Shown here piece by piece: positions 1 to 64,000 of a stretch of DNA of 64,000 bases (positions within the stretch are counted from its first letter, which is position 1; each line of letters starts with the position of its first letter). Source of the stretch: Cyanophora paradoxa CCMP329 (Eukaryota; Plantae; Glaucophyta); NCBI GenBank assembly GCA_004431415.1, contig QPMI01000555.1:1-64000 (forward strand), given 5' to 3'. The notes under the pieces were generated by a model. The model had not been told where the DNA came from. It did not search any database and saw only the letters and a list, made by a program, of their open reading frames with translations. Both the position numbers and the translations under genes were made by a program.

Positions 1-971
1 GCCGAGTTCGTCGCGGAGACCTGGTATTCGTACCCCGTACCCCAGACCGTGGTCGCGTCGAGGTAGGAGTTGGTCGCGGAGTCTTCGAGGTAGGCCCCGT
101 CCCTGTAGATCTTGTACCCCGTCGCCCCCGTGGGCGCCGTCCACACTAAGCTGACGGGCTGCTGCTGATCGTTGGGTGCAGTCGCCGTCACATTCGTGGG
201 CGCGGACGGCTTCGTCCAAACAACGAGGGGATCGGACTTTTCGTATTCGACCCCGCCCACGATGCCGGCCACCTGGTAGGAGTATTCCGTACCCCACGCA
301 AGGGCAGTGCTATCGTCAATGTACGAGGTAGACAGGGCGCTGCCTGCAAATCCAATTGGCGTGCCATTCCTGTAAATTCGAATCGAGTCCACGCCCTCCA
401 TGGCCACCCAGTTGATTGTGACGACAATGGCGGGTTTCGGGAAGCCCGAAGACGCGGGGCCGCCCCCTGCGATAAAATCGCCGTAGGTCTGGGCCGTGGC
501 CGTCGTGAGGGTGGTGTAGGCTTCGATCGTGGGCGTGGAGCCGGGTAGACCTTGGAATTGAATGTAATTGCTCATGGTACCCTCATGGGTGTAGAGAAGC
601 GTCTGTGCGTAGGTGGTGGGCGGGGCCTTGCCGTCAGAGCCCGTGCTGCTGCTGCCCTGCTCGCGCACCGCCGCCACGCGGTAGAGCCGCAGGGCCCCAA
701 AACTAAAGGGCGAGTCCGTGTAGGTGACGGTTGGTGCGTTCACCGTGGCCACGAGATCCCAGGGGCCGTTGATGCTGGTAGCCCTGTACACCTTGTACTT
801 GACGGCGTTGGTGACGGCAATCCAGTTCATTCGAAATCCGTAGGTATTGTTCCCGTTGTTGGGTACATCGCCCGATCGGATCTGGGGCCTGCCCACAGTC
901 AGCGAGATCGGCTCCACGCCGTACTGCGGGGCCTGCACCACCTGTTTCTTCACGAATACGAAGCGTGGCAT
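1..971 (-). CDS. Fibronectin type III repeat protein, likely virion fibre/surface protein (runs off window start)
   Basis: Not in ORF track. Manual translation from AAAATG at 971 is open to position 1: MPRFVFVKKQ...NWIAVTNAVKYKVYRATSINGPWDLVATVNAPTVTYTD...NWVAMEGVDSIRIYRNG...SYIDDSTALAWGTEYSYQVAG...PSAPTNVTA...LVWTAPTGATGYKIYRDG...YLDATTVWGTGYEYQVSATN. At least 3 repeats of the W..Y.(I/V)YR..Y.D..Y.Y.V FN3 pattern; no introns. Confidence 0.85.
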   Translation of the reverse strand, partial: MPRFVFVKKQVVQAPQYGVEPISLTVGRPQIRSGDVPNNGNNTYGFRMNWIAVTNAVKYKVYRATSINGPWDLVATVNAPTVTYTDSPFSFGALRLYRVAAVREQGSSSTGSDGKAPPTTYAQTLLYTHEGTMSNYIQFQGLPGSTPTIEAYTTLTTATAQTYGDFIAGGGPASSGFPKPAIVVTINWVAMEGVDSIRIYRNGTPIGFAGSALSTSYIDDSTALAWGTEYSYQVAGIVGGVEYEKSDPLVVWTKPSAPTNVTATAPNDQQQPVSLVWTAPTGATGYKIYRDGAYLEDSATNSYLDATTVWGTGYEYQVSATNS

Positions 972-1010
972 TTTCCTCTACGATCCGAAAAAATATCTGC
1001 GCCGGGGTAA

Positions 1011-1690
1011 ATGACTTCCAACTGGTACCAGACCCTCAGCGGCTCACTTGACGTTGGCAACAACACCAAGGATTTCGCGCGAATCCCCTCCGGCAGTTAC
1101 GTCGACGTCTTTCTGCAAAATCCTGTGGTGATTCAGGTCGTTCAGAACGCCTACGCCACGCCCAAGATTTACTCCTATCAGCTCTTCTTCGACCCTTTGA
1201 GCCTCAGCGCAGAGGTCATCGAGCTGCTGCACGAATCCGGCCTCGTGAAAAAGGTGGCGCCGGCGACAGCCACGGCCAACGTCCTGCGCTGTTTGGAAGT
1301 TAAGTTCAGGGAGACGGGGTACGGCCCCACCGTGAACCAGTACACAACTACCGACCTGCCGGGTACGGGTGCGTATACGGCGCGGGGTACGCTCAAGGGC
1401 GACGTGCTCTTCACAAAATTCAATCCGAGTCCCGCCACCCTGGGGGCCCTCTACACGGGCGGCAATCCGCGCGCTTCCGGGCTACCCCGCTTTCCCTTCA
1501 CCTTCTTCAAGTTCCAGGTCTTCCCCCTCACGTACGCCGCAGACCAGCCCCATTTCAGCACGGGCGCCAGCCTCTGCGCGGAGCTGCGCGAGTGCTCGAT
1601 TTCCTACAGGCACACCACCGCTCCGACGCCGTGCAGCCCGCGGCCCGCATCTCGGGCATCGGCAACGACATCGCCCTCTTCTACGGATAA
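1011..1690 (+). CDS. Beta-rich virus-like protein, paralog A (~225 aa, one apparent frameshift near 1610); possible capsid/penton-type protein
   Basis: Starts 39 nt from the divergent FN3 gene. Aligns by eye along its length to paralog B (RIP, QNPV, SGLVKK, LEVKF, NPR..PR..FT.F.F, G.SL.AEL.E). Alternative frame ends ...AARISGIGNDIALFYG* at TAA 1688-1690. Confidence 0.65.
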
Positions 1691-1713
1691 TCTTTCTCAT
1701 TCGAGATCGCAAA

Positions 1714-2492
1714 ATGCCGACCACCTCGGCCACCATCGTGAAGACCGTGCTGCCTACCCCCGATTTCTACGGCGACACCGTAGCGGCCAACGCTGGACGG
1801 ATTCCGTGGTCTGGGACGGCAACTACGCCTCCATGCTGACCGTGAAAATCCAGAATCCAGTCATGCTGCGCATCACCTCCAACGACTTCGAGAATCCCGC
1901 CTCCTGCTTCGTGTACGTGTACTTTGACATCGACTCGGCGTGAGCGCGGACGAGGCCGAGGCCTCTGGCTTTCCGGCCTCCTTAAAAAGATAGAGCCCTC
2001 CGTACCCGATCGGCCCGCGATTCGCGTGCTCGAGCTCAAGTTCACTGCGAACACCGCCCTCACCCGCACATTTAATGGCGGCTCCAAGACTCACATCGAC
2101 GGTGCTGCCATCGATAGCACGCGCAAAACTACACAGGCCGTCCCTTTGAGATGTACAACCTCTGGAAGATGACCGCAAAGGAGATGATGACGAATGCCAC
2201 CACGGGCGGAGTCTCGGGTACCTCGTTTTCCTACGATTCCTCGAATCCCCGTACCCAGGTCTGGCCCCGGCTTCTCTTCACGAAATTCACTTTCAAATTG
2301 TACAACAACATTGCGGGTATGCCTACCTCTGGAATGGTCGTGGGCTCTACCCTCATGGCCGAGCTGATAGAAGCGGAGGCAGACTACACCACCGCCACCA
2401 CCAACCCTGCAAACGGCACGGCTACAAACTACGTAGCCTGGAGCACGATCGACCGTGAGTACGACACTAAGATTCACACTACTAGCATCTAG
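1714..2492 (+). CDS. Beta-rich virus-like protein, paralog B (~260 aa, four apparent 1-nt deletions)
   Basis: AAAATG at 1714. Pieces of ORFs 1369..1839, 1011..1943, 1924..2172 and 2151..2492 join into MPTTSATIVK...RIPVVWDG...QNPVMLR...FDIDSGVSADEAEALWLSGLLKK...LELKF...NPRTQVWPRLLFTKFTF...GSTLMAELIEAEADY if single bases are restored in short C/G runs (~1805, ~1937, ~1962, ~2121). Confidence 0.65.
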
Positions 2493-2847
2493 ACTGGCTA
2501 AGCTGCATTAGCGCCTGTGCCGCCTCCATCATCTCCGCAATTTCCTCGCTCTTCTCCTGTAAATTGGCGTACCCCCTCCTCTTCTTGCGAATCTCCGACA
2601 TTGATGCCCAGCGTAGGTTCTCCCTCCTGTAGTCCAGCGGGTTGCCGTTGATGTGTTCCACGTAACGTCCACGTGGCGACTTCCCGAGGATCAGTTGGGA
2701 GAGGTAGTGCTTGCGCCCTCCGAACGTCTTGCTCACCCTGTCCCTGTCCACTCTCCAGGGAAACTCCAAGGCACTCGGGGGTACGTCCGAGTTGACCAGG
2801 ACGTTGTAGGCGACGTCTTGCGAGTCGGTGCACCGGAGCAGGGCCAT
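2482..2847 (-). CDS. HNH (phage HNH_3-like) endonuclease-domain protein with degenerate motif
   Basis: YVEHINGNPLDYRRENLRWASMSE resembles the VDHIN...DNR..NLR...SEN consensus; N-terminus has the VLV..D.......W pattern of phage HNH proteins; AAAATG start, no introns. Confidence 0.8.
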   Translation of the reverse strand: MALLRCTDSQDVAYNVLVNSDVPPSALEFPWRVDRDRVSKTFGGRKHYLSQLILGKSPRGRYVEHINGNPLDYRRENLRWASMSEIRKKRRGYANLQEKSEEIAEMMEAAQALMQLSQSRC

Positions 2848-2868
2848 TTTGCCCTAGGTTCAGAAAAA

Positions 2869-2937
2869 CCTGGGACTTGGGACTTGGGACTTGGGACTTG
2901 GGACTTGGGACTTGGGACTTGGGACTTGGGAAGAGTT
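2869..2937 (+). repeat. Telomere-like array 1: CC(TGGGACT)8TGGGAAGAGTT
   Basis: Perfect 7-bp tandem repeat 2871-2930, ~22 nt upstream of the HNH ATG. Confidence 0.95.
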
Positions 2938-3350
2938 GAAACCCAGGTCCCGGCCCAGACTTTCTCCAGGATCAGAAATTTGTCAGACAAGTCAGGTGAG
3001 TTTTTCTACCGACTTTTTTACTCCTACCAACCCTCGTAGTCTTTTTTACTCGTAGTCTTTTTTACTCGTATCCCATCTCGTACCCTCCTTCTCTCGACAT
3101 CTCGCACGAAAACTCCTACCCCTCTTCACATCCTTTTTCGGTTGCATACTCTCGTGAGCTTTCATGTCCAGTATCATGCTACAAGTCGTACGACAGTTCA
3201 GACTCTACCTCTCTTGAAATCTCACCTGGAATGTCACCAGAAACGTCGTATCCAGAATTCCGTACCCCTTTCTAAGTCTGCCCGGTGGTTAGGGACTTGG
3301 TGCAGCAAACTCTCAGATCCAGAGAAAGTCTGGGCCCAGACCCTGAGTCT

Positions 3351-3405
3351 AACTCTTCCCAAGTCCCAAGTCCCAAGTCCCAAGTCCCAAGTCCCAAGTC
3401 CCAGG
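3351..3405 (-). repeat. Telomere-like array 2: CC(TGGGACT)6TGGGAAGAGTT, inverted relative to array 1
   Basis: Repeat at 3358-3403. Similarity to array 1 continues ~55 nt further (GGCCCAGACTTTCTC..GGATC). Confidence 0.95.
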
Positions 3406-3476
3406 ATCGCGCCAAGTCATAACTGAATAGTCGGCCAATTTTTACAAGTATGTACAATGGAATGACGCAATACTAT

Positions 3477-4518
3477 TTACAGCATCTCAAAGTCAGAGTC
3501 ATCGTCATCGGAAACCAAGTCAATCGGGGCCTCGGGCGCCGACTTAAGGGGAATGCGGGGAAGGGCCTGCGCTGCCTGCACTAAGTCCTGCCGCTCTTGC
3601 TCGCGCTGCGCCGCCAAGGCCGCTGCCGCCTCTGCCTCGCGCTGCCGCTGAGCCTCGATGCGCGCCTTGAGCTCGGCTGCCTCCTTCTGCTTGCGCTCGG
3701 CGATCTTGGCCAACGTCATCTCGCGACGAAGAAGGCGCTCGTGACGCAGCTTGCGCCGCAGCTCGGCCATTTCGCGCTTGGCGATGATGCGCTTCTCAAT
3801 GGTCTTGACGTGCTGAGTCAGGCGCTCGTGTAGTGTGACGTCACACGAGAACGGGCAATGCCAGCGCCGAGCTTCAAGTCCTTGGCGTTTTCCTTGGCGG
3901 GGTCCTTGACGCGCTCGGAGTTGTCGGTGAATGACGTAGTCTCCATGAACTTCTTCTTGACGATTGACTTGGTCTTGATAATGCGGCGCTTGCGAGTCGG
4001 GTTTTCGTTGTCGCCTTCAGAGTCAGAAGACGACTCAGAGTCGTATGGAATCGGCACGTCAAAGTCGATGAAGTCGTTGATGTCAGACTCGGCGTCCGAG
4101 GCCTCGGACTTGGCGTCATCGGCGGGCTGAGGGGCGGGCTCGGCGACGGGCTGAGGGGCAGATGACGACGATGACGGAGGGGGGTAATTCGTGAAGACTT
4201 GAGGGGGTAGGCCCAGGCGAGCGTCTCGGCGGCAGACTCGGCGAAAAGCTTGGGGTCGCCCCAGCCGTTGGCGGTCTTGACCCAGCCGGGGACGGGGGGC
4301 ACGTCGACGGGGGGCTCGGGCTTGGGCTCGGGCTTGGGTTGCTTGGACTTGGGCAGGATGGCGGGTACAAAGTTCAACTGGAGACTGCTGTTGTAGGTTT
4401 GGTAGAGGTACCCCAGCTTGCGGGCACGCTTCTCCATGGCAGGGGTAGGCCAAAGCCCGGACTTGTGCAGATCACAGGCCTTGGCAAAGTCCTCGACAAG
4501 CTCAGAGGGAAGCGACAT
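3477..4518 (-). CDS. Orphan protein (~345 aa; Pro/acidic middle, basic coiled-coil C-terminus), split by two apparent frameshifts
   Basis: ORFs 3874..4551, 3818..4453 and 3477..3770 join: MSLPSELVEDF...WAYP / PPSSSSSAPQP...GAGIAR / LHERLTQHVKTIEKRIIAKREMAELRRK...DSDFEML*. The ATG directly follows a polypyrimidine tract plus GCAG. Confidence 0.6.
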
Positions 4519-4856
4519 CTGCGCAAAGGGAAAAGAGATCAGCAAAGGCAAAACGTGAGGTGACTGAGAGAGCGGACTTGTGAAAATTCGGAGAGGCAGG
4601 GTTTCCTTGGGCTGAGAGAAGGCGGCGAACCCGTTTCAAGAGTGAGGCAAAATGGCGGCGGACCGCGGTTTTGTGGGTGAATTTTTTCCTGGGCTAGTTC
4701 GCAACGGAAAACGTTGCCAACTGGCCTGAAAAAAGCCAAATTTAGCGTTGGACCGAAGACAGAAAAAGGAGCCGGCCTGACGGAAATTGCCCGAGTGCGT
4801 CCGCCGAAGGTCGAGTCTCGGATGGGGGGTACACCCTCAGGGGGCCCCCTGGCCCC

Positions 4857-5327
4857 TCACCCTGGTAGTACCCTCTCAAGGGGATTTTCGAAGCCGTACA
4901 ATTCTTGGTAAGTCTCGTAATCCGGGCTGTACCCCCTCACAATCTGCGGGAGCCCCATTGAAAGCCTCCGTCTATCCTCTCTCAATTCCCTGCGGAAAAG
5001 TCTACGGTCTTCTCGAGCTTCGCGCGTCACGCCAGCTGGGCGTGGTCTATGATTGTTAGGGTTGTCGTAGCCTGGTCCCACCAGCCTCACGAAATTTTCG
5101 CGTATGGCCTCGGGGAGACTCTGGAAACGGTTCGTTGCGTGGAACTCGATCCATTCATTGAATCGACGCGGATATTGACGGATGACTTCAAGCACGCCCT
5201 GTGTGTTGGGCTCTGGTGTTATGTCGGGAATGTCATGTCCTGTGAGGTGCCAACGCCAGAACTCGCGCAGCCTCTCGAATGCCATATTCAACTCAAAGGG
5301 GAAATCGTAATAGAGATTGCCTGACAT
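4857..5327 (-). CDS. Orphan protein, 156 aa
   Basis: Clean intronless ORF with AAAAATG start and protein-like composition, ~50 nt downstream of array 3. Confidence 0.7.
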   Translation of the reverse strand: MSGNLYYDFPFELNMAFERLREFWRWHLTGHDIPDITPEPNTQGVLEVIRQYPRRFNEWIEFHATNRFQSLPEAIRENFVRLVGPGYDNPNNHRPRPAGVTREAREDRRLFRRELREDRRRLSMGLPQIVRGYSPDYETYQELYGFENPLERVLPG

Positions 5328-5377
5328 TTTTCTCCCCGTCCGAAAATTTCCCCGCTTTGAGTCCAGACTCTGATTCT

Positions 5378-5432
5378 AACTCTTCCCAAGTCCCAAGTCC
5401 CAAGTCCCAAGTCCCAAGTCCCAAGTCCCAGG
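5378..5432 (-). repeat. Telomere-like array 3: CC(TGGGACT)6TGGGAAGAGTT
   Basis: Repeat at 5385-5430, same boundary sequences as arrays 1 and 2. Confidence 0.95.
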
Positions 5433-6471
5433 TCACATTTTTCTCCCATTTTGACTCGAGATTCTGACCAAGTCCAAATCCGGGCCCGGGATTCGAACCC
5501 TCGTTTTCGGTCGATTTCACGCGTGAAAACAGCACTTTTCGGCCTTTTCCGATTTTTCCTTTCTCGCGATCGCATTAATGCCCCCGATCTCGAAATCGCG
5601 ATCGAAAAGGGTCGCGATCGGGAGAAAATCGCGATCGCCAGGGTCGTGATCGCCGCGATCGCCAGCCTCGGAGGGGGTACCCCCACAGCTGTTGCGGCGG
5701 TTATAAGAACCTCCGCAATCCAAGCGTCACTTCCGAGTCTCGAGCTCTCGGAGTTGACTTTTCGCGTTTGCCCCATTGTTGGCCCTCATATATATTTAAA
5801 CGACCCCCCTACCTTCCCAAACGCACAGAAAATGACTGAAGATCCGAGAGAGAGTCTAGATCTAGACGATATCGATCTAAGTTGCAGATTGATCATGAGA
5901 ACTTTGAGAAGTGTTTTCTGTGGACTTCCGGGCCAGTTCCGGCTTATAAATTATAACACTTCCGGCGGCCGGCGGCGGGTTTTGGGGGACACTTGCAACT
6001 AAATTAAGTTGCAAGCCTTTTTGAAGTTGCACTGCGGCAACTGCCACTGGCCCACTGGCCTGCCACGGCCCACTAGTACTGGCCCGCACTGGGCCAAGCA
6101 GTGCCAATCAGTGTTGGGTAAAGTTTGCTCCCCCAAATTTGCCTTGAAAACTTTCTGCAAGCTTTGAAAAAGATTGCACCATAGAAAACATTCGAATTCC
6201 AAGCACCGCAAAAGCACTGTATTCCTTGGCAAATAAGCGTCTAAACAAGAGATATAAGCTTTACAATGATACCTGCCAGGCTGTGAGTTTCAGATTCAAA
6301 GTTTGCACGCGTTTAGTCTTGTTTTCAAGTTTGGCCTTTAGCTTCTTTTCAGGGTCGCCGAGAGGGGGGTACCCATCTGAAGGAGCCTCGGAGGCGACCT
6401 TCGCCCTCCTGAGTCCTGACACCCATCATATGCATGTAACTCTCAGTCTCTCAACTCTTTTTTTTTTTTTT

Positions 6472-6592
6472 CAGGATAGCCCAATTCTTGGGCGATGATG
6501 TTATTTTCAGTTAGCTAACTTCATCGTATGCACTACCGGTTCGGACTGGGCCGAACTCTGGGTCAGCTCATAACCTGTGGCCGCTACACAGG
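6472..6592 (-). other. Structured 3' tail: three short hairpins before the poly(A)
   Basis: GCCCAA-ttc-TTGGGC 6479-6493, GTTCGG-N6-CCGAAC 6539-6556, CCTGTG-N7-CACAGG 6574-6592. Confidence 0.55.
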
Positions 6593-7070
6593 GATAGGCG
6601 CTTCGACGCTAACTAGAAGCGTTCAGGGTGGGGAGAGCTTGGGCGGGGTGTCCTACTTGGGCTCGCGTCGGCGGTGCGTGGTCTGTTGGGGGGGTGGGGG
6701 GTGGGGTGGGTGGGGGGTAGTACAGGCCTAGGGCGGTTGCACATCCCCTATCTTTGGGCGTGAGGGGCGCGGGCGGGTGTCCCGGGAGCCGGATGGGGCT
6801 AGGTACGCAGGAGGGAGGTGAGCACGGGCTAAGTGGGGGCCCTGCGGGACCGGGGCTAAGGTGCGGGGCGAGTGGCGTGGGTGGCTTGAGCAGTGGTCGT
6901 GAGCGGGCGCCTGGCTTTGCTTCACAGAGCATACAGGACAGCTGAGTGTCTCACCCTTAAAAGGAGAGCGAGGCCGTAGGGCCGCTCTGGTACGACAGAG
7001 TGACTAAGGAGAAAGAAAGAAAGAAAAGGAGGTGGCCGGAGGCCTTAGTTCTAGGAAGATCCTAGGGCGT

Positions 7071-9234
7071 CTACGCCGCTGCATTGTCCTCCGCCGCGGC
7101 GCGGCGGCCTGCGAGGTAGGCCTCGACGGCGGCGGGCCGCCGATGGCCGCCGTGAGCTCGGTGAGGAGCTTCTGGGTGGCCTGGTAGTTGGCGAGCGTGA
7201 TGTTGGCCGGGGCGGGCCAGGGCGGGGCCGGGCCCGGGCGGGCGCGGGAGCGGCGATCGGCGCGGGGCGGCGGCGGCTGCCGCGGGGCGGCGGCGGCTGC
7301 CGCGGCGGCGGCGGCGGCGGGGTGGGGCGCGGGGGCAGCCGGGGCGGCGGGGGCGGCGGCGCCGCCCTTGCTCTTCTTGCGCGCGTCGGGCCCGAAGCGC
7401 TCGGTCGTGCGCTTGCGGGACTTGGCGGCGATCTCCGCCGCGATCTTGGCTGCCTCCTCGTTAGTCTTGCCCTCATTGAGGGCGCTGAGGCGGTTGAGCC
7501 GGCGGGCCGCGGAGGAGTGGCCTGGGCGGTACGAGGCGCGGCCGCCCACCCCGTTGGGGTAGTGGATGCGGTGCTCCGTGACGACCTTCGCGCTGGTCGC
7601 GGAGGCCGCCAGGGCCAGCGAGTCGGGGTAGAGCGACTGTCGGGCGGGTCTCTTGTGAGGGGGGGTATAGGGGCCCTCGAGGTCAGGGGAGGTACCGACC
7701 TCCTGGTCCTCGTCCTCGGAGTCGTCCGCGTCGAGCGCGGGCTTCACCTCCTTGCCGATGACGGCGATGTTGTCGCCATCGCGCTTGTACTTGTGGGGCT
7801 GCAGGGCCGTGAGGTTCACGACCTTGATCTTGCCGTCGAAGAGCTCGGGCTCGAGCCAAACCGCCTGCGAGGGCGGCGGTTTAACTTATTGCGCGCGCGC
7901 GGGGTGGCGCTATCTTTTAAGTTCCTCTTTGGGCCCCCACTGGGGCCCGGGTTTGTCCGGGGCGGACCTGGCACATGGCGGTGAGCGCGTCGTCCGTGTA
8001 GACGCCCTGGATGCTGCAAAAGATGCGGTAGGAGAGGCCCGCGGCTTGCTGCTCCGGGGTGAGGCCGGCGTACACCGCCTGACGGCTGGCAACCGAGAGG
8101 TCCTGGCAGATGCGGACCTACGTCCCGGCCCGGGTGCGTGTTTAGAGACTTCGCTTAATTGCACAGTTTACATAAGGCGTACTTTGAGCTTGCGGTTCGG
8201 GTTGCCGAGGTCGACTTCCACGGCGGCAAGGCAGCCTTGCGCGTTGGGGAAGCGGGCGCGCAGGTCGCGGTTCATGGCCATGGACGTCTCGATGTCGGTG
8301 AGGTGGATGAGGCCGACCTTCCGGAAGCGGCCGATGGCGTAGACGTCGGTCATGACGTCGCGGCACCGCTCGAGCCACCCGATCGCTTCGAGGGTCTTGT
8401 TCGCGATGACCTTGAGGTAGTCGGAGCGGAGTTCGCCGTCGTCCTCGAGGAGGAGGGGAAAACGGGTGAAGTCGACGTTGTCGTCGAACTTCATCAGCTT
8501 GTTGAACTGCGTGCACGAGCCCGGGGCCGTCGGTGAGTGAGGCACGGAGGCGGGTGGAGGGGCGCCGGTGCGCGCACCAGCTCCTTGTCGTAGAGGGTGG
8601 CCGTCGAGGCCGTGAGCGCGGCCATGATGAGCGTTTTCTTTGTCTTGTCCACCACTACTTTGCCGCGCTTGGTGACGCGGGTCGTGCAGCCGGCCGGCAG
8701 CGGCTGAGGCGCCGGCAGCGGTGCCGGTTCCGGCTCCTGCGGGTCCTCATCCTGCGACGAGTTCATATCGTGCAGTGGTTTGGTGCGGGGGCGGGACTTG
8801 CCTGGAGCTCGGTCTGCGTCGAGGGCGGCGCGGCGGCGGCCGCCTGCTTGGCCCGCGGTGAGGAGCGGCGAGCCGTCGACGAGCCCTTCGGGCGTCCACG
8901 GCCCTGTATATGCCGTTGTGAGTGCGGGGTGCGCGTGTGCGAGGGGTGCTGGGACGAGGTGAGGCACCTTAGACGTCGACGCGGAGCTGGAGGAGCTTGC
9001 GTCGGCGGGCGTCGCTGCCGGGGCGGCGACCTTGTCCTTCTGCTTCTGCTTCTCGACGGGCTTCGCGGGAGCCTGGAACACTTGGTTGGCGAGCCGGGGC
9101 GGCGACTTGGGCGGCGAGCTCGGGCGCGCGGCTGCGCTCGCTGCGGTGTTCTTCAGCGGCGCCGGAGCGGGGCCCGTGCTCAGAAAAGACGTGATCCGGC
9201 CCGCAGCGGCGGCGACGGCGAAGGCGGCGGCCAT
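7071..9234 (-). CDS. Six-exon AT-hook-containing protein (~600 aa) of unknown function
   Basis: Exons 9234-8968, 8903-8802, 8751-8578, 8506-8183, 8102-7968, 7864-7071. Introns of 64, 50 (GC-AG), 71, 80 and 103 nt, all phase 0. Splicing creates K|GRGRPKGS (AT-hook) and a globular core (FNKLMKFDD...RIFCSIQGVYTDDALTAMCQAVWLEPELFDGK). Probable 1-nt slip near 7135 gives ...AAVEAYLAGRRAAAEDNAAA*. Confidence 0.75.
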
Positions 9235-9375
9235 TGGCGTTAATCGATGGCGGTGGCGGGAATATGACGAGTGATCCCCGGTACGGGGGCCCCGGGGGAG
9301 ATTAGGGGCTTGGGCATGATTAGGTCCTGTGTACCCCGCTTGTGGGGGGGCTGAGGTTAGTTTGCAACGGGAGCG

Positions 9376-10161
9376 ATGTCGGATCAGCCCGCGGCTGTGC
9401 CCGGGGCGGCTCGCGCCGATGCTAAGCGCGGGCGGAGTGAGAGCGACTCCTCTGGGGAGGGGCCAGCGGCGAAGCGAGCGGTTGCTGGTTCGGAGCTCGA
9501 TCAGGTCGCGCACGGCGCCGTAGGTAGCGGGGCGACCGTGAGCGGCTTTGCGGACGATAGTGTTAGCGTCGGAGGAGATAGCGTGCAGTCCGCCGAGAGC
9601 GGGCCAGCGACGTTCCCGTTGTTGAGGACCCTCGGCGGCCTGTTGCGCGTCGCTGCTGCTATGTTCCGCGACGGAGTGGTGCGGGGGTATTTCTACGAGT
9701 TGCCTACGCCAGGTTGCGCTCAAGTGGCGAAGAAGAGTACGCTGGCGTTCTACGCCGTGCGCCGCGGCATCGTTCCCGGGATTTACTCTATCTGGTGCGC
9801 AGCACCTCCGCGCACGCTAGTCGTGCCCGATTTGGTGGGGGCTTATGACGTGGTACCGCCGGCGGTTCTGGCGGCGGCGTGGGCTCGGTGTTTGCAGGGA
9901 CAAGACCGCGACGTATCCGGGGCGGGAGTGCGCTCTGGCTCAGGTGTGGAGGGTGCCGGGCGTCCGGGGCTGTGATTCCCGGCGCTTCGTGACGCTTGAT
10001 CAGGCGATGGACTTCCTGGTGCGCCTAGCTGCGCAGTTGCGCCGGATCTGCATTCGCAGGCTGACTGCGGCTGGTTGCAGGAGGGCGATGGGACGGCTGA
10101 GAATGGGCTGGAGGCGATCCCGCACGAGCGGCCGGCGGGGCTGAAGTGCCCCTGGCAGTAG
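9376..10161 (+). CDS. Three-exon stand-alone viroplasmin / RNase H1 N-terminal (Cauli_VI) domain protein
   Basis: Exons 9376-9794, 9898-10018, 10081-10161; both introns GTGCGC...TGCAG. Spliced: FYAVRRGIVPGIYSIW|DK...ECALAQVWRVPG...RRFVTLDQAMDFL|EG..., matching FYAV..G..PGIY..W.EC..QV........F.T..EA..FL. Confidence 0.85.
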
Positions 10162-11229
10162 GGGTGCCGCCGCCGGTCAGTCGGCGTCCTCGGAGTCGGA
10201 CTCCATCGGCGGGTCAAGGAGGGGGCCCCGGGTTAGTGTAGCTTCGTTGCCAGAGCGGTGTATCGAGGCGATGAAGTCATCGGCGGTCCAGAGGCGCTGG
10301 CGCTGGGGCGCGGGCTCGGCGGGGGGGTCCTCGGGGTCAGTCTCTCAACTCTATATATATATATAGCTATAGCTAGAATTATGTCAGAACCGAAGGGAAT
10401 GCCGCAAGCAGCCGGTAGATCTTATATGATATTAATTACCCAGCGCAAACTTTCCGAACACTGGTGCCACTGGGCCAATTGCAAGATCTAGTCTCCATCA
10501 TCTAGAAGCACTGCCAACCGTTGAACCCTCAGGGCCTATATATCGTCCCTACTTAGGCTAATGACTCCCTAATAGTCCCTACCTAATAGTACCTATAGCT
10601 ATAGCTAGATTCTAGAGACGCCGGCCCGGCGGACCGACCGTCGGACGGTCTTTCGAAGTTCCGCAATTACTATAGACTATTTATAGTATGGTACAGTCGC
10701 TGTCAGTCGGGAGTAAATCGGGGTAAATCGGGATTAGCTCCATAGAGGCCTACCGGTTTCTCCCGGCCCCATTTCGTTTTTTGTATATATATTCTGTTGC
10801 TGGGCGGTGCAGGCGTTTTGTTTTTTGCAGGCGCCGGGCGGTGCCACTGCCACGGTGCGCATGCCAGGCGCCGGCAGCCGCCGCGGCCGGCGCCGCCGCG
10901 CGCCCGGCCCGCCGGCAGTGCCCGGCACTGCCCGGCAGGTCCGACGGTGCAGCCGCTGTACATGTCACCCGCTGAGCAGCCTGAGCAGGTCGACGTCGAC
11001 GCGAAGACGCCTGCAGCTGCAGCGCTGCAGCTGCGCAGCTGCTGGCTCCCGGGCCCCGGCGCGGGCCGGGCTTTGGGATCGTTCGTTCTCCCTAGGCCTG
11101 CTCTTCGTTCCCCGATTCTGCTTATGCAGCTCGTTGACGGTGACGCATCGATTTCAGAACCGCTGAGCGCAGCGCTGGCGCCGACCCCACGCGCGTGATT
11201 GAGCGGGGATGAGCCGGAACGCCAGATCC

Positions 11230-13499
11230 ATGGCAACGTCGGCGTCGGCCTCGCTTTTCTTCGGCACTCCCGTGTCGCTGGAGGTCGCAGTCGCCCACAT
11301 CCGCGCGGCAACGCGAGCAGCCGCGGCTGCGGCCGACGAGAGCTCGCGCGACGCGACCCGCAACGCAAGCCGCGGGTCCTCCGAAGATTCCTTCGACGCA
11401 TCGGACGCAGGAGAAGGTGCGCGAGCTCTCGCTCATCGATATCGTAAAGCACGGCCGGCGTCGGTCCGGTGCCGAGGCCTAGGGCGCGCGCGCTTTCACC
11501 GGACCCGGGATGCCTTTCGAGACCTGCAGCTGCTTTTTATAAGCGTTTGCTTTATTTGATGCGAGGTGACAGTCGACGTCGCCGCGCGCGCGCAGGCGCG
11601 GGGGGCTGGCTCGCCCTCAACATCGACGAGGCGGAGGCCGTCCTCGCCGCCGCCGCCGCCGCCGCCGCCGTCCCAGCCTCCCTCGGGCCCCTCACCCTCT
11701 GGGAGGTGCGCCCGCATGAGCGGAAATAATGCACTCCGCCCTGCTGTTTCGATCTCTAGTTTTGCAGCTCGTTGATTTAATTTGTAGGAAATTCGAAAGA
11801 GCTCGCTTATTTCTTGATATCGATCTGTCAACGTTTCCGGGATCCTTTCTTTCTGAGTGCAGTCCAACGGATATCACGGATACGTATCCTTCTTCAAACT
11901 GTTTCTGCCCTGTTTCCTCGGCCGTGTTGCCTTAAGCTTCCTGTGCCCGATTTGTGCTCCTCTTCTCTCAGAGTCTCTTGATATCTATACCTGCCCGATG
12001 TACATGTAGCTGTGCCCGATGCGATATCTTCTCTTGTCCCCCTCGATCGGTCTCCGTTCAACGGTTGTTCCTGTGCTTTTCTGCAGCTGTCTCCAGCGAT
12101 TTCCGGGCTGTCAGTACTAGTCCTTTCCTCGCCCGACAACTCTATAGCTATTTCGTTTAGCTGCACCGCTGCGAACTCGAGCTCCGAATCCCTTCAATTT
12201 CATGTCCTCTTTTCTTTCAAATTTCCCATCGGACGATCGCGGTCGATGCTCAGTCTGGCCGTCGACGGTTGCAATTGCGCAGCCGCTGAGCTGCCGGGCT
12301 GCGTGCAGCGTTGTTTCGGTTTCCTTTTCCTTTTCTACGCCCTCCAAGCCATTCCAGCATGCGTAGACCTCGCGATCAGTACCGGTGCTTCTCCGTCCTA
12401 AGAATTCGAATTTTAGAAGAACTCGTACTTTTCGCGTCTTAAAACGAGCTCGAGAGCTATATTTATGATTAGACACGCTAGCTATATATAAAGCGGTCGA
12501 GCTAGCGCTTCGGTTTCGACCGTCGGATGCCTTGGTGTGAGAGCGTTCGCTGAGTTGCCGTCGGCGTCGCGCAGGAATTCGAGGGCGGCGGCGGCGGCGG
12601 CGGCGGCGCGGACGACGCCGAAGCCGACGGCAGCGCGGGCGGCGCGCCGCCCGATCGCGAGCCGGCGCCCGCGCAGCTGCAGGCGCAGCCGCATCCACGG
12701 CCAGCTGCGGACGCTCGTGTCGGAACCGAAGGTGCGCGTGGATGCACGCCCCGCCCTCGGCTCGCGCTCGTGCCAGCACTCGGCTCGGCCAACGTGCCCG
12801 GCGGTACCGCGCGCAGCGGCAGGCGCAGGGGGCGTTGCGGCGCCGCGCTGTCGCGAAGGCGAGTGGGGCAGCTCCGGATCCTCGAGCCCCGCCCTGGTCA
12901 GTGCGATCGCAATCGGCGTCCCAGGTCAACCTTTTAGGGGACCATCGCGAGATCTAATCTAAGAGCGGCGCCGGCGCCTCGGATTCGAATTCGATCGATG
13001 TCGCGAGCCGCCGCTGGTCACAGATCGGCGAGAAGCGGTGGCGCGCCGACGTCCCCGCGCGTACAATTAATTCACTTCAGCTTGATAATTATTATTATAA
13101 TTAGCGCCCTTGCACCCCGACCTACCGCTGCGGCTCCAGCCCAATGCGACCGAGCGCTTCTGACGCCTCTGTGTCTCCCCAGGCGTACGTCGCGTTTAAG
13201 CAGCACGCGGCCTTCCTCCTGGAGCCCGCTCCCCAACCGGCGCCCGCCCCCGCCGCCTCAGGCCCCGGCCGCGGCCGCGGCCGCATGGCCCACTGCCACG
13301 TCCCCGCCCCCGTCCTCAGGGTCCTCTCCCCGCTCCCGCTTTCTTTCCCACCGCATCGGCGCCTCGTGATCATGATCGCGTGCGAGGGTGACAGATCGAC
13401 GAGGCGGCGGCGCGGGAGGCCCTCGCCGGCGTCTGCCGCGCCCTCGGCATCCCCCTCGACCCGCCCTCCATCGGCTGGCACCTCCTCCTCCGCCGCTAG
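11230..13499 (+). CDS. Orphan 4-exon gene A, copy 1 (~180 aa)
   Basis: MATSASASLFFGTPV...DAGE|GAGGWLALNIDEAEAVL...LTLWE|AYVAFKQHAAFLLEP...PAPVLR|IDEAAAREALAGVCRALGIPLDPPSIGWHLLLRR*. Splice sites conserved in all four copies; intron 2 is ~1.5 kb. Confidence 0.6.
11720..12930 (-). pseudogene. Degenerate antisense gene relic nested in intron 2 of gene A (also ~16.6-17.8, 21.65-22.9, 25.9-27.1 kb)
   Basis: Related peptides (LEFLRDADGNSANALTPRHP; DREVYACWNGLE; QLNEIDLELSDEERTS; LHPERKETLTD) occur in every unit but with different frameshifts. Confidence 0.5.
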
Positions 13500-13851
13500 C
13501 CCGCCGGCCCCGCCCCGCCCCGCACCCCTTCCCTCGAGCTCGGCCTTCTCTGCAGCTGGCGCCGGCCGCTTCCCTCCGTTCCGATCATGACCGTGATCAT
13601 GACCGCGGCCTCCGCGCCCGCGGCCGTGCCCAGCGCCGCCGCAGCCGCGACACTATGCGAGTTCCGTCACCTAAAATAGAGTTGCCAGCTGACGTCGACT
13701 GTTATTTGATTCCGGATCCCATCAAAGTAGACCCTTACAGTTTAACGCAGTACTAGTTGCTTTGAATTCTACATCTTTCAAATTTGATACGTATACTGAC
13801 CTTGTTAGCTTTATATTGCCTGATTATTGCCGAGTCGTAGTGTGTGCACTT

Positions 13852-14567
13852 AAGCTTCACACACGCCTCATCAAGGAGAAGACCGACTACGACAAAATCA
13901 TGGTTCGAGCCCCGGCGGGGCGGTTTCTGGGCGCCCGGCCCACCGTACCCCCCTCCAGGTCGAGAAGCTGCTCTGGATCGCCGTGAACACGGCTGCCTCG
14001 GCGGCAAGTACGGCCTCCCCTGCGGTGCGCGCCGGCGTCCCAGTACCCCCATGAAATCCTCCCGTACCCCCCCCCCCCGAGCGCCGGCGCAGGCGTCATC
14101 GCACGGGAGCACCGCGAGGAGCTCGACGAGCTCACGATGGAGCTCGCCGGTGCGGGGGGATACGCCGTTCTCACTCCGCGCGCCGTACCCCCCCCCCCAT
14201 CTCAACTGACGCCGTACCCCCAGGCGTGGCGGAGGAGGCGCTGAAGCTGAAGCTCGACCCGGGCCTCTGCCAGCGGCTGGGTACGCCCTCCAGCTAGCCA
14301 GCCAGAAGGCTCCGGGCCGCCCCGACGCTCACTCCCCCCCCTCCCCCCCTCGCACCGCAGTGGACTACTCGGGCAGCGTCTCCCACTTCATGTGCTCCGT
14401 GAAGGTCCGTACCCCTCCCTCCCCCTCCCCCTACCCCTCCTCCCCCCCCCCATTTTTTGCCGCAGGAGTTCGAGTGGCGGAACGGCTGGTTCGTGACTCT
14501 CTCAGTGAAGCAGGACACGAGCCCGCTGCACATGCAGTACCTCCGCGCCCTCGGCTTCGTCAACTGA
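13852..14567 (+). pseudogene. 3' half of an At1g16080-like (ketopantoate-reductase-like fold) gene, copy 1
   Basis: Spliced YDKIM|VEKLLWIAVNGCLGGKYGLPC|GVIAREHREELDELTMELA|GVAEEALKLKLDPGLCQRL|VDYSGSVSHFMCSVK|EFEWRNGWF...PLHMQYLRALGFVN* matches the recalled EKLIW...ERLCAYSRAVSHFPTAVKEFKWRNGWF...PLH signature. No N-terminal half; this copy has a 2-nt insertion at ~13987. Confidence 0.8.
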
Positions 14568-16138
14568 GGGCGGCCGCGGACGGTGGGCCGGATCGCCCGG
14601 CTCGCTCAGCTCCTCGCTCCACTTGTTTCTTTCTTTTCGATTGAGCTTCGGAATGTTCCCATCGAGCTTAAGCTTCGGAACGACTTACCCAATTATTAAT
14701 AGAGGCTGCAATTGTACGGCGCTAGATCGTCCAGGGCGGCCGGGCGGGTTCTAGAGGGTCTCCGGCGCTCTTCAGGACTCCCGGAGTTGTCTCGGAGTAC
14801 TAATAGCTCGGGGTAGCTCGGAGTATCCACCCGCGTCCCCGCCGGGCCGTTCTTGTCCCGGCCAGAACTAGCTGTCCCGGGAGAGGCCCGGAGAGCCAGC
14901 CGCTGAGCTGCCGCAGTGCAGGTGATTGCGCGACGTCGACCGCATGGACGCAACGTCGCAACCGCGCCCGTGCGGCCGCACCTCTGAATTTGATTGCGAG
15001 AATTTGATCAAATAGCCTCGCATGTTTTATATGATCGACCGTCGGACTCTCTGATGATCATGATCATGATCAGACTCTCACTGAGTCACTGAGTCAGTGA
15101 TATCATGATCATGTATGATCGATATACTGTATCACCCATGGCCATGGCCAGCGCTAGCTGCTCGTAGCTTTTTAAACTCATGATCAGTGACTTGCAAATT
15201 GGGATCCGGATCGATCGATCGCGACACGCATATGTCGACATGGACATCGGACCTCCTCGTCGAGTCCTCGATGCGATGGAGGATCATGATCATGGAGCCC
15301 ACGAGTCGACACTTACTCGACAGTGATCACGAGCCTGACACGAGGAGCCTCGGAGCCCCGTACGCGTACGCGTGCGATGGAGGCTGTAGCTATGACGCTG
15401 CTAGGTACAGTCGCTGCTAGGTCCATAGGGTGTGTGGGCCCTGAATATCCTCTACCCCCCGCTCCACAAAGGGGCTGGGGCCAGGCTGGGGATCGAGACT
15501 CGCGAGTACGTTCACAATCCCGGCCCGTTTCTCTCCTCTCCGGAATCCGGATCCCATCCCAGCCGCGGAGTCCCCGCGCGGCCGCGGAGAATCGCCGGAG
15601 AGTCGGCGCGGCGACTCCCCGCGCGGAGAGTCGGACTCGAGCGACGGAGACTCCCCGGAGGGCCGGAGAGTCACTGTGTGACTCACTGAGTCACTGAGCG
15701 AGTCTGAGACTCTGAGTCCCCTTTAGACTTCCCTAGGCCTCGGGCCTCGGCCCTCGAGTCCCTTAACTTAGGCTCCTTAGCTCGACTTCCCTCCGAGCGG
15801 CCTCTCGATCTAACGGGTTTTAACCTCAGTAAGCTCCCATAGAGGCATATCTTCCCTTTTTCGCTGGATGACGCGAGCGTGGCCGCGGCAGGTCACGATC
15901 GACGACTCGACGTGCAGTCGACGCGTCGACGTCTGCAGCTGCAGCCGGCCTGCAGCTGCGCAGCTGGCTCCCGGCGCGGGCCGGGTTGCACTGTGGGATC
16001 GTTCGTTCTCCGTGCTCTTCATTCCTCGATTCTGCTTAAGCAGCTCATTGACGGCGACGCATCGATTTCAGAGGCGCTGATCGCAGCGCCGACCCTGCGC
16101 GCGTGATCGAGGTCGGGATGAGCCGGCACGCCAGATCC

Positions 16139-18348
16139 ATGGCAACGTCGGCGTCGACCTCGCTTTTCTTCGGCGCTCCCGTCTCGCTGGAGGTCGCGGT
16201 CGCCCACATCCGCGCGGCAACGCGAGCTGCCGCGGCCGCGGCCGACGAGAACTCGCGCGACGCGACCCGCAACGCAAGCCGCGGGTCCTCTGAAGATTCC
16301 TTCGACGCATCGGACGCAGGAGAAGGTGCGCGCGCTCTCGCTCATCGATATCGTTAAGCTCGATCGGCCTCGGTCCGGCGCCGAGGGCGCGCGCTTGCCC
16401 CGGATCCGGATGTCTTTCGAGACCTGCATGCGACTGCTTCTTCCGCTTTAATTTGTCACGTTGCCGTCCGCGCGCAGGCGCGGGGGGCTGGCTCGCCCTC
16501 AACATCGACGAGGCAGAGGCCGTCCTCGCCGCCGCCGCCGCCGCCGCCGCCGTCCCCGCCTCCCTCGGGCCCCTCACCCTCTGGGAGGTGCGCCCGCATG
16601 CATAGAAATAATGGTCTCCGCCCTGCTGTTCCGATTTCTTGAGTTTCGCCGCTCGTTTATTTGATCTGTAGGATCCGGAAATGGGAGCTCGAGCTCGCTG
16701 ATTTCTTGATCTGTCAACGTTTCCTTTCTTTCTGGGTGCAGGGCATCCTTCTTCAATATGCTGCTGCCCTGTTTCGTCGACCGTGTTGCCTTCCAATTCC
16801 ATTCGTTCTCCTCTTCTCTCTTTCGACATCTGCCCGATGTACATGAGCCCGATGCGATGACTTCTTTTCTCCCTCGATCGGTCTCCGTTGTTCCTGTGCT
16901 TTTCTGCAGCTGCCTCGAGCGATTTTCGGGCTGTCAGTACGTATACTAGTCCTTTCCTCGTCCGACAACTCTAGGTCTATTTCGTTTAGCTGCACCGCTT
17001 CGAACTCCAGCTCCGGATCCCTTCAATTTCCTTTCCTCTATTCGAATTTCCCATCGGACGATCGCGGTCGATGCTCAGTCGGGCCGTCGACGGTTGCGGC
17101 CCCGCCCGCGGCCCACCCCGAGCCTCGCCAGGCCCGAGCTGCGCGCAGCGTTGTTTCGGTTTCCTTTTCCTTTTCTGCGGCCTCCAAGCCATTCCAGCAT
17201 GCGTATACCTCGCGATCAGTACCGCTGCTTCTCGGTCCTCCTAAGAATTCGAATTTTCGAACAACTCGTACTTTTCGCGTCGTAGACCGAACTCGAGAGC
17301 TTTGTAGAAGGCCGTGGCTAGACGCGCTAGCGTTTGAGCTTCGGTTTCGAACATCGGATGCCTTGGTGTGAGAGCATTCGCTGAGTTGCCGTCGGCGTCG
17401 CGCAGGAATTCGAGGTCGGCGGCGGCGGCGGCGGCGGCGAGGACGACGCCGAAGCCGACGGCAGCGCGGGCGGCGCGCCGCCCGATCGCGAGCCGGCGCC
17501 CGCGCAGCTGCAGCTGCAGGCGCAGCCGCATCCACGGCCAGCTGCGGACGCTCGCGCCGGAACCGAAGGTGCGCGCGGATGCACGCCCCCTCGGCTCGCG
17601 ATCGCGCTGGCGCTCGGCTCGGCCAACGTGCCCGGCGGTACCGCGCGCAGCGGCAGGCGCAGGGGGCGTTGCGGCGCCGCGCTGTCGCGAAGGCGAGTGG
17701 GGCAGCTCCGGATCCGGATCCTCGAGCCCCGTCCTGGTCAGTGCGATCGCAGTCGGCGTCCCAGGGCAAGCTTGAAGCTTTAAGGGGACTATCGCGAGAT
17801 CTAATTTATAAGAGTGGCGCCGGCGCCTCGGATTCGAATTCGATCGCGAGCTACGAGCCGCCGCTGGATCCGGACACGGATCGGAGAGAAGCGATGGCGC
17901 GCCGACGTCCCCGCGCGTCCTAATAATAATTATAATTATAATTAGCTCCCTTGCACCCCGAGCTAGCGCTGCGGCGCCAGCCCAATGCGACCGAGCGCCT
18001 CTGACGCCTCTGTGCCTCTGCGCAGGCGTACGTGGCGTTTAAGCAGCACGCGGCCTTCCTCCTGGAGCCGGCGCCCGATCGCGAACCGGCGCCCGTCCCC
18101 GGTGCTTCGAATTCGAGCTCCGGCCGCGGCCGCGGCCGCATGGCCCACTGCCACGTCCCCGCCCCCGTCCTCAGGGTCCTCTCCCCGCTCCCGCTTTCTT
18201 TCCCACCGCATCGGCGCCTCGTGATCGCGTGCGGGGGCGGCAGATCGACGAGGCGGCGGCGCGGGCGGCCCTCGCCGGCGTCTGCCGCGCCCTCGTCATC
18301 CCCCTCGACCCGCCCTCCATCGGCTGGCACCTCCTCCTCCGCCGCTAG
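16139..18348 (+). CDS. Orphan gene A, copy 2
   Basis: Same exon structure as copy 1. Confidence 0.55.
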
Positions 18349-18700
18349 CCCGCCGGCCCCGCCCCGCCCCGCACCCCTTCCCTCGAGCTCGGCCTTCTCT
18401 GCAGCTGGCGCCGGCCGCTTCCCTCCGTTCCGATCATGACCGTGATCATGACCGCGGCCTCCGCGCCCGCGGCCGTGCCCAGCGCCGCCGCAGCCGCGAC
18501 ACTATGCGAGTTCCGTCACCTAAAATAGAGTTGCCAGCTGACGTCGACTGTTATTTGATTCCGGATCCCATCAAAGTAGACCCTTACAGTTTAACGCAGT
18601 ACTAGTTGCTTTGAATTCTACATCTTTCAAATTTGATACGTATACTGACCTTGTTAGCTTTATATTGCCTGATTATTGCCGAGTCGTAGTGTGTGCACTT

Positions 18701-20150
18701 AAGCTTCACACACGCCTCATCAAGGAGAAGACCGACTACGACAAAATCATGGTTCGAGCCCCGGCGGGGCGGTTTCTGGGCGCCCGGCCCACCGTACCCC
18801 CCTCCAGGTCGAGAAGCTGCTCTGGATCGCCGTGAACGGCTGCCTCGGCGGCAAGTACGGCCTCCCCTGCGGTGCGCGCCGGCGTCCCAGTACCCCCATG
18901 AAATCCTCCCGTACCCCCCCCCCCCGAGCGCCGGTGCAGGCGTCATCGCGCGGGAGCACCGCGATCGCGAGGAGCTCGACGAGCTCACGATGGAGCTCGC
19001 CGGTGCGGCGGGATACGCCGTTCTCACTCCGCGCGCCGTACCCCCCCCATCTCAAATGACGCCGTACCCCCAGGCGTGGCGGAGGAGGCGCTGAAGCTGA
19101 AGCTCGACCCGGGCCTCTGCCAGCGGCTGGGTACGCCCTCCAGCTAGCCAGCCAGAAGGCTCAGAGCCGCCCCGACGCTCACTCCCCCCCCTCCCCCTCC
19201 TCTCCCCCCTCCCCCCCCCCCCCCTTCGCCGCAGTGGACTACTCGGCAGCGTCTCCCACTTCATGTGCTCTGTGAAGGTCCGTACCCTTCCCTCCCCCTC
19301 CCCCTACCTCCCCCCCCCCTTTTTTTTGGAAAGCCTGTTGCATTCGTACACACTTGACAACAGTCCCCCGCTCCTCGCCTACCGGATACTGGGATGCTGA
19401 CTGCAGGAGGAGATAGATGACAAGAGTGCTACAGCTAGTAGTCGTGTCGAGCTGGTGCTTGAGCTGTAGTCTACCGAGTCGCCTCCAGAACATAATATGC
19501 GCCGGTCCTCTAGCAGTGAGCGCGGCATTATGAGCTGCACGGTCCTAGATGCCCGCTTGCTGTCTCGTAGAACTTGGCCGTGGTGCGCTGTGTCCTATCT
19601 AATAATGGGGGAGATGCGGTAGGGAAGAGGGTCCGCGGTGTCGTCGCGCCCGTCGTCGTCGCCGCCGTTCGAAGTCCAGCTCCGACCAGTAGGACGAGGC
19701 GCCGCGCTCCGAGACCTGCGCCACCCCCCCCCCCCTCCCCCCTCCCTCCCCCCCACCCCTTCCCTCCCCCCCTCCCCCCGGACCTCCTCGCTAGCCCCTG
19801 TATTTCAGGATGTCGTGCCCCGAGGGGTCGACATGAAGGAAGTGATATGTAGCTGACAAGCGCAGTGATGAGCTGAGTAGTTGGCGGGCGTATCTGGAGG
19901 GGCAGAGCAGATGTGGGAGACGGGCCGGGCCTGTAGGGGTGATCGCACAGCCGCACATGGACGACGGTGGATGCGGCGGCAGCCGCAGGTTGCGCACATG
20001 TCTGGGTCCGTACCCCTCCCTCCCCCCCCCCCTACCCCCCCCCCCCCATTTTTGCCGCAGGAGTTCGAGTGGCGGAACGGCTGGTTCGTGAAGCAGGACA
20101 CGAGCCCGCTGCACATGCAGTACCTCCGCGCCCTCGGCTTCGTCAACTGA
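18701..20150 (+). pseudogene. At1g16080-like 3' fragment, copy 2, with a retroposon in its last intron
   Basis: Near-identical to copy 1; last exon EFEWRNGWF displaced to 20061-20150. Confidence 0.8.
19320..20005 (-). mobile_element. 5'-truncated non-LTR retroposon fragment (~690 bp) with poly(A) and ~43-bp TSD
   Basis: T-run 19320-19327; GGTCCGTACCC...CCCCTACC...CCCC duplicated at ~19277-19319 and ~20006-20047; absent from the same intron in units 1 and 3; begins in a Cys/His-rich ORF tail (MCATCGC...HHCAC). Confidence 0.8.
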
Positions 20151-21178
20151 GGGCGGGGGTGGCCATGGGCCGGCTCGCCCGGCTCGCTCAGCTCAGCGGC
20201 TCCTCCGAGGCTCGCGATCGCTTGATCGCGACTTGTTTCTCTCTTTTCAATGAAACTCCCCATATATGCACGGCCAATATCAATTGCATTGAATTTCGCA
20301 ACCCGTCGCCGGGCCGTCGGCGCCGTCGCTAACAAACCCGCGGCAGCCACGCGCGGGCCGCCGCCGGCGCGGCCGGGTCGCCGCCGGCCCGCACGCAGCG
20401 CAGCGCGCGCCGCGCGCACGCGCACTGCGCAGCGCGCCTGAGCCAGTGAGCGCGGCCGCAACTTGCAATTGCAAGTTGCAATCGGCAATATTATATTAAT
20501 GGTCGGCGCCCGGCCGGCACGGCCGCAAGTTGCAATTGGCATTTAATGTCTTACTGAGAACAGTAATTTAATACAGATCGTGATCATGATCATGACTCAG
20601 TGATCACGAGGAGCCCCGTGCGATGGAAAGCTTCAGTCGCGTCGATCGGGTACCCCAATTTATTTTCCATTTCGCGACGACTGTAGCCCCCCAAATTACT
20701 TCCCCCGGGCCCCATGCCGGCGCCATGGCCATGGCGCCGGCCAAATTAAAGATGTAGATTTAGATCGACCTCGAGTCACCGAGTTCGCACGCCGATTCTC
20801 TCCGATTCCGGGCCCCGCGGCCGGCCGCGGAGGCTGCGGAGCCCCCTAGGCCTCTAGATCTCGATCTAAGCTCCCAAAGCCTCCCATATGCATATCTTCT
20901 GTGATGACGCGATCGAGCGCAGCAGGTCGTCGTGTCGACGTCTGCAGCGGCAGCTGCGCAGCTGGCGCCCGGCGCCCGGCGGCCCATTTCGACTAAACTC
21001 TGCAATTGGGATCGTTCGTTCTCCCTGCTCGCTCTTATTTCCCAGCCCCGCTTCTGCTTATGCAGCACTTCCTTCATTGACGGCGACGCATCGATTTCAG
21101 AGCCGCTGATCGCAGCGCCGACATCGCGCGCGCGCGTGATTGAGGTCGGGGATGAGCCGGCCGCGGCACGCCAGATCC

Positions 21179-23438
21179 ATGGCAGCGTCGGCGTCGGCCT
21201 CGCTTTTCTTCGGCGCTCCCGTGTCGCTGGAGGTCGCGGTCGCCCACATCCGCGCGGCGACGCGAGCTGCCGCGGCTGCGGCCGACGAGAGCTCGCGCGA
21301 CGCGACCCGCAACGCAAGCCGCGGATCCTCTGATGATTCCTTCGACGCATCGGACGCAGGAGAAGGTGCGCGCGCTCTCGCTTATCGATATCGTTAAGCT
21401 CGATCGGCCTCGGTCCGGCGCCGAGGGCGCGCGCTTGCCCCGGATCCGGATGTCTTTCGAGAACTGCATGCGACTGCTTCTTCCGCTTTAACTTGTCACG
21501 TTGCCGCCCGCGCGCAGGGGCGGGGGGCTGGCTCGCCCTCAACATGGACGAGGCGGAGGCCGTCCTCGCCGCCGCCGCCGCCGCCGCCGCCGTCCCCGCC
21601 TCCCTCGGGCCCCTCACCCTCTGGGAGGTGCGCCCGCGCGCACGAGCAGAAATAATGTTCTCCGCCTTGCCATTTCGATTTCTGGAGTTTCGCGGCTCGT
21701 TTATTTGATTTGTGGGATCCGGAAATGGGAGCTCGAACTCGCTGATTTTTCGATCTGTCAACGTTTCCTTTCTTTCTGGGTGCAGCCGCAGGGCATCCTT
21801 CTTCAATATGTTGCTGCCCTGTTCCTCGATCGTGTTGCCTTCCTGTGCCCAATTCTTCTCCTCTTTTCTCTTGACATCTGCCCGATTTATATGAGCCCGA
21901 TGCGATCTCTTCTCTTCTCCCTCGATCAATCCGGATCCGTTCTTCCCGCGGCCGTGCTTTTTTGCAGCTGCCTCGAGCGATTTTTGGGCTGTCAGTACTA
22001 TAGCTAGTCCTTTTCTCGTCCGACTAGTCCTTTTCTCGTCCGACAACTCTAGGTCTATTTCGTTTAGCTGCGCCGCTTCGAACTTAAGCTCGGAATCCCT
22101 TCAATTTCCTTTCCTCTTTTCGAATTCTTTCAAATTTCCCATCGGACGATCGCGGTCGATGCTCAATCTGGTCGTCGACGGTTGCGGCCCCGCCCGCGGC
22201 CCACCCCGAGCCACGCCCCGCGGCCAGGCGCCGGCTCGAGCTGCGTGCAGCGTTTTTTCGGTTTCCTTTTCCTTTTTCTGAGGCCTCCGAGCCATTCCAG
22301 CATGCGTATACCTCGCGATCAGCGCCGCTGCTTCTAGATCTCGGTCCTCCTAAGAATTCGCATTTTCGAACAACTCGTACTTCCGCTTTTCGCGTCGTAG
22401 ACCGAGCCTCGGAGCTCGAGAGCTACATTTATGCCTAGACGCGCTAGCTATACAGCTATATATATAGCGGTCGAGCTTCGGTTTCGACCGTCGGATGCCT
22501 TGGTGTGAGAGCGTTCGCTGAGTTGCCGTCGGCGTCGCGCAGGAATTCGAGGGCGGCGGCGGCGGCGGCGGCGGCGAGGACGACGCCGAAGCCGACGGCA
22601 GCGCGGGCGGCGCGCCGCCCGATCGCGAGCCGGCGCCCGCACGGGCGCAGCCGCATCCACGGCCAGCTGCGGACGCTCGCGCCGGAACCGAAGGTGCGCG
22701 CGGATGCACGCCCCGCCCTCGGCTCGCGCTCGTGCCAGCGCTCGGCTCGGCCAACGTGCCCGGCGGTATCGCGCGCAGCGGCAGGCGGAGCGGGTGATGC
22801 GGCGCCGCGCTGTCGCGAAGGCGAGTGGGGCAGCTCCGGATCCTCGAGCTCGAGCCCCGCCCTGGTCAGTGCGATCGCAATCGGGGACGATTGCGAGATC
22901 TAAGAGTGGCCCCGGCGCCGGCGCCTCGCCTCGGATTCGAATTCGATCGCGAGCTACGAGCCGCCGCTGGTCACAGATCGGCGAGAAGCGGTGGCGCGTC
23001 GGCGTCCAATTAATTCACTTAACTTAGTAAGCTTAATAATTAGCTCCCGTAAGCTTGCACCCCGATCGAGCTGCGGCGCCGGCGCAATGCGACCGAGCGC
23101 CTCTGACGCCTCCACGCCTCTGCGCAGGCGTACGTGGCGTTCAAGCAGCACGCGGCCTTCCTCCTGGAGCCGGCCCCCGACCCGGCGCCCGCCCCCGCCG
23201 CCTCAGGCCCCGGCCGCGGCCGCGGCCGCATGGCCCACTGCCACGTCCCCGCCCCCGTCCTCAGGGTCCTCTCCCCGCTCCCGCTTTCTTTCCCACCGCA
23301 TCGGCGCCTCGTGATCGCGTGCGGGGGCGGCAGATCGACGAGGCGGCGGCGCGGGCGGCCCTCGCCGGCGTCTGCCGCGCCCTCGTCATCCCCCTCGACC
23401 CGCCCTCCATCGGCTGGCACCTCCTCCTCCGCCGCTAG
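21179..23438 (+). CDS. Orphan gene A, copy 3
   Basis: Same exon structure as copy 1. Confidence 0.55.
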
Positions 23439-23719
23439 CCCGCCGGCCCCGCCCCGCCCCACACCCCTTCCGATCCGATCGTGATCGTGATCATGGCCGC
23501 CGCCTCCGCCCAGCAGCCGCGACATAATGCGAGTTCCGTCGCCTGAATCAGAGTTGCCAGCTGACGTCGACTGTTATTTGATATCGATTTCCATCAAAGT
23601 AGACCCCTATATTATAACGCAGTTGCTTTGAATTCTATAGCTACATCTTTCAAATTTGAAACTGACCTTGTTAGCTTTATACTGCCTTATTATTGCCGAG
23701 TCGTAGTGTGCGCACTTAC

Positions 23720-24410
23720 GCGTCATCAAGCAGAACCGACTATGACAAGATCATGGTTCGAGCCCCGGCGGGGCGGTTTCTGGGCGCACGGCCCACCGTA
23801 CCCCCATCCAGGTCGAGATGCTGCTCTGGATCGCCGTGAACGGCTGCCTCGGCGGCAAGTACGGCCTCCCCTGCGGTGCGCGCCGGCGTATCCCTACCCC
23901 CATGAAAACCTCCCGTACCCCCCGAGCGCCGGCGCAGGCGTCATCGCGCGGGAGCACCGCGAGGAGCTCGACGAGCTCACGATGGAGCTCGCCGGTGAGG
24001 GGGATACGCCGTTCTCACTCCGCGCGCCGTACCCCCCCCCATCTCAAATGACGCCGTACCCCCAGGCGTGGCGGAGGAGGCGCTGAAGCTGAAGCTCGAC
24101 CCGGGCCTCTGCCAGCGGCTGGGTACGCCCTCCAGCTAGCCAGCCAGAAGGCTCCGGGCCGCCCCGACGCTCACTCCCCCCCCTCCCCCCTGCATTCCCC
24201 TCCCCTCCCCCCTTCGCCCGCAGTGGACTACTCGGGCAGCGTCTCCCACTTCATGTGCTCCGTGAAGGTCCGTACCCCCCCCCTCCCCTACCCCTCCTCC
24301 CCCCCCATTTTTCGCCGCAGGAGTTCGAGTGGCGGAACGGCTGGTTCGTGAAGCAGGACACGAGCCCGCTGCACATGCAGTACCTCCGCGCCCTCGGCTT
24401 CGTCAACTGA
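23720..24410 (+). pseudogene. At1g16080-like 3' fragment, copy 3
   Basis: Same exons ending EFEWRNGWFVKQDTSPLHMQYLRALGFVN*. Confidence 0.8.
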
Positions 24411-25452
24411 GGGCGGGGGTGGCCATGGGCCGGCTCGCCCGCGGCCGGCTCGCTCAGCTCAGCGGCTCCTCGCGATCGCTTGATCGCGACTTGTTTCTCT
24501 CTTTTCAATGAAACTCCCCATGTATGCACGGCCAATATCAATTGCATTGAATTTCGCAACCCGTCGCCGGGCCGTCGGCGCCGTCGCTAACATACCCGCG
24601 GCAGCCACGCGCGGGCCGCGGCCGGGCGCGAACCGCGCCGGGTCGCCGCCGGCCCGCACGCAGCGCAGCGCGCGCACGCGCACTGCGCAGCGCGGCCGCA
24701 ACTTGCAATTGCAAGTTGCAATCGGCAATATTAATGGTCGCGATCGGCGCCCGGCCGGCACGGCCGCAAGTTGCAATTGGCAAGTTGCAAGGGAAATTAC
24801 AGAATCATGATTAGAACACTGAGAACAGTAATACAGATCGTGATCATGACTCAGTGATCACGAGGAGCCCCGTGCGATGGAAAGCTTCAGTCGCGTCGAT
24901 CGGGTACCCCAATTTATTTTCCATTTCGCGACGACTGTAGCCCCCCGGCCCAAATTACTTCCCCCGGGGCCGGCGCCATGGCCATGGCGCCGGCCAAATT
25001 AAAGATGTAGATTTAGATCGACCTCGAGTCACCGAGTTCGCACGCCGATTCTCTCCGATTCCGGGCCCCGCGGCCGGCCGCGGAGGCTGCGGAGCCCCCT
25101 AGGCCTCTAGATCTAGATCTCGATCTAAGCTCCCAAAGCCTCCCATATGCATATCTTCTGTGATGACGCGATCGAGCGCAGCAGGTCGACGTGAGCGCAG
25201 CACGTCGACGTGTCGACGTCTGCAGCTGCAGCTGCGCAGCTGGCGCCCGGCGCCCGGCGGCCCATTTCGACTAAACTCTGCAATTGGGATCGTTCGTTCT
25301 CCCTGCTCGCTCTTATTTCCCGGCCCCGATTCTGCTTATGCAGCACTTCATTGACGGCGACGCATCGATTTCAGAGGCGCTGATCGCAGCGCCGACATCG
25401 CGCGCGCGCGTGATTGAGGTCGGGGATGAGCCGGCCGCGGCACTCCAGATCC

Positions 25453-27731
25453 ATGGCAGCGTCGGCGTCGGCCTCGCTTTTCTTCGGCGCTCCCGTGTCG
25501 CTGGAGGTCGCTGTCGCCCACATCCGCGCGGCGACGCGAGCTGCCGCGGCCGCGGCCGACGAGAACTCGCGCGACGCGACCCGCAACTCAAGCCGCGGAT
25601 CCTCTGATGATTCCTTCGACGCATCGGACGCAGGAGAAGGTGCGCGCGCTCTCGCTTATCGATATCGTTAAGCTCGATCGGCCTCGGTCCGGCGCCGAGG
25701 GCGCGCGCTTGCCCCGGATCCGGATGTCTTTCGAGACCTGCATGCGACTGCTTCTTCCGCTTTAATTTGTCACGTTGCCGCCCGCGCGCAGGCGCGGGGG
25801 GCTGGCTCGCCCTCAACATGGACGAGGCAGAGGCCGTCCTCGCCGCCGCCGCCGCCGCCGCCGCCCTCCCCGCCTCCCTCGGGCCCCTCACCCTCTGGGA
25901 GGTGCGCCCGCATGAGCGGAAATAATGTTCTCCGCCCTGCTGTTTCGATTTCTGGAGTTTCGCAGCTCGTTTATTTGATTTGTGAGATCCGGAAATGGGA
26001 GCTCGAACTCGATGATTTTTTGATCTGTCAACTTTTCCTTCCTTTCTGGGTGCAGTCCGACGGATATCACGGATACGTATCCTTCTTCAAGCACTGTTTC
26101 CTCGACCGTGTTGCCTTCCTGTGCCCAATTCTTTTCCTCTTTTCTCTTGACATCTGCCCGATGTACATGAGCCCGATGCGATCTCTTCTCTTCTCCCTCG
26201 ATCAATCCGGATCGATATCCATTCTTCCCGTGCTTTTTCTCAGCTGCCTCGAGCGATTTTCGGGCTGTCAGTACTAGTCCTTTTCTCGTCTCGTCTCGTC
26301 CGCGCCGGCCCCGCTTCGAACTTGAGCTCGGGATCCCTTCGATTTCCTTTCCTCTTTTCTTTCGAATTTCCCATCGGACGATCGCGGTCGATGCTCAGTC
26401 TGGCCGTCGACGGTTGCGGCCCCGCCCGCGGCCCACCCCGAGCCAGGTCAGGCGCCGGCTCGAGCTGCGTGCAGCGTTGTTTCGGCTTCCTCTTCCTTTT
26501 CTGCGGCCTCCAAGCCATTCCAGCATGCGTATACCTCGCGATCAGCACCGCTGCTTCTCGGTCCTCCTAAGAATTCTAATTTTCGAACATCTCACGATCG
26601 TACTTTTCGCGTCGTAGACCGAACTCGAGAGCTGTGTAGAAGGCCGTGGCTAGACGCGCTAGCGTTTGAGCTTCGGTTTCGAACATCGGATGCCTTGGTG
26701 TGAGAGCATTCGCTGAGTTGCCGTCGGCGTCGCGCAGGAATTCGAGGGCGGCGGCGGCGGCGGTGGCGGCGAGGACGACGCCGAAGCCAACGGCAGCGCG
26801 GGCGGCGCGCCGCCCGATCGCGAGCCGGCGCCCGCGCAGCTGCAGCTGCAGGCGCAGCCGCACCCACGGCCAGCTGCGGACGCTCGCGCCGGAACCGAAG
26901 GTGCGCGCGGATGCACGCCCCGCCCTCGCCCTCGGCTCGCGATAGGGCCAGCGCTCGGCTCGACCAACGTGCCCGGCGGTACTACGGTATCGCGCGCAGC
27001 GGCAGGCGCAGGGGGCGTTGCGGCGCCGCGCTGTCGCGAAGGAGAGTGGGGCAGCTCCGGATCATCGAGCTCCGCCCTGGTCAGTGCGATATCGATCGGC
27101 GTCCCGGGTCAAGCAAGCTTAAGCTTTAAGGGGACTACCGCGAGATCTAATTTATAAGAGTGGCGCCGGCGCCTCGGATTCGAATTCGATCGCGAGCTAC
27201 GAGCCGCCGCTGGTCGCGGATCGGCGAGAAGCGGTGGCGCGCCGACGTCCCCGCGGCCGCGCGTCCAATTAATTCACTTGAGCTTAATGATCAGCTCCCT
27301 TGCACCCCGGCCCGAGCTAGCGCTGCGGCGCCAGCTGCAGCCCAATGTGACCGATCTCGAGCGCCTCTGACGCCGACGGCCGCGGGGCGCGGGGGCCCCC
27401 TCTGCGCAGGTGTACGTGGCGTTTAAGCAGCACGCGGCCTTCCTCCTGGAGCCGGCGCCCGACCCGGCGCCCGCCCCCGCCGCCTCGAGCTCCGGCCGCG
27501 GCCGCGGCCGCATGGCCCACTGCCACGTCCCCGCCCCCGTCCTCAGGGTCCTCTCCCCGCTCGCGCTTTCTTCAAATTCCCGGCGCCTCGGCGCCTCGTG
27601 ATCATGACCACGTGCGGGGGCGGCAGATCGACGAGGCGGCGGCGCGGGCGGCCCTCGCCGGCGTCTGCCGCGCCCTCGGCATCCCCCTCGACCCGCCCTC
27701 CATCGGCTGGCACCTCCTCCTCCGCCCCTAG
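25453..27731 (+). CDS. Orphan gene A, copy 4
   Basis: Same exon structure, ends WHLLLRP*. Confidence 0.55.
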
Positions 27732-28556
27732 TCCGCCGGCCACGCCTGTGGCCACAGCAAAAGTCAAAGCTATTGAAAGCCTGTGGCCCCCGCTCATGAT
27801 CAACGGCTAGCACTTCGAATTCCGCCCCGGCCATGGCCAGCCTGCCGCGCCCGCGGCCCGGCCCGCCCCAGCCCTGGCCATGCATATGGGCGCAACCTAG
27901 GCCTAGGCCTAGGCCTGCCGTCCCCGCGCCCGGCCCAGGCCAGCCTGCCGCGCCTGCGCCTCGCCAGCCGGCGGCCCCCGGCCGGCGCCGGCCCCGCCAG
28001 CAGTGCCCGGTGCCCAGCACCCGGCCGCGGACCCATGCATCCGCGGCCTATATATATAGCTGAAGCGCTAGCTATAGCTAGCGCTCGGGGGAGTGCTAGA
28101 TCGATATTATAAATCATTTAATTAACAGTGCTTGAAGTTTTCGATTCGTCGCATGCATTCGAGAGAAAGCTGTAATTATCAATGCTTGCAAGTTTTTCGA
28201 TTCGATGCATTTGAGGGAAAACGTCATCAAAAAAAATGAGTGAAGGGCTACGTCATCGCGATCACCTCTTCTGCCTTCCCTTTAGCCCTTCAGCCCTTCA
28301 GCCCCGCCGCCGAGCGCGCACCCACTAGTACTCCGCCCTTCACCGCGCGCGCGCCAGCTATAGCTAGCTGCTCAACCCGCGCCCCCTCGCGATCGCTACT
28401 GTCGATCGCTCGACCCGCGCCCCCGCTCACTCCGGTCGACGAGCCGCTGAGCGCAGCAGCAGCAGCAGTAAGAGCAGCAGCAGCAGCGCGCCAGCTACCA
28501 GCGAGCACCGCAGACCAGAATCAGCGCCAGAGCACCGCACGCGCACGATCGATACC

Positions 28557-30301
28557 ATGGCTGCGCGCGGCTCTATGATCAAGCCCTATCTCGAGCCCGG
28601 GCGGATGGCGAAGACGGGGGCGCCAGACCCCGCCATCGTGGCGAAGTATCCCGCGAACTTCAAGTCCACGCACGAGAAGCTGACGTGCGGCGATGCGCCC
28701 TGCCTGCTCTTCCTCGGCTCCATCAAGGCCAAGAGGTACTGCAACGTGTGCGGAATCGATCAGCTCGCCGGCTCGACGGTCTACCTCTCCGACCACTGCT
28801 CCGGATCCATGGACGTCTGCATGAAGTGCTACGAGGAGGAGGTGCACGCCCCTCCCGGCGCCGCGATCCCTCGAGCTCCCTCGCGCCGCGTTTGCGCCCC
28901 GTACACATATTTACGACTCTCGCGCGCTTCCGCAGGCTCGCACTGGTCGCGCGACAACAGTAGAGGGCGCCAAGCCCCAGATTCATGCTCCGCCGGCTCC
29001 CAAGCCCGCGGCACCGGCGCCTCCTCCCGCCCCGGTTCTTGTCCCGGCTCCGGCTCCCGCGGCGCCCGCCTCCGCGCCTGCAAGCCACGACTACTCCACG
29101 GGCCTGTGCGACTGCCTCAGCGACACTGAGAGCTGTGCGCACGCATGCGCTCCTCTAAACTTCTCTCGAATTCGTCTCGCTGTTTCTCTATTCCTGACGC
29201 CCTCTGCGTTTAATTTGCAGGCCTGATCACATGCTTCGTCCCGTGCTTCCAAATTGGCTGGACCGGTGCGCTGCAGCTGCGATCCTCGCATTCCGCATGC
29301 ACATCCCTCCGCAGTCGCTGATTGTGATATCGATCCCCGCCCGCAGCTGAGAAAGTGCGTTGATTTGAAGAATTCGAAGGCCGCACGCGCGAAGGCCCTT
29401 CAACTTCGTTTGCTGACTCGCCGCGCCGCGGCAGCTCGACGGGAGCAGCTGCGTGGACGCCGCGTGCGCAAATCCCGCCCCCCCACGCGAGCTCGAGCCG
29501 CGAGCTCGCTCACCGACGCTCGCTGCGCCCGCCTCGTGCCCCGCAGGCTGAAGTCCTGCGTTGCGACGTGCCTCTGCGGCAACGCCGGTCTCTTCGTGCG
29601 CCCCGCGAGCCTTAGCTTCCGAAAAATATTTCCATGGTCTCTGATTTACTCGCTTGCCCCGCGCCGCCGCAGTTCTGTGGGTGCGCCTCGGGAATTTGAA
29701 ATCTCGCGGGCACCCGCTGCGATCGATAGATCGCTATCCCCTCTAAGCCTCCCGATCCGCTCCGGATGCGCAGCTTCGACTGGCGCCAGAAGATCCGCAA
29801 GACCTACAGCCTCGGCGTGCGCACGCGCGCGCCTCCTTCCCTTCGCTTCCGTATCGATACCCTGCGCGCGCAGGAGGACCGCACAATGGACTGCCTGAAG
29901 ATGTGGTGCTGCACCTGCTGCGCGTGCGCTGAATTGTTACTCACGTTCTCGGGCTCCGCTCGAGCTCGCTTAAATATTTATCAATTTCCCCGCCCGCCCC
30001 GCAGCATCGCTCAGGACGCCCGCGAAGTGAAGTGCGCCCTGCCCCGGCCCGAGTGCAATATATACAATATACAATATACAAGTTCTAACCCGCCGCGTGC
30101 AGGAAGCGGACGACGCCGGTGGGGAAGAACCCGATGGCGGCCCCCGCGAGCCCGCCCGCCTTCAACAAGCCGCCCCCGGCCGCCTTCGGGGCGAGCCCCA
30201 GCGCCCACGGGGCCGGCGGGCATGGCCACTTCACGGCCATCGACGTCCACGTCGAGCACGACCAGCAGGCCGCCCCCGCCGGCAAGTTCAACCAGATGTG
30301 A
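28557..30301 (+). CDS. PLAC8 (Cys-rich) family protein with N-terminal ZZ/C1-like Zn finger and Pro/Ala linker, 11 exons
   Basis: YCNVCG...DHCSGSMDVCMKCYEE, then DYSTGLCDCLSDTES|CLITCFVPCFQIGWT|AEK|LDGSSCVDA|ALKSCVATCLCGNAGLF|FCG|FDWRQKIRKTYSLG|EDRTMDCLKMWCCTCCA|IAQDAREVK|KR...; frame holds across ten GTGC-type introns. Confidence 0.9.
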
Positions 30302-31824
30302 TCGTAATAGCCCCCGCCCCCGCCGGCAAGTATGGCTCTTGCTGTTCTCTTCGCGACCCCTTCGAGGAAATTTCTGCGATGCTCTTCATTTTCTCCTCCT
30401 GAATAAATCGGCATTTAATCCCTTTCCATATGCATGTCATTCGAAGAATTGTTATGCATTTCGATCATGATGTGAAAAGCTAAGTAGCTAGATATGTATA
30501 GCGCTAGTGCAATGTTGACTGTAAAGCAGGAAGAATTCCGGTACTAGATGTAGGTGTATTCTTTGTGAGATCAATTAACGTGTGCCAGAATGCTTCCGAA
30601 ATTCGTGCCGCGCGTTTCAAGGCTTATCGCGAAAATTCAGAGCTGTCGGGCCGGCCCGGCGGCCCGGGGAAATATCTCAAGACAAGAATTCCCAAATATG
30701 AGAGAGATTAATCAATACGAGCGAGCGTCCGACGGTCAGCTCCCATAGAGGCACTCCCCACCCTGCGCCGTTCGCGCGAAATGACCCCGGGGCAGAAGCC
30801 CCGCGCGGCCATCTCCGCCAGAACGCTTTCGTACAGCGCAACGGGCATCTGCCGCAGCGCGCGGGTAAATAAGAGGGCTCAGGAAGTGCATGTGCACACT
30901 ATAATTAGTTATCGGGAGGAAATCCTCGCGCGGCGCGCGGCCACCGCGCGAAATTTGCGAAACGTGGTTCGCGCGCCTGCTGGTCGCGCGATAGGATCCA
31001 GATCCAGCGCCGGCTAGGCCCTGAGGCTCCGTCACCTGCGCACTCAGTGAACTGAATTCGAAGCTTCAATTCGAGCATCGGAACCCCGCCGAACTACTAG
31101 GATACTTAGTACTCGTGCCATCGCGCACCACCGCCCAGTCATATTGCTGGACGGCGCCCGCTTTTAAATTCTGGCTCTGAGATTGTCCAGCTCCGAGCAT
31201 CGCGATCCAGTAGGGAACGCTGAACTCCAACGCGTTGCTCTCGCCGCCGCCTCCGGATCCGGCGGGCCCGGGGCCGCCTGCAGCTGATCCGAGGAGGCGA
31301 CTAATTTTCGCGCATGCCGCAAAATTCGCGAACTGCCTTGACGGCCGCGGATTAATTTATTGGCAGTCTGAATAATGAACAAGGCAGTCTTGTCTAACTG
31401 CTGTATGCAGCGAGGTCGAGGGACGGGACAGTTACGGGCGGCTCCGACGACGACGTGCATTCGGCGCCCAGCGCGACTGCGACAGCAGCGCACACTGCAA
31501 TCGCGAGTGCGCGTACGTAGCGCAGAAGCTGCAGCTGACGATCTGGATCGGTAATTCATGTCGGCAGTTGCAGCAACCGGTACATTGCAAGCTGTTCCTG
31601 GATGGGAGCTCGAGAGAACTCTGGAGAGAAAGCTCGTCGAGAGAGGAGCTCTCTATCGATTTATATCGCTCGCGGCCGGAGCGCGAGCTCGCGAGGTCCT
31701 CGATATAAATCGATCGATATCGATCTCGATATCTCAATCGAAATCTCCCCTCGCTTAATTAAGCTTCCGCGCCTCCTCTAAGAAGGAATTCAGCACCACG
31801 CTCTGGGCGCCGCGGCTGGCCCGG

Positions 31825-32619
31825 ATGTCCGCGATGCAGACACCAGCCGCGGGTTCGAACGCTTCCGTCTCCGACTTCGAAATTCGCCAGGCACGCGAAA
31901 GCGATCGAGAGCAAGCGCTAGCGAACGGAGTGCCAGATCGCGAGCAAGTGGAAGTTCGTCCAGGTACGCGCGCGCGCTGTCGTCTTCGCTGTCAAATTCG
32001 CGCGTGGGGCGCGTGAATAGTTTTAATAACCAGCCGGCGCTGGCGGCCTGCGAAACCCCACCGCGAAAAATTTGCTCACCGGAGTTCTCACCGTCCAGGT
32101 CTCACGCGCGAGTTCTGGGAGCAGCAGGAGTATGGAATGAATCCTCGGGACGAGTCTCGCTATGAAGAGGTGCGCTGCTGGTCGTGGCGGCTAACGCTGT
32201 CTGCCCTACGTATATATACTAATTATAATTGCATAAACCACCGGTACCGCGATCGGCTCGCGCTCGAGCTCGCACTCACACCTGGGGCAGGACCAGGAAT
32301 ACACGCGGGCTTGCACGTGGAGCGCGCATCAGGACGCGTTCCCGCTTGACATAGACGCGACGTGGGTTCGTACGCGTGCGCGTGCCCGCGTGATTTCGAA
32401 GCGCGCGCAAGATCGAATCTGCGCATGCGCATGCATCTGACGCTCCACGTGCAGCTGCAGGAGCCGGGACCGGCGGCTGCGGCGGCTGCGGCGGCGAGCG
32501 AGCCGGTGCAGCACGCGCAGGAGCTGGCGCGCGCGATCTTCTCGAGGGACATGGACGCCCTCCTAGACCCCATCTTCGATTTCAACGCCCCAGAGCCCCC
32601 GGACGACAGATACGATTGA
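31825..32619 (+). CDS. Small 4-exon orphan protein
   Basis: MSAMQTP...EVRP|GLTREFWEQQEYGMNPRDESRYEE|DQEYTRACTWSAHQDAFPLDIDATW|LQEPG...DDRYD*; degenerate paralog at ~42010-42560. Confidence 0.55.
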
Positions 32620-32782
32620 TCATGCATATGATTATAATTACATTCAAATTAAATCAATTCGATCTCGATCGTGCAGCGAACTAATTATAAGGCATCGCAA
32701 CCCTACTCGCACGCGTGCAACACGTTATTCGTAATTATAATAAATCGTTTAACCCCTGGCGGGGCCAACCGCGCGCGAGCCC

Positions 32783-35700
32783 TCACATGAGGGAGCAGGC
32801 GCCGCTCTTGCCGTGGTCCCTCTTGCGGGGCGGGGCGGCGGGGGCGGCCCCGGGGGGGTCCAGGGGCGGGGGCGCCGGCAGGGGCGGCGGGACGGCCTTC
32901 GAGCCCTTGCCCCTCTTCCCCCGCCGCGAGCCGCGGGCGGCGGCCGCCTCCAGCTCCGCGATCTCCCGCTCGAGCTGCGCACGATCTCTCTCGCTTAGGG
33001 AGAGGGGGCGGGGCCCCGCGGCGGGGCCGGCGGGGGCGCGCTGGAGGGGTGGGGTGGGGGGGGGAGGGAGGAGAGGGGGTGGAGGGTGGGTGTGGGGAGG
33101 AGGGGAGCGGGGGGGTGGGGGTGGGGGTGGGGGGTGGGTGGGGGGGGTGGGGGGGTGGGGGCGTGCCTGCTCCAGCTCGCGGTCGCTGCCGGCGATCTCC
33201 GCCTGCAGCGCCCCCGCCCGCGCCTGCACTCATAATCATGATCCGCAACGGCCCCGCGTGAGCCCTGCGCGGCGGGTAGCGTCTGTGCGCACCGCGTCCG
33301 CGGCCGACGGGGCGGCGCCTCCTGCGGGCGCCGGCGTGGCGGGGGCGTGCAGCGCGGGCGGACCCTCCGGCTTCGCCTGCGCCGCGGCGGGGCGTCAGCT
33401 GCAGCGCGAGAGGCTTGTAGGGAGGGCGGGGCGGGGCTGGGGGCGGGCGGACCGGGGCGGCGGGGCCGGGTGCCCCCAGGGACGAGAGCAGCGCGTCGAG
33501 GGACTGCCGGCGGGGTCGGAAGAAGATAAAGGGGGGGAAGGGGAGGAGGGAGGCGGGGGTACGGCACCGGGAAGAAGCCCTCGGGCTCCTCGGCGAAGAA
33601 AGGGAACTTGCGCGTTCGCGCCAGCGAGTACTCCAGCGACGCCGGCACCTGCCGCGCGGCCTCAAAAGGGGCGGGGCGGGGCGGGGGGCTCGCTCGCCTG
33701 GAGGCTGGAGAGGAGGAGGGGCCGGACGGGCCGCCCCGCCGCCCGCGCGCGCTGCGATGCGGGGGCGCCGTGAGGCGAGCGAAAGGCCGAGCGCAGGGGC
33801 GGGCGGGCCTGGAGGCGGTCGCGGAGGAGGGGGGAGGAGGCGGAGGCGGGCGAGAGGAGCGGCACGAAGGCCGCGCACGCCGCCAGCGCAGCGTCCGCCC
33901 CCGCCTCTCCCGTCGGGTCCGCGCCCTGCGCGGCTGTGAGGGAAGATGCGAGGGTGGGTGGGGGAGGACGGGGGGTGTGGGTACAGGGCAGTGGAGCCAG
34001 CAGGGTACGCCGCGGAAGGCGAGGGCAGAGAGGAGGGAGGCGGCGTTGCGGGCGTCCTCGGGGAGGGCCCAGGCGAGCAGGAAGGGGGCCCGCCGGGGGT
34101 CGCAGCGCGCCTCGGGCCGCGCCAGCAGCGCCTGCGCACGGCTCAGAAATGAGGAGGGGAAGAGCGGGGAAGGTGAGGGGTGAGGGGCGGGCCCGGGCGG
34201 CGTCGGCGTCGGCGGCGTCGTCGGCGGCGGCGGCGGCCTCGAGGGCGCCCCGCACCTCCGCGAGGAAGGCGGGGAAGCCCGCCTCCAGCAGCGCCGGCCT
34301 GCGCCGGACCGGGGCGGCGCTCAGGCCGGGGAGGCTTGGATTGGGCCGGGCGGGGCGGGGGCACCGCGAGAGGTCGACGATGCGGCAGCCGCGGAGGAGG
34401 CCCTGCGGGGGGTACTGTGAGGAGGGGCGGCGGGGAGGGGGTACACGCGCACGGCGGGGCGGTCGTCGAGGGGGAAGGGCGCCTCGGCCCACACGGGGAA
34501 GATCGGTCGCCCCAGGTCTGGGGGCGCTGAGAGCGAAGAGGTCCAGGCCGCAGGGAGGGCGCACCGCGGGCGCGGGAGAGCTCGAGCATGCACCAGTCCG
34601 ACGCGCACGAGTGCTGCGGGAGGGGGGCGCCGCGATCAGAAGCGGAAGAGGCGGGGGAGGGGGCGCGGCGCAGCGCCCGCCTTGGAGGCGACGAAGAGGA
34701 CGGCGCGGGCCGCCTTGATCCCCGCCCCGATCTGCTCCCGCCACTGCGCGCGGCTTTCAGGGGCGCCTCAGAGGGCGTTGCGGAGGCGTAGGGGCGCGCG
34801 CCTCCGTTCCGGCCTCGATGCCTGCCGGCCGCGGGGCGGAGCGAACTCGAGGTCAGGGGCGAAGCCAACTGCGAATCGAATCGCGTACCCGTCGCCTTCA
34901 TCTCGTCCATCTGGCGGCGGGCAGCGCGCGTCAGCCTCGGAACGAGGGCGGAGGAGGGAATGAAAACAAAGGCGCACCCAGCACTGCGTGGGCGAGGGTC
35001 GTGGGAGGCGCGTGCGGGGCGGAGTGAGGCCGGAGCGGAAGCCGAAGCTAGAGAGACCAGGAGAGAAATGGGGGGTACAACGGACCGAGACCTGCTCGGC
35101 CTGGAGGCGGTCCCTCAGCTGCGCCGTGAACCGCGCCACCTCCGGCGGGTGGTGCCCGTACCTGCGTGCGTGCAGCGCGGGCGGGGGCTCAGGAAGAGAA
35201 GGAAAAGCGAGGGGGGGAGGGGAAATGAGAGGGGGGTACGCACGAGATGAAGGCGTCGCGGACGGCGGCGGCGCGCTTCAGCTGCGCGCGGTACGCCGCG
35301 TCCCGCGTCCCGTCCAGCACAGCCCTGCCGGAGCCGTTGAGGAGGGAATTCTTGGGCTTGTTCCTAGCCGTAACGCACCGCTGCTTCCCGCCGTCGGCCC
35401 CGCCGACCTGCCGCCCGATGTCCGCCCCTGCGCAGCAGCAGCAGCGGAGGCGCTCAGATCCAGCGAAAGAAAGGCGATATCAAATAATCTCAAGAGCGGG
35501 GCGGGCCCTTCTGGAGGAGGAGTGCGCAGACGTCGAAGAGGGCGGGCCCGAAGGCGACGGCCCGCGAGAGCGCCGTCTCCTCCGCCGCGTCCGCCGCGCT
35601 GCGCGGGGGGCCCAGCGAGGCAAAGTCAAACAAATCTAAGCCTAGCCTAGGTCCAGTCCAGTTAGCCTAGCCTCAGCTAGTTAGGCTGGTCTAAGTTAGT

Positions 35701-38700
35701 TAAGGCGAAGCTTAAGCTCAGTTAAGATAAGCGCTGCGAGAGAGGCTCAGTGCGGGCCAAGTTGGGCGAGAGGTTCAGTTAGTTAGACTAGCCTAAGCAA
35801 CCTAAATCTCGCACTCGACGGTCTCCGGGGTGGCGGCGGCGGCGAGGCGGAGGGCGGTGAGGCGGAGGCCGACGCGGCAGGCGGCGTGCAGCGGCGTCTC
35901 CCGGTCCCGCGCGTCCGCCTCCGCGGGGTCCTCGCGCTCCGCCTCCTCCTCCTCCTCCTCCTGGCCCCTGCAGCCCCGCCCGCCCGGCACGGGGCCGCTC
36001 AGCACACGCCGGCAATGACAGGAACCAAATCTAAGGCGCACTTCGCTTTCTTCTTCGTCTTCTTGGGGTCCTCGGGCGGCTCGGGCTCGACGCGGCCCTC
36101 GAGCCGCAGCACGCGCGCCGCCGCCGCCACCAGCGGCCCCCGCGCGTCCCCGCCCGTCTCCTCCGGCTTCAGCGCGTGGATCTCGCTGCGGCGCCGTCAG
36201 CCAGCGGCACCCTCTAGCTTTCCTGCGCGCTCGCCTGAGGCGTATCGGGCCGCGGCAGCAGAGGAGGAGGTCGGCCCACTGGCGGGCGTCCTCGGCCGCC
36301 ATCTCGGACCCGTCCCGCATCGCCTCCCCCAGCGCCGTCGAGTACCTGCCCGCCCCGAGCTTCAGAGGGGGCGGGGCCGAGGGGCCTGGGGTTGAAGGCG
36401 GGACCCTTTGGCGCGGCCGGAGAGGCTGCCGTCGGCGTCGCGGCGGACGGCGGGCCAGGCGAAGCCCTCCGCCGAGACCTCCTTCAGCTCGTCCTCCAGC
36501 AGGACCCTGGGGAAGGGTTTCAGGGGGCACGGGAGGGACGGGGGAAGAGCGGAGCGCCCACCCGAGGATGTCGCGGGTCTCGGGGCCGCGGCGGTACCGC
36601 CCGCCGCCGCCCGAGCCGCAGGCGGCGGCGACGATCTCGCCCTCGTGCGCGTGGCGCCCGGCCCCGCGGCCCATCAGCAGCCGCAGCAGCTCGAGGTCGG
36701 CGGCCGCCGCCGCGATCGCCGCGGCGCTCCGGCCCTCCGCGTCGCGCGCGCCGATGTCGGCGCCGGCGTCGAGCAGCGCCCGGACCGTCTCGAGGCCATC
36801 CTCGCCCTTGCTCGCGGCGACGGCGACGGCGACGAGCAGCGGCGTCCGCCCGCGGGCCTCGCCCCGGCCGCGGCCGCGGCCCCTCCCCTCCTCGTCATTC
36901 TCCGCGTCCTTCGCCTCCAGCGCCGCGCCCCGCTCGATCAGGAAGCTGCGAGAGGGGCGTGAGGGGCGGATGCACGCAGAAGAACCGACGGGCGCGACGC
37001 AAGGGAAGGGCGCACCGGACGGTCTCGGCCCCCGCCTCCGCGTTGCCCGCCGCAAGGTGCAGCGCTGCGGAGGCGGCGGCGTGCTCAAGCCGCGCAGAGG
37101 CGTGAGGGCGGGGCGCGCGCGCGTGCGCACGGGAGGAGCCCTCGCAGTACTCGTTGACGTCCGCCCCGTTGTCGAGGATGAGCCTGCAGGCGCAGCCGCC
37201 GGTCGACGTCGCCCAAGGCCCGGGCAGGCCAGGCCAGCGAGCGGGCCGGCCGGCGGGGCGCGCACCGGAGGCAGGCGTCGAAGTCCTCCGCGGACTCGCC
37301 GTGCTCGCGCCGGCCCATCAGGAGCTTGTGCAGGAGCGTCTCGCCCTGCCCCGCAGAATCTCAGAATCTCATCTAAAAGTGGGGAGGGGCCCGGGGCGCG
37401 CTCGGATGTGGGGCCCGCCGCGCTCCTCGTCAGAGAGGTACGCGGGGTTCGTGTCGACCTTTCGCTCCAGGAACCACCTGCGCGGAAGGCGTCGGAAGCT
37501 CAAGCGAGGCGAAGGCGGGGCTGGGGAGGGGTACGCGGACCTGGCGACGGAGTAGACGCCGCGCGCGAGTGCGAAGGCGAGCGCCTGAGCCACGGCGGGG
37601 TGCCGCGTCGGCAGCCGCAGCCCCGCCTCCTCCAGCGCCCTGGGTACGGTGATGCAGGCCTGGGTATGGCGCGAAAGGCAGGGGAGGGGGTGGGAGGGGG
37701 TACGGGTACGCACGCGAGGATGGTGAGGCGGTTTTTCGTGTACATGCCCGAGACCTGCGGCCGGGTGAGAACGAAGAGAAAGGGGCCCCGACGGGGCTCG
37801 AACCTGGTAGAGGAGGTTCTGCTCGATGGTGCACTTGTCCTGCCAGCCGTAGAAGGGGTCGGCCCCCGCCCGCAGAAGCTCCCTGCGAGGGCGGCGTGGG
37901 CCGAACGAACAAAGAGGAACGAGACTAACGATAACAAGAGGAGATCTAGACAAATCAAAGCACTGCAGGGTCTTGAGCATCAGAGGCTCCTTCTCGCGGG
38001 CGCTCGAGGCGAGCGGCCGCATAATGGGCGTCCGGTTCGACGCGTCCGCCTGGTTTATCGGCGCCCCCGCCTCCAGCAGCGCCCTTCTCTCTCGGGTCAG
38101 ACGGCGGCTCGGACGCTCAGGCGGCAAAGACGGCTCGGACGGCGCACCGGACGGAGGGTATGTCGAAGTTGAATGCGGTGGCGTGCAGGGCGGGGCACCA
38201 CGCCGAGTCCAGCACGCCGCTTGCTTTCAGGGCCTGCCGGGGTACCGGGCCGCGCGCGTCAGGGCGGTCTGCGCGCCGCCGATCGCGAGGGGGGTACGTG
38301 TACGCGCCTTGGGGTTCGCGGGGTCGGCCCCGCACTGCAGGAGGGCCCGCACGGCCTCCAGGCGCCCCTCCTTCGCCGCGAGGCCTGCCCAGATCGGATG
38401 TTGGCGCCGATTCGAGGGCCGGGGGCGCAGGGGGCCGGGTACTGACCGAGGGCGCTGTTGAGGCCGGAGTCGGGGCGGTCGACGGGCGCCCCGCGCGAGG
38501 CGAGGAGGCGGACCACCGCCACGTGGCCGCCCCGCGCCGCCCGCTCCAGCGCCGAGTAGCCCGCCAGCACGTACTCGGGCGGGGGCGGCCGCCCCTCCGC
38601 CTCGTCCTCCTCCTCCTGCTCCGGCGTGCGCCTGGGCGGGGGCACCCCCTCGACCTCGCCGGGGTCCGCCCCCCTCTCCAGCAGCTCCCGCACGCAGCCG

Positions 38701-39395
38701 AGGTGCCCGTTGCCCGCCGCCATCAGCAGCGGCGTGAGCCACGCGCTGTTCTCCTTCACGCGGCGTCGCGGGTCGGCGCCGGCGTCGAGGGCGACGCGGA
38801 GGCAGGCGGCCGAGCCCTCGCGCGCGGAGCCCGCCGCGATGCTCTCGACCACCTCCGCGGGGGGCGCCGCCCTCGCCACCAGCTCCCTGCGCGCCCGCCC
38901 GCCGCCCCTCAGAAAGACAGAGAGAGAGAGAGGCGGCCCGAAGACCTAGACCGCGGGGGAGGGGTGCACCGGAGGACTTCGAAGTGGCCGCCCAGCGCGG
39001 CCAGCTCGTAGGGCCCCGCCTTGTGCCCGTGCCGCGCCCCCGGCGAGGCGCCCCGCGCCAGCAGCTCCCTGGCCCCGCCCGCCGCCTGTCAGAAAGACAG
39101 GCGAGAAAGAGAGAGGGCGCGCGGGCCTCCTCAGAGAGAGATTGCGCACCGGACGAGCTCAAGGTCGCCGCGCTCGGCGGCGAGGGGCAGCGCCGCCTCA
39201 GGCGCCCTCGCCCCTTCCTCCTCCACAGCGTACGCCGCGTCGTCCACGGGGCAGCCGAGCTCCAGGAGCGCCCTGGCAGCAAGCGCGTAAAGGGACCAGC
39301 GGGCACCGGGGCGGGCGGAAGGGACGGCGCGCGCACACTGAGACTCCTCGCGGCCCAGGCCCCACTGGATGAGCGTCTAGCGGCGTCGCCGCCAT
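32783..39395 (-). CDS. Ankyrin-repeat / TIR / TIR-like / coiled-coil protein, many exons (start codon uncertain)
   Basis: Ankyrin repeats (TPLLMAAGNGHLGCVRELLERGAD; SALERAARGGHVAVVRLLASRGA; TPLLVAV..LETVRALLDAGADIGARD; ETPLHAAC), then DAFIS|YGHHPPEVARFTAQLRDRLQAEQVSV.WMDEM...QWREQIGAGIKAARAVLFVASK|HSCASDWCMLELS...RPIFPVW (TIR_2), a second TIR-like unit (ALAACAAFVPLLSPASASS...RPVRPLLL) and LQAEIAGSDRELEQ...AQLEREIAELE. Confidence 0.8.
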
Positions 39396-40875
39396 GTCTA
39401 GCGGCGCGGGGCCCGGGTCCCGCGAGTGATCGGAACCGGCGATGTACCGCAATTGCAAGTTTGCGTCGGCGTGCGGCGCGTCGAGCAGCGCGCTGCAAGC
39501 GGAGAAAGATCGAAAGTCAGCGCCAGGCTCAAGCCCGAAGCTAAGAGGCGCGGCGCTGGGAGGCGTACCGTGCCGCATATGCATGCGCAGCGCCTGGAGA
39601 AGCACGGCCTGGGCCGCCTCACGGATCGACGCCTGGCGTGCAATCCATTTGCATCATGGCATCGAGCCACGCGCGCGCGCCGCGGGGCGCGCGCCGTAAG
39701 CTGTAACTCGGCGGCGCCGCACGAGCTCGCAAGCACTGCGAGCCGCGACGGTTATTCAAGTGCAGAAAGACGACATAGAGAGAGCGCACCGGCAACCACC
39801 TCATGATCAGAGCGCATTGCGAAGCCCGAGGAGCGAAGCGAACGGGCGAGCGCGGTACCCCAAGCCGGCGCAAAAAAGATCGTGCGTGACAGCATCTCGC
39901 TCCACAGCGTGCGGGCGAGCAGCTGGACGGGAGAATGCGCTCATTCGCGGTTCCAGAGCACGATTGGCCTGTCTCGGAAGCGCCGCCCACGGCAATCCCG
40001 CCTCGCAAGCCGCCGCCTCGCACGCCGCCGCCTCGTGCCCCGCCTTGAGGAACCTTCGAGCACGTTGAGCTGCCTTCTTGGATCGTCCGCAGCCGGCTGA
40101 ACCGCGCGCGGTCTGCAAACAGCTAGGGCTGCATCGCAGCTAGGGCGGCATGAGCCGCCTGCAGCTGTCGATTCATTCGCGATCCTGAGCGTGCTCTGGT
40201 CGGTCACCCCTGCACCCGTTCTCGGCGGCGCGCAGTATCTCACCCGTACGCGTGCACCCATCGCGCAGAGCTAGCGGGCCGCCCGGCATCCGGTGATGCG
40301 GATGTAGGTGCTCGTCGCACGCTGCTCTTGCTGGTGAGCGGATCCGAAGCCCGTGGCCGCGGCCGCGCGCGTCTCACCCGAACCACGCAGCCTGTCATCC
40401 TTCGCGCGGGGCGGAGACTCGCAGCCTGAGGGCTGCGTGGTTCGGGTGAGAGACGCGCTTCCCTGGCGCCTGCTCGCAGCTGCGTGAGGAGGATTGGCGC
40501 TACTGATCCGCCGCGCGGCTCGCCGCCCCCGAGCCGCGGCCGCCATTCCACCGCGCCCCGCCCCGCCCCGCCGGCGCCGTCGCCCCGCTGTCCGGCGGCC
40601 CCAGCCCACTGCTCCGGCTCCAGTCGTCAGCTAGCGCCAGGCCAGCGCCTCTCTTTCTACGTTCAGTGCCTCCGCCCGCCGCTCCCAGCGGCACTGTGCC
40701 GCGGCCGGCTTCTAGCGCTAGCACGCTGCCCCAACGTTTACCACTATCGAGTTTCCGCGTGCTGTAGCCTATAGCTATGTCACATCATGTTCTGCAGGCT
40801 GCAGCTATGTGAAAAGCGGCTTTGTGTGAAAAGCGGACCCTGCGGGATCCGAGCTCGGTACCGAAAAAACCGGGA

Positions 40876-40921
40876 CGCCATAGTAAAAAACCGGGACATG
40901 TCCCCGGTTTTTACTATGGCG
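40876..40921. repeat. Near-perfect palindrome within a cluster of AAAAACCGGGAC motifs (DNA-transposon subterminal-like)
   Basis: CGCCATAGTAAAAAACCGGG-ACATGTC-CCCGGTTTTTTACTATGGCG; motif also at ~40864 and ~40955. Confidence 0.7.
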
Positions 40922-41552
40922 GCGGCCGGATCAAGTTGCAAACTGGCCCATACAAAAAACCGGGACGGGAGTCGCCTCCTTTTCGCGGCGAAATGGAAGG
41001 CCCGAAACTGAGGCCGCGGGGGGCGAGCGCAAAACGTTAACGCGAGCGCAATCATGATCATGATCACTTGGGGCGCCGCCCACAGCTGCAGGCCAGCTGG
41101 TCCCTAGCGCTAGCCTCAGCCTGGCAGGGCTTCAGCCTGGCGGCCCGCCGGGCCGGGCTTAGGGCTGGCCCGGGGCCGCACAGCTGCAGGGCTGGCCCGG
41201 GGCCGCACAGCTGCAGGGCTCGGCCTGGCGGACCGGGCTCAGAGGGCCCGCCGGGCGTTCTAGCTATAGATCTTGGCAGCAGGGCTGGCCCGGCAGAGGG
41301 CCCGGGGCAGCGCCCGCCGGCGCCCCTCTCCCGAGACCCCGAATTCTGTAGCTTCCCGCACGCGCCAAAAAGCCCGCATTTCTCAACTCATTTCTCTTAT
41401 GCATTTCTCAATTGATTCTTCTTATGGCCGCCCCCAAAACACGGCCGGCGGTTCTTAGGGCCCTTGTGCATTTTTCAATTAATTTTTCTTATGGCCGCCC
41501 CCCGGCCGCCCCCCCACGCCACCAAATATTTTAGTAAATCCTGTAACAGCGG

Positions 41553-41910
41553 CTCACATGAGGGAGCAGGCGCCGCTCTTGCCGTGGTCCCTCTTGCGGG
41601 GCGGGGCGGCGGGGGCGGCCCCGGGGGGGGTCCAGGGGCGGGGGCGCCGGCAGGGGCGGCGGGACGGCCCTCGAGCCCTTGCCCCTCTTCCCCCGCCGCG
41701 AGCCGCGGGCGGCGGCCGCCTCCAGCTCCGCAATCTCCCGCTCCAGCTGCGCGCGATCTCTCTCGCTCAGGAAGAGGGGCGGGGGCCCGCGGCGGGGCCG
41801 GCGGGCGCGCGCGCGCGCCTGCTCGAGCTCGCGGTCGCTGCCGGCGATCTCCGCCTGCAGCGCCCCCGCCCGCGCCTGCGCCGGACAACGGCCCCTTGTG
41901 AGCCCTTTCG
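41553..41910 (-). pseudogene. 3' exon fragment (coiled-coil tail) of the ANK-TIR gene
   Basis: Near-identical to the 32783-33225 exons (ALQAEIAGSDRELEQ...GKSGACSLM*). Confidence 0.8.
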
Positions 41911-42009
41911 GACAGGCGCGCGGCGGGCGGCGCTTGCGCCCACCGCGACTCCGGGAGTCCGGGTCCACCCCGAGTCCGGCCGGCCCGGCGGAGCAGCACT
42001 GCGCATGCG

Positions 42010-42560
42010 GCAGGAGTACAAGTACGGAATGAATCCTCGCGATCGGACCCGGGGACGAGTCTCGCGATCGTTATGAAGAGGTGGCAGAGGTGCGCTGCTG
42101 GTCGTGACTCGTGACCGCTAGCGCTGTCTGCCCGACTAATTAGTTATAATTGCGCATGCAAGAACCACCGCGATCGACTCGCGCTCGAGCTCGCGCTCAC
42201 GCCTGGGGCCCGGCAGGCCCTGAGGACCAGGAATATATGCGGGCCGGGCTTGCGCGTGGAGCGCGCATCATGATCATGATCAGGACGCGTACGCGTTCCC
42301 GCTTGATGTAGATGCGACTTGTATTCGTGCGCGTGCACGTGCGCATGCCGCTGGAATTTGAAGCGCGTGAAAGCTAAGATCGATATCGATATCGAATCCG
42401 CATCTGACGCACGTACAGCTGCAGGGGCCGGCCGGCCCAGCGGGAAGCTGTACATGTGGCGCCGGCGGCGAGCCAGTCGGTGCAGCATGCGCAAGAGCTG
42501 GCGGCGTTGGCGCGCGCGATATTGATGACGGTCACCTATCTTCGATTTCAACGCCTTGAG
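42010..42560 (+). pseudogene. Degenerate copy of the 31825-32619 gene
   Basis: QEYKYGMNPRDR...; exons interrupted by small palindromic insertions and a stop. Confidence 0.65.
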
Positions 42561-42736
42561 TGGGGCAGCCTCGTCAAACGCGGGGGGGCGTCGGCGGGGG
42601 CGTACGCGTGCCGAGCTGCAGCGTGGGTACGGCGCGGCCACATGTCACAGTGTGCACTAGAAGATAAATCAATATACGTATCCGTAATCACAATAAATCG
42701 TATAACAGTAGAACCCACGCCCGGGACAACCGGGAG

Positions 42737-44105
42737 CCTCACATGAGGGAGCAGGCGCCGCTCTTGCCGTGGTCCCTCTTGCGGGGCGGGGCGGCCGGGG
42801 CGGCCCCGGGGGGTCGACGTCCAGGGCGGGGGCGCCGGCAGGGCGGCGGGACGGTCTTCGAGCCCTTGCCCCTCTTCCCCCGCCGGAAAATCGCGGGGGT
42901 GGGGGTAGGCTCTTGTCGTCAGATCGACCCGACCCGAGGTTGATGTGCGGATTTCCGCTTTTTTGATCTGATCTTCTCGATTTTCGGTGCGGTTTTCGCA
43001 TCGGCGGAGTCGAAAACCCTTCAAGGCTTATTAGTCACAGAAGGGACGGGCTTGCACTTTAATTTCCTCGGTGAAGGCGCGAAGCGCCTGGAAGGGAGGG
43101 CGCGAAGCGCCTGAAAGCTCGGCGCTTTTTCGCTTAGTTTAGGTCGTTTTTTGCTGTAGAATCACAGGTACCCCCTCCCACTGGCGCCACTGAGTGGGGT
43201 GCCAGTGGGGGGGGGCCACTGACTCAGTGGGGTCGGACCCCCACTACGCCCACCCCTAGCCGCGGGCGGCGGCCGCCTCCAGCTCCGCGATCTCCCGCTC
43301 CAGCTGCGCGCGATCTCTCTCGCTTAGGGAGAGGGGGCGGGCCCCGCGCGGGGCCGGCGGGGGGGCGCGCGCCTGCTCGAGCTCGCGGTCGCTGCCGGCG
43401 ATCTCCGCCTGCAGCGCCCCCGCCCGCGCCTGCGCCGGACAACGGCCCCGCGTGAGGTCTTTGGGGCAGACGCGCCAGCGGCTGGACTCGCGCACCGCGT
43501 CCGGGGCCGACGGGGCGGCGCCTCCGGCGGGCGCCGACGTGGCGGGGGCGTGCAGCGCGGGCGGACCCTCCGGCTTCGCCTGCGCCGCGGCGGGGCGTCA
43601 GCTGCAGCGCGAGAGGCTTGTGAGGGAGGGCGGGGCGGGGCGGGCGGACCGGGGCGACGGGGGCCGGTGCCCCCAGGGACGAGAGCAGCGCGTCGAGGGA
43701 CTGCCGGCGAGGTCGAAGGAAGAAGAAGCGGGGGGGGGAAGAAGGCGGGGGTACGGCACCGGGAAGAAGGCCTCGGGCTCGTCGGCGAAGAAGGGGAACT
43801 TGCGCGTGCGCGCCAGCGAGTACTCCAGCGACGCCGGCACCTGCCGCGCGGCCTCAAAAGGTGCGGGGCGGGGCGGGGTGCGCGCTCGCCTGGAGGCTGG
43901 AGAGGAGGATCGGGAGGGGCCGCGGCCGGACGGGCCGCCCCGCTGCCCGGGCGCGCTGCGGGGGCGCCGTGCCACGGTGAGCGAATTAAAGCAGAGCGGA
44001 GCGGAGCAAAGGGGCGGGCAGGCCTGCATGGAGGCGGTCGCGGAGCTTGAGGAGGCCTAGGGGGGAGGAGGCGGAGGCCGCGCCAGCGAGAGGAGCGCGC
44101 GGCAC
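42737..44105 (-). pseudogene. 3' fragment of ANK-TIR gene (second TIR-like unit plus tail), interrupted by a MITE
   Basis: VPASLEYSLARTRKFPFFADEPEAFFP etc.; in-frame stop at ~44057 and insertion at 42885-43257. Confidence 0.8.
42896..43256. mobile_element. MITE-like insertion with 13-bp TIR and internal hairpins
   Basis: GGGGTGGGGGTAG (42896-42908) vs CTACGCCCACCCC (43244-43256), 12/13 match; splits CCCCGCCG/AGCCGCGGG, which in the other copies are separated only by CG; no clean TSD. Confidence 0.65.
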
Positions 44106-44629
44106 GCAGCCCAGTCGACGTCCCCCTCGAGCTCTGAGCCGGCTGAAAAGCTTCGAAATCGATAGGTGAGCAACGCGATATGCACCGAACTGCGCTCCCC
44201 GCACTGCTAGAGCCTGCCCCTCCCCCCGGCGTGTCTGTAGCGCTGTACCCCCTCTTAGTAGGAAAAAAAAGAGTAACAGGAGTAGTAGGAGTAAGGTAAA
44301 AGTAAAGCGCCAGCCAGCCGCTGAGCCAGCCAGGCCTCGCGCTAGCGCTGGCCGGGGTCCGGGGCCGGCCGCGGCCTATAGGCCGGAGCTCGCGATCGAG
44401 GGCCGGGCCCAGCCGCGGCCTATAGCTACTGGCGGCCAGCCTCCAGCTAGGAGCCGATGACTTGGTCAGGCCAGCTGGCCAGCTCAAGCCGGGGGGCCGG
44501 GGCCGGCCGCGCGCGGTCCTATAGGCTATATATAGCTACTGGCGGCCAGCCTCCAGCTACCGTGTAACACTTATTTACTGCGCCACAAATTACTGCGTTC
44601 TAAAATAACACTGGCGGCCAGCCTCCAGC

Positions 44630-44857
44630 TACCGTGTAACACTTATTTACTGCGCCAGAGTTTTTTTTCTGCGCCGGTAGGCGCTTTACTGCGCCACCAA
44701 ATTACTGCGTTCCATCGGCCTCGGAAAATATTATACTGGGGTAATAGGCCAAGGGGGTATTACTGCGCTACCAAATTACTGCGTTCTTAAATTTTTGAGC
44801 GCAGTAATATGGTAGCGCAGTAGTTATGTCAGCGCGGTAATTAAGTATTACACGGTA
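44630..44857. mobile_element. Tc1/mariner-pogo-type MITE (TA TSD) with duplicated left end at 44558-44610
   Basis: TACCGTGTAACACTTATTTACTGCGC ... GCGCGGTAATTAAGTATTACACGGTA; empty site CCTCCAGCTAGGAGCCGATGAC visible at ~44440; internal TTACTGCG subrepeats. Confidence 0.85.
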
Positions 44858-45805
44858 TAAGCTAGGAGCCGATGACTTGGTCAGGCCAGCTGGCCAGCCG
44901 ACCAGCCGCAATTAATTATACAGCAAATGAATTCGACGTTGTTAGATGAATTCGAAATCGGTGTCTTATAATCAGAAACACTTCGTGACTTTTAATTTAC
45001 GACTATAGCTAGCTCCTACTAGGCTAGCCAGCCTAGCTAGCCAGCTGCAGCCCGAAATTCGGCTCGACTCGCGGAGAGCAGCTGTAGGCTGTAGCTAATT
45101 TAATTGGCCAATTGCAATGCCCCTGATCATGATCATGATCATGAGCTATAGCTAGCCCCAATTTTTGCCCCCAGTGCCCCCCCCCCCATCCCCCCCCCGG
45201 GCCCGTGCCCCGGTATACGTACGTATATACCGGCGCACGCGCGTGTGTGCGAAATAGCCAGCTAGGCTAGCTGCTATATATAGCTATTGCTAGCGGTGTG
45301 TGCCAGCTATAGCTATAGCGCTAGCTAGCGCTAGCTATAGCTAGCTGCAGCCTGCAGCTGCTGCGCATGCAGCTGCAGCTGCCGGCCGGCGGCGGGCTGC
45401 ATATATATGCATGCGCATGCCATCATATATATGCATATGCATGGCATAATGCGCATGCGCGCGCGCGCAGGCGCCCGGCCGGCTAGCGCTATAGCTAGCG
45501 CTGCAGGCTCATGATCATGATCGATCATGATCAGCGGCTGCCGCGCGCAGTACTAGCTATACTGTGCATGCCGGCGCGCGCGCGCGGCTGCAGCCGCGCG
45601 CGCGCCTCATAATCGATATCATGATCAGCGGCCTGCCGCATGCATATGCATGCGCATGCGCATGCGCAGTGCACTGCAGCTCAGCGGCTGCCCTGCGCTG
45701 CAGTCTGCAGATCTAGATCTTCACGCCGATCGATATCTACTACCGCACCGCTAGCCTACCGGTAGGCCCTAGCTAGGCCTGAGGCTAGCGTTGCCGACCG
45801 TCGGA

Positions 45806-45922
45806 CTCGGCGAGTTTACGCCGACTCGACGCCGAGTCGACGCCGACTTGACGCCGAGTCGGCGCCGACTTGACGCCGAGTCGGCGTCGATTCGGCGTCG
45901 ATCGACGTCGACTCGGCGAGTT
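45806..45922. repeat. 11-bp GACGCCGA(G/C)T(C/T) minisatellite with inverted copies
   Basis: gacgccgagtc/gacgccgactt tandem units bracketed by direct ACTCGGCGAGTTT. Confidence 0.75.
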
Positions 45923-46177
45923 TTATCAATCAAATAATTTGGATGAATTCGAATTAGACACTTGAGAATACCAGTTTTTCACACGACTCGTGTGACATGT
46001 ACACGAGCCACCTGGCTGAAGCGACCGTCGGTCCCGGCGTCGCCGCGTCGGACATATGCATTGCTGCGACAGTGATGATGAGTGTCATTGAGTGTCATTG
46101 GTACGCCGGACCGTCGCCAGAACCTACTAGTAGGCTACTAGTATGCCTATTAGTAGTCCGCGCTTACTAGTCCGCCA

Positions 46178-46319
46178 AAATGGCCAACTTGCAAGTTGCA
46201 AGTCTTAAAACTTGAAAAATGCACTTCAAGTTTTAAAATCTACTAGGCTAGAGTTGCAAGTTGCAACTTGCAACTTCAAGGCTTGCAAGCCTTGAAGTTG
46301 CACGCTTAAGTTGGCCATT
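46178..46319. mobile_element. Small foldback/MITE-like element of TTGCAAG/CTTGAAG repeats
   Basis: AAATGGCCAACTT ... AAGTTGGCCATTT terminal inverted repeat; related sequence at ~5990-6030. Confidence 0.55.
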
Positions 46320-47052
46320 TGGGCTACTGTACAGTGTACTATGATATTCGCTGCATATATAATTCGCATATGCATCCGGGCCGCGGCCCGCGGGCCGTGA
46401 TGATATCATAGTATCGATATGATCCGTCATTGACATCTATCCGGCGGATTCCGGCCCGTATACGTAATATTACGTATACGTACGGGCCGGTACGGCCCCG
46501 AGGCAGTATATATCCGATGATCCGGCCCCGGCGGCCCGTACCTTACCGTACCGTACCGTACCGTATGCCCGTATACGTACCGTATAAAACTGTACGTGGA
46601 ACCCTCCCTCATAATTATGCGAAACACTGGAGCCCGAATCGAAATTAGTGGATGTAAAATTTTCAGGCTTGTATTGGATGGTAATTAAGGGGGGTATAGT
46701 ATGAGGCGCCTCTCATCAGGGAATCGGTCCCAAATTTGTGGACTGAGTCAAGATTTCGGTGGACTGTGGACTAATACAAATTTAAACATAGAGCCCCATA
46801 CAAACATACAAAACGCGAAGACGCGTTCTTTGGTTTCAAGTTTCCTGTTAGGTTTTCCCATGCAAACGCGAAGACGCGTTCTTTGCCAGCCATGCACTGG
46901 CATGCAGTGGCCCACTGGAACATGCTTGACATGTACAGCTCTTAAGCTTGAACATGCCATGGCCAGCCACCCTCATGCTTCAATGATGCTTGAACATGTA
47001 CAGCTTTTAAGTTAACACTTACTAAGTTAGCAGCACGGGCAGCCTGTGCAAA

Positions 47053-50000
47053 ATGTGCACTTGTCCTCTTCCTGTGCCCTTGTCCTTCTCCTGTGCACGA
47101 GCCGTTCGGCATGCGCATCTGTACGTGTCAAAATGTGCAGCTGTTCGGTCCCGAGCCAAAATGTGCAACCATTCGGCATCTGTACGTATACGTTTGCAAT
47201 TGCAGCTGCAGGCGTATTGCTTCGCCATAGCTATGATTGTCACATCTACATGTACACTACGTATGCCTTTCGCGAACAGTGCTGGTGCGGCCGTACATAC
47301 GTATACTATACATGGGAAATGACGCGCGCAGCTCATGATTAGCGCTCTCGTGTATATGCAGCTCTGGCCATGGAGCTCAGCGCCCAGACTCGATGCGCTT
47401 CCCTTGTCAAATCACCTTCTGACCAGACTTCTGAATGGCGTGCCTGCATATATCCCCGGGCCCCTTCCCTTGGATGCGCCAACCAGAACTCTGAACTTCT
47501 GAACTTTGGAATTCTCTCCAGGATCATTCGCGCACGTGTACTATTTTGGAGTGATACACATCGAGCACTGTTTCAGCTTACTCAACTGTCCGCCAGTGCT
47601 GGGGAGTGTGTTCACGTGCGCACGCCGCACTTTGGCCATATATATATGTATTGTTTTTCAAACAATTACTGAGATCGCGTATATATACGGGTGCTTCGCA
47701 GATCTACGATGGCACAAGCACGCTCAGCCCCAGACTCACCCCCCAGGGCGGGCTTTGCGGAACTCTGAGCTCCCTTCCCTCGGTCGACCACACATACATC
47801 AGCACTCCTACAGATAGCTATCGCGAATACGGAGGCACCCTCCTAATCACTTTGCAACGCAACGTTAACACGACGTCAACGTCAGCTACGACTTTCGGGG
47901 GAGTATATCGCGCAGGCAGTGCGTAAACAATTATATTTGTTTGCAAATCTGATCGATATCGTGCGCGTGATCATTAATTTGGCCACACCGCGGCTGGTAA
48001 CAGCGTTTCGGTCGGTACCGTTCATAACGCTGACGACACCGACCGAAGTGGCTTCAATCGAGGGATCAACCGGATTCGAGAACTACCTTGATGGAGATGA
48101 GTGGTGCGTATACGAACGCGCTCGCGATCGTGCGCTCCGGATCCAGTTTTCGAGTACTCCGGATCGCGATTGTGCCGGGTAACGTTCTTCAAAATTCACG
48201 CAGGGTGATCACTGCTCCTGTGGGGAATGGAATTCAGTTGACGATTACGAGCCTCAACGTTCCGGACTCGGATTTCCAAGGGGTAAAAGTACGCAGCATG
48301 CACAGTGGCATGCATATGCACAGCTGTATGCAATTAAAAAGGTGGCAACAGGTATACGACGGCATCTGCTCTCTCGAAGATAGCCCTATTGGACGTGTGA
48401 AAGGACTCCTATCAGATATACCGACCAAAACATTTTACACGCTTTCGAATTTCGCCGTCATTCAAAGGTCGCCGTCCGTGTCACGGGAGCCTGAGGGATT
48501 TGCCGCAGAATGCAAGGGTAAACTTATATATATAATTACGGTCGTAGTACATCAAATGTTAACGTTCTCTAGACTCGCATACATACAACTCTAAATCTCA
48601 GACTTGCTCGCGCGCAGTTGATGTCCCCACGTCCACTCTGCAGCTTTATGGTAATCCAGACTTCGACCCGGGCTGCGCTGATTTCAATTACTATGGGTCT
48701 GGATCCGATACGGCAACTCATGATCATCAGCGTTGGTATACAGATACATATATCTTATTACGTACGCTTCGAAATAACGATTTTTCTTTTGATTGCTTGT
48801 ACTCAAAATATAGGTTTATTTATTCGGCATCCGGATTTCGGGTACTGTTTCAGCTTGTCGAACTGTCCGCCAGTTATGGAGAGTGTGTTCACGTACGCAC
48901 GCCGCCGAATGAATACTGAAGATTTACGCGTGACTGGAGATCATGTGTGCTTCGCAGATCTACGATGGCACAAACACGTCGAGTCTGGGTTCCAGACTCA
49001 CACCCCAGAGCGGGCTTTGCGGAACCCTTACCTATGGAGAAAGTCTACCTTCCGGCGACCACACGTACATAAGCACAGGCAGCAGCATGTTCGTCACAAT
49101 TCACCGCAGCACAGCAGTGAGCTTCTTGGCGCAATATCGAGTAATTGGTGTCCGGTTGCGACATCGATGATCATGGATATTAATACGCCATATTTAATAG
49201 ACGCTCAGGGCCGGTCCGCAAACTCACGGCATCGACCGAGCTCGCTTTTATCGATATCGCCGTCGATGCGAATAGCAGTACACAGACAAGGCATTGGTGC
49301 AGATTTTGGATAGAATTAATCATTGAGCTCGAGTTTTTAACACTTCATGATTTCTGCAGGATGATTTCTGCACCCGTTCAAAACATGGTAGAACTGAAAT
49401 TCACGAGCCTGAACGCCAAGCCCACTCAAGATCTCGTTTCTGTGCGTGCACGTGGATACGTATACATTACGATACGTATACGTATACAGAAGGCCCCAGG
49501 GTACAAATTTATTGCATGTATATCGGCTTACGAGCAAGTGCGTATATGCGCAGGCATATGATGGCGTGTGCGGACACACACCCTTTCGGAAAATCAGTGG
49601 ATCTTTCAACGATATGCCCTCTGCAGCGCGTGTTGTCTGGACATTAAGCAATATTCTGCTGATAAAGGTCACTATTGATACACATATTAGCCGCTTTGAA
49701 CCGATATTCAAAGCTGAATACAGAGGTAAAGCAAGATGCACCAGACAGACTTCGCGCTCGCAGCTTCGATATCGATATCGCTTTGCGCAGCTGCTCCGGC
49801 TCGCATCACGGACTTCGAAACTGACAACCACTGGTGTAACGAATTGCATTTCACACACGCACCCAAAAGTTCAGAAGAGTCCACTCGCGCACAGCAGCAC
49901 ACGCGTCTATGGAATTTGCAAGCTTCCCAAAGGATCGGCCGAATTGTTTTCCATCTGGAAAGTTTCAACGCTGCGTCAGCTTGCGACTGCATCCATGTAA

Positions 50001-52826
50001 TCACGTTCTTACCTTTCTGCAGGATATTGAATTATATTAATCATAAGATGCATTTATATAGGTTTTTGACGGAAAAGACGCCCATGCGCCCCCTCTCACC
50101 CCGTCAGACGGGATCTGCGGAAGCGGTTCCGCGAGTTCTGCGGTCACGTTTACGTACATCAGCACACTTGATGCGCTCCACGTCGTATTCACGTATAGAG
50201 ACTCCTCTTTTGGAGCCGGGTTCCGCGCCGTTTGCAGCAGCACTCAATCACGTGTGTATATATACATATATTGTGCAGCTGAGACTCGATATATAATTCA
50301 CTGATGGCCATGATCAGCCGATAACGTTGTAATTTTGTCGGCGGCGCCCACCACTCGATCATTGGCACACAAAGTTCAGCCATGGGATCCTATACAAATG
50401 TGGTTAGCCCGCAGTCACTTCACTTTTGTCGCGCTTTTGCTAATCACGTCTTTGGGCAGGCTTATTCTCGCCCCACACGCGCAGAGTGGTGGTATTGAAT
50501 TGACCTTCACAAGCTTTGATGCTGTGTCTGGAACAGGTTACGACGCTGTCTCGGCTCGTTGACGTTTCATTTCTCGTTCCGGATCCATCTCGTTAGCATT
50601 TCTGATCCGAGTGCTACGCAGTTGTACGATGGCGCGGCAGTGACATGCCCCTATCAGTATGTGAGAAGTTACTACTTGCCAGACGCAGCTCTAGCGAGAC
50701 TGAACGGGCAAATGGCGTCCTTGAGCAGGACGTCTTTTGTCACTTCTCAGACGTCTAGCGCACTCCTCGTGGTTTTTTATACATACGGCGTGGACCCGGG
50801 CAAAGGGTTCTCAGCGCAATACAGATTCAAAGGCGAAGGTGTTTAAATTGGATTCATGATGATCACATGTACAGCCTTATAATAATTATGTAAATCTGCG
50901 ATCGCAGTTTCGGCTATCGTTAGATCTCCTTCGCCCACATGCACAGTGTTTCCTACAGCTACTCCTTCACCTTCACCTTCCCCTTCACCGACAACCGCTG
51001 CATCGCCGTTTCCGACCGCATCGCCGACAGCAATTCCTTCGCCAACCGCTCGCCCTTCACCAACAGATCATGTTGTGTCGCCTTCACCCCCAGCAATCAC
51101 ACTTCGCCCCATTGCTACCCCGGGCCCTTCACCTGCGCACACGCCTACAGCTATAGCGAGACCAATCGGGCTCGGTGGATGCAAACGCTCGCAGAAATGG
51201 TGCTGGAATGGAACTGATGCTTGCGCGACCTCGGAGCCTGTATCTGGGACGATTCGACAACAGACAGGCACCGAGCTCATTCCTCGTGGTACTGCAGGTG
51301 CGCAAGCTTTTTTTTTTTAAGCACAGATCTAAATCTCGCATGCCTCCCAAGAGCCCAGTTAAAACATTCGCACAGGCTTCTGCGAGTGCTTGCTGGGAAG
51401 AATTCGAAAGGAATGTCTACCAGAGGATTGTCCCGCATTTACGTGTGAGAGTCTATGTCAGGATCCATTGAGAGCATACCCTGCATGCGTCGGCTACGAA
51501 GGCTTTCGCTTATCCTCGCAACTAGCCGTCATCACGAACTCTGCTCAGCCCAGCAGTGCTACTTACGTATACGGGCTTGTCGCTGCGAGCTACGGAAGAC
51601 AAAAAAGATCGAAGGCTAAAATCCGATATTTCGTCGTGAAACTGCAGTCTTTGGAGCCGTGTGCTGAAGGCAATAGCGTGTCCATATTTCCGGATACGGG
51701 CGTCGTTTCTGTTCGTGTCTCTTCTGCCTACGGCACCGACTCCAGATGCGCGTCAGCTCAGTACACGACAGCAACATTCATGGTTACAGCTCGAGACGAT
51801 TCCACGGGGGCGACGGACAGTGCCTCTTTTGTCTTCACCGTCTTCATCCAGAGGACAGCCGAGTCCAGCCTCGAACTTGAAAAGGACCCAGGGACAGGCA
51901 AACGCGTTCGAGGGGTAAGCATGACGGCGGTTCTCGACATCGATTTCGCGGCATGGGACCAAGCGAAAACTTCGACCTTCACTGCCGGTCTTGAGAAGGC
52001 CATCGCACTCGACTACGGTACCAGCTCTGTCAAAGTGATGGTCACTAGGATGGAGGCAAGCTCAAGAAGCTCGAGGAATCGGCATCGAACTGCGAAAGCC
52101 GCCATCGAAATCTTTCCAACTGCAGTGACATTCTCCCTGCTTCACAGCCCTGGCCTGGGAAGCACATCTGGTAAGCTTCGGACTTCGCAATTGCAATTGT
52201 TTGTTACGCAGCACCATTCGCAACCTTACCGAAGCGTAGCACTGCGACCAACCGAAGCGGCGAAACTTTTGAAGAGTATGGAAACGACCGGCATTCTTGT
52301 TCTAGCGGCCGAGCTCCCATGGGAAATCAAGAGTCTAGAACAAACCGCTCTCCTGTTCGAAAGTGAGCAATATTCATTTCAATTGCATTTGATCGGCTCG
52401 CGCACGAAATTCGAATCATATGCATCGCTGAATTGATTGAACAAAGCAGGTGTACAGGAGACCATTGCAGGCAACGATGCGAGTTCTAGTGCCAGTACTT
52501 CATCCGTGACCGGTCAATCCGGATCAGTTTCTTTACCAGTCATCGCTGGCGGCGTAGCTGGTGGCGTCGGTGTTCTTGCCATTGTAGCTGGTGTTATCGT
52601 ATACGTCCTTCGTCGCCGGCGCCGCAGCTGCAAAAGTGAAGCTGCAGCTGGTGCGCATGCCCGGACGGCAACTCTACCCAAGAGCGTCGACGTCGACGTC
52701 GACGGATATACATGCACATATGACATCAGCAATTTGGAGGAGCGAATGCGTCCGGCGGCTCCAGATGCAGCCCCCATCGGTGAGGGGGAGAGCAATCAAA
52801 ACGATCATCGAACGATATTTATGTAA
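47053..52826 (+). CDS. Multi-CUB-domain type I membrane protein with Pro/Thr stalk (5' end and exon borders uncertain)
   Basis: About five CUB-like units (VITAPVGNGIQLTITSLN..VYDG..GFAAE; IYDGT...GLCG twice; ISAPVQNMVELKFTSLN..AYDG..FKAEY; IELTFTSFD..YDAVS.LYDG..GKGFSAQY), PTATPSPSPSPTT stalk, TM PVIAGGVAGGVGVLAIVAGVIVYVL followed by RRRRR; lower GC than flanks. Confidence 0.8.
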
Positions 52827-53167
52827 TTGTTCAACAAAGGCCGTTGATTTTTCGTTGATTTGCCTTTTCAACCGGGAAAGGAAAGAAATGAAAAGTGTGC
52901 GTGTGGGAGCGAAGACGTCACTATGCATATGAAAGGACTGGCGCATTTCATGTTCTGGAGGTGCGCATGCCTGGGCCGCCTCGTCGGTCGAGGCGTGCAC
53001 TAACGCCGGCGGCGTCGGCGTGCGACTCCACGACGGGTCAGACGGCTGCGCATGCGGGGCTGGGGCATGCGCCGGGGCGCGGGGGCGGCGGGATGGCGGG
53101 TACAGGAGAGACAGAGTGGCCGGCCGCGAAGGGGGCACCGCCGGAGCGGGCACTGCCGCCAGAGGCA

Positions 53168-56100
53168 CTCGGAAGAAGATGAAGGGGGGGGGGAGGAGGA
53201 AGGCGGGGGTACGGCACCGGGAAGAAGCCCTCGGGCTCTTCGGCGAAGAAGGGGAACTTGCGCGTTCGCGCCAGCGAGTACTCGAGCGACGCCGGCACCT
53301 GTCCGGCGGGGCGGCCTAAGCTTCAGACGGGGCGGGGCGGGGGGCGCGCTCGCCTGGAGGCTGGAGAGGAGGAGGGGCCGGACGGGCCGCCCCGCCGCCC
53401 GCGCGCGCTGCGAAGCGGGGGCACAGTGAGGCGACAGAAAGGTCGAGCGCAGGGGCGGGCGGGCCTGGAGGCGGTCGCGGAGGAGGGGGGAGGAGGCGGA
53501 GGCGGGCGAGAGGAGCGGCACGAAGGCCGCGCACGCCGCCAGCGCAGCGTCCGCCCCCGCCTCTCCCGTCGGGTCCGCGCCCTGCGCGGCTGTGAGGGAA
53601 GATGCGAGGGTGGGTGGGGGAGGACGGGGGGTGTGGGTACAGGGCAGTGGAGCCAACAGGGCACGCCGCGGAAGGCGAGGGCAGAGAGGAGGGAGGCGGC
53701 GTTGCGGGCGTCCTCGGGCAGGGCCCAGGCGAGCAGGAAGGGGGCCCGCCGGGGGTCGCAGCGCGCCTCGGGCCGCGCCAGCAGCGCCTGCGCACGGCTC
53801 AGAAATGAGGAGGGGAAGAGCGGGGAAGGTGAGGGGTGAGGGGCGGGCCCGGGCGGCGTCGGCGTCGGCGGCGTCGTCGGCGGCGGCGGCGGCCTCGAGG
53901 GCGCCCCGCACCTCCGCGAGGAAGGCGGGGAAGCCCGCCTCCAGCAGCGCCGGCCTGCGCCGGACCGGGGCGGCGCTCAGGCCGGGGAGGCTTGGATTGG
54001 GCCGGGCGGGGCGGGGGCACCGCGAGAGGTCGACGATGCGGCAGCCGCGGAGGAGGCCCTGCGGGGGTACTGTGAGGAGGGGCGGCGGGGAGGGGGTACA
54101 CGCGCACGGCGGGGCGGTCGTCGAGGGGGAAGGGCGCCTCGGCCCACACGGGGAAGATCGGTCGCCCCAGGTCTGGGGGCGCTGAGAACGAAGAGGTCCA
54201 GGCCGCAGGGAGGGCGCACCGCGGGCGCGGGAGAGCTCGAGCATGCACCAGTCCGACGCGCACGAGTGCTGCGGGAGGAGGGCGCTGCGATCAGAAGCGG
54301 AAGAGGCGGGGGAGGGGGCGCGGCGCAGCGCCCGCCTTGGAGGCGACGAAGATGACGGCGCGGGCCGCTTTGATGCCCGCCCCGATCTGCTCCCGCCACT
54401 GCGCGCGGCTTTCAGGGGCGCCTCAGAGGGCGTTGCGGAGGCGTAGGGGCGCGCGCCTCCGTTCCGGCCTCGATGCCTGCCGGCCGCGGGGCGGAGCGAA
54501 CTCGAGGTCAGGGGCGAAGCCAACTGCGAATCGCATCGCGTACCCGTCGCCTTCATTTCGTCCATCTGGCGGCGGGCAGCGCGCGTCAGCCTCGGAACGG
54601 GGGCGGAGGAGCGGATTGAAACAAAGGCGCACCCAGCACTGCGGGGGCGAGGGTCGCGGGGGGCGCGTGCGGGGCGGAGTGAGGCCGAGTCGAGTGGGGA
54701 GACGGGGCGAGGGGACGGCGGAAGAGAAAGCGGAAGGAGGACGGACCGAGACCTGCTCGGCCTGGAGGCGGTCCCTCAGCTGCGCCGTGAACCGCGCCAC
54801 CTCCGGCGGGTGGTGCCCGTACCTGCGCGCGCGCAGCGCGGGCGGGGGCTCAGGAAGAGAAGGAAAAGCGGAGGGGGGAGGGGAAATGAGAGGGGGATAC
54901 GCACGAGATGAAGGCGTCGCGGACGGCGGCGGCGCGCTTCAGCTGCGCGCGGTACGCCGCGTCCCGCGTCCCGTCCAGCACAGCCCTGCCGGAGCCGTTG
55001 AGGAGGGATTTCTTGGGCTCGTTCCTAGCAGTAGAGGTCTCGGGGCGCACCGCTGCTTCCCGCCGTCGGCCCCGCCGACCTGCCGCCCGATGTCCGCCCC
55101 TGCGCAGCAGCAGCGGAGCCGCTCAGATCCAGCGAAAGAAAGGCGATATCAAATAATTTCGAGAAGCGGGGCTCGCGCGCCCTTCTGGAGGAGGAGGGCG
55201 CAGACGTCGAAGAGGGCGGGCCCGAAGGCGACGGCCCGCGAGAGGGCCGTCTCCTCCGCCGCGTCCACCGCGCTGCGCGGGGGGCCCAGCGAGGCCAAGT
55301 TGGGCGAGAGGTCCGGTTGGCCTAGCCTAAGCTAGGTAGGCTGGTCTAAGTTGGGCGAGAGAGGTTCAGTTAGTTAGACTAGCCTGAGCTATACACATAG
55401 CGCACTCGACGGTCTCCGGGGTGGCGGCGGCGGCGAGGCGGAGGGCCGTGAGGCGGAGGCCGACGCGGCAGGCGGCGTGCAGCGGCGTCTCCCGGTCCCG
55501 CGCGTCCGCCTCGGCGGGGTCCTCCTGCTCCGCCTCCTCCTCCTCGTCCTCCTGGCCCCTGCAGCCCCGCCCGCCCGGCACGGGCCCGCTCAGCGTACGC
55601 CGGCAATGACAGGAACCGAAGCGAGGGCGCACTTTGCTTTCTTCTTCGTCTTCTTGGGGTCCTCGGGCGGCTCCGGCTCGACGCGGCCCTCGAGCCGCAG
55701 CACGCGCGTCGCCGCCGCCACGAGCGGCCCCCGCGCGTCCCCGCCCGTGTCCTCCGGCTTCAGCGCGTGGATCTCGCTGCGGCGCCGTCAGCCAGCGGCA
55801 CCCTCTAGCTTTCCTGCGCGCTCGCCTGAGGCGTATCGGGCCGCGGCAGCAGAGGAGGAGGTCGGCCCACTGGCGGGCGTCCTCGGCCGCCATCTCGGAC
55901 CCGTCCCGCATCGCCTCCCCCAGCGCCGTCGAGTACCTTCCCGCCGCGAGCTTCAGAGGGATCGGGGCCGAGGGGAGGGGCCTGGGGCTGAAGGCGGGAC
56001 CCTTTGGCGCGGCCGGAGAGGCTGCCGTCGGCGTCGCGGCGGACGGCGGGCCAGGCGAAGCCCTCAACGGAAACCTCCTTCAGCTCGTCCTCCAGCAGGA

Positions 56101-59029
56101 CTCTGGGGAAGGGTTTCAGAGGGGTACGGGACGGGATGAGAGCGGGGCGCCCACCCGAGGATGTCGCGGGTCTCGGGGCCGCGGCGGTACCGCCCGCCGC
56201 CGCCCGAGCCGCAGGCGGCAGCGACGATCTCGCCCTCGTGCGCGTGGCGCCCGGCCCCGCGGCCCATCAGCAGCCGCAGCAGCTCGAGGTCGGCGGCGGC
56301 CGCTGCGATCGCCGCGGCGCTCCGGCCCTCCGCGTCGCGCGCGCCGATGTCGGCGCCGGCGTCGAGCAGCGCCCGGACCGTCTCGAGGCCATCCTCGCCC
56401 TTGCTCGCGGCGACGGCGACGAGCAGCGGCGTCCGCCCGCGGGCCTCGCCCCGGCCGCGGCCCCTGCCCCTCCCCTCCTCCTCCTTCTCCGCATCCTTCG
56501 CCTCCAGCGCCGCGCCCCGCTCGATCAGGAAGCTGCGAGAGGGGCGTGAGGGGCGGATGCACGCAGAAGAACCGACGGGCGCGACGCAAGGGAAGGGCGC
56601 ACCGGACGGTCTCGGCCCCCGCCTCCGCGTTGCCCGCCGCAAGGTGCAGCGCTGCGGAGGCGGCGGCGTGCTCAAGCCGCGCAGAGGCGTGAGGGCGGGG
56701 CGCGCGCGCGTGCGCACGGGAGGAGCCCTCGCAGTACTCGTTGACGTCCGCCCCGTTGTCGAGGATCAGCCTGCAGGCGCAGGCGCCGGTCGACGTCGCC
56801 CAAGGCCCGGGCAGGCCAGGCCAGCGAGCGGGCCGGCCGGCGGGGCGCGCACCGGAGGCAGGCGTCGAAGTCCTCCGCGGACTCGCCGTGCTCGCGCCGG
56901 CCCATCAGGAGCTTGTGCAGGAGCGTCTCGCCCTGCCCCGCAGAATCTCAGAATCTCATCTAAAAGTGGGGAGGGGCCCGGGGCGCGCTCGGATGTGGGG
57001 CCCGCCGCGCTCCTCGTCAGAGAGGTACGCGAGGTTCGTGTCGACCTTTCGCTCCAGGAACCACCTGCGCGGAAGGCGTCGGAAGCTCAAGCGAGGCGAA
57101 GGCGGGGCTGGGGAGGGGTACGCGGACCTGGCGACGGAGTAGACGCCGCGCGCGAGTGCGAAGGCGAGCGCCTGAGCCACGGCGGGGTGCCGCGTCGGCA
57201 GCCGCAGCCCCGCCTCCTCCAGCGCCCTGGGTACGGTGATGCAGGCCTGGGTATGGCGCGAAAGGCAGGGGAGGGGGTGGGAGGGGGTACGGGTACGCAC
57301 GCGAGGATGGTGAGGCGGTTTTTCGTGTACATGCCCGAGACCTGCGGCCGGGTGAGAACGAAGGAAAAAGGGCCCCGACGGGGCTCGAACCTGGTAGAGG
57401 AGGTTCTGCTCGATGGTGCACGTGTCCTGCCATCCGTAGAAGGGGTCGGCCCCCGCCCGCAGAAGCTCCCTGCGAGGGTGGCGTGGGCCGAACGAACAAA
57501 GAGGAGCGAGACTAACGATAACAAGAGGAGATCTAGACAAATCAAAGCACTGCAGGGTCTTGAGCATCAGAGGCGCCTTCTCGTGGGCGCTCGAGGCGAG
57601 CGGCCGCATGATGGGCGTCCGGTTCGACGCGTCCGCCTGGTTGACCGGCGCCCCCGCCTCCAGCAGCGCCCTTCTCTCTCGGGTCAGACGGCGGCTCGGA
57701 CGCTCAGGCGGCAAAGACGGCTCGGACGGCGCACCGGACGGAGGGTATGTCGAAGTTGAACGCGGCGGCGTGCAGGGCGGGGCACCACGCCGAGTCCAGC
57801 ACGCCGCTCGCTTTCAGGGCCTGCCGGGGTACAGGTCCGCGCGCGTCAGGGCGGTCTGCACGCCGCCGATCGCGAGGGGGGTACGTGTACGCGCATTGGG
57901 GTTCGCGGGATCGGCCCCGCACTGCAGGAGGGCCCGCACGGCCTCCAGGCGCCCCTCCTTCGCCGCGAGGCCTGCCCCGATTGGATGTTGGCGCCGATTC
58001 GAGGGCCGGGGGCGCAGGGGGCCGGGCACTGACCGAGGGCGCTGTTGAGGCCGGAGTCGGGGCGGTCGACGGGCGCCCCGCGCGAGGCGAGGAGGCGGAC
58101 CACCGCCGCGTGGCCGCCCCGCGCCGCCCGCTCCAGCGCCGAGTAGCCCGCCAGCACGTACTCGGGCGGGGGCGGCCGCCCCTCCGCCTCGTCCTCCTCC
58201 TCCTGCTCCGGCGTGCGCCTGGGCGGGGGCACCCCCTCGACCTCGCCGGGGTCCGCCCCCCTCTCCAGCAGCTCCCGCACGCAGCCGAGGTGCCCGTTCC
58301 CCGCCGCCATCAGCAGCGGCGTGAGCCACGCGCTGTTCTCCTTCACGCGGCGTCGCGGGTCGGCGCCGGCGTCGAGGGCGACGCGGAGGCAGGCGGCCGA
58401 GCCCTCGCGCGCGGAGCCCGCCGCGATGCTCTCGACCACCTCCGCGGGGGCGCCGCCCTCGCCACCAGCTCCCTGCGCGCCCGCCCGCCGCCCCTCAGAA
58501 AGACAGAGAGAGAGAGAGAGGCGGCCCGAAGACCTAGACCGCGGGGAGGGGTGCACCGGAGGACTTCGAAGTGGCCGCCCAGCGCGGCCAGCTCGTAGGG
58601 CCCCGCCTTGTGCCCGTGCCGCGCCCCGGCGAGGCGCCCCGCGCCAGCAGCTCCCTGGCCCCGCCCGCCGCCTGTCAGAAAGACAGGCGAGAAAGAGAGA
58701 GGGCGCGCGGGCCTCCTCAGAGAGAGATTGCGCACCGGACGAGCTCAAGGTCGCCGCGCTCGGCGGCGAGGGGCAGCGCCGCCTCAGGCGCCCTCGCCCC
58801 TTCCTCCTCCACAGCGTACGCCGCGTCGTCCACGGGGCAGCCGAGCTCCAGGAGCGCCCTGGCAGCAAGCGCGTAAAGGGACCAGCGGGCACCGGGGCGG
58901 GCGGAAGGGACGGCGCGCGCACACTGAGACTCCTCGCGGCCCAGGCCCCACTGGATGAGCGTCTAGCGGCGTCGCCGCCATGTCTAGCGGCGCGGGGCCC
59001 GGGTCCCGCGAGTGATCGGAACCGGCGAT
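53168..59029 (-). pseudogene. Segmental duplicate of ANK-TIR gene (matches ~33517-39443), lacking the last exons
   Basis: Colinear high-identity copy; homology ends abruptly at TCGGAAGAAGAT (~53168) and GGAACCGGCGAT (~59029); putative ATG at 58981. Confidence 0.85.
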
Positions 59030-59965
59030 CGGGATTTGCGCTCTCAATGCGTAAATCGAGTTTTGCGCCGACTGAATGCGAGTAAAGAAGACCGTAGCCG
59101 AGCGCCAGGCACGAAAGAGCCGAGCGACTCGCTAGCCGCGGAGCGGCGCGAGGCGAGCACGGGATGAGCAGCAGGCTGCAGCGAACGTCCCGCAGGGGAC
59201 TAGCTGAACTAGCCGTTGGGCCGAGCCGGCGGGCTTGAAGCCGCCGAGCTCCGGGGGGTACGCTGATTCGGGGTTTCCCTTCACGCCCAGCTTCGCTCGC
59301 GGCCGCTCCAGGCCACGAAGCGACCAGCGGCGAAGCGAAATCGCCACAGCCAGCACAGCAATCACTCCTAAACAGCCCTGTCGGACCGGTGGCCGCACAT
59401 ATCGGCCGTCCCTCCCATTGCACGGAGCCGACCCAACTCCGCAGCACCATGACTAGCTGCAGTGGAGCGCGATCCCGCGGCAGCGACTGTGAAGCAGTTC
59501 TGCCTCGTTGGCTGGCCGGAGCAAACCCTGTTCCCAGCGATCCTCCCGGAATCGGCCCCGGGCCCCGATTCACGCTTGAATCTGGTGCCTTACTGCCGTG
59601 CCGGTACGTGGATTCACGTCCGGGCCCGCCCGCCACGCTCGCATCCAGCGCGCGCTGGCTATCCCGGGGGCCCACCGTCAGTCCGCGGCCGCCGGCTTGC
59701 CTATACACTCTATAAGCGTGTATTGAGACCCGCCGCGCGATTCCGCCGGATCCCTGACCATTCCCTGCGCGCATGATCCGGGAGCTCCTCGGCGCTCGAG
59801 CCGGACGCCGCCGCCGCGCCACGCCGGCGGAGCTCGCGCAGGACCGCCCCGGCCTGCTGGCGCTCGCGCTGCAGGCCCACCGCGCCGTCGGGGCTTGGAT
59901 CGTGCCTTACGCGTGATCCACCGACGGACGGTGCCCGGCCGCCCGCGCGGCTCGGGGTGGCGACG

Positions 59966-60760
59966 GAGTACGGTTCTCGCTGGCGGAACCGCTGCGAGTC
60001 GGCCCGCTGGCGCTTGCCGCTGCGGGCCCCGTCCTCGGAGTTCCGGGGACCGCTGGCGCGGCGCGCCGCGGTCCCGGCCTGCCCCGCAGGCCCCGGCCGC
60101 GCCCGCGGCCGGCGAGCTCCACCCCGGAGTACGGCCTCGCTGGCGGAACCGCTGCGAGTCGGCCCGCTGGCGCTTGCCGCTGCGGGCCCCGTGCTCGGAG
60201 TTCCGGGGACCGCTGGCGCGGCGCGCCGCGGTCCCGGCCTGCCCCGCAGGCCCCGGCCGCGCCCGCGGCCGGCGAGCTCCACCCCGGAGTACGGCCTCGC
60301 TGGCGGATCCGCTGCGAGAGGGCCCGCTGGCGCGGCGCGCTGCGGGCCCCGTACTCGGAGTTCCGGGGACCGCTGGCGCGGCGCGCCGCGGTCCCGCCGG
60401 GCCGGCCTGCCCCGCAGGCCCCGGCCGCGCCCGCGGCCGGCGAGCTCCACCCCGGAGCACGGCCTCGCTGGCGGAACCGCTGCGAGATGGCCCGCTGGCG
60501 CTTGCCGCTGCGGGCCCCGTGCTCGGAGTTCCGGGGACCGCTGGCGCGGCGCGCCGCGGTCCCGGCCTGCCCCGCAGGCCCCGGCCGCGCCCGCGGCCGG
60601 CGAGCTCCACCCCGGAGTACGGCCTCGCTGGCGGAACCGCTGCGAGATGGCCCGCTGGCGCTTGGCACCGCTTGCCCGGCGCTGCGGGCCCCGTCCTCTG
60701 AGTTCCGGCCCGGGGACCGCTGGCGCGTCGCGCTGCGGGCCCCGCCGCCCCGAGGCCGCA
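59966..60760. repeat. 160-bp GC-rich tandem repeat, ~4.5 copies
   Basis: GGAG(T/C)ACGG..CTCGCTGGCGGA at 59966, 60126, 60286, 60454, 60614. Confidence 0.95.
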
Positions 60761-60819
60761 CTCCGTCGGAGTGCCCGCTGCGCATGCCGGCCGCCTCGCG
60801 ATCGATCGCGATCGCAGAG

Positions 60820-60915
60820 TGTTTTTGTTTTTTGTTTGTTTTCGGTCGATTTTAGTCAATTCAATGGTTGATTCGACCTAAAACAAAACAAAACAAAAAC
60901 AAAAAACAAAAAACG
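60820..60915. repeat. AT-rich imperfect inverted repeat between the two satellites
   Basis: (GTTTT)n-GGTCGA ... TCGACC-(AAAAC)n. Confidence 0.75.
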
Positions 60916-61489
60916 CGAACCCGGCCGCCGCCGGCCCGCCGGCGCTGGACCGGCGGACCCGCGAACCCGCGGGCCGCGGCGGCCGGCCCGGGCCGGGGCG
61001 CCCCGCGGCCGCGCGCGCGGCGCGCGCGCGCGGCGCGCGGTCTCGCTGCCGCAGTGCCAGGCTGGCGCTTCGAATTCCGGGCGCTTCCGCTCAGAATCCG
61101 CTGCCGCAGTGCGCATCAGCAGCGCATCGATATCGCCACATGCCCGGCCGGCGGCCGGGCGGCCGCACGAAAACTAGCCGCCGTACTGCAGCCGCAGCCG
61201 CCGTGCGCGTGCGAGACACTGCGAGTCAGCCCGGACTCACTGAGTCAGCCGACGCCGCGGCGCCCGACACCGCAACTGCAGCTGCAGCTGCCTGGCTGGC
61301 GCTTCCGCTGCCGCAATGCTGTCGCTGGCACGTTACGCTGCGGACTACGGTCGACGTCCTCGCTGGCGCTCTAGATCTCGCTGCGAGTCGGCCCGCTGAC
61401 GACCTTCCGCGCATCCGCGCCGCTCGGCTCGCCGCCACCGCCGGACCTGCTGGCGCAGGGCGGACCGACCGCTGGCTCGCCTGCGGCGC

Positions 61490-64000
61490 CCCCCGGCTGG
61501 AGCCCAGGGCCCCACCTCCGCCCCGAGGTCCGTCGCGGTCTCGCATGGCCTCGCACCGCCGCTCGACCCGCCGCCGCTGCATAACCTGCTTACGCAGGGC
61601 GGGCCGGCAGCTGGCTCGCCTGCGTCGCTCTCCGGCTGGAGCCCAGGGCTCCACCTCCGCCCCGAGGTCCGTCGCGACCTCGCGCGGCCCCGCGCTGCTG
61701 CGCGACCCGCCGCCGCCGCGTAACCTGCTTACGCAGGGCGGGCAGGCCGCTGGCTCGTATGCGGCACTCTCCAGCTAGAGCCCAGGGTTCCACCGACGCC
61801 CCGAGGTCCGTCGCGGCCTCGCGCGGCCCCGCCGCGCCGCCGCTCGACCCGCCACCGCCGCATAACCTGCTTGCGCAGGGCGGGCCGCCCGTTGGCTCGC
61901 ATGCAGCGCTCCCCGGCTGGAGCCCAGGGCCCCACCTCCGCCCCGCGGTCCGTCACGGCTTCGCGCGGCCCCGCGCTGCTGCTCGACATGCCACTGCCGC
62001 CTGACCTGCTTGCGCAGGGCGGGCCGCTGGTGCGCATGCAGCGCTCCCCGGCTGGAGCCCAGGGCCACACTTCCGCCCCGAGGTCCGTCACGGCCTCGCG
62101 CAGCCCCGCCGCCGCTCGACCCGCCACCGCCGCTTCAGACCCGCCGCCGCCGCATAACCTGCTTGCGCAGGGCGGGCCGACCGCTGGCTCGCATGCAGCG
62201 CTCCCCGGCTGGAGCCCAGGGCTCCACCTCTGCCCCGAGGTCCGTCACGGCTTCGCGCGGCCCCGCGCTGCCGCTCGACCCGCCGCCGCCGCATAACCTG
62301 CTTGCGCAGGGCGGGCCGGCCGCTGGCTCGCATGCAGCGCTCCCCGGCTGGAGCCCAGGGCTCCGCCTCCGCACCACGGTCCGTCACGGCCTCGCGCGGC
62401 CCCGCCGCCGCTCGACCCGCCACCGCCGCTTAACCTGCTTGCGCAGGGCGGGCCGGCCGCTGGCTCGCATGCAGCGCTCCCCGGCTGGAGCCCAGGGCTC
62501 CGCCTCCGCCCCGAGGTCCGTCACGGCCTCGCACGGCCCCGCGCTGCCGCTCGACCCGCCGCCGCCGCATAACCTGCTTGCGCAGGGCGGGCCGGCCGCT
62601 GGCTCGACCGCGGCGCTCTCCGGCTGGAGCCCAGGGCTCCACCTCCGCCCTGAGGTCCAAAAACGACCTCGCGCGGCCCCGCGCCCGCCGCTCGACCCGC
62701 CGCCGCCGCCTGCCCTGCTTGCACGGGACAGGCCGGCGGCTGGCTCGCATGCAGCGCTCCCCGGCTGGAGCCCAGGGCCCCACCTCCGCCCCGAGGTCCG
62801 TCGCGGCCTCGCGCGGCCCCGCGCCGCCGCTCGACCCGCCGCCGCCGCCTGACCTGCTTGCACAGGGCGGGCCGGCCGCTGGCTCACCTGCCGCGCTCCC
62901 CGGCTGGAGCCCAGGGCTCCATCTCCGCCCCGAGGTCCATCACAGCCTCGCGTGGCACCGCACTGCTGCTCGGCCCGCCGCCGCCGCATCACCTGCTTGC
63001 GCAGGGCGGGCCGGCCGCTGGCTCGCATGCAGCACTCCCCGGCTGGAGCCCAGGGCTCCACCTCCGCCCCGAGGTCCGTCACGGCCTCGCGCGGCCCCGC
63101 GCTGCCGCTCGACCCGCCGCCGCCGCATAACCTGCCGCAGTGCTGGCGCGGGGCGGGCCAGCCGCTGGCTCGCAGGCAGCGCTCCCCGGCTCGAGCCCAG
63201 GGCCCCACCTCCACCCCGAGGTCCGTCACGGCCTCGCGCGGCCCCGCGCTGCCGCTCGACCCGCCGCCGCCGCATAACCTGCTTGCGCAGGGCGGGCTGG
63301 CCGCTGGCTCGCATGCAGCACTCCCCGGCTGGAGCCCAGGGCTCCACCTCCGCCCCGAGGTCCGTCACGGCCTCGCGCGGCCCCGCACTGCCGCTCGACC
63401 CGCCGCCGCCGAAAAACCTGCTTGCGCAGGGCGGGCCGGCCGCTGGTTCGCATGCAGCGCCCCCCGGCTGGAGTCCAGGGCTCCACCTCCGCTCCCGGGG
63501 TCCGTCACGGCTTCGCACGGCCCTGCGCTGCCGCTCGACCCTCCACCGCTGCATAACCTGCTTGCGCAGGGCGGGCCGCCCGTTGGCTCGCATGCAGCGC
63601 TCCCCGGCTGGAGCCCAGGGCCCCACCTCCGCCCCGAGGTCAATCACGGCCTCGCGCAGCCCCGCGCTGCTGCTCGACCCGCCGCCGCCGCATAACCTGC
63701 TTTCGCAGGGCGGGCCGGCCGCTGGCTCGCATGCAGCTCTCCACGGCTGGAGTCCAGGGCTCCACCTCCGCCCCGAGGTCCGTCACGGCCTCGCGCAGCC
63801 CCGCGCTGCCGCTCGACCCACCGCCGCCGCATAACCTGCTTGCACAGGGCGGGCCGGCCACTGGCTCGCATGCAGCGCTCCCCGGCTGGAGCTCAGGGCT
63901 CCACCGCTGCCCCGAGGTCCGTCACGGCCTCGCGCGGCCCCGCGCTGCAGCTCGGCGTACCGCCACTGCCTGACCTGCTGGCGCAGGGCGGGCCGGCCGC
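61490..64000. repeat. ~140-bp GC-rich satellite, ~18 copies, runs off window end
   Basis: CCGGCTGGAGCCCAGGG...GAGGTCCGTCACGG...GCATAACCTGCTTGCGCAGGGCGGG recurring every 137-147 nt (one longer unit). Confidence 0.97.

Follow-up and report, generated by a model that had tools for sequence, protein, structure and literature searches.

How does the template RNA of a LINE of the poly(A) and target-site duplication (TSD) type escape the spliceosome, when about six introns in the sense orientation are kept in the copied DNA? This question is raised by a 3,878-bp insert on the minus strand of a 64,000-nt stretch of Cyanophora paradoxa DNA (the window), where it occupies positions 6459-10336 with its 5′ end at 10336 and its A tail at 6471-6459. 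A first-pass annotation had proposed that the locus arose by target-primed reverse transcription (TPRT) of unspliced RNA, and the exact repeat, the poly(A), the 5′ truncation and the retained introns were all found to agree with this proposal. We consider it probable that the insert is a 5′-truncated copy of a C. paradoxa non-LTR (LINE-type) element carrying two intron-containing genes, and that it was made by TPRT of unspliced read-through RNA (Table 1).

Table 1. Features of the insert and its surroundings (positions of the window; depth is the summed contig depth in one DNA run that holds the 6459-10336 insertion).
Feature	Coordinates	Strand	Basis or value
TSD, left copy	6443-6458	.	Exact 16/16 repeat
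Element poly(A) tail	6459-6471	-	A13; A14 counting the last T of the repeat
3′ terminal tail module, ~20 genome equivalents	6472-6611	-	DNA-run depth ~2000 vs ~95 single copy
C-rich spacer, in read-through RNA only	6612-6898	-	Between the mRNA poly(A) site (~6899) and the tail
Internal cleavage/polyadenylation site of the sense-gene mRNA	6899-6900	-	X20 RNA contig
Orphan multi-exon gene	7007-9234	-	Public-protein junctions, RNA contigs, exon GC3
Orphan gene, exons	9234-8968, 8903-8802 (uncertain), 8751-8578, 8506-8183, 8117-7968, 7864-7700, 7636-7007	-	
Spacer between divergent start codons, candidate bidirectional internal promoter	9235-9375	.	141 bp, geometry only
Stand-alone RNase H1 N-terminal (hybrid-binding, Cauli_VI) domain gene	9376-10161	+	Public model and PF01693
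Antisense gene, exons	9376-9794, 9898-10018, 10081-10161	+	Introns 9795-9897, 10019-10080
3′ remnant of upstream ORF, 52 codons and stop	10177-10335	-	Coding GC3/GC2, cut by 5′ truncation
TSD, right copy	10337-10352	.	Exact 16/16 repeat
DNA-run depth, flanks and 8405-10336			~95-107 (1x)
DNA-run depth, 6632 to ~8400			240-1,370 (2.5-14x)
DNA-run depth, last ~150 nt	6472-6611		~2,000 (20x)

The limits of the insert were examined first for the hallmarks claimed by the annotation, namely a 16-bp TSD, a T14 run, and a 5′ end within an ORF, and all three were recovered as an exact repeat, an A tail of 13 to 14 residues, and a coding-type open frame. The 16-mer TCAGTCTCTCAACTCT has exactly two matches in the 64-kb window, one at each end of the insert, where none was expected by chance even if one mismatch is tolerated (100 shuffles). 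The T14 run at 6458-6471 adjoins the left copy of the repeat, with its first T assignable to the last base of the repeat, and this position beside the left copy places the insert on the minus strand. At the other end, the minus-strand frame starting at 10335 was found to be open for 52 codons, up to a TGA at 10179-10177, with a GC3 of 0.85 and a GC2 of 0.54. This frame, which includes the residues WTADDFIASIHR of the upstream-ORF tail at the start of the copy, displays the coding pattern known from verified exons, which is lacking in the other two frames, and it is part of neither carried gene. Its 52 codons matched no family in Pfam. The right junction was also spanned by a 2,148-nt DNA contig (8255-10402) with 0 differences, and the base composition is about 70% GC in the insert versus about 55% in the flanks. 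Apart from the 16-mer, no terminal direct or inverted repeats were found, and no Rfam motif, including the hammerhead, was detected in 6000-10800 at E ≤ 1. As the annotation had stated, no reverse transcriptase (RT) is present in the copy, and none was detected anywhere in the window. Likewise, a second copy of the element (BLASTN of the element and TBLASTN of exon translations) and a paralogous empty site (BLASTN of the flanks and of the reconstructed empty site) were both absent from the window. The right flank is repeated only from 10995 onward, at 80% (BLASTN within the window), and Pfam analysis of ten neighbouring ORFs was uninformative.

The two carried genes are arranged head to head, as annotated, with ATG codons at 9234 on the minus strand and at 9376 on the plus strand. 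For the minus-strand (sense) gene, the annotation had proposed six exons and five introns; its placement on the same strand as the poly(A) and the presence of its introns in the DNA were both upheld, but GC3 favours seven exons and six introns. The exons have a GC3 of 0.86 to 0.96, and the candidate first intron falls to 0.57 in the read-through frame, on which ground the six-intron model is preferred; this model implies one GC-AG intron, at 8801-8752. Splicing was examined in the assembled contigs of public RNA runs and in public proteins. The intron at 7637-7699 is skipped exactly in RNA contigs from two studies (X17 and X19), and one RNA contig (X19) skips 7864-7966, which corresponds to the intron placed at 7865-7967; these are the last two of the predicted introns. 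In the paralogous public proteins P0001 and P0003 the three junctions E4/E5, E5/E6, and E6/E7 are all present, with the sequences KLK/VRICQ, MCQ/AVWLE, and DQE/SLYPD, and through these junctions the intron at 8118-8182 is supported as well. These three introns are thus present in the DNA and spliced in the RNA or protein models, in contrast to a processed retrocopy, from which introns are absent. Overall, three sense introns and the two antisense introns predicted by the annotation are supported by RNA contigs or public models, whereas the evidence for the two or three sense introns farther upstream consists of GC3 patterns only.

The 3′ end of the sense-gene mRNA was located by an RNA contig from X20, which carries nine untemplated T residues before 6899. 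The genome has no A-run at this position, and therefore the mRNA is cleaved and polyadenylated at about 6899, some 170 nt past the family stop codon; another 440 nt separate this site from the end of the element. In keeping with the annotation, which had held the spliced mRNAs to be distinct from the RNA that was copied, the mRNAs of the carried gene end at this internal poly(A) site. The equivalent of the family stop codon lies at 7073-7071; the window is one G short near 7133, such that the last ~22 codons are frameshifted, and an extra G that restores the family C-terminus is found at 7133 in most reads and in all RNA contigs. At 7083, all reads disagree with the window. The letters at these two positions may be real mutations of the 6459-10336 copy or assembly errors. 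Between the spliced RNA contigs and this copy there are 3 to 7 letter differences per ~120, and the variants are those of P0001; these contigs hence come from paralogues, and the splicing is read from transcripts of paralogous copies, not from 6459-10336 itself. The run data consist of contigs only, so that depths are rough and RNA starts and ends cannot be mapped from them.

The plus-strand (antisense) gene encodes a protein with a recognizable domain. Its spliced product was found to be 100% identical to P0008 (EukProt EP00741 Cyanophora paradoxa tig00021116_g18405), and the P0008 model uses exactly the two introns, 9795-9897 and 10019-10080, that had been predicted from the DNA. The published C. 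paradoxa gene models were generated by Augustus/BRAKER trained on RNA-seq (PMC6704402). PF01693 was detected in P0008 with an E-value of 4.7e-7 and 30.4 bits (cut-off 21), covering profile positions 2-44 of 44. In the public proteome the hybrid-binding gene was identified at three additional loci, all with identical exon junctions: P0009, which represents two identical loci, has ~88% identity in the domain, and P0007 has 59%. From the head-to-head spacing of the two genes, an internal promoter for subgenomic mRNAs may be placed in the 141 bp between their start codons.

The sense-gene product, by comparison, is an orphan. Its gene model was searched exon by exon, and natural public proteins were used where a spliced protein was needed. 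The exon pieces matched nothing in Pfam, and exon 4, compared by phmmer with 1.8 billion representative proteins, returned nothing beyond a single Cyanophora paralogue and a spurious match to a repeat protein. The N-terminal 219 residues, a low-complexity region, found no match in a word-index search. The protein had no sequence match in the PDB, and feature searches of the ESM Atlas either scored at most 0.83 or yielded no usable match. AlphaFold2 prediction of P0001 from a shallow alignment reached a pLDDT of 38, which is unusable, and gave no confident fold. No likeness to L1 ORF1p or Gag (Transposase_22, RRM, or zinc knuckle) was found in Pfam, PDB, or the Atlas. With neither a detectable homologue nor a confident fold, the label 'ORF1-like' is positional only.

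The source of the enzymatic machinery was then considered from (i) the 3′ tail; (ii) a public gene model that contains an RT; and (iii) the pattern of substitution among copies. In the tail, DNA contigs part from the 6459-10336 copy at 6516 and at 6611, and a 1,138-nt RNA contig matches only 6473-6544 of the element; the tail module is common to otherwise unrelated transcripts or elements. This tail of ~150 nt is presumably recognised by the RT. The three terminal hairpins of the annotation are present, but the 188-nt tail does not fold significantly better than shuffles (z = -1.42). In the public model P0005, an RT fragment and the last exon of the orphan gene are fused on the same strand. 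The fragment is L1-type, with human L1 ORF2p as its best PDB match (E = 3e-11); a nested insertion or an artefact of gene modelling could also have produced P0005. Among the exonic differences between copies, 12 of 17 are synonymous and 5 are non-synonymous (binomial p = 3e-4 versus 28% expected), and by this codon comparison the carried sense gene is shown to be under purifying selection among copies. We infer that RT and endonuclease are encoded in full-length copies, a view whose basis includes the coding signature of the 52-codon frame and the chimeric P0005. An alternative is that the unit is a non-autonomous chimeric retroposon, in which read-through or template switching joined a LINE 3′ tail to a host gene pair that is now mobilised in trans by a LINE, with no RT-encoding member in the family. 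Such an origin would suit the lack of an RT in 6459-10336, the sharing of the tail with unrelated transcripts or elements, as seen for SINE/LINE tails, and the fact that neither the orphan nor the hybrid-binding protein resembles known retroelement proteins. Nonetheless, a coding-type frame outside both genes occupies the 5′ end, an L1-type RT is fused to the last exon in P0005, and purifying selection among dispersed copies is expected of element-encoded functions; we thus regard the chimeric origin as unlikely.

Copy number was examined by DNA-run depth and through the public proteome. Depth was found to rise in steps from the 5′ part of the insert, which is at the level of the flanks, to the tail (Table 1), and no DNA contig joints that remove introns were present in the DNA run. 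Five paralogues of the minus-strand gene were identified in the public proteome, with homology that starts mid-E4, mid-E5, and, in three cases, at E7. No relative of 8405-10336 was found at ≥90% identity in the DNA run examined. The annotation's expectation of several copies sharing a common 3′ end hence holds for the 3′ half only, which is multi-copy, while the part upstream of ~8400 is single copy. The depth gradient, the paralogues, and the synonymous bias are in line with a retroelement family whose copies are often 5′-truncated and whose carried gene is under selection. The repeat is perfect and the A tail is pure, yet no close source element was seen in the DNA run; either the source copy of 8405-10336 has been lost, or it is more diverged than the young-looking ends suggest.

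The single-copy state of 8405-10336 at ≥90% in the DNA run is what would be seen after a one-off event, in which a single read-through RNA (3′ transduction) or a host pre-mRNA was reverse-transcribed once. The annotation had named a one-off 3′ transduction as its alternative, and this does not account for the 3′ 1.9 kb, which occurs in several copies with different 5′ starts, or for the hybrid-binding gene, which recurs with the same introns at three or more other loci; a one-off origin is accordingly judged very improbable. A DNA-level event (segmental duplication, filler DNA at a double-strand break, or a DNA transposon), in which chance or microhomology had produced the repeat and T-run, would leave the introns intact as they are, but has next to no credibility for us given the 16-bp repeat, the junction A-run, the repeated 3′ tail, and the 3′-to-5′ copy gradient, which together are the signature of TPRT, and given that terminal inverted repeats and hammerhead or other Rfam motifs were not found. 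Separately, assignment of the insert to the Penelope-like elements was rejected on the basis of its poly(A) and 16-bp duplication, with no terminal repeats, no ribozyme (Rfam), and no GIY-YIG domain (Pfam).

Returning to the LINE-type reading, a route can be proposed by which the 6459-10336 copy may have been made. The family would have the layout of a long upstream ORF (represented here by its end), the antisense hybrid-binding gene, the sense intron-rich gene, the spacer, and the tail. A full-length element would be transcribed through its 3′ genes, and RNA escaping both splicing and cleavage at 6899 would reach the tail. This tail-bearing RNA would then be reverse-transcribed at a nicked target (...AACTCT/ATATAT, plus strand), with cDNA synthesis halting early, after only the last 52 codons of the upstream ORF had been copied. 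Expression of the two carried genes would be separate and probably driven from the 141-bp head-to-head spacer; their transcripts would be spliced, with the sense mRNA ending at 6899. In this scheme only the tail-bearing, unspliced RNA would be copied; a spliced mRNA would not serve as template because it is without the tail, and this would explain the retention of the introns. One candidate rule is that the tail needed by the RT is present only on RNA in which the internal poly(A) site has been passed over. As for the two products, the orphan protein may stand in for ORF1 as the RNA partner of the element, and the hybrid-binding protein may act on the RNA:cDNA intermediate, for which the Cauli_VI domain is the sole support by homology. 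More tentatively, and with somewhat less than an even chance in our estimate, the LINE family may have swapped an upstream ORF1 for two genes behind ORF2, with an internal bidirectional promoter, an internal poly(A) site, and copying restricted to the unspliced read-through RNA. If true, a retrovirus-like division into genomic and subgenomic RNA would exist in a non-LTR element, and the survival of six sense introns through every round of copying would be explained.

Comparison with known systems places the unit nearest to the L1/Tx1-type APE LINEs, which it resembles in its long TSD, its 3′ poly(A), its 5′ truncation, a 3′ tail that dependent retroposons also carry, and 3′ parts that outnumber 5′ parts. 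In classical LINEs, ORF1 precedes ORF2 and spliceosomal introns are absent. The Cyanophora unit differs from them in having two genes, with about eight introns in total, behind the long ORF, one of which is antisense and the other, in the sense orientation, has an internal poly(A) site. To our knowledge, the LINEs of C. paradoxa, a deep-branching alga, are undescribed, and a literature search returned no description of such a LINE in Cyanophora or elsewhere; LINEs make up 2.47% of the C. paradoxa genome (PMC6704402). Like LINE-mediated retrocopies and 3′ transductions, the unit has non-LINE coding sequence carried by LINE machinery; unlike retrocopies, which are intronless and one-off, it keeps its introns, is multi-copy, and has a coding sequence under purifying selection. 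L1 transductions, which are likewise one-off, rarely exceed 1-3 kb (PMC6431247). With the Penelope-like elements the unit has intron retention in common, while its only linked RT fragment (P0005) is L1-like. Penelope-like elements have pseudo-LTRs, a GIY-YIG nuclease, and often hammerhead ribozymes, and are without poly(A)-type ends. Their keeping of spliceosomal introns after retrotransposition is regarded as peculiar to this group and has been called 'highly unusual among retroelements' (PMC8557442). The terminons and other giant retroelements are similar in that an RT element, whose RT is presumed in the present case, has several accessory genes beyond the RT; terminons are based on Athena Penelope-like elements, are telomere-associated, extend over tens of kb, and have hammerhead motifs at their ends (PMC6431247).

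A parallel for the proposed RNA strategy is found in retroviruses and caulimoviruses, where an unspliced replicative RNA stands beside processed mRNAs, as the putative read-through RNA would here; the unit differs from both in having no LTRs, capsid, protease, or integrase, and in its integration by TPRT. The antisense gene, with its Pfam Cauli_VI/RNase H1 N-terminal domain, is likewise comparable to the CaMV P6 viroplasmin, except that the hybrid-binding domain occurs alone, and neither RNase H nor the remainder of P6 accompanies it. To these comparisons the 6459-10336 copy contributes an independent insertion, an internal poly(A) site, and a selection signal, and suggests for a deep-branching alga a LINE that carries a stand-alone protein predicted from its domain to bind RNA/DNA hybrids, together with an orphan protein under selection.

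The public C. paradoxa protein model tig00020572_g11553, a paralogue by its last exon of the orphan gene (the minus-strand multi-exon gene of the insertion), was found to be a chimeric gene model in which a fragment of L1-type RT, ending just short of the next conserved motif, is fused directly to that last exon. It reflects one of two things: an element with an internal deletion, or the insertion of one element into another.

Two positions in the last exon altered the apparent C-terminus of the orphan gene: at 7083 the window has A, whereas all DNA and RNA contigs have G, and after 7133 the window is one G short compared with most of these contigs. The stretch is GC-rich and present in multiple copies, and misassembly may account for both mismatches. 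In a 488-nt RNA-run contig (X20 record 23), exon 5 of the gene runs into a diverged version of the intron sequence at 8134-8182; this contig is either an unspliced transcript from a paralogous copy or DNA carry-over.

Repeated sequence lies on both sides of the insertion. To the left, three perfect arrays of a 7-nt unit were detected, with the unit reading (TGGGACT)n or, as the complement, (TCCCAAG)n. Also on this side, a high-copy repeat at 5450-5843, whose contig depth in the DNA run was ~40-70x that of single-copy sequence, contained densely packed GCGATCGC palindromes (5560-5665). To the right lie four ~1-kb units of ~80% identity at ~5 kb spacing; they appear to be tandemly arranged members of one family of minus-strand ORFs that lack annotation and have no match in Pfam.

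Coordinates of repeated features flanking the insertion
Feature	Flank	Position
7-nt array	left	2871-2931
7-nt array	left	3357-3403
7-nt array	left	5384-5434
~1-kb unit	right	10995-11970
~1-kb unit	right	15917-16820
~1-kb unit	right	21006-21870
~1-kb unit	right	25202-26146
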